From Paramoeba atlantica (Eukaryota; Protista; Discosea): a stretch of 64,000 nucleotides of DNA. Under the pieces are notes generated by a model that was given only the letters and a program-made list of their open reading frames with translations, searched no databases and was not told where the DNA came from. Positions 1-64,000 of the stretch are shown in pieces. The stretch covers positions 287,087 to 351,086 of the forward strand of contig CDRNVI010000045.1 of the NCBI GenBank assembly GCA_977017575.1, written 5' to 3'. The first letter of the stretch is position 1, and each line of letters starts with the position of its first letter. Position numbers and translations under genes: made by a program.

Positions 1-469
1 TAGGCTTCAACGCCTCCATTACCGAAGGAGATGTCACGTTGAGGAAATTGGACATAACGTAATAGGGGGTCTGTTCCTGGGGTATGTTGTGTCTCGGTGG
101 CTGGGTGATATTCGATATTTTGATGTGGGATCCATTGGTCTGACGATGAGCCTTGGTGATGATACGTCGGGTAGTGGATCTGTGGGTATCGATATTGCTG
201 ATTCGAAATTTGCACGTGTGGGACGGTAGTTTTTCCGTTTGTGTCTTGCAAACGGGTCGGATAGAGGTGCTGGTCCGTAATACTGGCTGATAAATGTTTT
301 TCCGTTTTGTACTTGCTTTGTTTATTGTAATTTGACTTTGTATTTTTATTTTCGTTTTCGTGTTCTGCTTCATATTGATATTTTTGTATTTTGGATTCTG
401 TATTTGATCTTTTAACTTCCTTTTTATTGGTGTGTACTTGCTTTTCCTCGGGGGGAGGACTCTTGAGAG

Positions 470-1720
470 TCAGTGCTGTGGACCGATCCCCCGTCCACGA
501 AAATCCGGAGCGCGTGGTGCGATGGTCGCTTGACGCGTAATGCCATGTTCTAGTATGCCAGTCCGATTTATGGGGGTCCGATTTGCATATACTCGCCCTC
601 GTATCGGCATGCGAGGCGTATAGCGGGTCCGCTGGGATCCACGGCTCGTATACGTGGTTGCTTGATTGTAGGTTACGCTTTGCTCAATTACATTACCAAG
701 TCGGTCCTGTGGGTCTTTCTGGGTAACGTATTGTGAGCGTATATATCGAGCATCTGCTCCTCGATATATTCCTTGCAGAATGCGTATCTGGTCAACTGTG
801 CTTTGGCCGACGTTTTTGTGATTGACGGCGTCGCTGTTCACGCCCCCTCTTTCTGCGCTATCGTCTATCCAAGCACACAAGATATCCCAAAGGGCTTGTA
901 GCTGTGGTGACATTCGAGAAGGGAGATCCAGCGCCGTTCGCAACCGCTGTTTCAATATTTCAATCCCTAGTGGCCCCTGGGTAATGTATGTGTTCCATGT
1001 TGTAACGTCCCGGAGGTTGAAACTGTCGTTCGTCTCTTCTGATGGTGCAGTTTCATCGTCCGATTCGGGCAATTTGCCTGGCATCTTTGGCTCACTTGCT
1101 GATATCACGATGCGCGTATAACACACGTTGCTATTAGGCAGAGGATAGTTACCCCATGGGTAGGAAACAATGATAGGATTTTCCTCGTCTCCATTGTCCT
1201 CTACCGTACCTCGCCATGTTGTCGCTGTCTCTTTCCTACCTCCAACGGGGAACCAGGTTACTTCGACTTCTATGTCATTCTGTTGCATGGTCGCCATAAC
1301 CTCATTGACTTGACTCTCTACTTCCTCTGGGAGCATAACCCTTTGTGCGGCGTATTGCTTGTTGAGCTCTTCTGGCACACTGCATCTCTTTTTCAAGGAG
1401 GTTGGAAGAGGACATAAGGTGTTCCCAGGTGCTTGTCCGTGTCGCGGTGCAGATGGATCCGTAATGTTTGTCTCTTTTCGCCTTTTCCGTTCACGCTCCT
1501 CCATCGCATCAACCTTCGAAGTGACTTTTTCAAGTGCACGCGTTAGCTTTTCCACGACTGTATTGACCTGTTCGGTGAGGAAAACATCTGGAAGTGAGTG
1601 GCTCGAAGTGATTTGTGTCGAATTCGGTTTTGGGTAATATGTGCCGCACGTTTGTTCAGTGTCGCTATCCGTGGCATAGTCCTCTTGAGAATCATGTGCT
1701 TTCGAACGTGTTTGCACCAT
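470..1720 (-). CDS. 416-aa ORF of unknown function (MVQTRSK...), probably ORF1/gag-like protein of a mobile element; SL-processed copy
   Basis: Open ORF with a basic R-rich C-terminus. Near-identical second copy at 12307-13745. SL remnant directly on its 5' UTR. The ORF-track start at 1768 lies in SL/UTR sequence; the first ATG is at 1720. Confidence 0.6.
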   Translation of the reverse strand: MVQTRSKAHDSQEDYATDSDTEQTCGTYYPKPNSTQITSSHSLPDVFLTEQVNTVVEKLTRALEKVTSKVDAMEERERKRRKETNITDPSAPRHGQAPGNTLCPLPTSLKKRCSVPEELNKQYAAQRVMLPEEVESQVNEVMATMQQNDIEVEVTWFPVGGRKETATTWRGTVEDNGDEENPIIVSYPWGNYPLPNSNVCYTRIVISASEPKMPGKLPESDDETAPSEETNDSFNLRDVTTWNTYITQGPLGIEILKQRLRTALDLPSRMSPQLQALWDILCAWIDDSAERGGVNSDAVNHKNVGQSTVDQIRILQGIYRGADARYIRSQYVTQKDPQDRLGNVIEQSVTYNQATTYTSRGSQRTRYTPRMPIRGRVYANRTPINRTGILEHGITRQATIAPRAPDFRGRGIGPQH

Positions 1721-1762
1721 TTCCACTTTTATTCGTGCGAAATACAAATAAGAAAAGTCTGT

Positions 1763-1777
1763 CAACAAGGTACAGAA
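1763..1777 (-). other. Spliced-leader remnant (3' 15 nt, TTCTGTACCTTGTTG)
   Basis: Exact match to the 3' end of the SL at 4293/15749, fused to ACAGACTTTTC exactly where the unspliced copies have AG. Confidence 0.85.
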
Positions 1778-1838
1778 TATTTATCTTATGTACTTGCTAG
1801 ATCTTTACTTGCTGTTACTTACGACGGGGCTCGCCCGC

Positions 1839-1986
1839 TCCACTTTTATTCGTGCGAAATACAAATAAGAAAAGTCTGTCTAATTTTGCAAATAATATCA
1901 TGCCGTAGTTCACGAATAAGTCCTTCATGTTTTCCTTAATTCCTGACACTAGTACAAAGGCCCAATTACATTTCCAAGAGTTTTAT
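1839..1986 (-). repeat. Unspliced 5' fragment of the same element, with trans-splice acceptor AG at 1881-1880
   Basis: Reverse complement of about 12158-12305; reads ...GCAAAATTAG|ACAGAC. Confidence 0.8.
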
Positions 1987-2021
1987 AACAAGGTACTAAG
2001 GAACTAGGGAGGGTGTCATTC
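1985..2021 (+). ncRNA. Unassigned structured motif, copy E (3' half only)
   Basis: ATAACAAGGTACTAAGGAACTAGGGAGGGTGTCATTC matches the 3' half of copy D (10303-10339). Confidence 0.55.
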
Positions 2022-2182
2022 AGCATAATCTTTGGAGAAGATTACCCCCATGACCCCCTTCACCCCTCCCTCTGACCACCCACCGTGCTACCCGCCGCGC
2101 TTCGGCCGCGCCACCCGCTGCTCTCCCCGCCGTGCTCCCCGCATCCCTCCCCGCTGAGCTCCCCACCCGTGCTCCCCGCCAC

Positions 2183-2280
2183 GCCACCCGCCGCGCCACC
2201 CGCCACGCCACCCGCCGCGCCACCCGCCGTGCCACCCGCCGCGCCACCCGCCGCGCCACCCGCCGCGCCACCCGCCGCGC
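2183..2280. repeat. GC-rich 12-bp minisatellite (GCCACCCGCCRC)n, about 8 units, degenerate flanks 2085-2304
   Basis: Directly visible tandem repeat; it explains the overlapping low-complexity ORFs at 2020-2413. Confidence 0.9.
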
Positions 2281-2362
2281 TCCCTGCCACACTCCCCGCC
2301 GCGCTTGTTTTCGACCCCCTGCGCCGCCCTTGCCAACACCCCCATCGCCACGCCCTTTGCAT

Positions 2363-2414
2363 GGGTCGCCCGGTGTCAAGATAACAAGACACTAAACAAC
2401 TAGGGCATGACACC
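2363..2414 (+). ncRNA. Unassigned structured motif, copy A
   Basis: GCCC-G-GTGTC-AAGATAACAA-GACAC-TAAACAACTA-GGGC, with outer helix extension GTC/GAC. Confidence 0.65.
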
Positions 2415-2710
2415 TCATTCTCCCGGAGGAGGCAAGTCGGGTGTCTACATGCTGCGGTTGAGCCTAGGCTCTCGCGCTGTAGATTTACTCCCCGCGTGGA
2501 GCACCCGCACCGCTACCTACGCGGAAAGTGAGGAGGCCACATCTCTTCGGAGACAAATGGCCCGGACCCAACAACAACAACAACATAGGGCGCGCCCGAG
2601 GCGGACGGGGAATGGCCTCCCGAAACGGCCACAACATCGCCGGGTCAAAGTGACTCGGCCCCGGGGCCGGACGCCCCATCAAACTGTACGGGGAGGGAGA
2701 AGACCGTACA

Positions 2711-3080
2711 GTGCACCTAATGCAAAGTTTCCTCGGCGCCGGCCGATCTTTCCCAGAAGAGGGGTCATTATTACAAACAAAAATACCAAAAAATATAGTT
2801 ATACAGCAATTATCAGAAGAAACAGTCTGCCAAGAAGTTTTGAAAGCCGAAAATGTCTTTCGCGAGAAGTTCGCGGAAGGAACAATGGACATTATGCGTC
2901 GCATATGGCGACGGTATCAAAGTTATGTGGGGCGGCTCCGAGAATACGGACATTACCTCGAGGAGGAGATATACCTAGCCGCATTTGCGGTGCATCTGAA
3001 CGAGGTTTAAAGCGATAAAACGGTTGCTCAATACCTTTGCCATTTAGAGAACGAATACGCTTTGCCAGGATCGCCGCTCC
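2711..3080 (+). pseudogene. Possible degenerate N-terminal (core-binding) fragment of a tyrosine recombinase
   Basis: IWRRYQSYV...YLAAFAVHL and, after a frameshift, SDKTVAQYLCHL resemble LWGRLELFC...LAPATLLSYTRNL of the YR at 29105-30253. An R-rich overlapping ORF (2407-3018) mirrors that element's layout. Confidence 0.35.
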
Positions 3081-3329
3081 CATTATTAGTTTACGTGATG
3101 AAATTTAGACGAGTAATAAGTGCATTTGTGCTGCCCCCCCGAGAAGGGGGGGTGTGAAAATTCACCAAAAATATTTGAATACAATAATTTATTATGTAAC
3201 GCACGTGTACTAAATTCTAATACAGAATTTAGTACAGAATTTAGAACTTTATTCATTTATTAATATATTTATTAATATATTTGTAGAATACATTCACCTT
3301 CAATACACGATACGTACAAGTCTTTGACA

Positions 3330-3600
3330 ATGAGCCGGATTGCGGAAGCTGTGCGTAGAACCTTATCCCTTTCTCGTGCGCAAAGTCCTGAACCTGATGA
3401 TCCCGTCCAATCCACGCGACGCACGCTCGAACGTACTTTAAATCCTGATGAAGTGCATCAACCTCCTCAAAATGACAGGGTAATGCCAGGATCACGGTTG
3501 GAAGAATTCTGTGAGCGTGTACGTGTTTTCTTGCGCAAAGGGCACAAAGCTAAGGTTCAAGCTGAGGTTTTGTTAAAGGTTAAGGTTTTGTTAAGGTTTT
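3330..3600 (+). pseudogene. 5' ORF1 fragment of a YR retrotransposon relative
   Basis: MSRIAEAVRRTLSLSRAQSP resembles MSGILNTVRRTLSMGRQHSP (ORF 30320-30664). Confidence 0.45.
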
Positions 3601-3609
3601 GTTTAAGGC

Positions 3610-3736
3610 AGGTTGGCCGAGGGTTCCGGTGGGGGGGAATCCCGTTAACAACGTGACACATGATTATTTGTTTTATGCAGGCTTTCTTTTGAACTATGTT
3701 TGTGCATGTGAATTCTATCTATATATCGTATTATGG
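3610..3736. repeat. Dispersed repeat of about 125 bp, inverted copy at about 35711-35836
   Basis: GGTTGGCCGAGGGTTCCGGTGGGGGGGAATCCCG...ATCGTATTATG is present as its reverse complement at 35.7-35.8 kb. Confidence 0.8.
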
Positions 3737-4033
3737 AATCTCATTCGTTGAATCGTTCAACGAACCGACGGCGCTTCGTTGAATATTCAACGAAGTAGAG
3801 ACGTAGCCCATAACTTAAATAACATTACATGTCAGAAAATATTTCACAATTTTCAAGACTTCTATAACAGCACATACTCATTTTTTTTTAACATACTCAT
3901 TTTCCGGACATTGGAATATTACCTATCAAATAATTATATTAGGACCGGAATCCAATCAATATCCGAAAGACTCAAGGCGGGCATCCAACATTAGAAAAAG
4001 GTGACCCGGACAGAAGAAAGGCAAAGCCCCGCT

Positions 4034-4290
4034 TCAACAACGAAGCCCTCCTACCCACTGTACGGCAGGAATGTATTGTCGTAGTTGAGAAACAACTGCA
4101 TAAGCAGAGAATTTTTCAATTTCGAGCTGAAAGGCTTGACGCACTACTTGAGTATCGCAGTCAGCCCTTTTCGACAAAGCCTTGAGGAGACTTTTCGTTT
4201 CTTCATGCAACAGGCCGTAATCAGTCATTGAGATGCATTGAAAAGATTCCGGGTCCATCCCTTTCTCTTGCACGTATTTCCGGTTTTTCC
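4034..4290 (-). pseudogene. 3' fragment of CRE/SLACS-like element (family 1)
   Basis: TDYGLLHEETKSLLKALSKRA...QLEIEKFSAYAVVSQLRQYIP matches the C-terminus of ORF 4356-7805. Confidence 0.85.
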
Positions 4291-4292
4291 TT

Positions 4293-4329
4293 TCTTTAAC
4301 GATAAAGATACAGTTTCTGTACCTTGTTG
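4293..4329 (+). other. Spliced-leader copy (37 nt) at the 5' end of a CRE-like element
   Basis: TCTTTAACGATAAAGATACAGTTTCTGTACCTTGTTG, containing the kinetoplastid/diplonemid SL core ACAGTTTCTGTAC...TTG; 26 nt upstream of the ATG. Confidence 0.85.
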
Positions 4330-4355
4330 ATTTTTTTTATATCAATTTAATCACT

Positions 4356-7300
4356 ATGACGCGCCCTGCTCGGGGATCCGCCAACACACCGAAGAGTATG
4401 AGTGTGAAATCTGGTCGTGTAACTGTAAAAATACGGACGCAAGACACGAACAGCAAAGAAAAGATCGTAAAAAGCGATGCAGCAATTAAGAATTCTACCA
4501 CGGAAAAGCCGAAGAAAACACCACGCATCCGAGTCATTGGAGCCGAACCTTTATCGAAGAACTGGGTCGATCACGGAACACCCACCATCACCCCGGTAAA
4601 GAACATCATCAAAATTACTCCGCAAAAATTCAAAATAGTCTCGAACCAAGAAAACTCTGGAAACGCACGCGAAATCAATACACAATTTTCGTTTCCAACA
4701 GCTGAAAACGGGCAAGAGAGTGACATCGAAAGTGAGCGTGATCAAATGACGCTAGACAGTGATTCCGACGCTGATCAGGGAGAAATGGCGATGCGAAACA
4801 ACAGCACAAAAGCAGCAGATCAAGTTCACAACACTGTGGCGAAATGGGGGAAAGGCACTGAATGCGTAATAGAATGGGGGTTTCGGCAGAATTCAGAGAG
4901 CTACAAATCGAAAGGGACTGTTGTTGGACGAACCGCGCGAAAAGGCAATGTTAAAATTAAAGCATCCTACGAACCAGCCTTAGGAAACCAAGGACCCAGC
5001 GGCGTCTTATACCTTCCACAGTCGGACAAAATTAAAATCTACAGTCTTCGGGCGACGAAACTTCTTCAAGTGGAGACGGCGATCCAGAACCTGGAGGAGG
5101 AATCAGAAAATGTCTCGTCTGACGACAGTGGCTGCGATCTCGACCCCCTCCCGGACCTTCCCAACATCGAGCCATCCTTCGCGGTGCATGTGGTAGCAAT
5201 CTTCCGGGCGATTATCCGAGGCTATGCCACTGTTGAACTTGATTCTGAGAAAGCAGCGATCTGGCACAAATTTATGAATGCGCCGCGAGACTCACTTGCT
5301 ACAGTGCGGGATGCAATTAGAACCCAAAGAGTGGGACACGTGCGAAAGGAACGTAACGAGCTATCAGATGGCATAAATCTAAGTGCAGAACAACGAGCCG
5401 AACTAGAAATCGACAGGCGCGCGATCCGAAACGCGTTGCGAACAGCCAAAGCAGGGAATCTGGGGAAAGCCACTCGAATTCTAGATAACGTTTACAAGGA
5501 CTCCACTCTTTCGGCCGAAGAAAAATTTCAGAAACTACGAGAATTGCATCCTGATGGACCCCCTATCCAAATACCGGAAGCTGACTTCCCACGCATCGGA
5601 GTTGTTGAAAGCTCGGAACTTCGTCTGGCAGTTGAGAAATTGGCTCGTGGAGCTTCCCCCGGACCAAGCGGGCTAAGTGAGAGTATGATGCGGTTGCTTG
5701 TAGACGATGATGTATCATGCCTTTCACTGTGCCACATGGTTCGAGATGTAATCAACGGAGAAGTTCCACTAAGCGTCCGGAAGCGCCTTACTCGCTGCAG
5801 AATCATCGCCCTACCAAAGCCGCAGAATGGGATACGTCCAGTTGCCATGGGAGACACTATTTTGAAAATCTGTGGATCTATTCTACTGCAGCGACATGAA
5901 ACCACCTTGAAGACATTCTTTGCACCAATTCAACGAGGAGTCCTACACAAAAATGCCTGCGAAACCATCGTCCACGAATTGCTTCAAGAATACGAGGACG
6001 GACATGCGTTGCTTACGGTAGATTTCAGCAATGCGTATAATACCCCGCGACGCGATGCCATTGCACAAACACTGGTAAGCAATCCCATATTCAAACCTTT
6101 CCTGCGCCTGTTCTACTTTGAGTATGGGCTACCTTCGGAGCTCCTCTTCTTCGCGCATAATGCCCTCTACGCCGTCTTGGAAAGTTCTTCCGGAATCCGC
6201 CAAGGTTCAGCTCTATCCTCCATGTACTTCTGTGCCCTTCTACAAAGCCCAATACGAGAAGTAGCCAGCCTATATCCCGACGTAACGATCAGAGCATACC
6301 AGGATGACGTGACCCTAAGCTCGAAAAACGTGTTGTCACTTGAGGCAGCGTTCTTGCACTTGCGCGAACTTACCAGTGATCTTAACCTGCATGTCAAGTT
6401 TCAGAAATGTGAATGGTTCCAAAAGAATACTACATTTGATGACGAACTATTGTCCCTGAACCGCTTAGGTGTTAACTCCCGGAATGATGCGCTTAAAATA
6501 TTGGGAGCGTACATAGGAGCAAATGAGGTGATAAAAGATCTTCTTCTACGGAAGATGGAAAAACACAAATGCCTCTTCCGTCGACTCCTGCTAATGGGTC
6601 CAAGCAATCTGTCCCTCGCAATTCTACGTCGATGCACAATTCCGCGACAAGATTATCATATGCGAGTTCATCGTCCGGAAGCAACCACGCGGCTAGCCGA
6701 AGCCTTCGAAGACCACGTTCAACAAGTTCTTAAGAAATGGTGCGGAGCTGACACACAAGCCTTGCAACTAGCGGTACTTCCTCAGAAACTAGGCGGCCTA
6801 GGATTGATCTCCTCGACTTTGAAGCAGAAATACTACTTTGAAACTGCCCGGAAATCTATTGTTGAGCACCCAAAACCCAATAACGCTCCAGTAGGTATAA
6901 AAGGTGGAGATAAAGTACACGCCAACGGACAAAGTCGTAGTGAAGTCGCCCAGAAGCTGCTGAAAAAGAAGATGAAAGAAGAACACGAAAAGAAGGCTTA
7001 CGAGCTGCGGAAGAATTCGCAATTGGAGCTTGTAATGAAACGCACTATGGAGAACAACTTGCATCTCGAAAGCACGAGCAATTATATCAATCCTTATTTA
7101 TTTCGATACACACTCATGATGCGGTTAGGAATCAGTTTACCCCAAGCTCCTGCCAAAGTCACATGCCCTGGATGCTGCACCCAAGAATCCCCATCCAGCA
7201 TCATTCCACATGTTGCAGGCTGCTCTCGTTGCTCTGGTATGAACTGCACACGCAAACATTCCCACATCGTCCGCTACCTATCAGAGTTATGTTCCAAAGC

Positions 7301-7805
7301 AGGTCTTCCGAACATCACTGAACCGCGCATTCACTCCTCATATTACTGCACCAAATGTAAATGCTCCATCGCCGCCGACGTAGCCGAACAGCATCCATGT
7401 AAAGCACGCCGTATCCGCTCGGGACCTGATCTCGCCATCATGTGGCCACACATGGGGGAAGTGCTCTATGACTTCACGGTGGTGCACACCTGTTGCAACA
7501 GTTACGCGAAACAGACCAGTTCAGCACTCATACAACAAGCGATCGATCGAAAAATCAAGAAATATGTCTCCGAAAAGGGTGTCGATAGTGAATACTTCCG
7601 TTGTCTGGCCACCTCAGACTGTGGCCTTCTACACAATGACACCAAGGCACTTTTGAAGGCAATAGCGCAGCGCGCAAAAATGAACTACGACAATGTACGA
7701 CAGGGATTTCAACTTGAGCTTGAAAAGATGTCCGCATACACGGTGGTATCTCAACTACGTGAGTACATTCCGAAGGATAACTGGATAGGTGGACTTCGCT
7801 TCTAG
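4356..7805 (+). CDS. CRE/SLACS-like non-LTR retrotransposon protein, 1149 aa (RT + zinc knuckle + restriction-like endonuclease), intact
   Basis: RT motifs IRPVAMG, VDFSNAYN, GIRQGSALS, AYQDD; CPGC...HVAGC; RKHSHIV; SGPDL...YDFTV (PD-D RLE). Confidence 0.9.
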   Translation: MTRPARGSANTPKSMSVKSGRVTVKIRTQDTNSKEKIVKSDAAIKNSTTEKPKKTPRIRVIGAEPLSKNWVDHGTPTITPVKNIIKITPQKFKIVSNQENSGNAREINTQFSFPTAENGQESDIESERDQMTLDSDSDADQGEMAMRNNSTKAADQVHNTVAKWGKGTECVIEWGFRQNSESYKSKGTVVGRTARKGNVKIKASYEPALGNQGPSGVLYLPQSDKIKIYSLRATKLLQVETAIQNLEEESENVSSDDSGCDLDPLPDLPNIEPSFAVHVVAIFRAIIRGYATVELDSEKAAIWHKFMNAPRDSLATVRDAIRTQRVGHVRKERNELSDGINLSAEQRAELEIDRRAIRNALRTAKAGNLGKATRILDNVYKDSTLSAEEKFQKLRELHPDGPPIQIPEADFPRIGVVESSELRLAVEKLARGASPGPSGLSESMMRLLVDDDVSCLSLCHMVRDVINGEVPLSVRKRLTRCRIIALPKPQNGIRPVAMGDTILKICGSILLQRHETTLKTFFAPIQRGVLHKNACETIVHELLQEYEDGHALLTVDFSNAYNTPRRDAIAQTLVSNPIFKPFLRLFYFEYGLPSELLFFAHNALYAVLESSSGIRQGSALSSMYFCALLQSPIREVASLYPDVTIRAYQDDVTLSSKNVLSLEAAFLHLRELTSDLNLHVKFQKCEWFQKNTTFDDELLSLNRLGVNSRNDALKILGAYIGANEVIKDLLLRKMEKHKCLFRRLLLMGPSNLSLAILRRCTIPRQDYHMRVHRPEATTRLAEAFEDHVQQVLKKWCGADTQALQLAVLPQKLGGLGLISSTLKQKYYFETARKSIVEHPKPNNAPVGIKGGDKVHANGQSRSEVAQKLLKKKMKEEHEKKAYELRKNSQLELVMKRTMENNLHLESTSNYINPYLFRYTLMMRLGISLPQAPAKVTCPGCCTQESPSSIIPHVAGCSRCSGMNCTRKHSHIVRYLSELCSKAGLPNITEPRIHSSYYCTKCKCSIAADVAEQHPCKARRIRSGPDLAIMWPHMGEVLYDFTVVHTCCNSYAKQTSSALIQQAIDRKIKKYVSEKGVDSEYFRCLATSDCGLLHNDTKALLKAIAQRAKMNYDNVRQGFQLELEKMSAYTVVSQLREYIPKDNWIGGLRF

Positions 7806-7929
7806 AAGGTCACTAAGTGTGTTCGAATACTCTCCCTCCCCCAGTCTTCTCTCACTTTGCTTCTTCTTTCACTTTGCTTCTTCCACCTAGTTACTTGCTC
7901 TTTCCTAGCCAAAGACGATGCGCTAGCCG

Positions 7930-8939
7930 AGCTACTCCCATCCTCCTCTTCCTCAAACACTACCAAGATGGTTGTGCAATACTATCGGTAGATCTTCGCA
8001 ACGCGTTTAACTCGCCGTCTCGCGACGAAATAGCCAAAGCGTTATTCGCCTTTGCTTCGCTGCGTCCATTTCAAAGACTATTCGCCGCCGAATATTGCAA
8101 CCCGTCCGAACTTCTCTACTATGGAAGAAATGGAGAGCTTAAGGCAATCTTGAAAAGCTCAGCCGGTGTTCGCCAAGGGTCGCCGCTGTCGTCAATGCTT
8201 TTCTGTACTTTCATGCAACCTATTCTAGCCACCATCGCTCAAGAGTTTCCTACGCTTAAGATTTACGCTTTCATAGATGATATCAACTTCGCTGCTACGG
8301 ACCCTGGAATGTTAGAAAGCGCTTACCAAAGGCTCAAAGAACTAATGATCTCCAAAATGATTGATATGGCACCTCAAAAGTGTGTATGGCTTGCCGGTCA
8401 CCAAAGGCTTGCCTTACCGAAGTCGCTTGAGTTGGAGGGGATTCAGAATGAGTCTGAAGCCATAAAAACTCTAGGGGCCTTTGTAGGGGACAAAAACCGC
8501 GTTAGCGAGAAACTCTTATCCACACTTAATAAATCACGTGCGGCTTTTCGGCGACTTGAAACAATGGGGGCGAACAACATATCTCTCCTGTTACTGTCGA
8601 GATGTGTCAACGTGAGACATAGATATCAAATAAGAGTTCACGACCCAGAGGTGACACTGGAAGTAACACAACAATTCGATGCCAAAGTAAACGAAGTTCT
8701 TGAGAAATGGTTTGGAAAGTTAACCGTCAAGCAAATTTCTTGGGCCAGACTGCCGATTCGGAAAGGCGGCCTGGGATTAACACCCTCAGAATTCATCCGT
8801 GAGGCTGCATTTAACAAGTCAAAGTTTTCCGCAATGGAGCGAACAAACCTACCATCAGCTCTAGCCGAAACTTTGTACTTGCAACCAAGCCAAAACCCGG
8901 AAGGAAACGAGTCCACTGAACGGCCACCAGCCGAAGAAC
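7930..8939 (+). pseudogene. Internal RT fragment of CRE-like element
   Basis: VDLRNAFNSP, GVRQGSPLS, AFIDDI; truncated at both ends. Confidence 0.88.
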
Positions 8940-8953
8940 TCTGTACCTTGTGG
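8940..8953 (+). other. Probable SL remnant (13/14 match, TCTGTACCTTGTGG)
   Basis: It sits where the RT homology ends and precedes the structured island. Confidence 0.5.
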
Positions 8954-9062
8954 TTGTTGTTTTTTTTAATATTATTAACCCCCCGTTATGGGCATGTTCA
9001 CGTCAGGGCATCCGGCTTATGTCGGATGATGGGACTTAGCGATCCCAGCTTCCCGAGCTAAC

Positions 9063-9104
9063 TCACCCGGCGTCGCATAACAAGGCGCTAAAGAACTAGG
9101 GTGA
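9063..9104 (+). ncRNA. Unassigned structured motif, copy B
   Basis: TCACCC-G-GCGTC-GCATAACAA-GGCGC-TAAAGAACTA-GGGTGA; preceded by hairpins CATCCGGC/GTCGGATG, GGGA/TCCC and AGCT/AGCT. Confidence 0.7.
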
Positions 9105-9123
9105 ATCCGATGAATACAATATG

Positions 9124-10263
9124 GATGACACTACCCGGTGCCAGTAAAACGAGGCACTAAATAATTGGGTAGGGGGGACCTTCGATGAAGCTTCATCGAA
9201 AGTGTACAACTTTCGATGAAGCACATTGAAAGTTGTACACTTTCGATGAATCTTCATCGAAGGTGTTTTTGACTTTTTTTTTATTTTTTCAAATCTTCAC
9301 GCAAACGTTTTTCGCGGATCCATATAGACATTTTGACTTTTTTGGTGCTTCATCGAAGTGTTTTGTGAAGGCTCGTAGAGGAATTTCACCGTTTCTTCAG
9401 TTTATCTTCATCGAAGCGTTTTTGACTGATCCATATAAATATTTTGAGCGACAATCCTGCGGAAGGGGTAAACACAGGATTTTCGTTGAGTACTCAACGA
9501 AGTGCCGGATTTTCGTTGAGTGCTCAACGAACGGAAATTTACGGTGGAAATCAAGGACTTTTGCATAAGTCAAGGACTTTTGTGGAACATCCAAGAATTT
9601 TTTTTGATTTTCATTTTCCGTGCGTTCAGTATCCTACACTTCTCTATATACGTTGACAACGCCTGCGTAGCGAAAACTACGAAATTCAGTGAGCTTCGCA
9701 AATTGCTTCCCACTAACGACGCACAGGGGAACCCTACGCGGGGTACGGCTCAGGCCCGCTCACGCGGGCCCTCGCCGTTTCGCGGCCGCGCGCACCCCCG
9801 CTCACGCGGGGGCCCCCGCGCGGCCAAAATGGGTACTAAAATTTGTTATCAAGGTAGTTGGGCTTCGCCAATTGCTTCCCACGAATGGGTACTAAAATTT
9901 GTTATCAAGGTAGTTGGTCAAGATTATCAAGATTATCAAGTAGTTATCAGTTGGGCCTTTGTTCCTCCTCCCTCTAAGGTCCTGCAGATTTTTTACGGTC
10001 ACAGGGTACGTTCGTTGAGAAATCAACGAACGTACCCCTAAGCCAAAATGTGAAAGAAAACGGAAAGTCAGAATTCAGACAAAAAAACAAAAAATTATTG
10101 AATTTAAAATGAAATTATATGTTTCATGCAACGTGTTTTCAACAGCCAATGGAAAAATTCGTTCAAAAACAAAAAGTTAAAAAAGTCAAAAAAAGTCAAA
10201 AACAACTTCGATGAAGATTCATCGAAGGTCCCCCCTAGCCAAATAATTAGGGTGGATGTCATT
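9124..10263 (+). ncRNA. Unassigned structured motif, copy C, split by the TIR element (9124-9166 + 10249-10263)
   Basis: Removing 9167-10248 gives GATGACACTACCC-G-GTGCC-AGTAAAACGA-GGCAC-TAAATAATTA-GGGTGGATGTCATT. Confidence 0.7.
9167..10240. mobile_element. Non-autonomous DNA transposon (1074 bp), 34-bp TIRs, 8-bp TSD AAATAATT
   Basis: TIR GG(G/C)TAGGGGGGACCTTCGATGAA(G/T)CTTCATCGAA; TSD at 9159-9166 and 10241-10248; the empty site restores motif C. Confidence 0.9.
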
Positions 10264-10282
10264 CTGGCAACCTAGAATGGGT

Positions 10283-10339
10283 GGCACCGCCCGGTACCGA
10301 ATATAACAAGGTACTAAGAAACTAGGGTGGGTGCCATTC
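10283..10339 (+). ncRNA. Unassigned structured motif, copy D
   Basis: GGCACC-GCCC-G-GTACC-GAATATAACAA-GGTAC-TAAGAAACTA-GGGT-G-GGTGCC. Confidence 0.7.
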
Positions 10340-10432
10340 GGGCTAATCTTTGGAATGTGTTTGTGTTTTTTTTATCCACCCTCAAAAGATAGAGTGGTTT
10401 TTTTGGTCAAGGGGCGCCTTATTTGCATTACC

Positions 10433-10605
10433 TAAGGCGCAGGGGTATAGCGCACCCCACCTCCCTAGCTGTAACCTAATTCCTCTCCAAGCGGAGGTCA
10501 GCCGTAGCTTTCTATGGCTGGCTCTCCGGATACGTCGCAAGACGTATTCGGACTGCCCGTTTGGGGAGTTGAGGGGCCATAACTTTTCGGAGTCAAAAGG
10601 CCCAA
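10433..10605 (+). ncRNA. Multi-hairpin non-coding island upstream of ORF 10621
   Basis: Stems GCGCCTTA/TAAGGCGC, GGGGT/ACCCC, CAGCCGTAG/CTATGGCTG, and CCGGATACGTC-GCAA-GACGTATTCGG (GNRA loop). Confidence 0.45.
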
Positions 10606-10620
10606 TACATCATCATCATC

Positions 10621-12157
10621 ATGGGCATGTTCACCCGCAGTAGGGCGAAGGACACTGGAGTAGCTCCAGAGGTCCTACCGCTGCCACCTTCCCGGCGAAA
10701 GAAGAAAGTACCCGAGGAGCGACCTCCGCCGCCACCGCTTCCGCCACCGCCGCCGCCACCACCACCACCAACACTCCAGCCGCCGCTCGCGCATTCGCCG
10801 CCCTCGCCCGCTCCACCGCCATCTCCTCCACATACGCCTCATCGGTCGCCACCTCCAGCGTTGCCGCTGCCGATGTCTCCGCCAAAGAAGCAAACACCAG
10901 AGGAACCGCAGCCGGTGCCGCCCTCGCCGCCAGCCCAAACGCCGCGGCGCTCTCATAAGCCGTCTCCGGTGCCAAGTCATCCGCAGTCGCCGCCACAGCA
11001 GTTGGAGTCAGCACCACCTTCGCCGTTACCATCACACGCGTCGCTGCGACCTTCTCTGCCGAATCATCCGCAGTCGGTACGTTCGCCGCTACCATCGAAC
11101 ACGTCAGCGCGGTTGTTTGTGACCCCAATTCATTCGCAATCGCCGTTACCACAGGCACGGTCGGCACCATTGCCTCTGACATCGCACGTGCGATCGTCTC
11201 CGATGCCACATCATCCGCAATCGCCGCCACCTTCGCCACCGCAGCCACCTTCGCCACCGCTGCCGCAGTCGCAGTCGGTACCGTCTTCACCTCCACCATC
11301 TCACGCACCGTTGCAAATCAAATCTCCGACGCACAGTCATCCGGGATCTCCTCCACCGCCACCTTTATCTCCACCACCGGTGCCAACGCCGAAGCAGTCG
11401 GTCAAGAATCCGCCAAAGAAACCGTCCTTCTACGACACACTCGCCGCACATTTCCCGTCCCGCTTCCCCACGAGGGCCAGGCGTAATTGTTTCCAAGTCT
11501 CATCACCGACCCCGACACCCCCGCCAAAACAACATACACCGCCCATAGCACTAGTTCCAGAGCCTCCTTCGGCGCCATCTCAGCCATCTCCGGTCATAAC
11601 GCCCTCTCCGCCTTCTTTTCCGCCATCATCTCCGCATAAATATCGTCCGAGCATGCACACAGCATCCCGGAGAGCGATGGTACGAGCACTGAATGGTGTG
11701 AGTGTTGAATCAAAATCTACAGATCTTGAAAGCAAAGGAAGCTCTTCGACACCGTCCCCATTGCCGCCTCCCTTACCAACGCCGAACACGCCACCACCTA
11801 TTATGCACTGTGAGGAGTCGCCCATTGCAAAAGGAGTAACGTACAACTTATACAGAACTCCAATCTTCGACACTGATTTCGAGAATCCTGAAGAACACAC
11901 AGTCATTGCTCATAATCCTGCACACGATCAAAGATGCCAAAACACATCAACCCCCTTATTCCCACAAAATACAAATGATCAAGCACCCATTTGTGTTGAT
12001 GATGAGTTTTTCGATTGCCCATCTCCACCAAAAGATACGACGATCTACGAACAAGCAACGAGTATTGTCGTTTCTCCCCGCGAAAATCAGACATCGAATG
12101 CACCTCCACACGAGAATAATCGGACGGGAACCCACCAGCCAAGTGTATCTGAAGAAA
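10621..12157 (+). pseudogene. 5' proline-rich part of family-2 CRE-like ORF, truncated before RT
   Basis: Starts MGMFTRSRAKDTGVAP...RRKKK like 15815; cut at about 12158 by the next element's 5' end. Confidence 0.75.
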
Positions 12158-13745
12158 ATAAAACTCTTGGAAATGTAATTGGGCCTTTGTACTAGTGTCA
12201 GGAATTAAGGAAAACATGAAGGACTTATTCGTGAACTACGGCATGATATTATTTGCAAAATTAGACAGACTTTTCTTATTTGTATTTCGCACGAATAAAA
12301 GTGGAAATGGTGCAAACACGTTCGAAAGCACATGATTCTCAAGAGGACTATGCCACGGATAGCGACACTGAACAAACGTGCGGCACATATTACCCAAAAC
12401 CGAATTCGACACAAATCACTTCGAGCCACTCACTTCCAGATGTTTTCCTCACCGAACAGGTCAATACAGTCGTGGAAAAGCTAACGCGTGCACTTGAAAA
12501 AGTCACTTCGAAGGTTGATGCGATGGAGGAGCGTGAATGGAAAAGGCGAAAAGAGACAAACATTACGGATCCATCTGCACCGCGACACGGACAAGCACCT
12601 GGGAAAACCTTATGTCCTCTTCCAACCTCCTTGAAAAAGAGATGCAGTGTGCCAGAAGAGCTCAACAAGCAATACGCCGCACAAAGGGTTATGCTCCCAG
12701 AGGAAGTAGAGAGTCAAGTCAATGAGGTTATGGCGACCATGCAACAGAATGACATAGAAGTCGAAATAACCTGGTTCCCCGTTGGAGGTAGGAAAGAGAC
12801 AGCGACAACATGGCGAGGTACGGTAGAGGACAATGGAGACGAGGAAAATCCTATCATTGTTTCCTACCCATGGGGTAACTATCCTCTGCCTAATAGCAAC
12901 GTGTGTTATACGCGCATCGTGATATCAGCAAGTGAGCCAAAGATGCCAGGCAAATTGCCCGAATCGGACAATGAAACTGCACCATCAGAAGAGACGAACG
13001 ACAGTTTCAACCTCCGGGACGTTACAACATGGAACACATACATTACCCAGGGGCCACTAGGGATTGAAATCCACGGCGAGGGCTCACAGCTGCATCAAGT
13101 AAAGTTAAAATGATATAAAAATAGATATACTCATCAAGAAATAAGACTCTGAAAATAGTTCGCATTACTCAGCCCTGAAATATGAGTTCACCTAAATATT
13201 TCCAAAATGAATGAAAAAAGGCCTTGCGCGCTATAACGTAAATATTAAGTACTAGTAGTACGAAGTGAAGGGGCTCAGCCCCCCACACCCCGCAGCCTCC
13301 GAACCCACACCCTGCAGCCGAGGCTGGGGGTTGGTGGGTGGGCCTCGAAACTCGTGTACAGCTACAAAAAGGAAATAAAGTCTACTAAATATGTTGATGT
13401 TTGAAAGTCATAAACTGAAGAATATGAGAAAGAAGAAACTAATAATACATGTGCCCCGAAGGGCCATATCATAAGTTCATATATTTATGTGCCCCGAAGG
13501 GCCAGGTTATTAAACGTAAATAGCCCTCGCCTAAATTTCATCTCGTAAACTATTAGAAATATTGAAACAGCGGTTACGAACGGCGCTGGATCTCCCTTCT
13601 CGAATGTCACCACAGCTACAAGCCCTTTGGGATATCTTGTGTGCTTGGATAGACGATAGCGCAGAAAGAGGGGGCGTGAACAGCGACGCCGTCAATCACA
13701 AAAACGTCGGCCAAAGCACAGTTGACCAGATACGCATTCTGCAAG
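12158..13745 (+). mobile_element. Unspliced copy of the MVQTRSK element (acceptor AG 12263-12264), interrupted at 13071-13555 and truncated at about 13745
   Basis: Near-identical to the reverse complement of 470-1986; ORF pieces 12307-13070 and 13561-13745. Confidence 0.8.
13071..13555. mobile_element. 485-bp insertion flanked by GAAAT repeats; probable solo terminal-repeat unit of a YR retrotransposon
   Basis: GAAAT at 13066-13070 and 13556-13560, single in the uninterrupted copy. Contains GGGGGTTGGTGGG and two ATGTGCCCCGAAGGGCC motifs also found at 23892-24130. Confidence 0.65.
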
Positions 13746-14039
13746 GCAACCTTCGAAACAGGCATTCGTGTTTTGACATTTTCTCGAGGAGCTTCTCTTC
13801 TACTATTTTATCTCTGCCGATGTATCCCCCTAGGGGTCCTTGGTTTCCTAAGAAACCTTTCTTTTTATGTAATTCAATCAATTCTCCTAGAACAAAAACA
13901 AAGGTCTTAACAAAAACAAAGGTCTTAACAAAAGCCCGTGGAGCGCATATATTATATACGCGCCGATTACTATCAAATGTTCACATTCTAATAAACTAAT
14001 ATCCCTTTCTTTTCTTAAGAAGTATTTGAGATGACAAGC

Positions 14040-14460
14040 TTAAAAACTTGTCTCAGTGTATTGGTCGTGAGCTAGAAACTGGCGGAGTTGAGCGTGGAGG
14101 ATACTTCCTGCCTGTTCCTGGTGGAGTAACGTAAATGTTTCCATTACGCTGTGTCTCTCTAGCCCGCAACGGTCCGCAATAGCCCACAGGAGATTTCGAG
14201 TGGCGTTGTGCATGGAACCGCAGGACAGAACAGGGATACATTCAAAGCATTCCTTGTTTATCATGCCACTGTCAACATAGCGTACACGCTTGCGCTTTAT
14301 CGCTTCGTTCATGAGGAATGTCGTATTGTGTTTGATATTCGAGGGAGCCAGTTCGTGAACTACTGTGAGGTCGTAGTATTTCTCTCCTGAAGCCCATTGA
14401 ATTGCGAGGTCGGGGCCCGTGCGACGCAGAGTACTTCCAACACCTTGTTGAACCTTGTTG
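14040..14460 (-). pseudogene. 3' RLE fragment of CRE-like element
   Basis: RRTGPDLAIQWASGEKYYDLTVVHELAP...CIPVLSCGSMH. Confidence 0.85.
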
Positions 14461-14542
14461 TTTTTTTTTCTTTCTGAGTTTCCCCCATGCACCCCTTCAC
14501 CCCTCCCGGCGTACCTTGTCGTTCTTTTACTTAGTCTCTGCC

Positions 14543-15750
14543 ATGACGAAGCGAGGGATCAGGTCCCAGCCAGGATCGAAAAAGAGGCGCAAAGGAAAGC
14601 TGTTAGCGAAGAAGGGGGCGCGCAGAGGTGACACGGAAATGGCGAATGACACAGGAATAGAGGAAAACAAAATGCCAAATTTCGTGGAAAAAAAGCTCGA
14701 GGTGAGATGCGAAAACAAGTTACCCAAAAATAAACCGAGATTCCGATTAACGAAGCATAGAACCAGATCAATCCCTAGACGAAAACCATATTATCCAGGC
14801 ATTGTTACGATTGGTACGCACAACGTTCGGACCTGGAAAGGGTCACCAAACGATGCAACGGAAAGATGGAAAATCGAAGCTTCGGAAACCGCCACAATTG
14901 GAGACGAGGCCGGCGTAGACATTCTAGCCATACAGGAGTGTCGCATACCAGGCGTTGGTAGAAAGGAAATTGTGGGGTTTTCGAACTGTAGATGGACGCT
15001 CCTATACAGCGGCCAAAGAGAATCATGCACGTACAAAAATGGGACGGGTATTATGCTCAATAAGAGAGCAGCTCGAGCCTTGCTAAGTTTTCAAGGAATA
15101 TCGGACCGCATAATTATGGCGAGTTTCAAGGCCCGTAACTCAAGGAATTTGTGCGTTATCAGCGCTTACGCCCCAACGGAAAAAGGCACAAAGGAGGATA
15201 AGGACAAATTTTACGCGGATCTAGAAATGGCGATACGAAACAAGCCGACCCAGGAAACATTACATATTGCAGGTGACTTTAACGCTTCAATCAAAGCCGA
15301 CGCAAACTGGCACCCCACCGTAGGCCCTAATGCCGTAGCAGAGAAAACCAACGACAACGGCTATAGACTTGTGAATTTTTGCGCGTCCCACAAACTGATG
15401 ATCGCGAATACACTACGCCCACATTCAGGTGACAATGAGGGAAACATGCCATACACTTGGACTTGGTATGGTCCAAAGGAAGGGGACCGCAAGCAAATCG
15501 ACTACGTCCTGGTCCCTTTGAGCTCCATGGTTCGAAGATGTGATGTAGTACAAGACGTTGAATACAGGAGCGACCACCGCATGGTTCGTACGACTTTATT
15601 TTACCCCCTGCTGGCACAAAAAAGAACGAGAACTCCTTCCGTCAGAATCTCAGATCTACGAAATGAAGCTTGCAGAAAAGTGTACGAACAACACCTTAAC
15701 GCACACCTAAAACAGGTTAAACTGGATCCGTCCCCCGACACTACCTGGCT
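14543..15750 (+). CDS. Apurinic-like endonuclease (APE/EEP) domain of the RTE-like LINE
   Basis: GTHNVRT, DILAIQECR, GTGIML, SAYAPTE, IAGDFNA, TW...QIDYVL, SDHRMV. Confidence 0.92.
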
Positions 15751-15784
15751 TTAACGATAAAGATACAGTTTCTGTACCTTGTTG
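15749..15784 (+). other. Spliced-leader copy (36 nt)
   Basis: CTTTAACGATAAAGATACAGTTTCTGTACCTTGTTG; its first CT overlaps the TSD. Confidence 0.85.
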
Positions 15785-18700
15785 AACTACACTCTAAAAC
15801 TACACTCTTACTTAATGGGAATGTTCACGCGGAGCAGAGCCAAAGAGACGGGAGTAGCTCCTGTCGTTGAGCCCTTGCCGGCGAATCGTAGAAAGAAGAA
15901 ATCCATTGGACAACCGGCGCCACCGCTAGCGCCACCGCCTGCGCCATCACCTGCGCCACCGCCCACGACACCTCCCCCGTCACCGCCGGCACAACCATCT
16001 TTCACTGCTCCGCCGTGCGCTACGTCATCCCCTCTTCCCGCTGCGATGGATACTGCATCGTTTCCTCCGCGCATTGCGACGTCTCCCAATGCACCTCCAC
16101 CGCCTCTTCCGTTGCCACTTTCACCGCCATCTTCGCCGATACACAGCCAGGCGTCATCTCCACAGTCTCTCGAAACTCCCTCAATGACACGCCCAAGCAT
16201 GCACACGTCGGCTAGGCGAGCCCAAACGAGAGCGCTCAATTACCGACGTAGCAGCAACTTAACTGTTGGGGTTACATCGGCAGAGTCTGGGGTTACGTCG
16301 ACGACGGATACCACAGCGCTTAGCGTACCGACGGTACCCAGAACAAGGAAAATCCGATTTGCTACCTCGACGAACGGAAAAACTACGAAAGAAGCCGTAA
16401 CTACGACAGCAAACGAATCAACAAACGAATCAGAGTGGGGGAATCGTTTGAAGCAAACTTGCGCAGTAGCGGCTTCTGCTCTCGTAACGGCGACCAACGC
16501 CATGTCCGGAGCGATGTTTAACTATGAAAAATCCCATTACCAGAAGAACGCCACGTATATACCGATACCTTCCAAGGGAGTGTCATTCAACGGCGAAGGA
16601 TATGTACACGACGTGCGGGCATTCGACATATTTGCAGACAATCCGTTGCAAGATGACGCGTTCCCATCAGTTAGCAGCGGGACCACACAGCCGCTCGCAC
16701 CAAGCCCGCAGACTACACCCGGAAATTCTCGTGGGGAGGTTACAGCGGGAACTTTTAGCAATGCAACCTTGCTCTCAGACACCCCGAACGGTGGAAACGT
16801 GAGGAATTTGGAAGCATGTACCGTGGAAAGGAACGACGCTAGAATCGTGCCGGGATCTCTTCCATCCCCGGTTCCCATCGCATCCGACTTCCTGGACTGC
16901 GAATCGCCAATACATATACTTTCCGACTCTGGAGACAACGCAAATACCAACCTTGTCGAAGATCCAGTACATCAGTTTTTCAGTGAAACGCCAGACTTTC
17001 CAAGAGTCGCGTCACAATTCCGTCATATCGACCCCAAGGTTCATTTTCCTGTCCCTCCAGACGAGCTGTACGACGCAACCCTTCACGCAAAAGTGGGAGA
17101 CCGATGCATTTTGGCTTGGAGCTTTGATTGTTCGCCAAGCCTCAACATATCACAAGGAATCGTTAAAGCGTCGCAGAAAAGAAAGCACTTGAACAAATGG
17201 ACCATGGAGTATGTGGGGATTGTGGGACACAAGATCGGAACAACCTTCACTGGTCATATTCCCCCGCAAGCAAACGTTCGCGTCTTTAAGATCGTGTGGG
17301 AAAATAACACACATCAGGAAAGTGATCCTGGAAGTATAAAAAGCTGCCGGTCTGAAGAAAGAATTAACCGCGCGCTTCGCGTTAATTATCAACACACAGA
17401 AAACGACCTAGATCTTGAGCCCATGCCTACTCTGCGATCAGTTGCACCGGAATTCATTCCTTGCGTAGTTGCAATTTACCGAGACATCGTTCGAGATTAC
17501 GCAGAATCCCCATACCCACAAAGGAACCGCATATGGCATCGAACGTTATCAGCCATGAAATATTCTCTTGCCACAATTCGGAAGGCAACGGCGAAACGAC
17601 GTCGACGTCGCCCGCGCGATTTTTCGTCATTGCAAGACGGCGAATCTCAAAACGGACACACCTCCACCGCCAACGGACCACGTCTTATAGATGACAAACG
17701 GGCCATCAAGAAAGCAACTAGTCTGGCATTAGACGGGTGTGTTTCCAAAGCGTCCCGAGTTATTAACCAGGAAATTACACCACGAACACTCAGCGACTCG
17801 GAAACCATTGAAAAACTTCGTGCTTTGCATCCAGATCTCCCCACCACATTTCGCCTCCCGCAAGATGCTCCGATGACAGCGTGTATTACGCCTGTCGAGC
17901 TTCGGGAGGCCGGAAGACGCATGGCCAAAGGGGCGGCGCCAGGACCAACAGGCACAACGGATTCAATTTTGCGCATCCTGTTAGACGACGAGGTGTGCTC
18001 GTTAAGTTTGTGTCACATGATTACCGACCTGATTAATGGATCACTGTCTGAAGAAGTAATGAAACGCGTGAAGAGAGCGCGACTTGTAGCGATTCCCAAA
18101 CCTGGAAACGGAATTCGTCCAATCGCTGTGGGGGAGGTCTGGTTGAAGCTTGCCGAAATCGTCCTTCTGCAGCGGCACGAGAAACAGCTTGTCCCGCTCT
18201 TTGCGCCTTATCAGTTTGGTGTTATGATAAAGTCTGGCTGCGAGCATGTCGTGCATAAGCTTAACGAGAAATACACAGAGGGATGCGCCATTCTGGCTAT
18301 TGATCTCAGAAACGCCTTCAATTCACCAGCCAGGGATGAAATTGCAAGAGCCGTGTTCGGATTCCACGGTCTCCGCCCCTTTCAGCGTCTCTTTAATGCC
18401 GAATACTCCAGTCCATCAGAACTTCTTTATTACGGGAGCAACGGCAATCTTGGAGCCACCTTGAAAAGTTCAGCCGGGGTGAGGCAGGGGTCGCCGTTGT
18501 CCACGATTATGTTCTGCGCGTTTATGCAACCAATTTTAGAGATCGTTGCTTCAGAATTCCCGGCACTTCGCATATACGCCTACATCGACGACATCAGCTT
18601 CGCATCAAAGGACTCAGAACTAATTGCCAACGCTTACAACCGTCTTCGAGTTTTATTGACTGCTAAGCTAGTGGAATTATCCCCAACAAAATGCGTCTGG

Positions 18701-20159
18701 TTTGAAGGCATCGAAAGAATCCCCATTCCCCACGTCTTGCAGGAGGCGGGAGTTTTATCCGAAAGCCGGGCTACCAAAATTTTGGGGGCCTTCGTCGGAG
18801 AGAAAGAAAGCGTTAGCGAAAAATTAGTCCAAAAAGTTGTGAAGCATCAAGCAGCTTTCCGGCGCCTACAGCACATGGGGGCCAGCAACGTCTCTATCGT
18901 TTTACTATCGCACTGCGTGAATATGCGTCACAGGTACGACATACGCGTGCATCATCCTGATGCGTCTTTGGAACTCAGTCGGCAGTTTGATTCCCAGGTG
19001 GCAAACACGCTATGTTCATGGTTCGGGAACCTCAACGAAGACCAAATATCATGGATGAGGCTACCACTGAAGAAAGGAGGACTCGGGCTCACCCCAACTG
19101 AACCGATTCGCGAAGCAGCGTTCTTCAAATCCAAACGAGCAGCTATGGAGCGACCAATTCATCTTTCAGCTCCCGCTACTCTAATGGATTTGCCAGCGCT
19201 GAACTCGCTCTCCAGCCAACGACCTCTCACTGATGAAGCGGTTACGGAAGAAGTCCACCACAATGCAGTGCGCGAGTCTTTGATGAAAGACAAGGGTCAG
19301 GCTGATATCATTCGTGTGGCCAGTGCGAAAGGGAATTACAATTGGCTCACCGCTTGCACCAAATTCATTCCTTCGCGACTTTTCACGTTGGCGATAATGC
19401 CCCGTTTCGGAATAGAGCATCCGTTGCTACCATCGAAGGTACAATGTCCTGGGTGCCACGTTCTCCTCACCTCCAGCAGCGCAATTGCTCACGTGTCCGG
19501 ATGCGTTAAATGCTCTGGGATTAACGCTACCACAAAACACAACAGAATGGTGCGTCAACTCTATGCGCTATGTATTAAGGCCGGCATTCCCTGCGAGCTC
19601 GAACCTAGACAATTCGCGACATACACCTGCGGAAAGTGCGGTACCACTGTTGACGGTGAAAATAAAGCGTCACACCAAAGGACTTGCGGATCTGGTTCAT
19701 TCCACCATTCCGGGCCAGATTTAGTCATCCATTGGGCAGACGGGGACATCTTTTATGATTTTACCGTCATACACGAGCTTTCACAATCCAACATCAAACG
19801 CAGCGGCGCAATTCTCATGCGAGACGCTATCAAGCGTAAGATTAACCGGTACGTCGTGTCGAGCTTAATTCCGAAACAGCAGTTTTTGTGCATTCCCATG
19901 CTTTCTGGAGGCGCCATGCATCCAAACACCAAGGAATTATTGTCGGCTCTTGCAGATGCATGTGGACTGGCACGCGATAAGATTCACCAGGATTTCGCTT
20001 TGCAATTGCAAGAACTGAATGGTTCGGTCGCAATGTCTCAATTTAGGAAATACTTGGCACCGGTCGATGGAGATGAAACGGCCCTGTGAATACCAGTTGA
20101 ATGCCGTTAGCGAGGTGCGTTAAAAAAAAATAGGAAATCTTTAACGGTGAATTTTGAAT
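15751..20159 (+). mobile_element. Full-length family-2 CRE/SLACS-like element with 11-bp TSD ACTACCTGGCT
   Basis: TSD at 15740-15750 and 20160-20170; removing the insert restores the RTE frame PDTTWLTLREG. Confidence 0.9.
15815..20089 (+). CDS. CRE-like protein: proline-rich N-terminus, RT, zinc knuckles, RLE (intact)
   Basis: IRPIAVGE, IDLRNAFN, GVRQGSPLS, AYIDDI, CPGC..HVSGC, HSGPDL..YDFTV. Confidence 0.9.
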   Translation: MGMFTRSRAKETGVAPVVEPLPANRRKKKSIGQPAPPLAPPPAPSPAPPPTTPPPSPPAQPSFTAPPCATSSPLPAAMDTASFPPRIATSPNAPPPPLPLPLSPPSSPIHSQASSPQSLETPSMTRPSMHTSARRAQTRALNYRRSSNLTVGVTSAESGVTSTTDTTALSVPTVPRTRKIRFATSTNGKTTKEAVTTTANESTNESEWGNRLKQTCAVAASALVTATNAMSGAMFNYEKSHYQKNATYIPIPSKGVSFNGEGYVHDVRAFDIFADNPLQDDAFPSVSSGTTQPLAPSPQTTPGNSRGEVTAGTFSNATLLSDTPNGGNVRNLEACTVERNDARIVPGSLPSPVPIASDFLDCESPIHILSDSGDNANTNLVEDPVHQFFSETPDFPRVASQFRHIDPKVHFPVPPDELYDATLHAKVGDRCILAWSFDCSPSLNISQGIVKASQKRKHLNKWTMEYVGIVGHKIGTTFTGHIPPQANVRVFKIVWENNTHQESDPGSIKSCRSEERINRALRVNYQHTENDLDLEPMPTLRSVAPEFIPCVVAIYRDIVRDYAESPYPQRNRIWHRTLSAMKYSLATIRKATAKRRRRRPRDFSSLQDGESQNGHTSTANGPRLIDDKRAIKKATSLALDGCVSKASRVINQEITPRTLSDSETIEKLRALHPDLPTTFRLPQDAPMTACITPVELREAGRRMAKGAAPGPTGTTDSILRILLDDEVCSLSLCHMITDLINGSLSEEVMKRVKRARLVAIPKPGNGIRPIAVGEVWLKLAEIVLLQRHEKQLVPLFAPYQFGVMIKSGCEHVVHKLNEKYTEGCAILAIDLRNAFNSPARDEIARAVFGFHGLRPFQRLFNAEYSSPSELLYYGSNGNLGATLKSSAGVRQGSPLSTIMFCAFMQPILEIVASEFPALRIYAYIDDISFASKDSELIANAYNRLRVLLTAKLVELSPTKCVWFEGIERIPIPHVLQEAGVLSESRATKILGAFVGEKESVSEKLVQKVVKHQAAFRRLQHMGASNVSIVLLSHCVNMRHRYDIRVHHPDASLELSRQFDSQVANTLCSWFGNLNEDQISWMRLPLKKGGLGLTPTEPIREAAFFKSKRAAMERPIHLSAPATLMDLPALNSLSSQRPLTDEAVTEEVHHNAVRESLMKDKGQADIIRVASAKGNYNWLTACTKFIPSRLFTLAIMPRFGIEHPLLPSKVQCPGCHVLLTSSSAIAHVSGCVKCSGINATTKHNRMVRQLYALCIKAGIPCELEPRQFATYTCGKCGTTVDGENKASHQRTCGSGSFHHSGPDLVIHWADGDIFYDFTVIHELSQSNIKRSGAILMRDAIKRKINRYVVSSLIPKQQFLCIPMLSGGAMHPNTKELLSALADACGLARDKIHQDFALQLQELNGSVAMSQFRKYLAPVDGDETAL

Positions 20160-20844
20160 ACTACCTGGCTGACACTTAGAGAGGGAATGCTTCACGCAAG
20201 CGCGGCCGCTTGCTCACAGGTTTCAAAGGCTCGCAACGTTCGTTGGATGACGGAAATAGCTCGTAAAGCCATAGAAGAGAGACGCAGGGCCTTCGCAAGG
20301 ACGAAAATAGATCATGCTTCGGAAGAAGAAAATCTTCAGGCAAAATCAATGTACGAACAAAAGCGGAAAAGGCAAATCTTATATGCCACTCTGCTAACAG
20401 AAACTTTTATGCTGAAAAATGTCAAAATCTGGAAAGCACGAATATAGTCAAAAACCCAAGGGAAGCGTACAGACAAGTCGCTTCATTCGCCTCACAGACG
20501 GCTTTCTTAAGCGGAGACGCCCCACCAATGCAAAATAGTGAAAATACATTCACTAACCACCCTGCGGATCTGGCGAAAATCTTTGCCATACACTTTGAAC
20601 GCGTTTTCGAAGAGGAGACTTCCGCCGTCAATTTGGCAGACATACGTAGGGATCTGAGTCAAATAAAATACAGCACGATCTCAGAAATCGAATTAAGCGA
20701 AGAACGAAATCAAAACAACGCACCCCCTACAAGAGAAGAAGTCGAACAAAGCATTTCTCACCTCAAGGATGGAAAAGCTCCAGGGCCGGACGGAATTTAT
20801 CCAGAACACATAAAATATGCAGGACAGAATGTTGTTACATGGAT

Positions 20845-22244
20845 TATTATTTTTTTAGACGAACTTTTTAAACGTGGATATAAACATGTTCCTAGTCCGG
20901 TTTCACCAGCGCATATTTCCTTCTGCACATATTACTAATAACACTTTGAACTCGTTTTCCTTTCTGATTAAAAACGAGAGGGAGATCATCTCTTTTGGTC
21001 CACTGTCTGAACTTATATGGTGTATTGTTCTTCCTTGTCGGGAGTTAAAAATTTGTGCATCTGCGACAGAACTATGTTCCCGTTCAGTTCTTGGAGGTAC
21101 AGGGCAAAGTCTTCTAATATATGTTGCCGTGAAATAAGGCAACGATCTGCTAAAGCTGTTAATAGACGTTTTGTATGCTTATGTAGCGCTCCACCCGAAA
21201 GGACAGGGATACACATGAAACGATCATTCGCAATCATCCCAGAAGTTACGTAACGGTCGCGTTTCTTCGTGATGACTTCGTTCATCATTTTTTGAGGCGT
21301 TTTGTTTATGTGAGCTGCTGAAAACTCGTGAACTACAGTTAGGTCATAATACATCGGACCGTCTGCCCAGTAGATCATAAGGTCGGGCCCAGATCTGCGG
21401 ACACTGCCGCGACAGCTGCGCTGGTGTTCTGTGAGATTTTCCTCGGTTACACTATTCTGGCATCCGGAGCACTGAAATGAAGAAAATTGCCGAGGTTCTT
21501 TTTCACAGGTGAGGCCGCTCTTCAAGCAAAGCTCATAGATGTACCGAACTAAGGCGTGGTGTTTGGTTGTCACATTTACTCCTGCACATTTTGCGCACCC
21601 AGGGATATGATTTAGTATGGTAGATGACGTAAGGAGACTTTTGCACCCAGGGCATTGAACATCGTCCGGGATTTGTGGGTGGTGTAGTGCGAATCTCGGC
21701 ATAATCGATAATTTGAATGCTGAACTAGGCACTAAACGAGCTTTGGATGTGAGCCAAGCGTATTGACCCTTGTGAGACGCTAGTTTGATGATGGGCGCAA
21801 GTGTTTTTTCCTCTATTAAGGCTTGACGGACCTTGTTGTGGTATTTTGCTTCACTAGCTTGCTCATCGAAATTGATGTAGGGGTCGCGAGAATCACCATC
21901 AACCGGAGTTGGCGCATTCATCGTTTGGGTTGCCCGAGCTGAAGAGGGTTTTCGATGCTCAAGAGCAGCAAATTTTGAAGCGCTGTACGAAGATTCACGT
22001 AGTGGTTCGATGGGGGTGATTCCCAGTCCACCCTTGCGCGTCGGTAGACGTAGCCAAGATATCTGTCGGTCCGTGAGGTTGCCTAGCCAAGCCTTGAGGG
22101 TTTTATTTACTTCTGCGTCGAAATTAGAGGCCATATCCAGAGTTTGTTGTGGATCATGTACCCGAATGTGGTAACGGTGTCTGATGTTTACGCACTTTGA
22201 TAGTAGTAGAGTGGACACATTGTTGATCCCCATTTTGTTTAGTC
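20845..22244 (-). mobile_element. 5'-truncated CRE-like element with A-rich tail and 8-bp TSD ACATGGAT
   Basis: ORF 21013-22233 (RLE, RSGPDL..YDLTV); TSD 20837-20844 and 22245-22252; the empty site restores RTE VTWMTHIIQQCW. Confidence 0.88.
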
Positions 22245-22252
22245 ACATGGAT

Positions 22253-23487
22253 GACCCACATTATTCAGCAATGTTGATTGATTTGATTGAAAAATTACAT
22301 TATTCAGCAATGTTGGGCAACCTCGATTCTACCCAAGAGTTGGCTGCACGCGCACATAATTTGTATCTATAAGGGTAAAACGGCGGGACCCAAAGCAGAT
22401 CCGAATTCCTACAGAGGGATTTCACTTTTAAACATAGCAAGCAGAATATTGTCCGACATACTGCTGAACCGCCTATCGCCACGAATCGATAGAAGGCTAC
22501 ATGACAGCCAAAACGGTTTTAGAAAAGGAAGATCGACGGAGGACGCTATTTTCTCAATTAGGAGAATCACAGAAGAAGCCAGAGCAAAAAATCGTTTGCT
22601 TTATCTAGTCTAATTTACAGAAATCGTATGATAGAATTCCGCGACCAATTATATGGGAAGTGCTAGGTAAAATGCAGGTTGATGGTTTACTTCTAGACTT
22701 GTTGAAGGCGTTATATAACGAAACTACCGCAGCTGTGTCCTTAAAAGGGGGGATAACTAGTGATACCTTTGCAACGCGATGCGGAGTAAAACAGGGATGC
22801 CCTCTGAGCTGTGTGATATTCAACGCGATTATGGACTGCTTAATGAGAAAACTCATCGCCACAAAATTTCCAGGCATCAATATTAAATGGAGAATACCGA
22901 GAGGTAAGAGACACTCAGGGGACGTGGTGCAGGGAAGCGAAACAATCGGCCTCCTAACATACGCAGACGACATCGTTATCTGGTCGGACAAAGAGGAAGA
23001 GCTCAAGAACTGTATTGAGTGTTTTTCTGACATAGCAAAAATCTGGGGTATGTCAGTTAATACCAATAAAACAAAATATCAAGTTTTACAGCCATCAAAT
23101 TCTAACGAACGACGAACATCATGCATGAGTGTGGGCGAGAAAAACCTACAGCAGGTCGAGAACTATCGATATTTGGGGTCCACAATAAAAGACAACGCTA
23201 AATTCGACTCGGAAATGGTCAGTAGAGTACAGAGTGCACAGGGCAAACTAACCGGACTGAATCTCATTTGGAAAAGTCGCATCATCTCCAGAAAGACCAA
23301 AGGAATATTGTTCAAAACTTGCGTAATACCAAGGTTAACATATGGGTGCTCGACGTGGTGCTTATCACGTCACAACTTTCGAGATTTAAACATGAGCTAC
23401 ATGTCACTCCTAACAAAATATTGTTTGGCGAACAAGAAGGAAAAATGCAACGAGGAGGACAAACCTATACGTACGCTAAAACAATAA
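22253..23487 (+). pseudogene. RT domain of the RTE-like LINE (frameshifted)
   Basis: YRGISLL, SQNGFRKGRST, GVKQGCPLS, LTYADD, YRYLGS. Confidence 0.92.
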
Positions 23488-23644
23488 GGGATGCGCTGTC
23501 CCGAGCTGGAATGCCGAGCGACCAAACTTGGAAATACAGGGCGCAATACAAAGATTCATGGAATGCGGCTATAACAGAATATAGGGACGAAAATAGTCCA
23601 AGCCACAAGAAAAGAAGGAAGAAACATGGGTTTAATTAGTAAAC

Positions 23645-24413
23645 GAAATCAGCGTCTTCTTTCTCACACATAATGAACAAGAATAAATAAAATGAAACCA
23701 ATTCCTAAATCATGTAATATCTTTCTTCATAAAGCAATTCAAAGAATTCAACTGCTTTAGTATCCTCACCACCTATCCATGAAAAGAAATTAAGGTACCT
23801 GGCCATTTCAATCAAACTTACAGTATTTGAAACAAATCCACAACAAACTCCTTTACTTACGAACGGGCATCCCGTCCGCCAACTCCGCGAAGTGGTTGGG
23901 GGTTGGTGGGCGGGCGCAATAAAAAGGTTAGAGAAGGAGTGTCACTATACCAAACTAAATAAATGAAATCTCTAAACAAAACAAACAAATCATATCTCAT
24001 AATATAAATATTATGTGCCCCCAAGGGCCATTATATCAATCATCCTAAATTTCTAAACGTACACTTATATAAACAAAACAAACAAATCATATCTCATAAT
24101 ATAAATATTATGTGCCCCGAAGGGCCATTATATCAATCATCCTAAATTTCTAAACGTATACTTATAGAAATCAGCGTCTTCTTTCTCACACATAATGAAC
24201 AAGAATAAATAAAATGAAACCAATTCCTAAATCATGTAATATCTTTCTTCATAAAGCAATTCAAAGAATTCAACTGCTTTAGTATCCTCACCACCTATCC
24301 ATGAAAAGAAATTAAGGTACCTGGCCATTTCAATCAAACTTACAGTATTTGAAACAAATCCACAACAAACTCCTTTACTTACGAACGGGCATCCCGTCCG
24401 CCAACTCCGCGAA
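23645..24413. repeat. B2-spacer-A2-B1 terminal repeat block (B 247 bp, A 252 bp)
   Basis: Direct comparison shows matching copies; 23-bp G-rich spacer at 23892-23914. Confidence 0.92.
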
Positions 24414-24567
24414 CCAGCCCGCTCGCACGTAATACTACCACCCGAGCGCATGTGTTTTCAGCAAATGGTGGCGGCCACCTACTGAAACACCTACATATAT
24501 AGCCTACATATATAGTATGTTATTTTTTTTTTTTTTGAGTACTACATTATTTCTGATTTGAATACTT

Positions 24568-25664
24568 TCATAACCGGCTAATCGGGTCCGCGGGGTTATC
24601 GGCAGATTTTATGTAGCGAGCCATAATGCATACGCCAAGATTCTGATTCTTTTTGAGTATATGTTTGAGCTCCACCGCAATGCTATCTGATTTTGCAACT
24701 TTACGATTAAGGGCAGCTTTGCACGACGTATTATCTATAAAGAGGTCCACACAAGTCCCCTTTTGAAAGTGGTGGCCCAGTTTTTCAAATGCCAGTCGAA
24801 CTGCCATAGCCTCCGCATGATTAACTTCATATTTAAATTCCGGTTCCCACGAGTCCCCCACAATGATCACTTGACCATCGTCCCGGTACAGAACTGCCCC
24901 CCATCCTTTAGCGGACGCGTCCGTGTAAAGACTATGCCTATGGGGAACGACATCCGGGTGTGGTGGCGGTGCGATTGGTTCGTTCCGTAAAATGATATTC
25001 CTCCAGTCCGCCAGGATAGAACGAGTTGCTGTCGGAAGCGGAACAGGATACTCCGCCAGTTTGGGATTTCTATTGAGCTCATTGATCCGTCGTCGAACAA
25101 TCTTTAAAGGAAAATGATACTCAGGAATGATATGTCCCAAGACCGCTGCCGCGTAGAGGAGGCGCCCCACCGCCGTCTCCAGTTGAGAAAACGTTATGTT
25201 ACGATAGCGATCGCGCGACATTTTTTGTAAAACCCTAGGTCCCAGGCTGACCTTGTGGGTTTCATGATTGTACAGGACTCCATTGAACACATATTCCTTG
25301 GAAGGGTCGGATCCGGTCTCCTTAAATAAGCCACCGACTTGAGCACACTGTCCGTCAACAAGGTTAACAAATTTGATGCATTCTTCACGGGTTCCGGCAA
25401 ATCGAATACCGTCTATGTAAATATCCACGGAGCCAATACAGGAGCCCAGTGTGGGCTTGCATACAGCGGAGTCGCACGCGATAGCTGCTGTCAGTTTGTG
25501 CATAATTTCCGGGGCGCATCGGTGCCCCATGGGCATAACTTTCATCTGGTGCAAGACTCCATCTTGGTCACGAAAACGAAATTTGGCACGTGCCGCGCGC
25601 GGAACTCCGATTTGGTAGAACCCGCAACGTAAGTCGCGCTTAACGCCTGCTTCTTCCTCAGCCT
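24568..25664 (-). pseudogene. RT/RNase H C-terminal part of the YR retrotransposon
   Basis: DLRCGFYQI, MPMG, YIDG, and RNase H LYTDAS..EAMAV..FIDN..NPAD; continues at 28609-30341 once the transposon is removed. Confidence 0.85.
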
Positions 25665-25666
25665 TA

Positions 25667-28606
25667 CTGTGACCCCCCCCTTTAATATGGACACTTTTTC
25701 GGCTTTTGTCCATAATAAAGGGGGGGGCGATGAAAGGGGTGTGAAAAAAAATTCGGCGCCGCTTCGCGGCACCTTTTTTACTTATAATACGACAAAAAAT
25801 CAAATTTGTAAAATCCATGTCCAGGAGAGAGGGCGAGGAGAGCAGAGGAAGAGGGCGGGGGAGGAGGGCGTCAATGAGGGGTGAAGGGGCACTTCTTCAT
25901 AAGGGTGAAGGGTACATGGAGGATATACATTATTGATGTACACTATAATTAGGAATAAAAAATTAACAACAAGCAAAAAATCATGCATGCTCACATTCAG
26001 CTCTATATTCCGTGTAGCTATAAAGGTTCCATTCAGTTAAATTGTAGATGTTCTAACGTAAAAGTCGAGCCCAAACTTCCTACTCATACAAAGTTTCACA
26101 CAAATGAACTAAAGGTGGAAAGAAAGAACTTACGTTCACGACGGGAAAAAACAAGACCAACGTTAAGAGCTCACGTAAAAAAACCCACGTAAACTTATCA
26201 CAACAAAATTAAATAACAGCCCTTTTACAATTCAAAAGTATCATCATACGCTACTGACTGATCCCACCCCTCTGTGTCCATGTCCCCGCGGTCATTGTCT
26301 GGATGAAGCATTAGTTGCCCTAAACAATCTTGAGTGTCAATTATTTCCTCATCGTGAAGCTCTTCAGTGAGGGCAGGACGATGAGACAGAGCACCGGGAA
26401 CGCATGGTCGCCATGTTTTTGAGATATTTTTGCGTGTGAGCTTGTTCTCCACGGGAACTAAAAAAAGCAAGTTACACAGATTGTTTACCAAATGGAGCCC
26501 GCATTCATTCGTCATTGGTTGCTGTTGCGGCACTGCGGCGTATTTAATCTTCATCTCCGCAGAGAAACCTATCAGCAGACGCATGTGAATCATGATGCTG
26601 TTCAGAAAATCAGATCGAGCAGAGGGACAATATGTTTCGTAACTGGCGAAAACAGTTAGCCCAAACCTCTGGAAATTGACAAGGATAAAATGCCCATTAA
26701 AAATTAAAGCCGCGGCTATTCGACGAACCGATGTAATATGCTGTTTTGGCTCGCGGCCCAGGCCTAACATCAACTGCGTCTGTCCGGTATTTAGGAACAT
26801 GAGATGCCTGTCTGCATTAGGCAATTCCCGATATACCTCCATTACGTTTTGGCAGAGCTGATCCACCGCGTGCGTGGTAAGACAGCTTTTGGGACGTCGA
26901 AATTTTTTCCACGTATCAACCAGGGTGGGAGGAGTCTCCTCTGTTTCCGGCACAACAATCGGCTCATTTCGTGAAGACTCTATTTGTGGTGAAATTTCCT
27001 CACGGACTTTTATCTCAGCTTTCGCTTTTCTGGTTGGTTCACTTTCGGGATCCTTCTCGCTCCATGGATACTCTGTAGCTGGTTGCTTGATGTACCTGCG
27101 GGCGGCGTTAAGAATAGTGTTGTGATGCTTTACCCATACTCTCGAATGGGCCTCTTTTATCCACTCCAGCACCAAATAACGAGTTACCTTACACGAAGAG
27201 TTCTGTATTCGCCATGCACTGAGCAATTCATTGTACGCCCTCTTAAATAGGCGATTGAATACTCGGTCGTGAATTTGGATCGCTTTCGTGCACCCGCCAG
27301 GAATTGTGTGCGGGTCACAGTTGACGGGAACATCATCAGTGCGATGCCCCGTGAAGTCGTCAGTAACGATGGCCGTTGAAGATTGTTCCAGGGTAAGTGG
27401 CAAGTATCGGTGCATCATGCGGGGATATATATCATCTCGCACCCATCCAGAAGAGCTCACATCAATAAATATCCCTTTCAATTTATTCGCGTAACTCGTC
27501 ATTTCCGAATAAATTGTTGAGCTTTCTCTGCGCTTCGCTCCGTGCTCAAAAATTACAGTCGGGTGGAGCGGGTAAACTTCGCCGGCCCCTAAATCATAGA
27601 CGCCCGCAAGAAATGCGGTTACTGTTTCCTTTGGGTTTGTATCCACTACCTTAGGTTGCGGGCACCCTACCGGAGCAAGTGTGTACCCTTGCACCTCTCC
27701 ATTGACAAACATGGCGGTTTCATCCCCGAAAAGCGCGAAACGGTAGCAACGGACTGTGTTTTGAACGTAGAGCTTTTCAGCCCAATGAGAAATTCTGAGG
27801 TTCACATCAGCGGGGGCTAAGCACTGTATTCTGCCCCACCGCCGCCACACCCAAACCATAGTACCGTCTGAACTTCGCATAAGTGTCTTCCAAAGCACTA
27901 ATTGAAGTCAATCCCGTATTTTGTCGTATCATGTCGATGACGATATTTCTGGTGAGGGGACACCATAACGAGGAGGCTTGAACGCAGGAGCGGTGTACCC
28001 GTTCCATTGCCTCAGACTTATTGTAGCAAACTGCTTCGGGATCATTGTAGTCGCCTCCTCGAACGTTAAAAGCACGATTCCTGTGGTTGCTCCCCATGGA
28101 ACGATCAATGAGTTTTTGAAAGTAGCTCATACCGTGGCTACGGATTTCATATACTCCGCTTCGCGAAATTCCGTATTTTTCTCGGATTCTTTTTACCGAG
28201 AGAGTCGATCGGCAGATTTCGCGCTTCTCGTATATATTAAGCTCAGTTCGTCCCCTTTTCTCCTTTACGTGGATATCTAAAGAAGCGTGGACATTGCGCT
28301 CATTTGTAATCAACATTGTTGGATTACCTACCTGTGGCTTTGGGGGTGTTGCCTTAATCCAAGAGGTTAAGGGTCCTTCCACGGAATTCATTAGGTTGAA
28401 AAATGACTGAAATATATGAACATGACGAACTATGTGAAAGCTGATAAAATTACCTAGCTACAGATACCCTAAAAAACAGAAAAAAAGAGACAAAAAAAAG
28501 GGTACGTCAAAAAAAAAAATTGGCGCCGCTGCGCGGCGCACGGTCGGATTTGTCCACAATAAAGGGGGGGGATACCCCCTGTCCATATTAAAGGGGGGGG
28601 TCACAG
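25667..28606 (-). mobile_element. pogo-like (IS630-Tc1-mariner) DNA transposon, 2940 bp, 27-bp perfect TIRs, TA TSD
   Basis: TIR CTGTGACCCCCCCCTTTAATATGGACA; TA at 25665-25666 and 28607-28608; the empty site restores RT YLHKAEEEAGVKRDL in frame. Confidence 0.92.
26225..28391 (-). CDS. Transposase: HTH/CENP-B-like N-terminus, DD30D domain, C-terminal Ulp1/C48-like peptidase; one frameshift near 27855
   Basis: ELNIYEKREI..KYGISRSGVYEI; FGDET; VTDDFTGH...QIHD; GHFILV..YET..PQQ..NECG. Confidence 0.78.
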
Positions 28607-28608
28607 TA

Positions 28609-30341
28609 TGCAGATACCAAGAAGGGTGCAATAAAGGAACGTCGGGCTTATAGTCCTTTAATCTGATATTGTCGTCCTTGGTCCAGGATATGAATCGGCG
28701 CCGGGCGTTCCCCTCCTCATCGGATTCAACTACGGTAAAAGGAATAACGTATTGTAAAGTCGGATGCTGATGGAGTTATTTCTGTTCGACTGTTTCAATC
28801 ACTCCAGCGTCAAGCAAACCAACGACATCAGCTTCCGAAAGATTACCTTTTATTGCTGGTTCGGTCTGCGCTGCAAGTCGCGTGTCAAATAAGTGTCTCA
28901 TCACGGTTTCCAGGCGGTGAAGCGCACCAGGGGACATCCAAGTCTTCACTTTCTGCACGTCCATTACGGGTATTCCAGCCTTAACGTGTAGGGGGAGGTT
29001 CATGTCTTCGGGACGTGCAAGACGGGAAGTGCGCCGCGCGCAAATAACACTGTATCGCCTAACGTGCGGTATTTGATCGAAACAAAGGTTGACATCCTCT
29101 TGAGTTATAGGGTTGGTAGGAGAACCGAAGCTCGCTGCGTACCGAGCGCCTTTGCCGTTGTTATCAGGTTCCCGTTGTATCGTAATAGGGAGTTGATGCA
29201 TTGATGTTTGGCTATGTTTTGCACGTCTGAGAGAGCGACGCGTCCGAGCGCCACCTCGTTGAAGAGATACGTTATCGCGCCCCGCTTCAGGGAGTGTGTC
29301 CCGTAGCCGGGGCCCAGAATTTTCTTCATTTTCACGTCCATTTCCCGAACCGTTGTGCTTGTCACCTGCTGACCCTTCCTCATAAACCGGACGTATTCCG
29401 CAATCTCTAGAGTTCCTTCCCCTTGTATGGCTGTGCACATCGATAAGCGGTACGGGTTGAGACAAGTCGATTTGGTGTTCCGTCCCCAATAGACTATGAC
29501 TTCGTTCGGTTGATTTCGCACGAATCTTTCGAGGGTTAGTTCTGCGACTTCTGTCCATCTGGCTGCGGCCTTCCAACAGATCAACGCGGCGATCCCTTCG
29601 CTTAACGATAATTTTGTCCTTAGCCGGCGTAGTTGCCACGGAGTGATTGGCTCCATCTGACGCGTTGGTTCGAGAGCGCCTCTTGCCTGTAGAGCTTTTG
29701 CAAACATTTTGAGAGGGGTAGGATCGGTTTGACTCAGCTGAAATACGGTTTGAAGATTGCGAGTGTAGCTCAACAGTGTCGCGGGTGCCAGATCCATTTG
29801 CTGAAGGAACAAAACGGCGTGTATTGGATCTGGTGGTACCCCTCTTTCCCGACAAAAAAGTTCGAGCCTTCCCCACAGTCGTGCCCTTGAGAGCCAAGTA
29901 GCATTCGTCCACATGGGATTTATCGCGGTTCTCATTTGGTGTGCTAGAGGGCTCGTACTTGGTAGATTCAAAATTGTGCATGTTAGCTTGTCCTGGGCAG
30001 ACTGCACGTCCAGTTTCCTGATTTTGTTTCCGGCGGGATATACTGCTAGAGATCGTTTGGCCTGACCCGCCCTTGAGTACGTCCTTATTTCCGCCACCCG
30101 ATGCTGTGGCTTCTGCAGTCCCGTTCCGTGACATGCCACAAAGGCATGCACCTTCCCTGCAGAGTGCAAATATGAGCTGAATGATAGACCTGGACAAATC
30201 ACCCGCCGCTTTTTCAGCGGACAGGCACGAGCGATGTAAGGGGTGGGGAGCACTACCTAGTGACTCCTCTTTGCACTCGAAGTGCCGCTCGTCACCCCTC
30301 CGCGAAGACGTAATGTGGGTCACGCTGGAGAAAATGAACAT
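28609..30341 (-). pseudogene. N-terminal part of the RT ORF (overlaps YR in another frame), with in-frame TAA at 28778-28776
   Basis: LPLHVK...; past the TAA the frame continues LHQHPTLQYVIPFTVVE..RRRFISWT..PLLHPSWYLH. Confidence 0.75.
29105..30253 (-). CDS. Tyrosine recombinase (DIRS-order retrotransposon type)
   Basis: Catalytic signature AARWTE (R), HSLKRGA (H-x-x-R), KHQ (H), LLRY (Y). Confidence 0.9.
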   Translation of the reverse strand: MLPTPYIARACPLKKRRVICPGLSFSSYLHSAGKVHAFVACHGTGLQKPQHRVAEIRTYSRAGQAKRSLAVYPAGNKIRKLDVQSAQDKLTCTILNLPSTSPLAHQMRTAINPMWTNATWLSRARLWGRLELFCRERGVPPDPIHAVLFLQQMDLAPATLLSYTRNLQTVFQLSQTDPTPLKMFAKALQARGALEPTRQMEPITPWQLRRLRTKLSLSEGIAALICWKAAARWTEVAELTLERFVRNQPNEVIVYWGRNTKSTCLNPYRLSMCTAIQGEGTLEIAEYVRFMRKGQQVTSTTVREMDVKMKKILGPGYGTHSLKRGAITYLFNEVALGRVALSDVQNIAKHQCINSLLRYNGNLITTAKALGTQRASVLLPTL

Positions 30342-30600
30342 TGGGGGCAGAGTGAGTAAAACTTTAAGGCTACCGCCGAACCTGTTCCCCCCCGAAGCAA
30401 AGCCGCCACTTGCTCCGGGTTAAGCGTGGTACGTTGCTCCCCATACTGCAAACTTGGGTCAACCGGATTAGGGGAAGAAGGATCTTCTCGAACAGGACTA
30501 TGTTGCCTCCCCATTGACAACGTACGGCGAACAGTATTCAAAATGCCGGACATTCGCAATAAAAAGGTTAGAGAAGGAGTGTCACTATACCAAACTAAAT
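30320..30600 (-). pseudogene. ORF1 (gag-like) 5' portion of the YR element
   Basis: MSGILNTVRRTLSM...CPQC directly downstream of repeat A1. Confidence 0.5.
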
Positions 30601-30844
30601 AAATGAAATCTCTAAACAAAACAAACAAATCATATCTCATAATATAAATATTATGTGCCCCCAAGGGCCATTATATCAATCATCCTAAATTTCTAAACGT
30701 ACACTTATATAAACAAAACAAACAAATCATATCTCATAATATAAATATTATGTGCCCCGAAGGGCCATTATATCAATCATCCTAAATTTCTAAACGTATA
30801 CTTATAACAAATATACGAATTCTCAATACTATTAAAATGTGAAG

Positions 30845-31218
30845 GGCACTGGTCGAGCTCCATTGTGGTAGAGCTCCGCTGGTGAGAGAGCCTCGCAAGC
30901 TCCACACACCCTAGCGTGAGTCATCCCTGGTGGTGGAACAGAATATAACGACTGATCCACTACTTCTTTGCCCTAGGATGCGAATCCATCGGGCATTGAA
31001 GTCACGGATGACGAGTCAGGCCACGCAACCTGACAGGTATTGCTTGTCTATCTGCGAGTGCGGCATCCCTCTGGGAAAGTCTGCGCGCGACTGACAGCGT
31101 ACCACCCACGGAGTACGGTAATACCCGGTGCCGTTTCGAACGAGCACTAAATAACTAGGGTGTACTCTGAACCCATAGCCAGTCATGGCCAAACGGGTTA
31201 AACAACAACAACAACAAC
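30845..31218 (+). ncRNA. Multi-hairpin island of about 370 nt ending in motif copy F (31110-31168) and a (CAA)n tract
   Basis: Stems GAGCTC/GAGCTC, GAGC/GCTC, GGTGGTGGA/TCCACTACT, GGAT-GCGA-ATCC, TCAGG/CCTGA, AGTC/GACT, CGTAC/GTACG; TACCC-G-GTGC...GCAC-TAAATAACTA-GGGTG. Confidence 0.55.
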
Positions 31219-31219
31219 T

Positions 31220-31750
31220 TCCAACACATGTCCTGGCATGTTCCGTTTTGTTTTCAGGGTGGATCGTGGCTGCGCACGCAGAGCACTCATAGTAACTGAA
31301 CTGACGAGGTTCACGTTCACACGGCAAGCCAGCTCGGAGGCATAGCTCGTAAAGGTAGCGAACAAGGGCATGATGCTTCGTAGTTACATTGTGTCCTGCA
31401 CATTTGACGCATCCAGGTATGTGGGCTAGCGCTTCCGAGGAGCTTAGGAGCTTTTTGCATCCCGGGCATAGCAACGAGTTTGGCAGTTGTGGGTGGCTTA
31501 TTTTTAGTCGTGACATGATGTTTAGCGTGTAGATGTGCGAAGGAATGATTTTGCGATTCCCGATAAGCCATTCATAGCTCCCTTTCTTGCTGCAAGCTTT
31601 AATCGTCGGAGCCCACTCCTTGTTTTTGAGAAGATTTGTCTGGATTTCTGTGGCTCTTTTGGTCTCCGTCACCACCTCGTCCTCAGGTGTCTTATGTGAT
31701 TCCTCCAACGTCCCTGCAGGTGCTGGCGGTTCCATGCGCTGTGCCATCCG
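31220..31750 (-). pseudogene. Internal zinc-knuckle fragment of CRE-like element
   Basis: CPGCKK..HIPGCVKC..TKHHALVRYL..CEREPRQF. Confidence 0.85.
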
Positions 31751-31780
31751 AGCTGAAAAGGATTTTTGATGCTCAAAAAT

Positions 31781-32240
31781 CCTTGTTGTTGTTTTTGTTG
31801 ATTTTTTACTTACTCTTTTTATTTGAAATGGGCATGCTCACGCGTGCCAAATCGAAGGACACGGGGGTAGCTCCCGTCGTCCAGTTGCTCCCCCCCACGC
31901 GTCGGAAGAAGAAACTCACCGTGGGGCCGCCAGCACCGCCGTCACCTCCGCCAAGACCGCCTCCTCCACAGTCGCCGCCGCCTCCACCACCGCCTGCACC
32001 GCAGTCACCACCACCACCTCAGTCACCCAGGTCACCACCACCACCACCCCAGTCACCGCCAACGCTCATCGACCCGATACCGACACAGAGGACAATAAGC
32101 CCTGAGTTCGTACCGTGCGTAGTCGCCATCTTCCGTGACATGATGCGTGACTACAAGGACATCAGCTACGAAGAAAGAAACAAAGTGTGGAACCGAGTCC
32201 TATCTGCAACAAAGTATTCCCTCGCGGCCTTTCAAGCAGC
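31781..32240 (+). pseudogene. Internally deleted 5' fragment of family-2 CRE-like element with 8-nt SL-like end (CCTTGTTG)
   Basis: MGMLTRAKSKDTGVAP...RRKKK at 31828 fused to PIPTQRTISPEFVPCVVAIFRD. Confidence 0.7.
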
Positions 32241-32442
32241 TGCAGCCAATTTTTTTTTTTTTTTGCTCATCAATAGATCGTCTGGCTGCTTCAAAAAAGT
32301 TTAGACGGGCGAGACGTGATCTCCTTTACCCCCCATTATCTTCTCTCTACCTTATATCCCATACCGTAAACTTATAATAGCTATATTAATTATACTTTTT
32401 TTTTCCTCAAGTTTCCAAGGTTTTTGTTTTTAATGTCAAATT

Positions 32443-34326
32443 CTAGAGGCCCATGTTTTGTGAATCGTCATTAGATAAATAATTTCTCAGCTGAGAGAAT
32501 ACAATCGACCCATTTAACTCCTGCAGGCACAGAGAAAATTCGTTCAGTGTTCGGACCCTATCAAGTCCGCTGCAGTCCGCCAACGTATGCAACAAGTGCC
32601 GGAGCCCGTGATGCATAGCACCACCGGAGAGGACTGGGAGGCATACGAAACGCTCTTGTGGTATCATCCCGGAAGCCACGTATGTGCTGTGCTTGCGCGT
32701 AATGGCCTCTCTCATCAGGGTACCGCTACGTTTCCGTGCATTAGTGGGCGCCAGCTCGTGAATTATTGTTAGGTCATAAAAGATTTCCCCAGTTGCCCAA
32801 TGTATTACAATGTCAGGTCCTGACCGATGGAGGCTCGCATTTCTACAAACTTTTTGATGATCACTTTTTCGCCATTGTGGGAACGATTCCCCGCATGTAG
32901 AGCATTTATAAGAAGTAAACTGTCGAGGTTCCCTTTCGCATGGCACACCCGCCTTCATGCACAGTTCATAGATAATACGCACCAGATTATTATGTTTCAT
33001 TGTTGTATTATTTCCGGAACACTGGACGCATCCAGCTATGTGCGAAAAGGCTGATGAAGAATCCAGAAGGGTGCGACATCCTGGGCATTGCAGACTTTCG
33101 GGAATACGAGGGTGGCTTAGACCAAGACGTGGCATCAAAGCTAATGTGAAGAATTTGGAAGGCACTAACTTTGCCGTCGAATGAAGCCACGCGGAGTTCC
33201 CTTTTTCACTTGCTGCTCTCAGCACTGGTGCAATTTTCGGGTCCTTACTCAACGATTCTTTAATGGCTCTGTTAAGCTTTGCTTCAGTTACAAATTCATC
33301 GTGGGGAGGGGTTACCTGATCTTCATTTCCCACCGGCGATGGAGACGTGAGACTGGGTGCTCGAACTGAATAGGAATTAAGTCGTTCAAGAGCACTGTGC
33401 CTTGATGCTTCATACGCCGATTTTCGCAAGAGATCAGTGGGCGTTAACCCCAATCCTCCGCTCTTCACAGGTAGACGCGCCCAAGCAATTTGCTTTGGTG
33501 TCATCGATCCAAACCATGCAGTAAGAACTTCTTGCACTTGCTTGTCAAAAGATTTTGCCATTTCAAAAGTTTCTTCTGGTCGATGGACCCTTATATGGTA
33601 TCGATGTCGTACATTAACACATCGCGACAGGAGGAGAAGCGAAACGTTGTTTGCTCCCATGTCACAAAGCCGCCGAAAAATAGTTAGATGCTTTTCAAGC
33701 TTGGCAAGAAGCAGCTCACTGACTCTGTCTGCTTCCCCTACGTAGGCTCCTAATGTTTTGACTGCCTTCTCCGCTATCTGAACGCCTTCATTCGCTAGAC
33801 TTTCGGGTAGGCGAATATTGTTCAGACCGCTAAACCATACACACTTTTGAGGGGCAAGGCAGATTTCTTTGCTTAGAAGAAGTTCTTTGAGGCGAACATA
33901 GGCAGCTGCAACAAGATCTTCCTCAGTTGACGCAATATTGATATCATCAACATAAGCGTATATATGTAGCATGGGAAATTCTTGTGCAATTGTCTCCAGT
34001 ATTGGCTGAAGAAAGGAGCAGAAGTATAGTGTCGACAACGGCGACCCTTGGCGAACTTCAGCCGAACTCTCAACTGTTGAAAACAGTTCCCCGTTCTTTC
34101 CGTAAAAGAGGAGTTCAGACGCTGCCCCATATTCGGCAACAAATAGTCGCTGAAAAGGCCGAAGGGCGCTAAAAGCAAAAATTGCTTTTGCAATCTCGTC
34201 GCGTGAAGGGCTATTAAAAGCGTTCTTCATATCCAACGAGAGGATAGCACACCCTTCCATATATCGTCGATTGAGTTCGTGAACAATAGTCCCGCAGCCA
34301 GCGCGACTCATCACCCCATGCTGCAT
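32443..34326 (-). pseudogene. 5'-truncated CRE-like element (RT C-half + RLE, 627 aa open)
   Basis: LDMKNAFN, VRQGSPLS, AYVDDI, RSGPDI..YDLTI. Confidence 0.9.
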
Positions 34327-34519
34327 CGGCAGGAAAAGCTTTTTTTTTTTTTTTTTTTTTTAAAACAAACAAGTAAATTTTTTTTTTTTTTATATGATTT
34401 TAAAACAAGCAATCAAATTAGCAATTTCATATTTTGGAGCCCAAAACTAGCAATTCGATCTCCCGTAAGTATAAGAACATTAAAAACAATAACAATAAAA
34501 ACAAGCAATATATGCCCAA

Positions 34520-34760
34520 TCCATTCGCGCGTTCCGGACCGGGTCTTTCGACCTCTCCACGGCCTGACTTGTGAACCCTTCCCTTGTTATATGGGAGGGC
34601 GCAGGCGCGGGCCTGTGTCGACAGCGACACGGTCGCGAAACAGGATGCTGGCCGACGGGGAGGAAGTTTTAGTTCCCGACCCATGTCCTACCTCACTTGG
34701 AGTACCTAGCCCTTGAGGGCTAGGCGTGAGCATAGACCCTGTCGGCATCGACCAGCATCC
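34520..34760. ncRNA. Highly structured island followed by a T-run; partial second copy at 34866-34910
   Basis: GGATGCTGG/CCAGCATCC, CCGACGGGG/CCCTGTCGG, CCTAGCCC/GGGCTAGG, GTGTCG/CGACAC, GGTC/GACC. Confidence 0.5.
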
Positions 34761-35402
34761 AAATTTTTTTTTTTTTTTTTCAGCCCAAAACTAGCAATTT
34801 AATCTCCCCTAAGTATATACTACAAACAAGAAACAGTAAAAACTAAAACAAGCAATACAGACCCAATCCATTCGCGCGTTCCGGACCGGGTCTTTCGACC
34901 ACTCCACGGCCAAAAAAAGGTTAAACTGCCACGGCATCCACAAATTAAACGAAAAGCCAACGAAGGCAAAAGCCAATCGCAGGCAGATGAGGAAGATAAA
35001 TTGTCGAACTAACAGAATTTCTCGGTTGTTGCAACGAGGGGTGGACAAGATTGATGAAACAGTATTATTATTTATTTATATTTCAATCTAAAAGGTGTGA
35101 AACGAATCGACCTAGGTTTCCTGCTTATATGCGTTAATTTATTATATTTGTTAGTCTGTTTGTATTTGTATTTCATTTGTTGTCAAATTTGGAGGGAGGG
35201 GCATTGTTTGTAGAATTAGTTGAGTTTGTAGGTGCAAAGTTCACCGACGCATGCTAGGAAACGTGCTGCGTAGCCATTTTGATGGATTTACGGTACTTAA
35301 ACAGGGCAAGTAGCCCTGCACTTAATTGGAAACGGGGGGCCAACTAGAGAGTGAAAGAGTACAAAGGCCTCAACTGATATATCAGTGTTGTTGTTGTTGT
35401 TA

Positions 35403-35627
35403 CGACCATTCCAACGATTCTTTGTAACTGAATATTCCGAGCCGACAGAGCTACTGTTCTTTGGCAAAGGTGGGAGTTTATCAGGCCCGATCTTAAGCTC
35501 TGCAGGCGTTCGTCAGGGTTCCCCTTTAGCAACACTCTACTTCTGTGCGTTTCTGCAACCACTTCTCGAGAACATTGCTGCGGAATTCCCGAAGATTGAA
35601 GTCCATGCATTCATGGGGGCTCCATGA
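35403..35627 (+). pseudogene. Short CRE-like RT fragment
   Basis: RPFQRFF..ELLFFG..GVRQGSPLATLYFC. Confidence 0.8.
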
Positions 35628-36129
35628 AACTTATAAGTAACAAACAAATATAAGTAAATACCTATGACTAATATAATCACACTTCCAAATCGTCCCAAAA
35701 TCAAAGAACACATAATACGATATATAGATAGAATTCACATGCACAAACATAGTTCAAAAGAAAGCCTGCATAAAACAAATAATCATGTGTCACGTTGTTA
35801 ACGGGATTCCCCCCCACCGGAACCCTCGGCCAACCTAACAAACAAAATAACAACCTAACAAGGATATATAAGATAATAGTAAATACCCAGCCCATGTAAA
35901 ATTCGGAATACAAATCATAATTCGAAGAAACTATGTGCCCCTAAGGGCCAGCAGGCAAATACATAACAGCCCCTCGGCTAAATTTCAAAACGTGGACTAT
36001 TATTCCTTCTCCTCATTTTTCCTTCCCCCCTTCTCTCGCTTCTTTGAGAGAAAACTACAACCGCACATCTCTAACTATATATTAAAAAACGAGTGTAAGA
36101 AATCCATTCTAAAGAAATTAAAGCTAAAT

Positions 36130-39100
36130 CTAGAAGCCATAAGTATCCTCCTCTGTACGGGGCTCCAAGAACCGACGCAACTGGCAGTTTAACACTGCCC
36201 CATTCAATTCTTGCAAATGCAGCGCAAAGTCTCGTTCCACCGCCTGCGGATTCATGGACGATTTCTCGGCCAAAATGTGCAGTAGCTCTCTTGTGTTGGC
36301 GTGAAGTGATCCGCTTGCAAGGATGGGTAAGCACCGAAAGTTGTCCTCTCTTAATATTTTGGTCGCCACGTACTTGGTGCGTTTCCTCGTGATCGCGTCT
36401 TGGAGTGCTTTTGCTGGCTTGGTACCGAGAATGGAAGGAGCGAGCTCGTGTACGACTGTAAGGTCATAAAAGATCTCCCCTGTGGCCCAATATACTACCA
36501 AATCGGGGCCCGATCGATGCAACGCGCTGCCTTTGCACGCTGTTGCATGCTCCCTCTTTCGCTCTTCGGAAATTACCTCCGAGCACCCGAGGCACGTGTA
36601 CGATGAAAACTGACGGGGCTCCCGCTCGCATGGGATACCGGCCTTCATGCAAAGGTCGTAGATGTAACGAATCAGACAATTGTGCTTCGTAGTCGAATTC
36701 GTTCCGGTGCACCTGACGCATCCCGGCACGTGGGTGAGAGCGGTCTCGCCGTTGATTTCCGTTTTGCAGCCCGGGCAGAGAAAGGATGAAGGGAGCTCCG
36801 GGTGACAGATACCGAGCCTCGGCATCACTGCTAGGGTGTATTGTCGCGTCGGTATAAATCGTTCGGTCGCGTGCAGCCACGAGTAGCTTCCTTTCCGAGT
36901 AGTTGCCTGCATTATCTGCGCAGTTTTCTTGGTTTCACACAGACGCGTTTTTATCGCCTTGTGTACTGCTTTCTCCGCAGACTCTTCTTCCGGTACAGCG
37001 GCCACTGTTGAGGCATCGCACGTCGCGACTTGAGCTGAAAACTTTTTTTGCTGCTCTAAAGCTGCGTGTTGCGAAGCCTCATATGCGGCCACTCGGATAG
37101 AGTCCGTTGAAGACAGGCCCAAACCACCCATCGACAGCGGCAAACGAGCCCACTCGACTTGATCGGATGTCAAAGGACCAAGCCATGCTTTCAGAACGTC
37201 TTCTACCTCTGAGTCAAATTCCTTCGCCATCTCTCCAGATGCCTCCGGCGCGTGCGTTCGAATCTGGTATCTTTGTCTCACATTGACGCATTTCGACAGG
37301 ATGAGGCACGAGACATTATTTGCTCCCATTCTCCGCAATCTTCTAAAAATTGTTTTATGCTTACGAAGATTCCTTAAAAGAAGATTGCTGACCCGTTCAT
37401 TTTCTCCGATGTATGCCCCTAGTGCTTTCAGGGCATCTGACTCAGAATTCACCCCGGCCATCTTTAGAGTCTCTGGAATTTCTCTACCTTCTCTCCCGCC
37501 AAACCACACACATTTTCTGTTAGCGAGTTGTACATCTCTCTCGCCCAAAAGGTCCCACAGTCTATAGAACGCTTTCGTCAAAAGATCCGCGTCGTCGGAC
37601 ACCAGATTTATGTCATCGATATAGGCAAAAATTTTCAGCGTTGGGTATTCAAGAGCCAATGTTGCGAGCATTGGCTGCATGAAGGTGCAGAAAAGAAAGC
37701 TGGAAAGCGGCGACCCCTGCCGCACACCTCGAGAACTACTAACCGTGCCGTGTAGCGTACCATCTTTCCCGTAGAACAACAGTTCAGATGGTTTAGAATA
37801 TTGCGCATGGAAGAGACGTTGGAAAGGACGAAGCGTAGCATAAGAGTACAGAGAGTCGGCGATGTGATCGCGATACGGTGAATTGAATGCATTGCACAGA
37901 TCAATCGACAGAATTTTTTCACCCTTCATGTAGCTCTCCTGAAGTTGATGCACGATGGACTCGCATCCTGATTTTTGCGATACCCCGTATTGCCAAGGAG
38001 CAAACAAAGTGCCAAGGGATCGTTCGTATTTCTGTAGCATAACCACTTCCGCTAGCTTCAGAAACATTTCCCCAACCGCGACAGGGCGAATACCTCCGTC
38101 GGCTTTCGGAATAGCAACCAGCCGCGCTCTTTTAAGTATTGTCATCACCTCGTCCGCTACCTTCCCGTTGATCACATCCAAGAGCATGTGACATAGGGCA
38201 GAGCAACATACTTCGTCATCCAGAAGTATGCGAACGATTCCATCCGTGGTTCCAGAAGGGCCAGGAGCTGCTCCCTTAGCAAGACGTCGTCCAGCCTCTC
38301 GAAGTTCTTGTGTCGATAAAATCGCCAAAGCTGGAGCATCTGCTGGAAGGTGGAATGTGCGTTCGGAATATGGATGAAGCGTTTTCAATTTCGCGATCGT
38401 CTCCTCGTCAGACAGCTTGCGCTCGATTACCTCCTGGTCCAACACTTTTGTGGCCTTAGATGCACATCCCTCAACGACCAACCGAATCGCTTTTTTGATC
38501 GCTCGGGCGTCCGAGGCTTCCTCATCCTCCATCGCATTCTCTGCCTTTTGGAGCTCGCGTTTCGATTTCATTGGCCTTCTGCGACGTCTACGCGTGTAGG
38601 CCTCACGAACAGCAGCTAAAGAGAACTTCATCGCCGACATCAGTCTATGCCAGATTTTGTTTCTCTGATCGTACCCACAGTCCGCATAGTCCCTGATCAA
38701 TTCCCGGTAAACCGCTATGACGCACGGGACGAATTCCGATCCTATCGATTTGACAGTGGGAATTGGCTCCAAATCCAAATCACATTCCGTATTGGTCACG
38801 CTTGGAATTAATGGATCACTTTGATTTGTAGTGGGTGAGTCGCCAGGATTTCCTTGGGCTTCCGGTCCGACTTGTCCATCCATCCACACTATTCTGTATA
38901 TCCTAACATTCGGTTGCGGTGGTAAGGTCCCCACGAAAGCTTCTTGTACTTGATGACCCTTAATCCCCTGATAGTCGATAGCTATTTTGCGAATGCCCGC
39001 TCTTGTTTTAACTGAATCCACCACTCCAATCGAGATATTCAACAAGGGCTGTCGATCAAAACTCCATGCAACTACGCATTCATTCCCTAGTCGAGCGTCT

Positions 39101-39777
39101 TTCGTCTGCTGCGCTATTCGTTCTGGGCTCAGGGGGAAGTCAACACCAATCCGCACCGTAGCGTAAAGCGCTCGAACTATCCGGGTGACCGCATTTACAT
39201 TTCCTGATGTATCTGTGATTCGCAAATCTTCGTTTTCGAATCTCTGCTGCTCATGTGCTGTCGGCGGGCTATCGCAATCCAGAAATTCATTTAACACCTC
39301 ATCAGGTGACATGATACCGGGTGTCAAGGGTCTAGGGGTGGCCTCTGTTACCAGAAAGGGTGGTGGAGAAGAATATTGTGGAGACATGAGTTCTGCAACG
39401 GAAATATTCGTAACCGGTAGCGGAGACGGCAACTTCTGAAATGGGGACGACGGATCTGTTGCCGTATTTTCCGTGGCTTGAGTACGATTCTGCGTGGCCG
39501 CCACCGGTCTCTGCGTGGCCGCCACCGGGCTTTGCGTAGTTCTTTCTTGTGCCTGTGGGGATACCGCTCGGGCGTAAGAAATTTGTTTCTGGCTCACGGT
39601 GTTGGGCGACGTGTCAATGTCCCCCCCAATAATTCGTATTCGCGGGCGGTTCCCGTTCTTCGCCTCTTTTGGTCCATCACAGTTCATGAGATTCAGCCTC
39701 TTGCCAAGGCGACGAAATATATTGGACGGCAGGTGTGCAGTTTTAATTTTAACCGTGGACCCGTTTCCTTCTGTCAT
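36130..39777 (-). CDS. CRE/SLACS-like protein, 1215 aa from ATG 39777 (intact RT + RLE)
   Basis: IRPVAVGE, IDLCNAFN, GVRQGSPLS, AYIDDI, RSGPDL..YDLTV. The upstream poly-K in the ORF track is a poly(A) tract. Confidence 0.88.
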   Translation of the reverse strand: MTEGNGSTVKIKTAHLPSNIFRRLGKRLNLMNCDGPKEAKNGNRPRIRIIGGDIDTSPNTVSQKQISYARAVSPQAQERTTQSPVAATQRPVAATQNRTQATENTATDPSSPFQKLPSPLPVTNISVAELMSPQYSSPPPFLVTEATPRPLTPGIMSPDEVLNEFLDCDSPPTAHEQQRFENEDLRITDTSGNVNAVTRIVRALYATVRIGVDFPLSPERIAQQTKDARLGNECVVAWSFDRQPLLNISIGVVDSVKTRAGIRKIAIDYQGIKGHQVQEAFVGTLPPQPNVRIYRIVWMDGQVGPEAQGNPGDSPTTNQSDPLIPSVTNTECDLDLEPIPTVKSIGSEFVPCVIAVYRELIRDYADCGYDQRNKIWHRLMSAMKFSLAAVREAYTRRRRRRPMKSKRELQKAENAMEDEEASDARAIKKAIRLVVEGCASKATKVLDQEVIERKLSDEETIAKLKTLHPYSERTFHLPADAPALAILSTQELREAGRRLAKGAAPGPSGTTDGIVRILLDDEVCCSALCHMLLDVINGKVADEVMTILKRARLVAIPKADGGIRPVAVGEMFLKLAEVVMLQKYERSLGTLFAPWQYGVSQKSGCESIVHQLQESYMKGEKILSIDLCNAFNSPYRDHIADSLYSYATLRPFQRLFHAQYSKPSELLFYGKDGTLHGTVSSSRGVRQGSPLSSFLFCTFMQPMLATLALEYPTLKIFAYIDDINLVSDDADLLTKAFYRLWDLLGERDVQLANRKCVWFGGREGREIPETLKMAGVNSESDALKALGAYIGENERVSNLLLRNLRKHKTIFRRLRRMGANNVSCLILSKCVNVRQRYQIRTHAPEASGEMAKEFDSEVEDVLKAWLGPLTSDQVEWARLPLSMGGLGLSSTDSIRVAAYEASQHAALEQQKKFSAQVATCDASTVAAVPEEESAEKAVHKAIKTRLCETKKTAQIMQATTRKGSYSWLHATERFIPTRQYTLAVMPRLGICHPELPSSFLCPGCKTEINGETALTHVPGCVRCTGTNSTTKHNCLIRYIYDLCMKAGIPCEREPRQFSSYTCLGCSEVISEERKREHATACKGSALHRSGPDLVVYWATGEIFYDLTVVHELAPSILGTKPAKALQDAITRKRTKYVATKILREDNFRCLPILASGSLHANTRELLHILAEKSSMNPQAVERDFALHLQELNGAVLNCQLRRFLEPRTEEDTYGF

Positions 39778-40410
39778 GCCACTGTTTTGCTGGTCACATC
39801 CAATAATTTTTTTTTTTTTTTTTTTTTTTTTTGCAATTAATAAGGGGGGAGAAGTATGAATCGCGGCATTGCCTCTATATTTTGACCCAGTAGACGAACC
39901 AAGTAGGTCCATTGGGGGGGGTATACGAGTTAAAAACAAGCAATCAAATTAGCAATTCTTTTTGTTTCCACAGATGTACCTTTTGTTTTTTCTCAGCCCA
40001 AAACTAGCAATTTAATCTCCCCTAAGTATTCCAATAAATAAGTTCCAATAATTTTTTTTTTTTTTACCACCGTATACTATCAATATTACGTACCCCACTC
40101 AGTGTTTTCGATGAGTACGGATATTTAGCAATGAAATATACATAAATGCTCCAGAATATTATTAACGCGTTGATAAATAAATGTACTTTTTTTTTTTTTT
40201 GAATTTGTTACAACTGTCCAATTACGTATCCAAAAGTCTTAATCCCGAAACTAGCAAACCAAAAACTAGCAAACCCCTACCTCCCTTCAAAACGCCAACC
40301 CCGTACCTTAAAATCCGCAGGAAATCCGGACGCTGGCCACATCCCCCCATCATAGAAAAGGGCCCCCCACCCAAGAAAACTCCCAAGAAAAGCCGCGGGT
40401 TCCACTAAGA

Positions 40411-43400
40411 CTACTCTTCGTTCCCGTACCCATTAACACAGATATCGGGGGAGGCTGCGGGGAGGCGCAGTACAAGCATACGAGCTTGTGTCCTCATGAG
40501 GGCGACGTTCAGCGTTGTCACCAGTTGATGAAGGGCTTCACCCTTCGAGAGTCCCCCGGAGTACGCTGACCGTGAAGCAGCTACCTCCTTGAGAATGGCG
40601 AAGGCACTGGGACTCCATGCCCCGTAGGTCTCCACCACCATAGCACCAAACCTGTGGCGTGCGGCTTCTGCTTCCTCTCTTTGTTTCTTTTTGTTTTCCG
40701 TCGCGTAGCGCTCCGCGAAAGACCCCGCTGCCACCCAGTTAGCGTCACGGACTAAGTCCGTATACTTTGGCTGCTGGACGTGAGTGACAGCGAAGTCTAA
40801 TACGAGAGACTGGCCTACGTCGAATGTGGAAAGAAATACGTCCGCTGGCCTGGTGAGGGTGCCTCCGGGGCCCGTATTCCCCAGACTCACTTCTCGCCGT
40901 GGGGTAAACCCGGCTTTGGCACACTCTGTTGTGAACTGTCCCGCAATGGCGTTGTGCCGTGCGATTATGCCGTGCCCGCACTTGCATACCAGTGCGTGGT
41001 CACCCTCGGGGTCAAGCGGCAACGAGCATTTCTCCAGAGGACAGGGCCGGAAAGCTGGGTAAATAGTATCCCCGAGCCACCAACGCACAAGAGTACGGAA
41101 TTCAGTCGGTGTGTAGGCTAAGCCGCTTTTCTTGGAGGGGATTACGAAAGCCCACTCCGAGGCCCCTTCTCCCGTTTCCGATGTCCATCTGGCCCTCGTT
41201 CGAAGGTCGGCACGAGCAAACGACTCCCGAAATTCGTAGGAAGCGATGGCATGACTCAGATCGCGTTGGCGAGGAATTACCAGCTCTGTGCTAGGTTCTT
41301 GTGCATCGTTATTCGAGTTAAGCGTGGTCATCGACAATGCGAGGCTTTTTGATATTAATCCGCACTGTTCGACGACTGCCGTCCCGGTGCGTTTGTTGAC
41401 CTCCCGAACAGCTTGGGTGAACCCCTCAGCGTCCTCTGGGTCCCACCGGTCTTTGTTTGATGCAAAAGCGACGGAGGCTACGTAGGCGGAACTCGCGTGT
41501 TCCTCCGCTGACCGGAGCCCCAACCCCCCGTACCGCTTTTCACGTTGCGCCTGGCGTCGGGCCCCATCGCTCAGAGGGCGAAAGAAGTGTTCAGTGGTAC
41601 GCTGGACGGCATCGTCTAGGCGTTTGCAGATATCCTGTAGTTCAGCGGTCGGAGTGGATCTGAGAGAGTACACCATTTGACAGAAACCTGTACAGTGTCG
41701 GATCAGAGACAATGCAATCTGGGGATCATCAAGCGTGGTTATGGCCTCCAACGACTCTTCGGCTAAGTCGATTGCGTTTTTGAGGAAGAACTGTCGGCAA
41801 AATTGGGTGGATCCAACCGGGCTCCCCAAAATATGGAAATTACCTTCCCCATTTTTGTTCGAACCGGGAATGTCGGGGAAAAGGGAAGAACGGTGGGAGG
41901 AAGCGGGGTGTGATATAAGCTCGCACTTTGCTACGTTGAGGTGTAATCCCCATTTTGGGCCGGTTATCGCAATCACGTCTAGAGCATGCCGTACGTCGCA
42001 AGATGGTCCTGCTAGTACCCCGTCATCCAAGAACCACATGTTGAGGTCGAGGTTTGGGGCGGCCACACGGATTTTCCATGCGACTTCTTTCATGACCAGT
42101 GAGAAAAGAAGAGGTCCAAGCGGGTCGCCTTGCTGTACCCCTTCGGAGGATTCGATGGTCCGGGAACCAAAGGTAAGAATGCTTCCCGCATTGTAGCACC
42201 ATTCCACATAGCAACCCAGTTTAGGGAAGTGGCGGCGCGCTAGGGCCGTAAAAGAATCTCGCGAAACATTATTAAATGCGTTTTTTAGATCGACTTTACA
42301 AAGTATGAAGTCGTCGTCGTCAATGTGTTCAGCGATGGTCTTCCGGCAGAGATGTATCACACGCTCTGAACCCGCAGGTGTGGCTACACCATACTGGTGT
42401 CCTTTGAAAAGTTTGCGGGCTTGTTCTTTAGCCGCGAAGCAGGCTACTTTGCTTGCCAGGCGACGAAGAGTTTCCCCTGCGGCAATAGGGCGTACGTCAC
42501 GTTCCCCTTTCTTCAGGGCGCACAACCGACCACCTGCATAGTGACCTTTGACTTCTAACGGCACTTTTCCTGCGAGCATGTGGTTGACGAACTTAGTGAG
42601 AGTGCCCAGAGGGTCGGTATAAGCGTCGTGATGATATTGCATGGCTGTCTGAAGGTGCTCGGGTCGCAGACCAAAGGCCCCACCTGAGGACCCTCGGTGA
42701 AAGGTGGAAAGAGCTTCGGCCACTTCTTCCTCAGTCGCTTTAAGTGGCTCAACGTCCCGAGCCGGAAAGCAGTCCACGTTGGAGGTGGAGAGTCTGGGTG
42801 GGTGCTTAGACAGGAGTTTCGCATAGGTCGCTTCATCGTCAGGGGCGAGAGGTTCAGAAGTCAGGGCAGTCATAGCGCGAGAAAGCTCCGAGTCGCGAAC
42901 AAGCCGTTTAGCGCGTAAAGCCGCTTTCTTGATCTCGTCGTCAATGTCTTGCGCTTGTGCTACACTTTTCTTTTTCCGTACGAGACTAGAAACCGCTTCG
43001 TTCCATAGCGCTAAGAATTCTCCATTGCGCCATCTAGCTAGACACTTCTTCACATGGGAAGCGTACGACGCTTTCGCGCGGTTCCCTCCGCGGTGGGGGG
43101 CAGGTAAAACGCACTTGGGCAACATGGCGAGAAGCGTCCACGCTTGGAGTGTGTTTTCGCAGATCGCCGTGGATATACATCCACAAAGCGTCTTGGCCCA
43201 TTCTTGTCGGCAGCGATCTGGGATGTCCTTGCAAGTATTTATTGGCAGAGCGCTCACGGAAGATAAACTCGGAAGGGGTAGATCGACCTGGGCGCTCTGA
43301 CTTTCCGTGGATTGGTCAGCTGGTGCGGAGGCCGCGCAAAGATCTGGTTGGGGGGTGTCATTGAGATGAGGATTCGCTGCAGGGATGATGTTGCTGCTCG

Positions 43401-44355
43401 GAGGGGTTGTCTGTGGGATTTGAGGTAGTGAACGGCGGGACGTGCAACTCTTCGTGTGCGTGTCCCGTTTGCCTAGGTCATAGTGTTTGTTGCACTCCTT
43501 GCAAAGAAAGCGACCTTCTTCTATCCACCACGTATCCGGGACCTGGTCCCCGTGTCTGTGGGCTATGTGGTTATAGAATGCTTGCCACTGCCCCCCGTGA
43601 GACATTGTTTTCCATGCGCATCCCTGGAAATGACACTTCCGTACGTTTACATTTTCGATGGATGCCTCTTCTCGTGTATGCCCTCTTCTCGTGGATGCCT
43701 CTTCTCGTGTAGCGTGGAGTGTCTTGGCTATGTGGTGGGGTTTCTCGGCGCCCATGGGCTCGGCGGGCCTGATTTTCGACACCTGGTGACGTTTACGTTT
43801 CCCTGGCGATGTGGTTCGGTTCCGTCCGTCGTGGAACATTTCTCCCGAGGAGCTGTCCACATGTTCTGTTACAGGAGTACATGGCCTGGAGGAGTTCAAA
43901 ATGGAGTCTGTGTTGTCCCGGTCTTCGCTGTCCACCCCGGACTCGGCACTCAGCTCGACAGTAGCCCCGAGCCTCGTACTCAACTGGGAGAGAGTGATAC
44001 CCTTCGGGCGTTTCTTCTTTTTACGTCCTCTACAACTTTTGGCCACTGAGAAATCGAGATCCGGAGGTGTAAGATCGGGAAATGCTAACTTATTTTCCTC
44101 ATAGTCGTATTCGGAGCGGCTCGACCTGAGGACCTTCCCCTTCACAGGCTGATTAGATTTTTTGAGCTGGCTGAGTGAAGATGGGTGGGTTCCTTCAAAC
44201 TGAAACTCGGAACTCTCGGTCGACGAACTCACGGCCGGGAGGATGCTAGAGAAAAGTTCTTCTTCGGTGGCTGTGTTCTGGTGCCCTGTGTTTGGCGTTT
44301 CACCTTCTACCGAGTCTTTAATGTCGCGGGCAATCTTTTCGGCACGTTCCGACAA
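40411..44355 (-). CDS. Divergent canonical CRE-clade protein: two N-terminal C2H2-type zinc fingers, RT, CCHC, RLE
   Basis: CHFQGC...HIAHRH; CKEC...HTKSC; VRPIAAGE, GVQQGDPLGP, WFLDDG; CPLEKC..DHALVC; RPADVF..LDFAV; poly(A) at about 40187-40200. Confidence 0.9.
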   Translation of the reverse strand: MSERAEKIARDIKDSVEGETPNTGHQNTATEEELFSSILPAVSSSTESSEFQFEGTHPSSLSQLKKSNQPVKGKVLRSSRSEYDYEENKLAFPDLTPPDLDFSVAKSCRGRKKKKRPKGITLSQLSTRLGATVELSAESGVDSEDRDNTDSILNSSRPCTPVTEHVDSSSGEMFHDGRNRTTSPGKRKRHQVSKIRPAEPMGAEKPHHIAKTLHATREEASTRRGHTREEASIENVNVRKCHFQGCAWKTMSHGGQWQAFYNHIAHRHGDQVPDTWWIEEGRFLCKECNKHYDLGKRDTHTKSCTSRRSLPQIPQTTPPSSNIIPAANPHLNDTPQPDLCAASAPADQSTESQSAQVDLPLPSLSSVSALPINTCKDIPDRCRQEWAKTLCGCISTAICENTLQAWTLLAMLPKCVLPAPHRGGNRAKASYASHVKKCLARWRNGEFLALWNEAVSSLVRKKKSVAQAQDIDDEIKKAALRAKRLVRDSELSRAMTALTSEPLAPDDEATYAKLLSKHPPRLSTSNVDCFPARDVEPLKATEEEVAEALSTFHRGSSGGAFGLRPEHLQTAMQYHHDAYTDPLGTLTKFVNHMLAGKVPLEVKGHYAGGRLCALKKGERDVRPIAAGETLRRLASKVACFAAKEQARKLFKGHQYGVATPAGSERVIHLCRKTIAEHIDDDDFILCKVDLKNAFNNVSRDSFTALARRHFPKLGCYVEWCYNAGSILTFGSRTIESSEGVQQGDPLGPLLFSLVMKEVAWKIRVAAPNLDLNMWFLDDGVLAGPSCDVRHALDVIAITGPKWGLHLNVAKCELISHPASSHRSSLFPDIPGSNKNGEGNFHILGSPVGSTQFCRQFFLKNAIDLAEESLEAITTLDDPQIALSLIRHCTGFCQMVYSLRSTPTAELQDICKRLDDAVQRTTEHFFRPLSDGARRQAQREKRYGGLGLRSAEEHASSAYVASVAFASNKDRWDPEDAEGFTQAVREVNKRTGTAVVEQCGLISKSLALSMTTLNSNNDAQEPSTELVIPRQRDLSHAIASYEFRESFARADLRTRARWTSETGEGASEWAFVIPSKKSGLAYTPTEFRTLVRWWLGDTIYPAFRPCPLEKCSLPLDPEGDHALVCKCGHGIIARHNAIAGQFTTECAKAGFTPRREVSLGNTGPGGTLTRPADVFLSTFDVGQSLVLDFAVTHVQQPKYTDLVRDANWVAAGSFAERYATENKKKQREEAEAARHRFGAMVVETYGAWSPSAFAILKEVAASRSAYSGGLSKGEALHQLVTTLNVALMRTQARMLVLRLPAASPDICVNGYGNEE

Positions 44356-44367
44356 TTCAGACGAGGG

Positions 44368-47231
44368 ATTTTTTTTTTTTTTTTTTTGCTTTTACAAAGG
44401 GAATCGACTCGTTCCTTCTCCTCGTTTTTCCTTCCCCCCTTCTCTCGCTTCTTTGAGAGAAAACTACAACCGCACATCTCTAACTATATATTAAAAAACG
44501 AGTGTAAGAAATCCATTCTAAAGAAATTAAAGCTAAATCTAGAAGCCATAAGTATCCTCCTCTGTACGGGGCTCCAAGAACCGACGCAACTGGCAGTTTA
44601 ACACTGCCCCATTCAATTCTTGCAAATGCAGCGCAAAGTCTCGTTCCACCGCCTGCGGATTCATGGACGATTTCTCGGCCAAAATGTGTAGTAGCTCTCT
44701 TGTGTTGGCGTGAAGTGATCCGCTTGCAAGGATGGGTAAGCACCGAAAGTTGTCCTCTCTTAATATTTTGGTCGCCACGTACTTGGTGCGTTTCCTCGTG
44801 ATCGCGTCTTGGAGTGCTTTTGCTGGCTTGGTACCGAGAATGGAAGGAGCGAGCTCGTGTACGACTGTAAGGTCATAAAAGATCTCCCCTGTGGCCCAAT
44901 ATACTACCAAATCGGGGCCCGATCGATGCAACGCGCTGCCTTTGCACGCTGTTGCATGCTCCCTCTTTCGCTCTTCGGAAATTACCTCCGAGCACCCGAG
45001 GCACGTGTACGATGAAAACTGACGGGGCTCCCGCTCGCATGGGATACCGGCCTTCATGCAAAGGTCGTAGATGTAACGAATCAGACAATTGTGCTTCGTA
45101 GTCGAATTCGTTCCGGTGCACCTGACGCATCCCGGCACGTGGGTGAGAGCGGTCTCGCCGTTGATTTCCGTTTTGCAGCCCGGGCAGAGAAAGGATGAAG
45201 GGAGCTCCGGGTGACAGATACCGAGCCTCGGCATCACTGCTAGGGTGTATTGTCGCGTCGGTATAAATCGTTCGGTCGCGTGCAGCCACGAGTAGCTTCC
45301 TTTCCGAGTAGTTGCCTGCATTATCTGCGCAGTTTTCTTGGTTTCACACAGACGCGTTTTTATCGCCTTGTGTACTGCTTTCTCCGCAGACTCTTCTTCC
45401 GGTACAGCGGCCACTGTTGAGGCATCGCACGTCGCGACTTGAGCTGAAAACTTTTTTTGCTGCTCTAAAGCTGCGTGTTGCGAAGCCTCATATGCGGCCA
45501 CTCGGATAGAGTCCGTTGAAGACAGGCCCAAACCACCCATCGACAGCGGCAAACGAGCCCACTCGACTTGATCGGATGTCAAAGGACCAAGCCATGCTTT
45601 CAGAACGTCTTCTACCTCTGAGTCAAATTCCTTCGCCATCTCTCCAGATGCCTCCGGCGCGTGCGTTCGAATCTGGTATCTTTGTCTCACATTGACGCAT
45701 TTCGACAGGATGAGGCACGAGACATTATTTGCTCCCATTCTCCGCAATCTTCTAAAAATTGTTTTATGCTTACGAAGATTCCTTAAAAGAAGATTGCTGA
45801 CCCGTTCATTTTCTCCGATGTATGCCCCTAGTGCTTTCAGGGCATCTGACTCAGAATTCACCCCGGCCATCTTTAGAGTCTCTGGAATTTCTCTACCTTC
45901 TCTCCCGCCAAACCACACACATTTTCTGTTAGCGAGTTGTACATCTCTCTCGCCCAAAAGGTCCCACAGTCTATAGAACGCTTTCGTCAAAAGATCCGCG
46001 TCGTCGGACACCAGATTTATGTCATCGATATAGGCAAAAATTTTCAGCGTTGGGTATTCAAGAGCCAATGTTGCGAGCATTGGCTGCATGAAGGTGCAGA
46101 AAAGAAAGCTGGAAAGCGGCGACCCCTGCCGCACACCTCGAGAACTACTAACCGTGCCGTGTAGCGTACCATCTTTCCCGTAGAACAACAGTTCAGATGG
46201 TTTAGAATATTGCGCATGGAAGAGACGTTGGAAAGGACGAAGCGTAGCATAAGAGTACAGAGAGTCGGCGATGTGATCGCGATACGGTGAATTGAATGCA
46301 TTGCACAGATCAATCGACAGAATTTTTTCACCCTTCATGTAGCTCTCCTGAAGTTGATGCACGATGGACTCGCATCCTGATTTTTGCGATACCCCGTATT
46401 GCCAAGGAGCAAACAAAGTGCCAAGGGATCGTTCGTATTTCTGTAGCATAACCACTTCCGCTAGCTTCAGAAACATTTCCCCAACCGCGACAGGGCGAAT
46501 ACCTCCGTCGGCTTTCGGAATAGCAACCAGCCGCGCTCTTTTAAGTCTTGTCATCACCTCGTCCGCTACCTTCCCGTTGATCACATCCAAGAGCATGTGA
46601 CATAGGGCAGAGCAACATACTTCGTCATCCAGAAGTATGCGAACGATTCCATCCGTGGTTCCAGAAGGGCCAGGAGCTGCTCCCTTAGCAAGACGTCGTC
46701 CAGCCTCTCGAAGTTCTTGTGTCGATAAAATCGCCAAAGCTGGAGCATCTGCTGGAAGGTGGAATGTGCGTTCGGAATATGGATGAAGCGTTTTCAATTT
46801 CGCGATCGTCTCCTCGTCAGACAGCTTGCGCTCGATTACCTCCTGGTCCAACACTTTTGTGGCCTTAGATGCACATCCCTCAACGACCAACCGAATCGCT
46901 TTTTTGATCGCTCGGGCGTCCGAGGCTTCCTCATCCTCCATCGCATTCTCTGCCTTTTGGAGCTCGCGTTTCGATTTCATTGGCCTTCTGCGACGTCTAC
47001 GCGTGTAGGCCTCACGAACAGCAGCTAAAGAGAACTTCATCGCCGACATCAGTCTATGCCAGATTTTGTTTCTCTGATCGTACCCACAGTCCGCATAGTC
47101 CCTGATCAATTCCCGGTAAACCGCTATGACGCACGGGACGAATTCCGATCCTATCGATTTGACAGTGGGAATTGGCTCCAAATCCAAATCACATTCCGTA
47201 TTGGTCACGCTTGGAATTAATGGATCACTTT
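44368..47231 (-). mobile_element. 5'-truncated, poly(A)-tailed near-identical copy of the 36130 element
   Basis: 44412-47231 matches 36003-38822 (2820 bp, very few differences); poly(A) at 44368-44388. Confidence 0.92.
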
Positions 47232-47959
47232 GGGGTACGAGGACACTTCCGTGAGTACTCATCGAAACGCCCACGTGTCAAAACGAAACTCATCGAAACG
47301 AAAGAAACTCATCGAAGGTGATTTTAATTACTTTTGAGGTGGTAGCTGCATTTTCGACTAAAAAACAAATACACAATACTGCGGAAGTGGCAGACATAGG
47401 TCCTCAGTGCGCGATCTCAGTGCGGAGTTAATATCCTCCACCTCTCGTGCTCTAATCTTGAGCGCCGAAAATCCCATTCTGCTCGGTTGGACCTCGAGGC
47501 ACTGGTTGGCGTAAACGTCGGGATGAATATGAAGGGTGTAGCTGTGGGGCGTGTCTTTTGGAAGTCTGTTTGTAAGACAGATTAGTATGAAGTAAAGCCC
47601 TTGAAGGGGCAAAGATATCAGAACGCTGAAAATATGGAGTAAAAAAATGCATTAGAAATCAACGGACCCTTTTTTTAAGAATAAATTATAAGAAGATATA
47701 CGTTGACAACGCCTGCGTAGCGAAAACTACGAAATTCAGTGAGCTTCGCAAATTGCTTCCCACTGACGACGAACAGGGGAATCCTACGCGGGGTACGGCT
47801 CAGGCCCGCTCACGCGGGCCCTCGCCGTTTCGCGGCCGCGCGCACCCCCGCTCACGCGGGGGCCCCCGCGCGGCCAAAATGGGTACTAAAATTTGTTATC
47901 AAGGTAGTTGGGCTTCGCAAATTGCTTCCCACGAATCTAGAGAGAAGCACACGTACAAT

Positions 47960-47998
47960 AATCTTTAACGATAAAGATACAGTTTCTGCACCTTGTTG
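47960..47998 (+). other. Spliced-leader copy, probably full length (39 nt, one mismatch)
   Basis: AATCTTTAACGATAAAGATACAGTTTCTGCACCTTGTTG, 23 nt upstream of ATG 48022. Confidence 0.82.
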
Positions 47999-48021
47999 AT
48001 TATTTACTTTTTTTACCTTTC

Positions 48022-48190
48022 ATGGGAGTGTTCACACGCTCCAAAGCAAAAGAATCAGGAGTGGCTCCTGAGATTTTGCCGCTCCCTCCTGCCCGCCGGA
48101 AAAAGAAGGCCGTGATGCCAACTCCTCCTCCGCCCGCCGTGCCAATATCCACCACCTCCGCATGGAGCGCGCGGGTCGCCAAAAAATATA
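48022..48190 (+). pseudogene. Very short 5' fragment of family-2 CRE-like ORF
   Basis: MGVFTRSKAKESGVAPEILPLPPARRKKK. Confidence 0.75.
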
Positions 48191-48832
48191 ATTTTGTCCC
48201 AGGGCTACGCTCACAGTTGGGCCTTGCTCGCAAACGGGGGCTTTTGCCTCCAGAAGTGGGCTTCGCTCAAAGTTGGGCCTTGCCTCCAGACACGTAAACT
48301 AGGTGTCATAGTATAGGAAAACAAATACACAAACCTGCGGAAGTGGCAGACACAGATTCTCAGTGTCGCCGCTTTCTTATTTTCATGTTCTCGATTTTTT
48401 TCTTGCCAAAGCAATTAAAATCACCTTCGATGAGAAGATTGACGTTTCGATGAGTCACCCTGTGACACGTAGGCACTTCGATGAGAAATCATCGAAGTGT
48501 CTCAAAAACTCACTGTAATTTCGATTCCGCATCATTGTGAATGAAAGCGAAGTAACACAAATTTAAAACCAGAATGTTATTGGTGAACTCGTGACGTAAG
48601 AAATATAAGGATACTATAAACTATTCTATTTAGGATTCGCGAAAGAATGTTACATAGTAGAAAACAAAACTAACTTGCTAAAAGAACTCACGACTGGGTG
48701 TCGGCGGCTTTTTCTTTTCAAATAGCGGAAATGTTCTAACACGTACAACAATAATGATAATAATGCCATATGTTTTCGATATAAGACGTAATCAAAATTA
48801 CTTTCTCAAGTTTACAAAGTGCCCGTGGAGCC

Positions 48833-49688
48833 GTGATATTGTGTTTAGAACTTATATACTATATTCTTGAGTTTGCGTGCAGCCGTCTAAGTATTTCTTT
48901 AGCTGCGCATAAATCCCTAATCCATTAAGCTCCTGAATCGTCAGCTTCATTTCGAGTTCGACCTGTTTCCTGTTTAGCATGGCCGCGTCTGCTAGCGAGT
49001 GTACCAAGTTCTGCGTATTGCGGTGCAAAGCGCCTCCTGCCAGTACGGGTAAACATTGAAATGAGTCTTCACGAATTAAGTTCGTACGTACATATGTGTT
49101 GGACTTTCGCTGCAGCGCGTCATTCATGAGCTGTGTGCATTTCTTTCCACGATTAGACATTGAGAGTTCGTGAATAACTGTCAGATCATAGAAGACCGCA
49201 CCCGTGTTCCAATAGATCACGAGATCGGGGCCAGACCGACAAAGTTTTTTTCCTGCACAAGTCTTCTGATGTACCAACTGGTTTTCCGGACTGATTGTAG
49301 ATCGGCAAGCGATGCACTTCCACGTAGAAAAGTTTCTAGGTTCCGTTTCACATGGGATGCCTGCTTTCACGCATAGACGATGTAAAAATCCGACAAGTGA
49401 GTTATGTTTCACGGTCGTATTTATACCTGAACATTGAGCACAGCCTGGGATATGGGTGAGGGCGTTTCGGTTATTGAGGAGAATACCGCACCCTGGACAC
49501 AATAGACTGGTAGGTAGATCTGGGTGTTGGGCATTTAGTCGTGGCATAATCGCGAGTTTGAAGAGATGGGAAGGGATGTACTTCGCGTTGGAAAGGATCC
49601 AGTCGCTGTTTCCTTTGAAGGATGTGGCTTGTAGAATGGGCTTAATGTCGGGATCCGTTTGCAACTCTTTCAATACTTCGACATGATG
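48833..49688 (-). repeat. Near-identical copy (856 bp) of the 3' end of the 55701 element
   Basis: Matches 55682-56537. Confidence 0.92.
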
Positions 49689-49689
49689 G

Positions 49690-50800
49690 ATGCAGGTGGA
49701 TCGTAGTCCACCTGCTCTGCGCACGTGATACATTTAAGGGAAACAAAGCCTCTAGGTTCAAGTTCGCATGGCACCCCTGCTTTCGTGCTTAGATCGTACA
49801 GCCGCTTGACCATGTGATGGTGTTTCATTGTTGAATTGTTTCCGGTACATTGGACGCATCCCGACACGTGCGTTATCGCATTTTTTGAGGATAGTAACAT
49901 TTGACAACCGGGACAATTTAGATGATCCGGCAAGCGGGAATGCGCAATGTCAAATCGCGGCATGATCGCTAGTGTAAAATGGCGTGGAGATACGAGTCGT
50001 GTGCTGGAAGTCAACCAGGTGTAATTACCTTTTTGGCTTGTTGCGCGGATTATTGCTGCCTTTTGCTTATCTTTCATAAGATCGCTCCGTGTTTCCTCAT
50101 GGTATAAAGCTTCCGAGACGGACTCTTCGTTCGGCAGTGTTCGTTCGGCAGTGTTTGCGTAGAAGTTTCCTCCGCGAGCGATACACATGCAAGGTTTCCT
50201 GCCAGAGCTGAAAGATGCTTTGGTCGCTCCAGTGCAGTTTGCCTTGATGCTGTGTAGGATGCTTCACGGATGTGTTCATATGCTGTGAGGCCGAGTCCTC
50301 CTTTTTTTAGTGGAAGGCGTGTCCATTTAATTTTCTTGTCGGAAAGATTACCGAACCACGTACGAAAGACGCTGGCTACCTCGTGGTCGAATTTTTGCGT
50401 AAGCTTTAATGATTCGTCTGGGTTTTGAACTCTGATGTGATAGCGATGCCGAACATTGATGGATTTTGATAACAGCAAGAGGGAAACGTTGCTCGCTCCC
50501 ATTTGTTTGAGACGGCGGAATGCTGTGCGATGTTTCTCAAGCTTCTGGACAAGTTTCTCGCTAACGCGCGCAGTCTCTCCAAGGAAAGCTCCAAGAATCT
50601 TGATAACGTCGGCTTCGGCGGTGATGCCGTGATTATTCAGACTGGACGGCATCGGTATATCGTTCTTGCCGCCAAACCAAACGCATTTTTGTGGTGCCAA
50701 CTCGATTAACCTGTCGTGCAAAAGGTCGGCTAGACGCGTATAAGCACTAGACAGAAGATGTGCCTCGGTGGAGACAAGATTAATTTTTTTTCCTTTGTTA
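49690..50800 (-). pseudogene. Frameshifted internal fragment of CRE-like element
   Basis: ORFs 50074-50850 and 49670-50188: IKILGAFLG, RLPLKKGGLGL, CPGCQ..HVSGC. Confidence 0.85.
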
Positions 50801-51293
50801 GTAATGAATAAATTTAGGTTAGATGGGTTAAAATCTAGAAGTCTACGCATGGAAATTTAGCCGAGGGGCTTATATCACATTTCTTAAAATCCACTGTTTA
50901 TTACCCCAGTCCATGTGGTGGCTATCAAAAAAAAAAAAAAAAAAAAAAATGTTTAGAATGCCTGCGAGATTTAGGATAATACGAACGATCTTTGGGAGAA
51001 GGCTCAGAAAAAAAAAAAAAAAAGATTCGATTCAAGAACTCGCTCCTCTTGTGTGCTTTTGGCTTAATGTGGTCACGACTGTATAGGAAAAGCGAGCGAC
51101 CAACGGAATGAATTCAATGAATGAGGAAGAGGGGGAATATAGGGTGTCAAAGGAGGGGATAGGAAAGAAGGAGCATCGAATTATGATTTAAGCATTCTAG
51201 AAATGCTTTTCGCTTGTGTCATGGGTTCGCTTCTCATAAATAAATAAATAAATGAATAAATAAATATTCCAGATAGACGTGTCCGCTGACTTC

Positions 51294-54200
51294 TTACAAC
51301 CGAAGTCCTCCCATCCATTTCTCTGCCGGGATGTAGTCTCTGAGTTGAGATACTATCGTGTAAGCGGACATCTTCTCAATCTCGAGTTGGAACGCGTTGC
51401 GCACGTTATCATAGTTCAGCTTCGCTCTTTGTGAGAGAGCCTTTAATAGGGCCTTTGTATCAACATGTAGCAGGCCGCAATCTGTTGCGGCCAGACATTT
51501 GAATGAATCGCTGTCGACGCCTTTCTCAACCACATATTTCTTGTACTTTCTGTCGGCGACCTGTTGCATGAGGGCAGAGCTGGTTTGTTTCGCATAGCTA
51601 GTACAGCACGTGTGAACCACTGTAAAATCATAGAGCACCTCACCGATGTGAGGCCACATGATGGCAAGATCTGGGCCGGAACGAATGCGGCGGGCTTTGC
51701 AAGGATGTTGCTCGGCGACTTCTGCGGAAATCGTGCACTTACATTTTGTGCAGTGGTACGAAGAGTAAATGCGCGGTTCGATGACACTAGGAAGGCCTGC
51801 TTTTGAGCATAACTCTGCGAGATAACGGACTATGTGTGAATGCTTGCGGGTAGAGTTCATGCCGGAGCAACGGGAACATCCAGCAACGTGGGGAAGGATG
51901 GTTGAAGGAGATTCTTGATTCGAACATCCAGGGCAAATCATTTTGGCCGGTGCTTTTGGCACGCCGATTCCCAAGCGCATCATGAGCGTGTATCTGAAAA
52001 GATACGGGTTAACGTAGTTACTTGTATGTTCGAGGTGAAAATTAGCTTCCTTGGTGCGCTTCAAGATATTTGTTAAGGTTGAGTCTTTTTGCACTTCAAT
52101 TAATTGCTTGTCATGCGCTTGGCTCAGGTTCTTTTTAAGAAATTTGCGGGCCTTTTCCGCGCGGCTCTGAGCTTTAGCTTTGACCTTGCCGCTGCCCTCT
52201 GAATCTACCGGAGCGTTATTGGGTTCAAATTGCTCTTCAATAGATTCTCGGGCAGCTGCGAAGTAATATTGTTGTTTCAGAGTGCAAGAAATCAAGCCTA
52301 ATCCGCCTAGTTTTTGCGGGAGCGCTGCAAGCTTGAGTGCCTGGACATCGGCGCCACACCATTTCTGCAGGACCTCGTGTATGTGCTGCTCGAAAGATTG
52401 GGCTAGGTAAAGAGTAGCCTCCGGGCGGTGAACTCTTAAATGGTAGTCTTGGCGTGGAATTGTACAGCGGCGCAAAATCGCCAGAGAGAGGTTACTCGGG
52501 CCCATGAGAAGAAGGCGACGAAATAGGCATTTGTGCTTGTTCAATTTGCGCAGGAGAAGATCTTCTACCACATTGTCTTTGCCGATATAGGCTCCTAGGA
52601 TCTTTATCGACTCGGTGCAAAGATTAACGCCTAAGTTTTCTAATGAAAAGGGTTCGCATGACGCACATTTCTGAAAGAATTCACATTTTTGAAAGTTAAC
52701 GCATAGATTGAGCTCGGCTGTGGTTTCGCGTAAGTGCAGGAACGCCGCTTCGAGTGATCGCACGTTGGTGGAACTGAGAGTCACGTCGTCTTGGTAGGCT
52801 CTTATTTTGACGTCAGGGTATAGGCTTAGGACTTCTCGAAGAGGACCTTGTAAGAGTGCACAGAAGTACATGGAGGATAGGGATGATCCCTGGCGAATTC
52901 CTGAAGAGCTTTCTATGGTTGCAAAAAGGGCATTGTGGGCGAAAAACAATAGTTCAGATGGCAGGCCGTATTCCAGATAAAACATGCGCATGAAAGGTTT
53001 AAACACGGGATTATCTAGTAGTGCCTGGGTTATAGCGTCACGACGTGGAGTGTTATACGCATTGCTGAAGTCAACCGTAATCAATGCGTGTCCATTCTCG
53101 TATTCACTTAGTAGTTCGTGCACTATTGATTCACACGCGTTCTTGTGGAGTACACCTCGTTGGATGGGCGCAAAGTACTTTCGTAGTGCGGCTTCATGTC
53201 GCTGAAGTAAAATGGACCCGCAGATTTTGAGGATCGTGTCCCCCATGGCAACCGGGCGTATACCATTTTGTGGCTTCGGAAGAGCAATAATTCGGCATCG
53301 AGTAAGACGCTTCCGCACGCTTGACGGTATTTCACCATTGATAACATCTCGGACCATGTGACACAATGACAGGCACGTTTCTTCATCGTCAACTAGCAAA
53401 CGCATCATACTTTCGCTGAGTCCGCTTGGTCCTGGAGAGGCCCCTCGCGCAAGTTTTTCGACCGCAAGACGGACTTCCGATTTCTCTACAATGCCGATTC
53501 GTGGAAAGTCGGCTTCCGGGATTTGTATGTTAGGTCCTTCCGGATGCAATGTGCGAAGTTTTTGTACCTTTTCATCTGCTGTGAGAGCGGACTCCTTGTA
53601 GACGTTGTCCAGAATTCGAGTAGCTTTCCCTACGTTTCCGGCGCGGGCGGTCACTAAAGCATTTCTAATCGAGCGACGGTCGATTCCTAGTTCCTCTCTC
53701 TGTTGGGCGCTCAGATTTTCGCCCTCTGATTGGTCCGTATGCTTGATTATATGTCCTACGCGTTGATTTTGCCGTGAGAGTTGGCGAATGGTTGCGAGCG
53801 AGTCCCTTGGGGCGTTCAGGAATTTGTGCCAAACTGCAGTTTTCTCGGAATCAAGTTCTACAGTTGGATACCCACGAAGTATTGCACGAAAGATTGCGAC
53901 TACATGGACTGAAAATGATGAATCAATGGGCGTCATCGGGGGCAGTGGCTCGAGATCTCCTTGACCATCTTCATTCGATACGTTCTCAGCTTGTTCTTCT
54001 AAGTTCCGCGCGATGGCTTCGATTTTAATCAGCTTCGTGGCTCGTATGGAACAGATTCTGATTTTGCTTGTCTGCGGAAGGTAAAGGAATCCACTTGGAC
54101 CTTCGCTGCCTTGGGCTGGTGCATATGAAATCTTGATTTTTATTAGTCCTTTGCGAGATGTTCTGCCTACGACGACTCCCTTCGATACGTAGTTTGTCGT

Positions 54201-54947
54201 TTCCTGACGGAATCCCCATTCGATTATGCAAGCTGTGCCTTTACCCCACTTTGCTACGACATTGTGCACATGATCCGGTGCTTTGGAAACGGCGCCCCGA
54301 TTTGCAAGCTCTTCGATGACCCCACAATCGCTGTCAAGGGACATCTCGTCACTTTCATCTTCAGAGAGTTGCTCATCATTTTCGATATCGCGCTGGATCA
54401 GTCTTGAGTCTTGAGTCGTTTCGATATCCGACGTTTTTGCTTGTTGTGGGTCGCTGGCTGATTGGGCGTTTGAAGGCGTGAATCGAAAAGTTTTAGGCTT
54501 GATTTTAATGGTATTGTCGGAATGCTCGCCGTGTTGTTCGCCATGGCCAGCCCAATCTTTTGGCAGAGCTACAGATCCTTCTTCGGAGTTCTGGTTTCCC
54601 TGGAGGTAATTGGCCTGGTCAGTCCCGTGGTCTGCCCAAATCTTTGAAAGAAGAGGTTCTCCTCCGACGATTCTGATGCGTGGCGTTTTCTTCGGTTTGG
54701 TCGGTGGGGGGGTAGATGCTCCAATGACTTTTATTCGTGGTATGCGCGTCTTTGTCGTGGTGGGGGGAATAGTCTCATCAAAAGTGTCACCCGAAACGTC
54801 ATTGACTATGCACTTTTTCTCACTGTTCTCTTGGCCCCTCTTGTCTTGCATTCGTGATTTCACTTTTAGTCTACCTGTTTTCAGGCCCAAGCCTTTCGAT
54901 GTCTGAGAGTCTGCGCGAGCAAGGCGTGCGTGGGCAAGGCGTGTCAT
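51294..54947 (-). CDS. Family-1 CRE/SLACS-like protein, 1217 aa, intact (paralogue of 4356-7805)
   Basis: Same RT and RLE motifs (GIRQGSSLS, AYQDD, SGPDL..YDFTV). Confidence 0.9.
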   Translation of the reverse strand: MTRLAHARLARADSQTSKGLGLKTGRLKVKSRMQDKRGQENSEKKCIVNDVSGDTFDETIPPTTTKTRIPRIKVIGASTPPPTKPKKTPRIRIVGGEPLLSKIWADHGTDQANYLQGNQNSEEGSVALPKDWAGHGEQHGEHSDNTIKIKPKTFRFTPSNAQSASDPQQAKTSDIETTQDSRLIQRDIENDEQLSEDESDEMSLDSDCGVIEELANRGAVSKAPDHVHNVVAKWGKGTACIIEWGFRQETTNYVSKGVVVGRTSRKGLIKIKISYAPAQGSEGPSGFLYLPQTSKIRICSIRATKLIKIEAIARNLEEQAENVSNEDGQGDLEPLPPMTPIDSSFSVHVVAIFRAILRGYPTVELDSEKTAVWHKFLNAPRDSLATIRQLSRQNQRVGHIIKHTDQSEGENLSAQQREELGIDRRSIRNALVTARAGNVGKATRILDNVYKESALTADEKVQKLRTLHPEGPNIQIPEADFPRIGIVEKSEVRLAVEKLARGASPGPSGLSESMMRLLVDDEETCLSLCHMVRDVINGEIPSSVRKRLTRCRIIALPKPQNGIRPVAMGDTILKICGSILLQRHEAALRKYFAPIQRGVLHKNACESIVHELLSEYENGHALITVDFSNAYNTPRRDAITQALLDNPVFKPFMRMFYLEYGLPSELLFFAHNALFATIESSSGIRQGSSLSSMYFCALLQGPLREVLSLYPDVKIRAYQDDVTLSSTNVRSLEAAFLHLRETTAELNLCVNFQKCEFFQKCASCEPFSLENLGVNLCTESIKILGAYIGKDNVVEDLLLRKLNKHKCLFRRLLLMGPSNLSLAILRRCTIPRQDYHLRVHRPEATLYLAQSFEQHIHEVLQKWCGADVQALKLAALPQKLGGLGLISCTLKQQYYFAAARESIEEQFEPNNAPVDSEGSGKVKAKAQSRAEKARKFLKKNLSQAHDKQLIEVQKDSTLTNILKRTKEANFHLEHTSNYVNPYLFRYTLMMRLGIGVPKAPAKMICPGCSNQESPSTILPHVAGCSRCSGMNSTRKHSHIVRYLAELCSKAGLPSVIEPRIYSSYHCTKCKCTISAEVAEQHPCKARRIRSGPDLAIMWPHIGEVLYDFTVVHTCCTSYAKQTSSALMQQVADRKYKKYVVEKGVDSDSFKCLAATDCGLLHVDTKALLKALSQRAKLNYDNVRNAFQLEIEKMSAYTIVSQLRDYIPAEKWMGGLRL

Positions 54948-54972
54948 AGCGATTAAATCAAAAAAAAAAAGC

Positions 54973-54990
54973 CAACAAGGTACAGAAACT
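54973..54990 (-). other. Spliced-leader remnant (3' 18 nt)
   Basis: AGTTTCTGTACCTTGTTG, 25 nt upstream of ATG 54947. Confidence 0.85.
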
Positions 54991-55175
54991 CCTCTCGTCC
55001 AGCTTTTTTAGTCGAACTTTTTATCTGGATATGAACAGTACAAAATGGATACTAGTTTTTTTTATCTTACTTTTATACACTATTTTTTTTTTTTTTGCGC
55101 CAATTACTATCTCAAGTTCTGAAAAATCTATCCTGACTGCAGGCTTTAGAAGCTCTGCCCCTCTTTAGAAACTCT

Positions 55176-55550
55176 TTATATAGCGAACTGGAGCGCCCCC
55201 TTGTCCTTCTCAAGGTAATTCCGAAGTTGTGAATATAGTATGGCACCATTTTGCTCCTGTAGCAAAAGTTGTAGCTCAAGCTGAAGCTGCTGTCGAGGTA
55301 CGCTGCCCGCATCTGCGAGGGCCATTAACAGCGACTTCGTATTGAAGTGGAGGGATCCACCAGAGAGGATGGGAATACATCTGATTAATATCGTCAATGA
55401 ATGCAAAAATGCGAATTCCCGGGAATTCGTCGTGGAGTGTCTCAAGGATCGGTTGTAGGAACGCACAGAACAGAATGGATGATAGAGGCGATCCTTGTCT
55501 AACTCCTGCAGAACTCTTGAGAATCTTGAACAGTTGCCCATCGCTGCCGT
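55176..55550 (-). pseudogene. Fused CRE-like fragments (RT piece + 3' end) with poly(A)
   Basis: GVRQGSPLSSILFC..AFIDDI joined to CIPILSGGSLH..QLRNYL; poly(A) at about 55083-55096. Confidence 0.8.
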
Positions 55551-55700
55551 AAAGTTTTTTTTTTTTTTTTTTTTTGTAAGCCGAGAAAGCCATGTTCACC
55601 TTCCCCCCTTCTCTCAATTTTCAAAGAGAAACTATCCCGAAAATGAAATCTATATATTTTTATAAGCTGACTCAGCTTATAGTGATATTGTGTTTAGAAC

Positions 55701-58700
55701 TTATATACTATATTCTTGAGTTTGCGTGCAGCCGTCTAAGTATTTCTTTAGCTGCGCATAAATCCCTAATCCATTAAGCTCCTGAATCGTCAGCTTCATT
55801 TCGAGTTCGACCTGTTTCCTGTTTAGCATGGCCGCGTCTGCTAGCGAGTGTACCAAGTTCTGCGTATTGCGGTGCAAAGCGCCTCCTGCCAGTACGGGTA
55901 AACATTGAAATGAGTCTTCACGAATTAAGTTCGTACGTACATATGTGTTGGACTTTCGCTGCAGCGCGTCATTCATGAGCTGTGTGCATTTCTTTCCACG
56001 ATTAGACATTGAGAGTTCGTGAATAACTGTCAGATCATAGAAGACCGCACCCGTGTTCCAATAGATCACGAGATCGGGGCCAGACCGACAAAGTTTTTTT
56101 CCTGCACAAGTCTTCTGATGTACCAACTGGTTTTCCGGACTGATTGTGGATCGGCAAGCGATGCACTTCCACGTAGAAAAGTTTCTAGGTTCCGTTTCAC
56201 ATGGGATGCCTGCTTTCACGCATAGACGATGTAAAAATCCGACAAGTGAGTTATGTTTCACGGTCGTATTTATACCTGAACATTGAGCACAGCCTGGGAT
56301 ATGGGTGAGGGCGTTTCGGTTATTGAGGAGAATACCGCACCCTGGACACAATAGACTGGTAGGTAGATCTGGGTGTTGGGCATTTAGTCGTGGCATAATC
56401 GCGAGTTTGAAGAGATGGGAAGGGATGTACTTCGCGTTGGAAAGGATCCAGTCGCTGTTTCCTTTGAAGGATGTGGCTTGTAGAATGGGCTTAATGTCGG
56501 GATCCGTTTGCAACTCTTTCAATACTTCGACATGATGAATGCTGGTGGAAGCTTTTTCGTCCACTGGTATGACTTTCATTGTCGAGTTCTTAGGAATAGA
56601 CGGGTGTGATGGCACCGCGTTGTCGATCCGAGCTGAAAAAGAGTTTCGGCGCTCAAGAACCGAGTAGCGGGATGCCACATATGCCGTCTCCCTAAGGGGA
56701 CTGCTCGCTGTCAAACCCATTCCTCCCTTCTTAACGGGTAATCGTACAATTTTCATTTGATCAGGAGAGAGTGGACCAATCCAAGTCTCTACCACATTTT
56801 CAACCTCTTGATCGAATTGTGATGATGCTTTCTCTGTTGTTTCGGGCGGGTGAACACGAATCAGGTATTGTTGACGAACATTGGCACATTTTGCTAAAAG
56901 AATCATCGATATATTATTGATGCCCATTCGTTTTAGCCGCCGAAAAGCTGTGACCTGCTTCTCTAGTTGACGCAAAAGTCGTTCACTTATTGTGTTGTTT
57001 TCTCCAATATACGCTCCGAGTACTTTGACCGCTTCGTCCTCCGACTTTACACCTTGGGTGCTCAGCGAATTCGGTATGGAATTTCCGGATTTTCCTCTGA
57101 ACCAAACGCATTTTGCCTCGGCTAGTTTCACCTGTTTTTCTTCTAGGAGACCTTTGAGCCTAAAGAATGCTTTCTCCAGTTCGGTTGAATCTCGAGACAC
57201 TAACGTTATATCGTCAATGTATGCATTTATTTCAATACCTGGAAATTCGGAGGCCAGTGTCTCGAGTATTGGTTGACAGAATACGCAAAAGTAAAGACTA
57301 GCCAGAGCGGACCCTTGCCGTACACCTGCTGAGCTCATTATAATGTCCGTCAGGCTGCCATCGGAGCCATAAAATAAAAGTTCGGAAGCATTTGAATATT
57401 CGGCCGCAAAGAACCTTTGAAAGGGTTTCAGTGTAGCGAAAGCAAAAACGCACTTTGCAATTTCCTCTCGTGAGGGTGAGTTGAATGCATTTTGCATATC
57501 CACAGTCAGGATTGAGTGTCCGTCAAGCCAGCGGTCCCGCAACTTGTGTACGATTCGTTCGCACCCCGCTTGAGAGAATACGCCTTGTTGCATTGGTGCA
57601 AAGAGGGGTTCTAGTGACTTTTCGTATCTTTGCAGCAGAATTATTCCAGCTAATTTGCTAAATATTTCTCCAATAGCTACTGGGCGTACTCCCCCGTTGG
57701 GCTTGTCGATGGCTACGAGTCTTGCCCGATTTAGACGCTGTAGAACTTGTCTAGATAGGAATCCGTTGATCAGATCGCTCATCATGTGACAAAGACTATT
57801 GCAACATGGCTCGTCGTCTATGAGAAGTCTAACGATGCTGTCGGTCGTACCTGTAGGCCCAGGGCTCACACCTTTTGCCAGTCGTCTACTTGCACATCTT
57901 AATTCTTGTACGGCTATTCCTGCGATAATCGGTGCATCTTCCGGAACTTTGAAATTGCAGTTTTGTTCTGGATGAAGTGCACGTAGTTTTTGGACTTTTT
58001 CTTGATCAGTCAACGTGCTCTTCTGAAAAGAACAGTCCAAAATCCTTGAAGCCTTCGATGTACAGTTTTCTAGCACCAAACGAGTGGCCCGTTTGATTGC
58101 TCGCTTGTCCTCATGAAAAAACTCGTCTTCTGGTTGATTGTGTTCAACTGTCTCTTGTTGTATGGGTCTTCGCCGCCGTTGTCTACTATTGGCTTGACGC
58201 ACGGAAGCTAATGAAAGTTTCATTGCAGACAAAACTTTATTCCAAATTTGATTTCTTTGTACGTAGTCGCTTTCTGCATAGATGTGCATGATGTCCCTGT
58301 ATATGGCAATCACACTGGAGATAAAATCAGGACTAATGGTTTTCGCGGTTGGAATTGGGAGATGGTCTACGTCTTCAGCTCCTGTGTCCAGCTTAAGCGC
58401 TCTGGCCTTTTTAACATGTGTTTCTTCGCGGGTCTCAATAGGAAGGTTCTCGTCAATGGCTGGAGGAGCTCTGTACCAACGGATCTGATATACACGGATA
58501 TTTTCTTGCGGAGGAAGAAAACCTGGAAAACTTTCTTCTGCACGATGGCCGAACAGACCTTTATAGCTCAAATGTAGTTTCGACGCCCCGGTCCGATTCG
58601 CGGATCGTGTTACGGTTCCTTCGGAGATGTTCAAGGCGGTTTGTTTATCGAATGTCCACGCCACTGTGCATTTGGTTCCTTTTTTTATTGAAGAACAAGA

Positions 58701-59085
58701 CTTCTGTATGCGCTCGAAAGGAATGGGGAATTCGGTGTCTGGATTTATCGATTTTATGATGCCACCGATGTGGTTGTCTTGTTCCGGATTTCCTTCGCTA
58801 TAAAGTATGCTGATGACTTGATTTGTTGTTTCGGTTGGTTTGTCCTTTTCTTGTGTGTCTGGCGTGATGCAGTCGTAGAACTCGGTGTTACTTCCATACT
58901 CCTTGGTTTTGGGGCCCGGAGTCGTGCTAATTACCTGTATTTCGCTCGATGTGTCAGGTCGGAAACCTTCGTCGCCGTTGGGCGCAATTTCGCCGTACTG
59001 AATCGGTTCGTTGTTTTGTACGCGTCCGTTTTCCTGGACGTTCTTTGTACTCTTGTTGTGCTCGTTTTCCTTTTGGATGATAGCA
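55701..59085 (-). pseudogene. CRE-like element, 987-aa open part plus upstream frame shifted at an A-run near 58680
   Basis: VRPVAIGE, VDMQNAFN, GVRQGSALAS, AYIDDI, RSGPDL..YDLTV. Confidence 0.88.
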
Positions 59086-59086
59086 T

Positions 59087-59207
59087 TTCTTGGAGCCCCG
59101 TACAGAGGAGGATACTTATGGCTTCTAGATTTAGCTTTAATTTCTTTAGAATGGATTTCTTACACTCGTTTTTTAATATATAGTTAGAGATGTGCGGTTG
59201 TAGTTTT
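59087..59207 (+). repeat. 120-bp 3'-end fragment of the 36130 family
   Basis: Reverse complement of about 36052-36171. Confidence 0.85.
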
Positions 59208-59580
59208 CATACATAGATTATGATTATCACACTAAACACTTAATTCTTGCACCTTCCTGTCGGCCAGGTGACTACGAAGCTGCGCATACACTTCGAGCAC
59301 TCCTGAAAATAAGCGTTCCAGGAAATGAAACCACCAACTCCTCAATAATCTAACGTAAATTGAAGGTATTTTTTTTTTTTTATTCTATTAGAATTTCCCT
59401 GAGTTGGTGATCTCAGGCTACTATTGAAAAGGGAATGTTATGGTCTTTCGGTTTTATATAACAATATCTTCATATAGTCGAACGTGTACGAGCTGCCGTC
59501 ATATGTTAAGAATTTGGGTTTTCTCAAATACCCGTAAATTTAGATTACAAATTTTACTTTAAAGAGACTTTAAATATATC

Positions 59581-60600
59581 TTATAGGCGCAATTCACTCA
59601 TCCACTTCTCTGCTGGAATGTAGTCTCGGAGCTGCGACACTACCGTGTACGCTGACATTTTTTCGATTTCGAGCTGGAAAGCATTGCGCACGCTTTCATA
59701 TTTAAGTTTCGCTCTTTGTGAGAGAGCCTTCAGCAACGCCTTAGTATCGTCATGTAGAAGGCCGCAATCTGTTGCAGCCAGACACTTAAACGAATCGCTA
59801 TCGACACCCTTCTCAGTAACGTATTTCTTATATTTTCTGTCGGAGACCTGCTGCATAAGGGCAGAGCTGGTGTGTTTTGCGTAGCTTGAGCAGCACGTAT
59901 GTACTATTGTGAAGTCGTAGAGTACCTCACCCATGTGAGGCCACATGATGGCCAGATCTGGACCTGAACGAATACGGCGTGCTTTGCAAGGATGTTGCGC
60001 GGCGACATCTGCTGAGATAGTGCACTTACATTTAGTGCAATGATACGAGGAGTAGATGCGGGGTTCGATCACGCTAGGAAGGCCTGCTTTTGAGCACAAC
60101 TCTGAGAGATACCGGACGATATGTGAATGTTTGCGTGTGGAGTTCATCCCGGAGCATCGGGAGCATCCAGCAACGTGGGGAATAATGGTGGAGGGTGATT
60201 CTTGATTAGAACAGCCGGGGCATGTTACTTTGGCCGGTGCCTTAGGCAAGCCAATTCCTAAGCGCATCATGAGCGTATATCGGAATAGGTATGGGTTAAC
60301 GTAGTTGCTGGTGTTTTCGAGGTGGATATTAGCCTCTTTAGTGCGTTTTATGATGTTCGCTGCGGTGGAGTCTTTCTGTATTTCTGTCAATTGTTTTTCG
60401 TGAGCTTGACTCATGATCTTCTTAAGCGATTTGCGGGCCTTTTCTGCGCGGCTCTGAATTTTAGCTTTGCTCTTGTCATTGCCTTGCGAATCTACCGGAG
60501 CTTTATTGGGTTCCAAGTGCTCTTCAATAGATTCTCGGGCTGCTGCGAAGTAGTGCTGCTGTTTCAGAGTGCAAGAAGTCAGTCCTAATCCACCTAATTT
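59581..60600 (-). pseudogene. 3' part of family-1 CRE-like element
   Basis: LGGLGLTSC...SGPDL..YDFTI..QLRDYIP, similar to the 51294 ORF. Confidence 0.88.
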
Positions 60601-61340
60601 CAATCCACCTAATAGCATCCTGCAGAGCTTTAGCCTTCTTACGGTAACTGTCCATGGCAACGGCCGACGGATTTAACGGTCGTAAAACGAGTTCATCCAG
60701 AGTAGTGGGATCTTTTGGTGGAGGGGTGGCCGCCTGAGCGTACGTTGGTTCCTTGCTCCAGTTCGTAAATGCTGTGTTCCGAGCGGTGTTCGTTCTTATT
60801 TTGATGCATCCTTCTGGGTGACGAATGGTTGGGCTCTCGTCTTGCGACACTTTGTCAGCTCTTGTCTGAAGAAGGTTGAGTTGTTTGTTTCGCCGATTGA
60901 AGAAATTTGAAGACAGCAGTGCGTTCTTAATTGTGACTTTGCAGTCACTTTTCGGCAGTGGGGTCGGCGATCGACGCATCGACGGAGGAGGAGATTGTGG
61001 ACACTCAGATGGCGTTGATGGTGGTGATGGCGGCGGTAGTGGCGGCGGAAGTGGCGGTGAAGTAGGTGACCGCGATGCGGCGGGGACGGGCGATGGAAGA
61101 GACGGAGTTTCAGTGGACAAAGTCGTGGGTGGTGAGGGCGGCGGGGGCGGCGGGGGCGGCGAAGGAGAAGCGCTCGGTTCGGACGGAGCCTCAGGCGGTT
61201 TCTCCTCAATTGTTTTCTTCCTGCGACGGGTCGGAGGTAGAGGCTGTACGACGGGTGCTACTCCCGTTTCTTTCGCCCGGCTCCGCGTGAACATGCCCAT
61301 GAAAGTGAGAAAGTAATAGAAAATAAAGCAACAATTCAAC
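60600..61340 (-). pseudogene. 5' proline-rich part of family-2 CRE-like element, abutting the terminal array
   Basis: MGMFTRSRAKETGVAP at 61300; the UTR ends in TTGTTG (SL-like) at 61337-61342. Confidence 0.78.
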
Positions 61341-64000
61341 AAAGAGGGAGAAAGAGGAAGAAAGAGGAAGAAAGAGGAAGAAAGAGGAAGAAAGAGGAAG
61401 AAAGAGGAAGAAAGAGGAAGAAAGAGGAAGAAAGAGGAAGAAAGAGGAAGAAAGAGGAAGAAAGAGGAAGAAAGAGGAAGAAAGAGGAAGAAAGAGGAAG
61501 AAAGAGGAAGAAAGAGGAAGAAAGAGGAAGAAAGAGGAAGAAAGAGGAAGAAAGAGGAAGAAAGAGGAAGAAAGAGGAAGAAAGAGGAAGAAAGAGGAAG
61601 AAAGAGGAAGAAAGAGGAAGAAAGAGGAAGAAAGAGGAAGAAAGAGGAAGAAAGAGGAAGAAAGAGGAAGAAAGAGGAAGAAAGAGGAAGAAAGAGGAAG
61701 AAAGAGGAAGAAAGAGGAAGAAAGAGGAAGAAAGAGGAAGAAAGAGGAAGAAAGAGGAAGAAAGAGGAAGAAAGAGGACGAAAGAGGACGAAAGAGGAAG
61801 AAAGAGGAAGAAAGAGGAAGAAAGAGGAAGAAAGAGGAAGAAAGAGGAAGAAAGAGGAAGAAAGAGGAAGAAAGAGGAAGAAAGAGGAAGAAAGAGGAAG
61901 AAAGAGGAAGAAAGAGGAAGAAAGAGGAAGAAAGAGGAAGAAAGAGGAAGAAAGAGGAAGAAAGAGGAAGAAAGAGGAAGAAAGAGGAAGAAAGAGGAAG
62001 AAAGAGGAAGAAAGAGGAAGAAAGAGGAAGAAAGAGGAAGAAGAGGAAGAAAGAGGAAGAAAGAGGAAGAAAGAGGAAGAAAGAGGAAGAAAGAGGAAGA
62101 AAGAGGAAGAAAGAGGAAGAAAGAGGAAGAAAGAGGAAGAAAGAGGAAGAAAGAGGAAGAAAGAGGAAGAAAGAGGAAGAAAGAGGAAGAAAGAGGAAGA
62201 AAGAGGAAGAAAGAGGAAGAAAGAGGAAGAAAGAGGAAGAAAGAGGAAGAAAGAGGAAGAAAGAGGAAGAAAGAGGAAGAAAGAGGAAGAAAGAGGAAGA
62301 AAGAGGAAGAAAGAGGAAGAAAGAGGAAGAAAGAGGAAGAAAGAGGAAGAAAGAGGAAGAAAGAGGAAGAAAGAGGAAGAAAGAGGAAGAAAGAGGAAGA
62401 AAGAGGAAGAAAGAGGAAGAAAGAGGAAGAAAGAGGAAGAAAGAGGAAGAAAGAGGAAGAAAGAGGAAGAAAGAGGAAGAAAGAGGAAGAAAGAGGAAGA
62501 AAGAGGAAGAAAGAGGAAGAAAGAGGAAGAAAGAGGAAGAAAGAGGAAGAAAGAGGAAGAAAGAGGAAGAAAGAGGAAGAAAGAGGAAGAAGAGGAAGAA
62601 AGAGGAAGAAAGAGGAAGAAAGAGGAAGAAAGAGGAAGAAAGAGGAAGAAAGAGGAAGAAAGAGGAAGAAAGAGGAAGAAAGAGGAAGAAAGAGGAAGAA
62701 AGAGGAAGAAAGAGGAAGAAAGAGGAAGAAAGAGGAAGAAAGAGGAAGAAAGAGGAAGAAAGAGGAAGAAAGAGGAAGAAAGAGGAAGAAAGAGGAAGAA
62801 AGAGGAAGAAAGAGGAAGAAAGAGGAAGAAAGAGGAAGAAAGAGGAAGAAAGAGGAAGAAAGAGGAAGAAAGAGGAAGAAAGAGGAAGAAAGAGGAAGAA
62901 AGAGGAAGAAAGAGGAAGAAAGAGGAAGAAAGAGGAAGAAAGAGGAAGAAAGAGGAAGAAAGAGGAAGAAAGAGGAAGAAAGAGGAAGAAAGAGGAAGAA
63001 AGAGGAAGAAAGAGGAAGAAAGAGGAAGAAAGAGGAAGAAAGAGGAAGAAAGAGGAAGAAAGAGGAAGAAAGAGGAAGAAAGAGGAAGAAAGAGGAAGAA
63101 AGAGGAAGAAAGAGGAAGAAAGAGGAAGAAAGAGGAAGAAAGAGGAAGAAAGAGGAAGAAAGAGGAAGAAAGAGGAAGAAAGAGGAAGAAAGAGGAAGAA
63201 AGAGGAAGAAAGAGGAAGAAAGAGGAAGAAAGAGGAAGAAAGAGGAAGAAAGAGGAAGAAAGAGGAAGAAAGAGGAAGAAAGAGGAAGAAAGAGGAAGAA
63301 AGAGGAAGAAAGAGGAAGAAAGAGGAAGAAAGAGGAAGAAAGAGGAAGAAAGAGGAAGAAAGAGGAAGAAAGAGGAAGAAAGAGGAAGAAAGAGGAAGAA
63401 AGAGGAAGAAAGAGGAAGAAAGAGGAAGAAAGAGGAAGAAAGAGGAAGAAAGAGGAAGAAAGAGGAAGAAAGAGGAAGAAAGAGGAAGAAAGAGGAAGAA
63501 AGAGGAAGAAAGAGGAAGAAAGAGGAAGAAAGAGGAAGAAAGAGGAAGAAAGAGGAAGAAAGAGGAAGAAAGAGGAAGAAAGAGGAAGAAAGAGGAAGAA
63601 AGAGGAAGAAAGAGGAAGAAAGAGGAAGAAAGAGGAAGAAAGAGGAAGAAAGAGGAAGAAAGAGGAAGAAAGAGGAAGAAAGAGGAAGAAAGAGGAAGAA
63701 AGAGGAAGAAAGAGGAAGAAAGAGGAAGAAAGAGGAAGAAAGAGGAAGAAAGAGGAAGAAAGAGGAAGAAAGAGGAAGAAAGAGGAAGAAAGAGGAAGAA
63801 AGAGGAAGAAAGAGGAAGAAAGAGGAAGAAAGAGGAAGAAAGAGGAAGAAAGAGGAAGAAAGGGAAGAAAGAGGAAGAAAGAGGAAGAAAGAGGAAGAAA
63901 GAGGAAGAAAGAGGAAGAAAGAGGAAGAAAGAGGAAGAAAGAGAAGAAAGAGGAAGAAGAAAGAGGAAGAAAGAGGAAGAAAGAGGAAGAAAGAGGAAGA
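61341..64000 (+). repeat. (AAAGAGGAAG)n purine-only 10-bp tandem array running to the window end
   Basis: About 265 units, highly homogeneous; first unit AAAGAGGGAG, two AAAGAGGACG variants at 61771-61790, scattered indels. Confidence 0.97.

Follow-up and report, generated by a model that had tools for sequence, protein, structure and literature searches.

The window analysed here is a 64-kb stretch of DNA from an organism identified by its spliced leader (SL) sequence, AACTTTAACGATAAAGATACAGTTTCTGTACCTTGTTG, as a kinetoplastid-type protist. It contains six copies of one RNA motif, designated modules A to F, all on the + strand and at the places where a first-pass annotation had put them. A covariance model (R1), built from 22 diverse copies of different repeat families, recovers exactly these six, with module D split into two halves, and finds no match on the - strand of the window. 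The modules and the features around them are as follows.

1974..2037, + strand: module A, a fragment consisting of the 3' half of a SINE2-type E module plus CAUUCAGCAUAAUCUUUGGAG (covariance match at 1959-2024, 22.6 bits)
2354..2420, + strand: module B, with the inner stem GGUGUC/GACACU (57.5 bits)
9002..10622, + strand: SINE1 copy, an element of ~540 bp interrupted by a TIR transposon and flanked by a 14-bp TSD
9051..9116, + strand: module C (65.6 bits)
9119..9166, + strand: 5' part of module D, ending at the TIR insertion (covariance match at 9119-9184)
9167..10240, no strand assigned: non-autonomous TIR DNA transposon of 1074 bp, inside the internal loop of module D
10249..10267, + strand: 3' part of module D, A-GGG plus the 3' strand of the outer helix (covariance match at 10219-10267)
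10275..10342, + strand: module E, the most widespread type (67.8 bits)
10343..10400, + strand: U-rich tract after module E, CUAAUCUUUGGAAUGUGUUUGUGUUUUUUUU...AAAAG, recognized by sequence inspection
30832..31220, + strand: short retroposon of ~385 bp with an (AAC)n tail
31109-31175, + strand: module F (48.7 bits), within this retroposon and ~45 nt upstream of its tail

The strict pattern CCCGGYRYC-N3-12-AAYRAGRYRCTAA has 4 matches in the window against 0.00 expected, and the 3' consensus ACTAARNAAYTAGGG, with two mismatches or fewer, has 7 against 1.18 expected. The genome assembly searched comprises 45.7 Mb, and the genome-wide copy numbers given here are lower bounds. The core 14-mer CTAARNAAYTAGGG occurs at least 380 times in it, against 5 occurrences of the reversed control, and R1 scores exceeded 59 bits for all of the genomic candidates scored (150/150). 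The cassette DNA was confirmed in contigs from sequencing runs, and none of the five runs containing it is recorded as RNA. Metagenome contigs scanned with the E-type and general patterns gave no match.

Retroposons carrying the module

The head of the SINE1 copy contains modules C, D, and E and is followed by the U-rich tract, then by a structured 3' domain and finally by a (CAT)n tail. The TSD of this copy, ATGGGCATGTTCAC, is found at 8988-9001 and 10621-10634, and the insertion site is within the first codons of an SL-led CRE-like LINE whose SL remnant is recognizable at ~8943. The TIR transposon, with the termini GG(G/C)TAGGGGGGACCTTCGATGAA and the 8-bp TSD AAATAATT at 9159-9166 and 10241-10248, is no part of the module. 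SINE1 copies elsewhere do not contain it, and related TIR pieces are present at two other loci (L025 and L027). Intact module D is found in at least 42 genomic copies, and the intact SINE1 at 1501-2040 on the minus strand of locus L043 reads continuously through it. In such uninterrupted copies, the three modules follow one another at distances of 69 and 75 nt. The tandem triple that was postulated to appear on removal of the TIR element is therefore real as far as adjacency is concerned, but its members do not count as separate occurrences, because C, D, and E arrived in one SINE insertion.

At least 40 other copies of SINE1 were found, with 96-99% identity, the same 3' end, and variable 5' truncation. 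Their TSDs are 10-14 bp long, their 5' starts fall at several positions, and the (CAT)n tail is present in at least 29 loci. SINE1 is thus a SINE-like non-autonomous non-LTR retroposon: short, non-coding, flanked by TSDs, 5'-truncated, with a constant 3' end and a simple-repeat tail. Several of the TSDs begin with (C)AT, which is consistent with annealing of the nicked target to the (CAT)n tail. Among the eight 5'-truncated copies in the sampled loci, three independent ones start no more than 5 nt from the base of module D; as a truncation hot spot, this cluster is marginal (p roughly 0.07, our own estimate).

At least four SINE families (SINE1, SINE1b, SINE2, and SINE3) have a common head with 81-90% identity, composed of the leader GTCAGGGCAT... 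and modules C, D, and E; SINE3 has an additional, fourth module. The families end in unrelated tails: (CAT)n in SINE1, (AACAAT)n in SINE1b, (AATC)n in SINE2, and (ATCAAGTT)n in SINE3. SINE1b, SINE2, SINE3, and the element carrying module F are retroposon-like as well, showing TSDs, 5' truncation, and simple-repeat tails. The latter element has four other copies with 96-99% identity, a common 3' end at 31218-31220, and differing 5' ends. Further short elements hold one to three modules, so that the overall range is one to four in tandem. In the window, positions 1984-2037 of copy A are 96-98% identical to SINE2 copies. Module B stands alone behind C-rich repeats (2040-2320), an arrangement also seen in the L005/L011 family.

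The module is also encoded by a LINE, of which a complete copy was found at locus L078 (G000:C5:138500-145500). Its features, in the coordinates of that locus, are as follows.

2767-2805: SL at the head of the CRE-like LINE
2856-5861: ORF of 1001 aa with an RVT_1 domain
5862-6375: 3'UTR of roughly 515 nt
6067-6134: E-type module in the 3'UTR
6201-6268: second E-type module in the 3'UTR

The C-terminal part of this ORF is 61-63% identical to the CRE-like ORFs in the window. The same module-bearing 3'UTR is present at three further loci (L074, L020, and L073) and in an independent ENA contig (L071), and the junction between 3'UTR and module is conserved in at least seven copies with 89-100% identity. 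The module is missing from about nine other copies of CRE-like LINEs in the window, and the cassette is therefore not general to the CRE-like clade. SINE1 and the module-bearing LINE have only the module cores in common. One RNA element is thus common to non-autonomous elements and to an autonomous LINE, which has it in its 3'UTR, as expected of a LINE/SINE shared element, and the suggestion of a selected RNA module that travels with retroelement RNAs agrees with its distribution over SINE families and a LINE 3'UTR.

The LINEs in this genome region are SL-led, while full-length SINE1 starts at GTCAGGG and has no SL. The genuine SL RNA gene is a tandem array (L036/L037), in which the module is absent. 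About 440 dispersed matches to the SL followed by GT represent another SL-led retroposon family.

Fold, covariation, and strand of the module

The motif is a bulged RNA hairpin of 55-65 nt, present in real copies and under selection. Two alignments were used: A1, in which MAFFT aligned 22 copies taken from different repeat families, and A2, with 70 distinct rows. RNAalifold applied to A1 without guidance gives a fold with two helices, in which a variable outer helix is predicted to run into C-C-C/G-G-G. Between the helices, the 3' strand forms an A-rich loop of 9-10 nt with the conserved sequence (U/C)AARNAAYUA, opposite zero or one nucleotide. The inner stem of 5-6 bp covaries as GYRYC/GRYRC and is closed by a conserved G-U, and the 3' part of the apical loop is AAC(A/G)A. 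Module C, for example, combines the outer helix CUCACCC/GGGUGA(A/G) and the inner stem GGCGUC/GGCGCU with the internal loop UAAAGAACUA. Module E has the inner hairpin GGUACC-GAAUAUAACAA-GGUACU, the loop UAAGAAACUA, and a 12-bp outer helix with one bulged G.

Standard pairs occupy ~90% of the cells of the predicted helices, and sliding the 3' partner by 1-3 columns lowers this to 32-44%. Compensatory, two-sided changes are found in 7-10 of 12-13 pairs (eight in A1 and ten in A2), and none of 500 shuffles reaches the covariation score. One variant has a compensatory replacement, GUC/GAC, even of C-C-C/G-G-G. The two-sided changes and the shuffles bear out the first-pass proposal that both the inner and the outer helix covary. 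The proposal that the + strand is functional also stands: G-U pairs outnumber A-C pairs (111 vs 34) and the copies lie in sense orientation to their carriers, so the sense strand is taken as the RNA. When the whole SINE1 RNA is folded by minimum free energy, modules D and E reappear (z = -6.4). A search by mutual information for a pseudoknot candidate outside the helices found none, the signal being dominated by family structure.

Candidate functions

The first-pass annotation named three possible functions, namely splicing, self-cleavage, and protein binding. As a splicing signal, the module might be a mini-intron of 30-32 nt of the GU/GC-AG kind, with a fused branch point (CUAA) and acceptor (CUAG|G), or else it might serve trans-splicing, as a branch-point or enhancer element acting on the U-rich tract plus AG after E modules; the two variants together are improbable. 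YRCUAAR does resemble a branch-point consensus and CUAG|G an acceptor, and in the families examined the E-type modules are followed, 5-25 nt downstream, by a pyrimidine-rich tract and then AG, but there is no U tract after the C, D, B, and F types. GU, GC, and AU all occur as the supposed 5' dinucleotide, in covariation with the pairing partner, and the supposed intron is kept in all retroposed copies. The spliced E junction, with two mismatches or fewer, occurs 0 times in the genome against dozens of unspliced ones, which together with the covarying dinucleotide argues against a spliceosomal mini-intron and leaves a splicing-related role as first suggested unsupported. There were likewise 0 copies in which the SL is joined to the part of SINE1 downstream of the U tract, as trans-spliced SINE1 retrocopies would have it. 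Self-cleavage, by an HDV-like ribozyme or a new class that would process retroelement co-transcripts, appears highly improbable from the predicted fold. Retroelement-borne ribozymes are common elsewhere, and both the conserved unpaired nucleotides in two loops and the three truncated SINE1 copies that start near the base of module D would suit one. However, this 5'-end cluster is marginal, as noted above, and the fold is fully nested, without pseudoknot partners. Cleavage at modules that lie internally and in tandem in retroposed copies would destroy the template, and the retention of such copies in retroposed DNA argues against efficient cleavage. The HDV-like fold is a nested double pseudoknot of P1, P1.1, P2, P3, and P4, in which the 3' strand of P1 follows P3 and the 3' strand of P2 follows P4. 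The module has no P2/P3 or P1.1 partners, its flanks differ between families, and no Rfam HDV family matched, so the echo of HDV-like ribozymes heard in the initial description gives way to a single nested bulged hairpin. The Rfam comparison proposed there matched no known family at gathering or permissive thresholds: nothing relevant was found at gathering score in the whole window, and the ribozyme families gave no match with E up to 10 on SINE1 and E up to 0.1 on five other loci. A presumed likeness of the module loops to loop B of the hairpin ribozyme was rejected on the different topology and the lack of an Rfam match.

Two further readings concern cellular RNAs. A cellular small RNA, perhaps one with an internal promoter, may be the origin of the SINE head, in which case the modules would reflect its structure. 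SINE heads elsewhere are derived from tRNA, 7SL, 5S, or snRNA, and one head in families with differing tails is classical SINE architecture; the head also ends in a U8 run, and SINE1b has a Sm-site-like AAUUUUUGG between hairpins. This origin is nevertheless quite improbable: ARAGORN found no tRNA in six loci, Rfam gave no small RNA at permissive threshold, no stand-alone source gene was found, and modules also occur in a LINE 3'UTR and, as single copies, close to 3' tails. The Sm-site reading of AAUCUUUGG or AAUUUUUGG after module E was rejected, since the sequence is confined to SINE1, SINE1b, and SINE2 and other carriers are without it. Alternatively, the 3' arm and loops of E-type modules could pair with the 3' end of the SL, which would cyclise the LINE mRNA from its 5' to its 3' end, or hold SINE RNA to molecules that bear the SL or to the SL RNA itself. 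The E module sequence AACAAGGUAC-UA-AGAAACU is complementary to the SL sequence CAGUUUCU/GUACCUUGUU at 17/17 positions with a 2-nt bulge, a score reached by 0 of 2000 shuffles. Eight E-type contexts that have otherwise diverged, both LINE modules among them, retain the inner hairpin GGUACC...AACAAGGUAC, and the LINE that bears the modules is SL-led. Yet the energy of the SL duplex is unexceptional against shuffled SL (p ~0.2 for the LINE 3'UTR and ~0.07 for SINE1) and equally good for a module-free LINE 3'UTR. The loop positions due to pair with the SL vary among E types, and the C, D, F, and B types have only AACAAG in common with the anti-SL sequence, which is not significant. The prior for a GUAC stem under the GYRYC constraint is ~1 in 8. 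The chances are therefore slim that the E-type module works by pairing with the SL, and equally slim that the cassette is an SL sensor whose E-type loops would display the complement of the last ~18 nt of the SL. A search of full-text papers for the SL sequence found no paper. If the sensor were real, only mature, full-length LINE templates would be used, via the cyclised trans-spliced mRNA, and SINEs would hitch-hike by pairing with SL-bearing RNAs. It would be an RNA-RNA mechanism coupling trans-splicing to retrotransposition, of which we know of no description.

Of the three functions first named, putative protein binding fits best, because the module is common to a LINE 3'UTR and several non-autonomous retroposons. 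The covarying scaffold, the unpaired purine loops, the tandem arrangement, the sense orientation, and the sharing between LINE and SINEs form the pattern of a protein-binding cis-element used in trans, and sharing confined to one RNA element is a classical mark of a trans-used signal. Our preferred reading, held tentatively, is that a protein may bind the module as a signal for retrotransposition or for assembly of the RNP. The binding site would consist of the conserved unpaired purines, displayed on the conserved scaffold. The bound factor would be the RT or ORF protein of the LINE, or a host factor on which the LINE depends, and binding would enrol the RNA into the retrotransposition RNP of the LINE. 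Non-autonomous elements with the same cassette would be mobilised in trans, avidity would rise through the tandem repetition, and reverse transcription would start at the element-specific simple-repeat tail.

Several observations count against recruitment into a LINE RNP. The stem-loops by which stringent LINEs recognise their own RNA and that of SINEs are typically terminal, but the modules of SINE1 lie in its 5' third, more than 200 nt from the tail, those of the LINE lie ~107 and 240 nt from the 3' end, and even the module of the F element is ~45 nt from its tail, neither at the 3' end nor next to it. By the usual logic, recognition by RT resides in the SINE tail, and the SINE families differ in their tails. 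A (CAT)n-tailed partner LINE of SINE1, sought by the 3' domain and the tail in the window and the sampled loci, was not found. A serious rival is therefore a host-factor role, in which the cassette would recruit a host protein for export, stability, or localisation of RNA without an SL. It is a serious rival because the modules are non-terminal, lie in the heads of SINEs with differing tails, and are absent from other CRE-like LINEs. As an account of the module it is rather unlikely. The position of the modules in a head common to SINEs with different, presumably LINE-specific tails suits this role, as do the absence of an SL from full-length SINE1 next to the SL-led LINEs, the tandem repeats, and the conserved A-rich unpaired loops. 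The module-carrying LINE, however, is itself SL-led and would need no substitute for an SL.

Relation to known elements and significance

The module is a real and new structured RNA family of retroposons, absent from Rfam, and no description of it was found in the literature on kinetoplastid SINEs and retroposons. Its kind, a cis-element common to a LINE and SINEs, is already known. Stringent-type LINE reverse transcriptases recognise stem-loops shared by the LINE 3'UTR and the SINE, such as those of eel UnaL2 and UnaSINE1, and the R2 protein binds a structured 3'UTR. Like the stem-loops of the UnaL2/UnaSINE1 type, the module is a hairpin common to a LINE 3'UTR and non-autonomous retroposons, with covarying stems and conserved loop nucleotides. 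Unlike these and the R2 element, it is non-terminal, occurs in one to four tandem copies, and lies in the SINE head, in families whose tails differ. It has no sequence or structural homology to either, and its binding is putative. In being a conserved segment of SINE families with different LINE-derived tails it resembles the CORE-, V-, Deu-, and Ceph-SINE domains, but it is a short repeated hairpin with clear covariation and is also found in a LINE. The long hairpin with conserved purine-rich internal loops, carried on retroelement RNA in multiple copies, recalls the constitutive transport element (CTE) of simple retroviruses, a long hairpin with repeated conserved internal loops that works better in multiple copies. 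The loop sequences are unrelated, and the likeness to the CTE is one of analogy only.

Pr77 of the trypanosomatid retroposons (L1Tc, ingi, RIME, NARTc, and SIDER; cf. PMC8190864) is a single 77-nt sequence located at the very 5' terminus, where it acts as a promoter and as an HDV-like ribozyme. Like Pr77, the module is a hallmark common to autonomous and non-autonomous kinetoplastid retroposons; unlike it, the module is internal, repeated, nested, and also located in 3'UTRs, and the two have no sequence similarity. The hallmark in this protist is thus a repeated internal hairpin, neither a 5' element of the Pr77/HDV-like kind nor a terminal 3' stem-loop. To our knowledge, what is understood of retroposon biology in the host group comes almost entirely from parasitic trypanosomatids. 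In genome annotation, the covariance model flags the whole repeat superfamily. If a CRE-like RT or a host factor selects RNA by the cassette, the module would constitute a compact and testable system of RNA-protein recognition, and as a selection handle it would explain the upkeep of several SINE families with different tails.

SINE1, its host LINE and the insertion in module D

SINE1, the SINE-like retroposon of ~540 bp whose head carries modules C, D and E, was inserted in a CRE-like LINE led by a spliced leader (SL), the first codons of which were hit (ATGGGCATGTTCAC). A small internal duplication (GTACCTTGTGGTTGTTG) was observed in the SL remnant of this LINE. The N-terminus MGMFTRSRAK is common to this LINE, the ORF at window position 15815, and the reverse-strand element at ~61290. 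The features considered here are as follows.

2040-2320: C-rich imperfect tandem repeat of CCGCCGCGCCACCCG-like units, upstream of module B
8943-9001 and 10621-12195: SL-led CRE-like LINE, the insertion site of SINE1
9167-10240: non-autonomous TIR DNA transposon, 1074 bp, within module D
61337-64000: pure purine-strand satellite, (GAAAGAGGAA)n, up to the window end

The TIRs of the 1074-bp transposon are ~24 bp long, GG(G/C)TAGGGGGGACCTTCGATGAA, and are flanked by an 8-bp TSD, AAATAATT. Short inverted repeats (TTCGATGAAG...CTTCATCGAA) are present inside the element, and related pieces were found in two other loci (L025 and L027).

At the 5' junctions of several full-length SINE1 copies (L043, L049, and L064), the first 15-20 nt (GTCAGGGCATCCGGCTTAT) are tandemly duplicated, or (T)AT nucleotides are added. 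These duplications and extra nucleotides suggest template jumping, via the internal repeat CTTATGTC, at the 5' end of the RNA.

Other module carriers and the terminal satellite

The C-rich repeat architecture seen before module B is also found upstream of an E-type module in three other loci (L005, L010, and L011). L011 includes a LINE ORF (reverse strand, 1-1232) with a C-terminal RNase H domain and a (GGATA)n tail at its end, and the element directly downstream of this LINE is composed of the C-rich region, the E-type module, and a polypyrimidine tract, in this order. The satellite at the window end adjoins the 5' end of a minus-strand CRE-like element.

The SL RNA gene and SL-led repeats

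The genuine SL RNA gene (L036/L037; G000:C3:780.7-782.3 kb) is arranged in a tandem array with a period of 1454 bp. Its sequence is AACTTTAACGATAAAGATACAGTTTCTGTACCTTGTTG|GTATGAGAAGC, and its intron begins exactly as in the trypanosomatid SL RNA. A dispersed repeat family with an SL start was also observed in about 440 places genome-wide (including L031-L035 and L038-L040). Its members start with a 5'-truncated SL (…ATAAAGATACAGTTTCTGTACCTTGTTG); next come GTACATTTTGCTAGCCC… and a long hairpin (CCCGGAAACGGGC…GCCCGTTTCCGG). Apparently a further family of SL-led retroposons, it has no relation to the module.

Deletions and tandem arrays in module carriers

In one contig (L058:1415-1542, run X5), modules C and E are joined at the shared CCCGG, with 126 nt missing; this contig has the appearance of a SINE1 variant that recombination has left with fewer modules. 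A deletion of the same kind lies between the two LINE modules in L073. Two tandem arrays, L075 (G000:C87, period 6.1 kb) and L076 (G000:C83, period 2.5 kb), include module-bearing SINE fragments in their repeat units, and in one of the two arrays the opposite strand holds an ORF of 537 aa. The genomic copies of the module are therefore in part derived from segmental amplification, not from retroposition.
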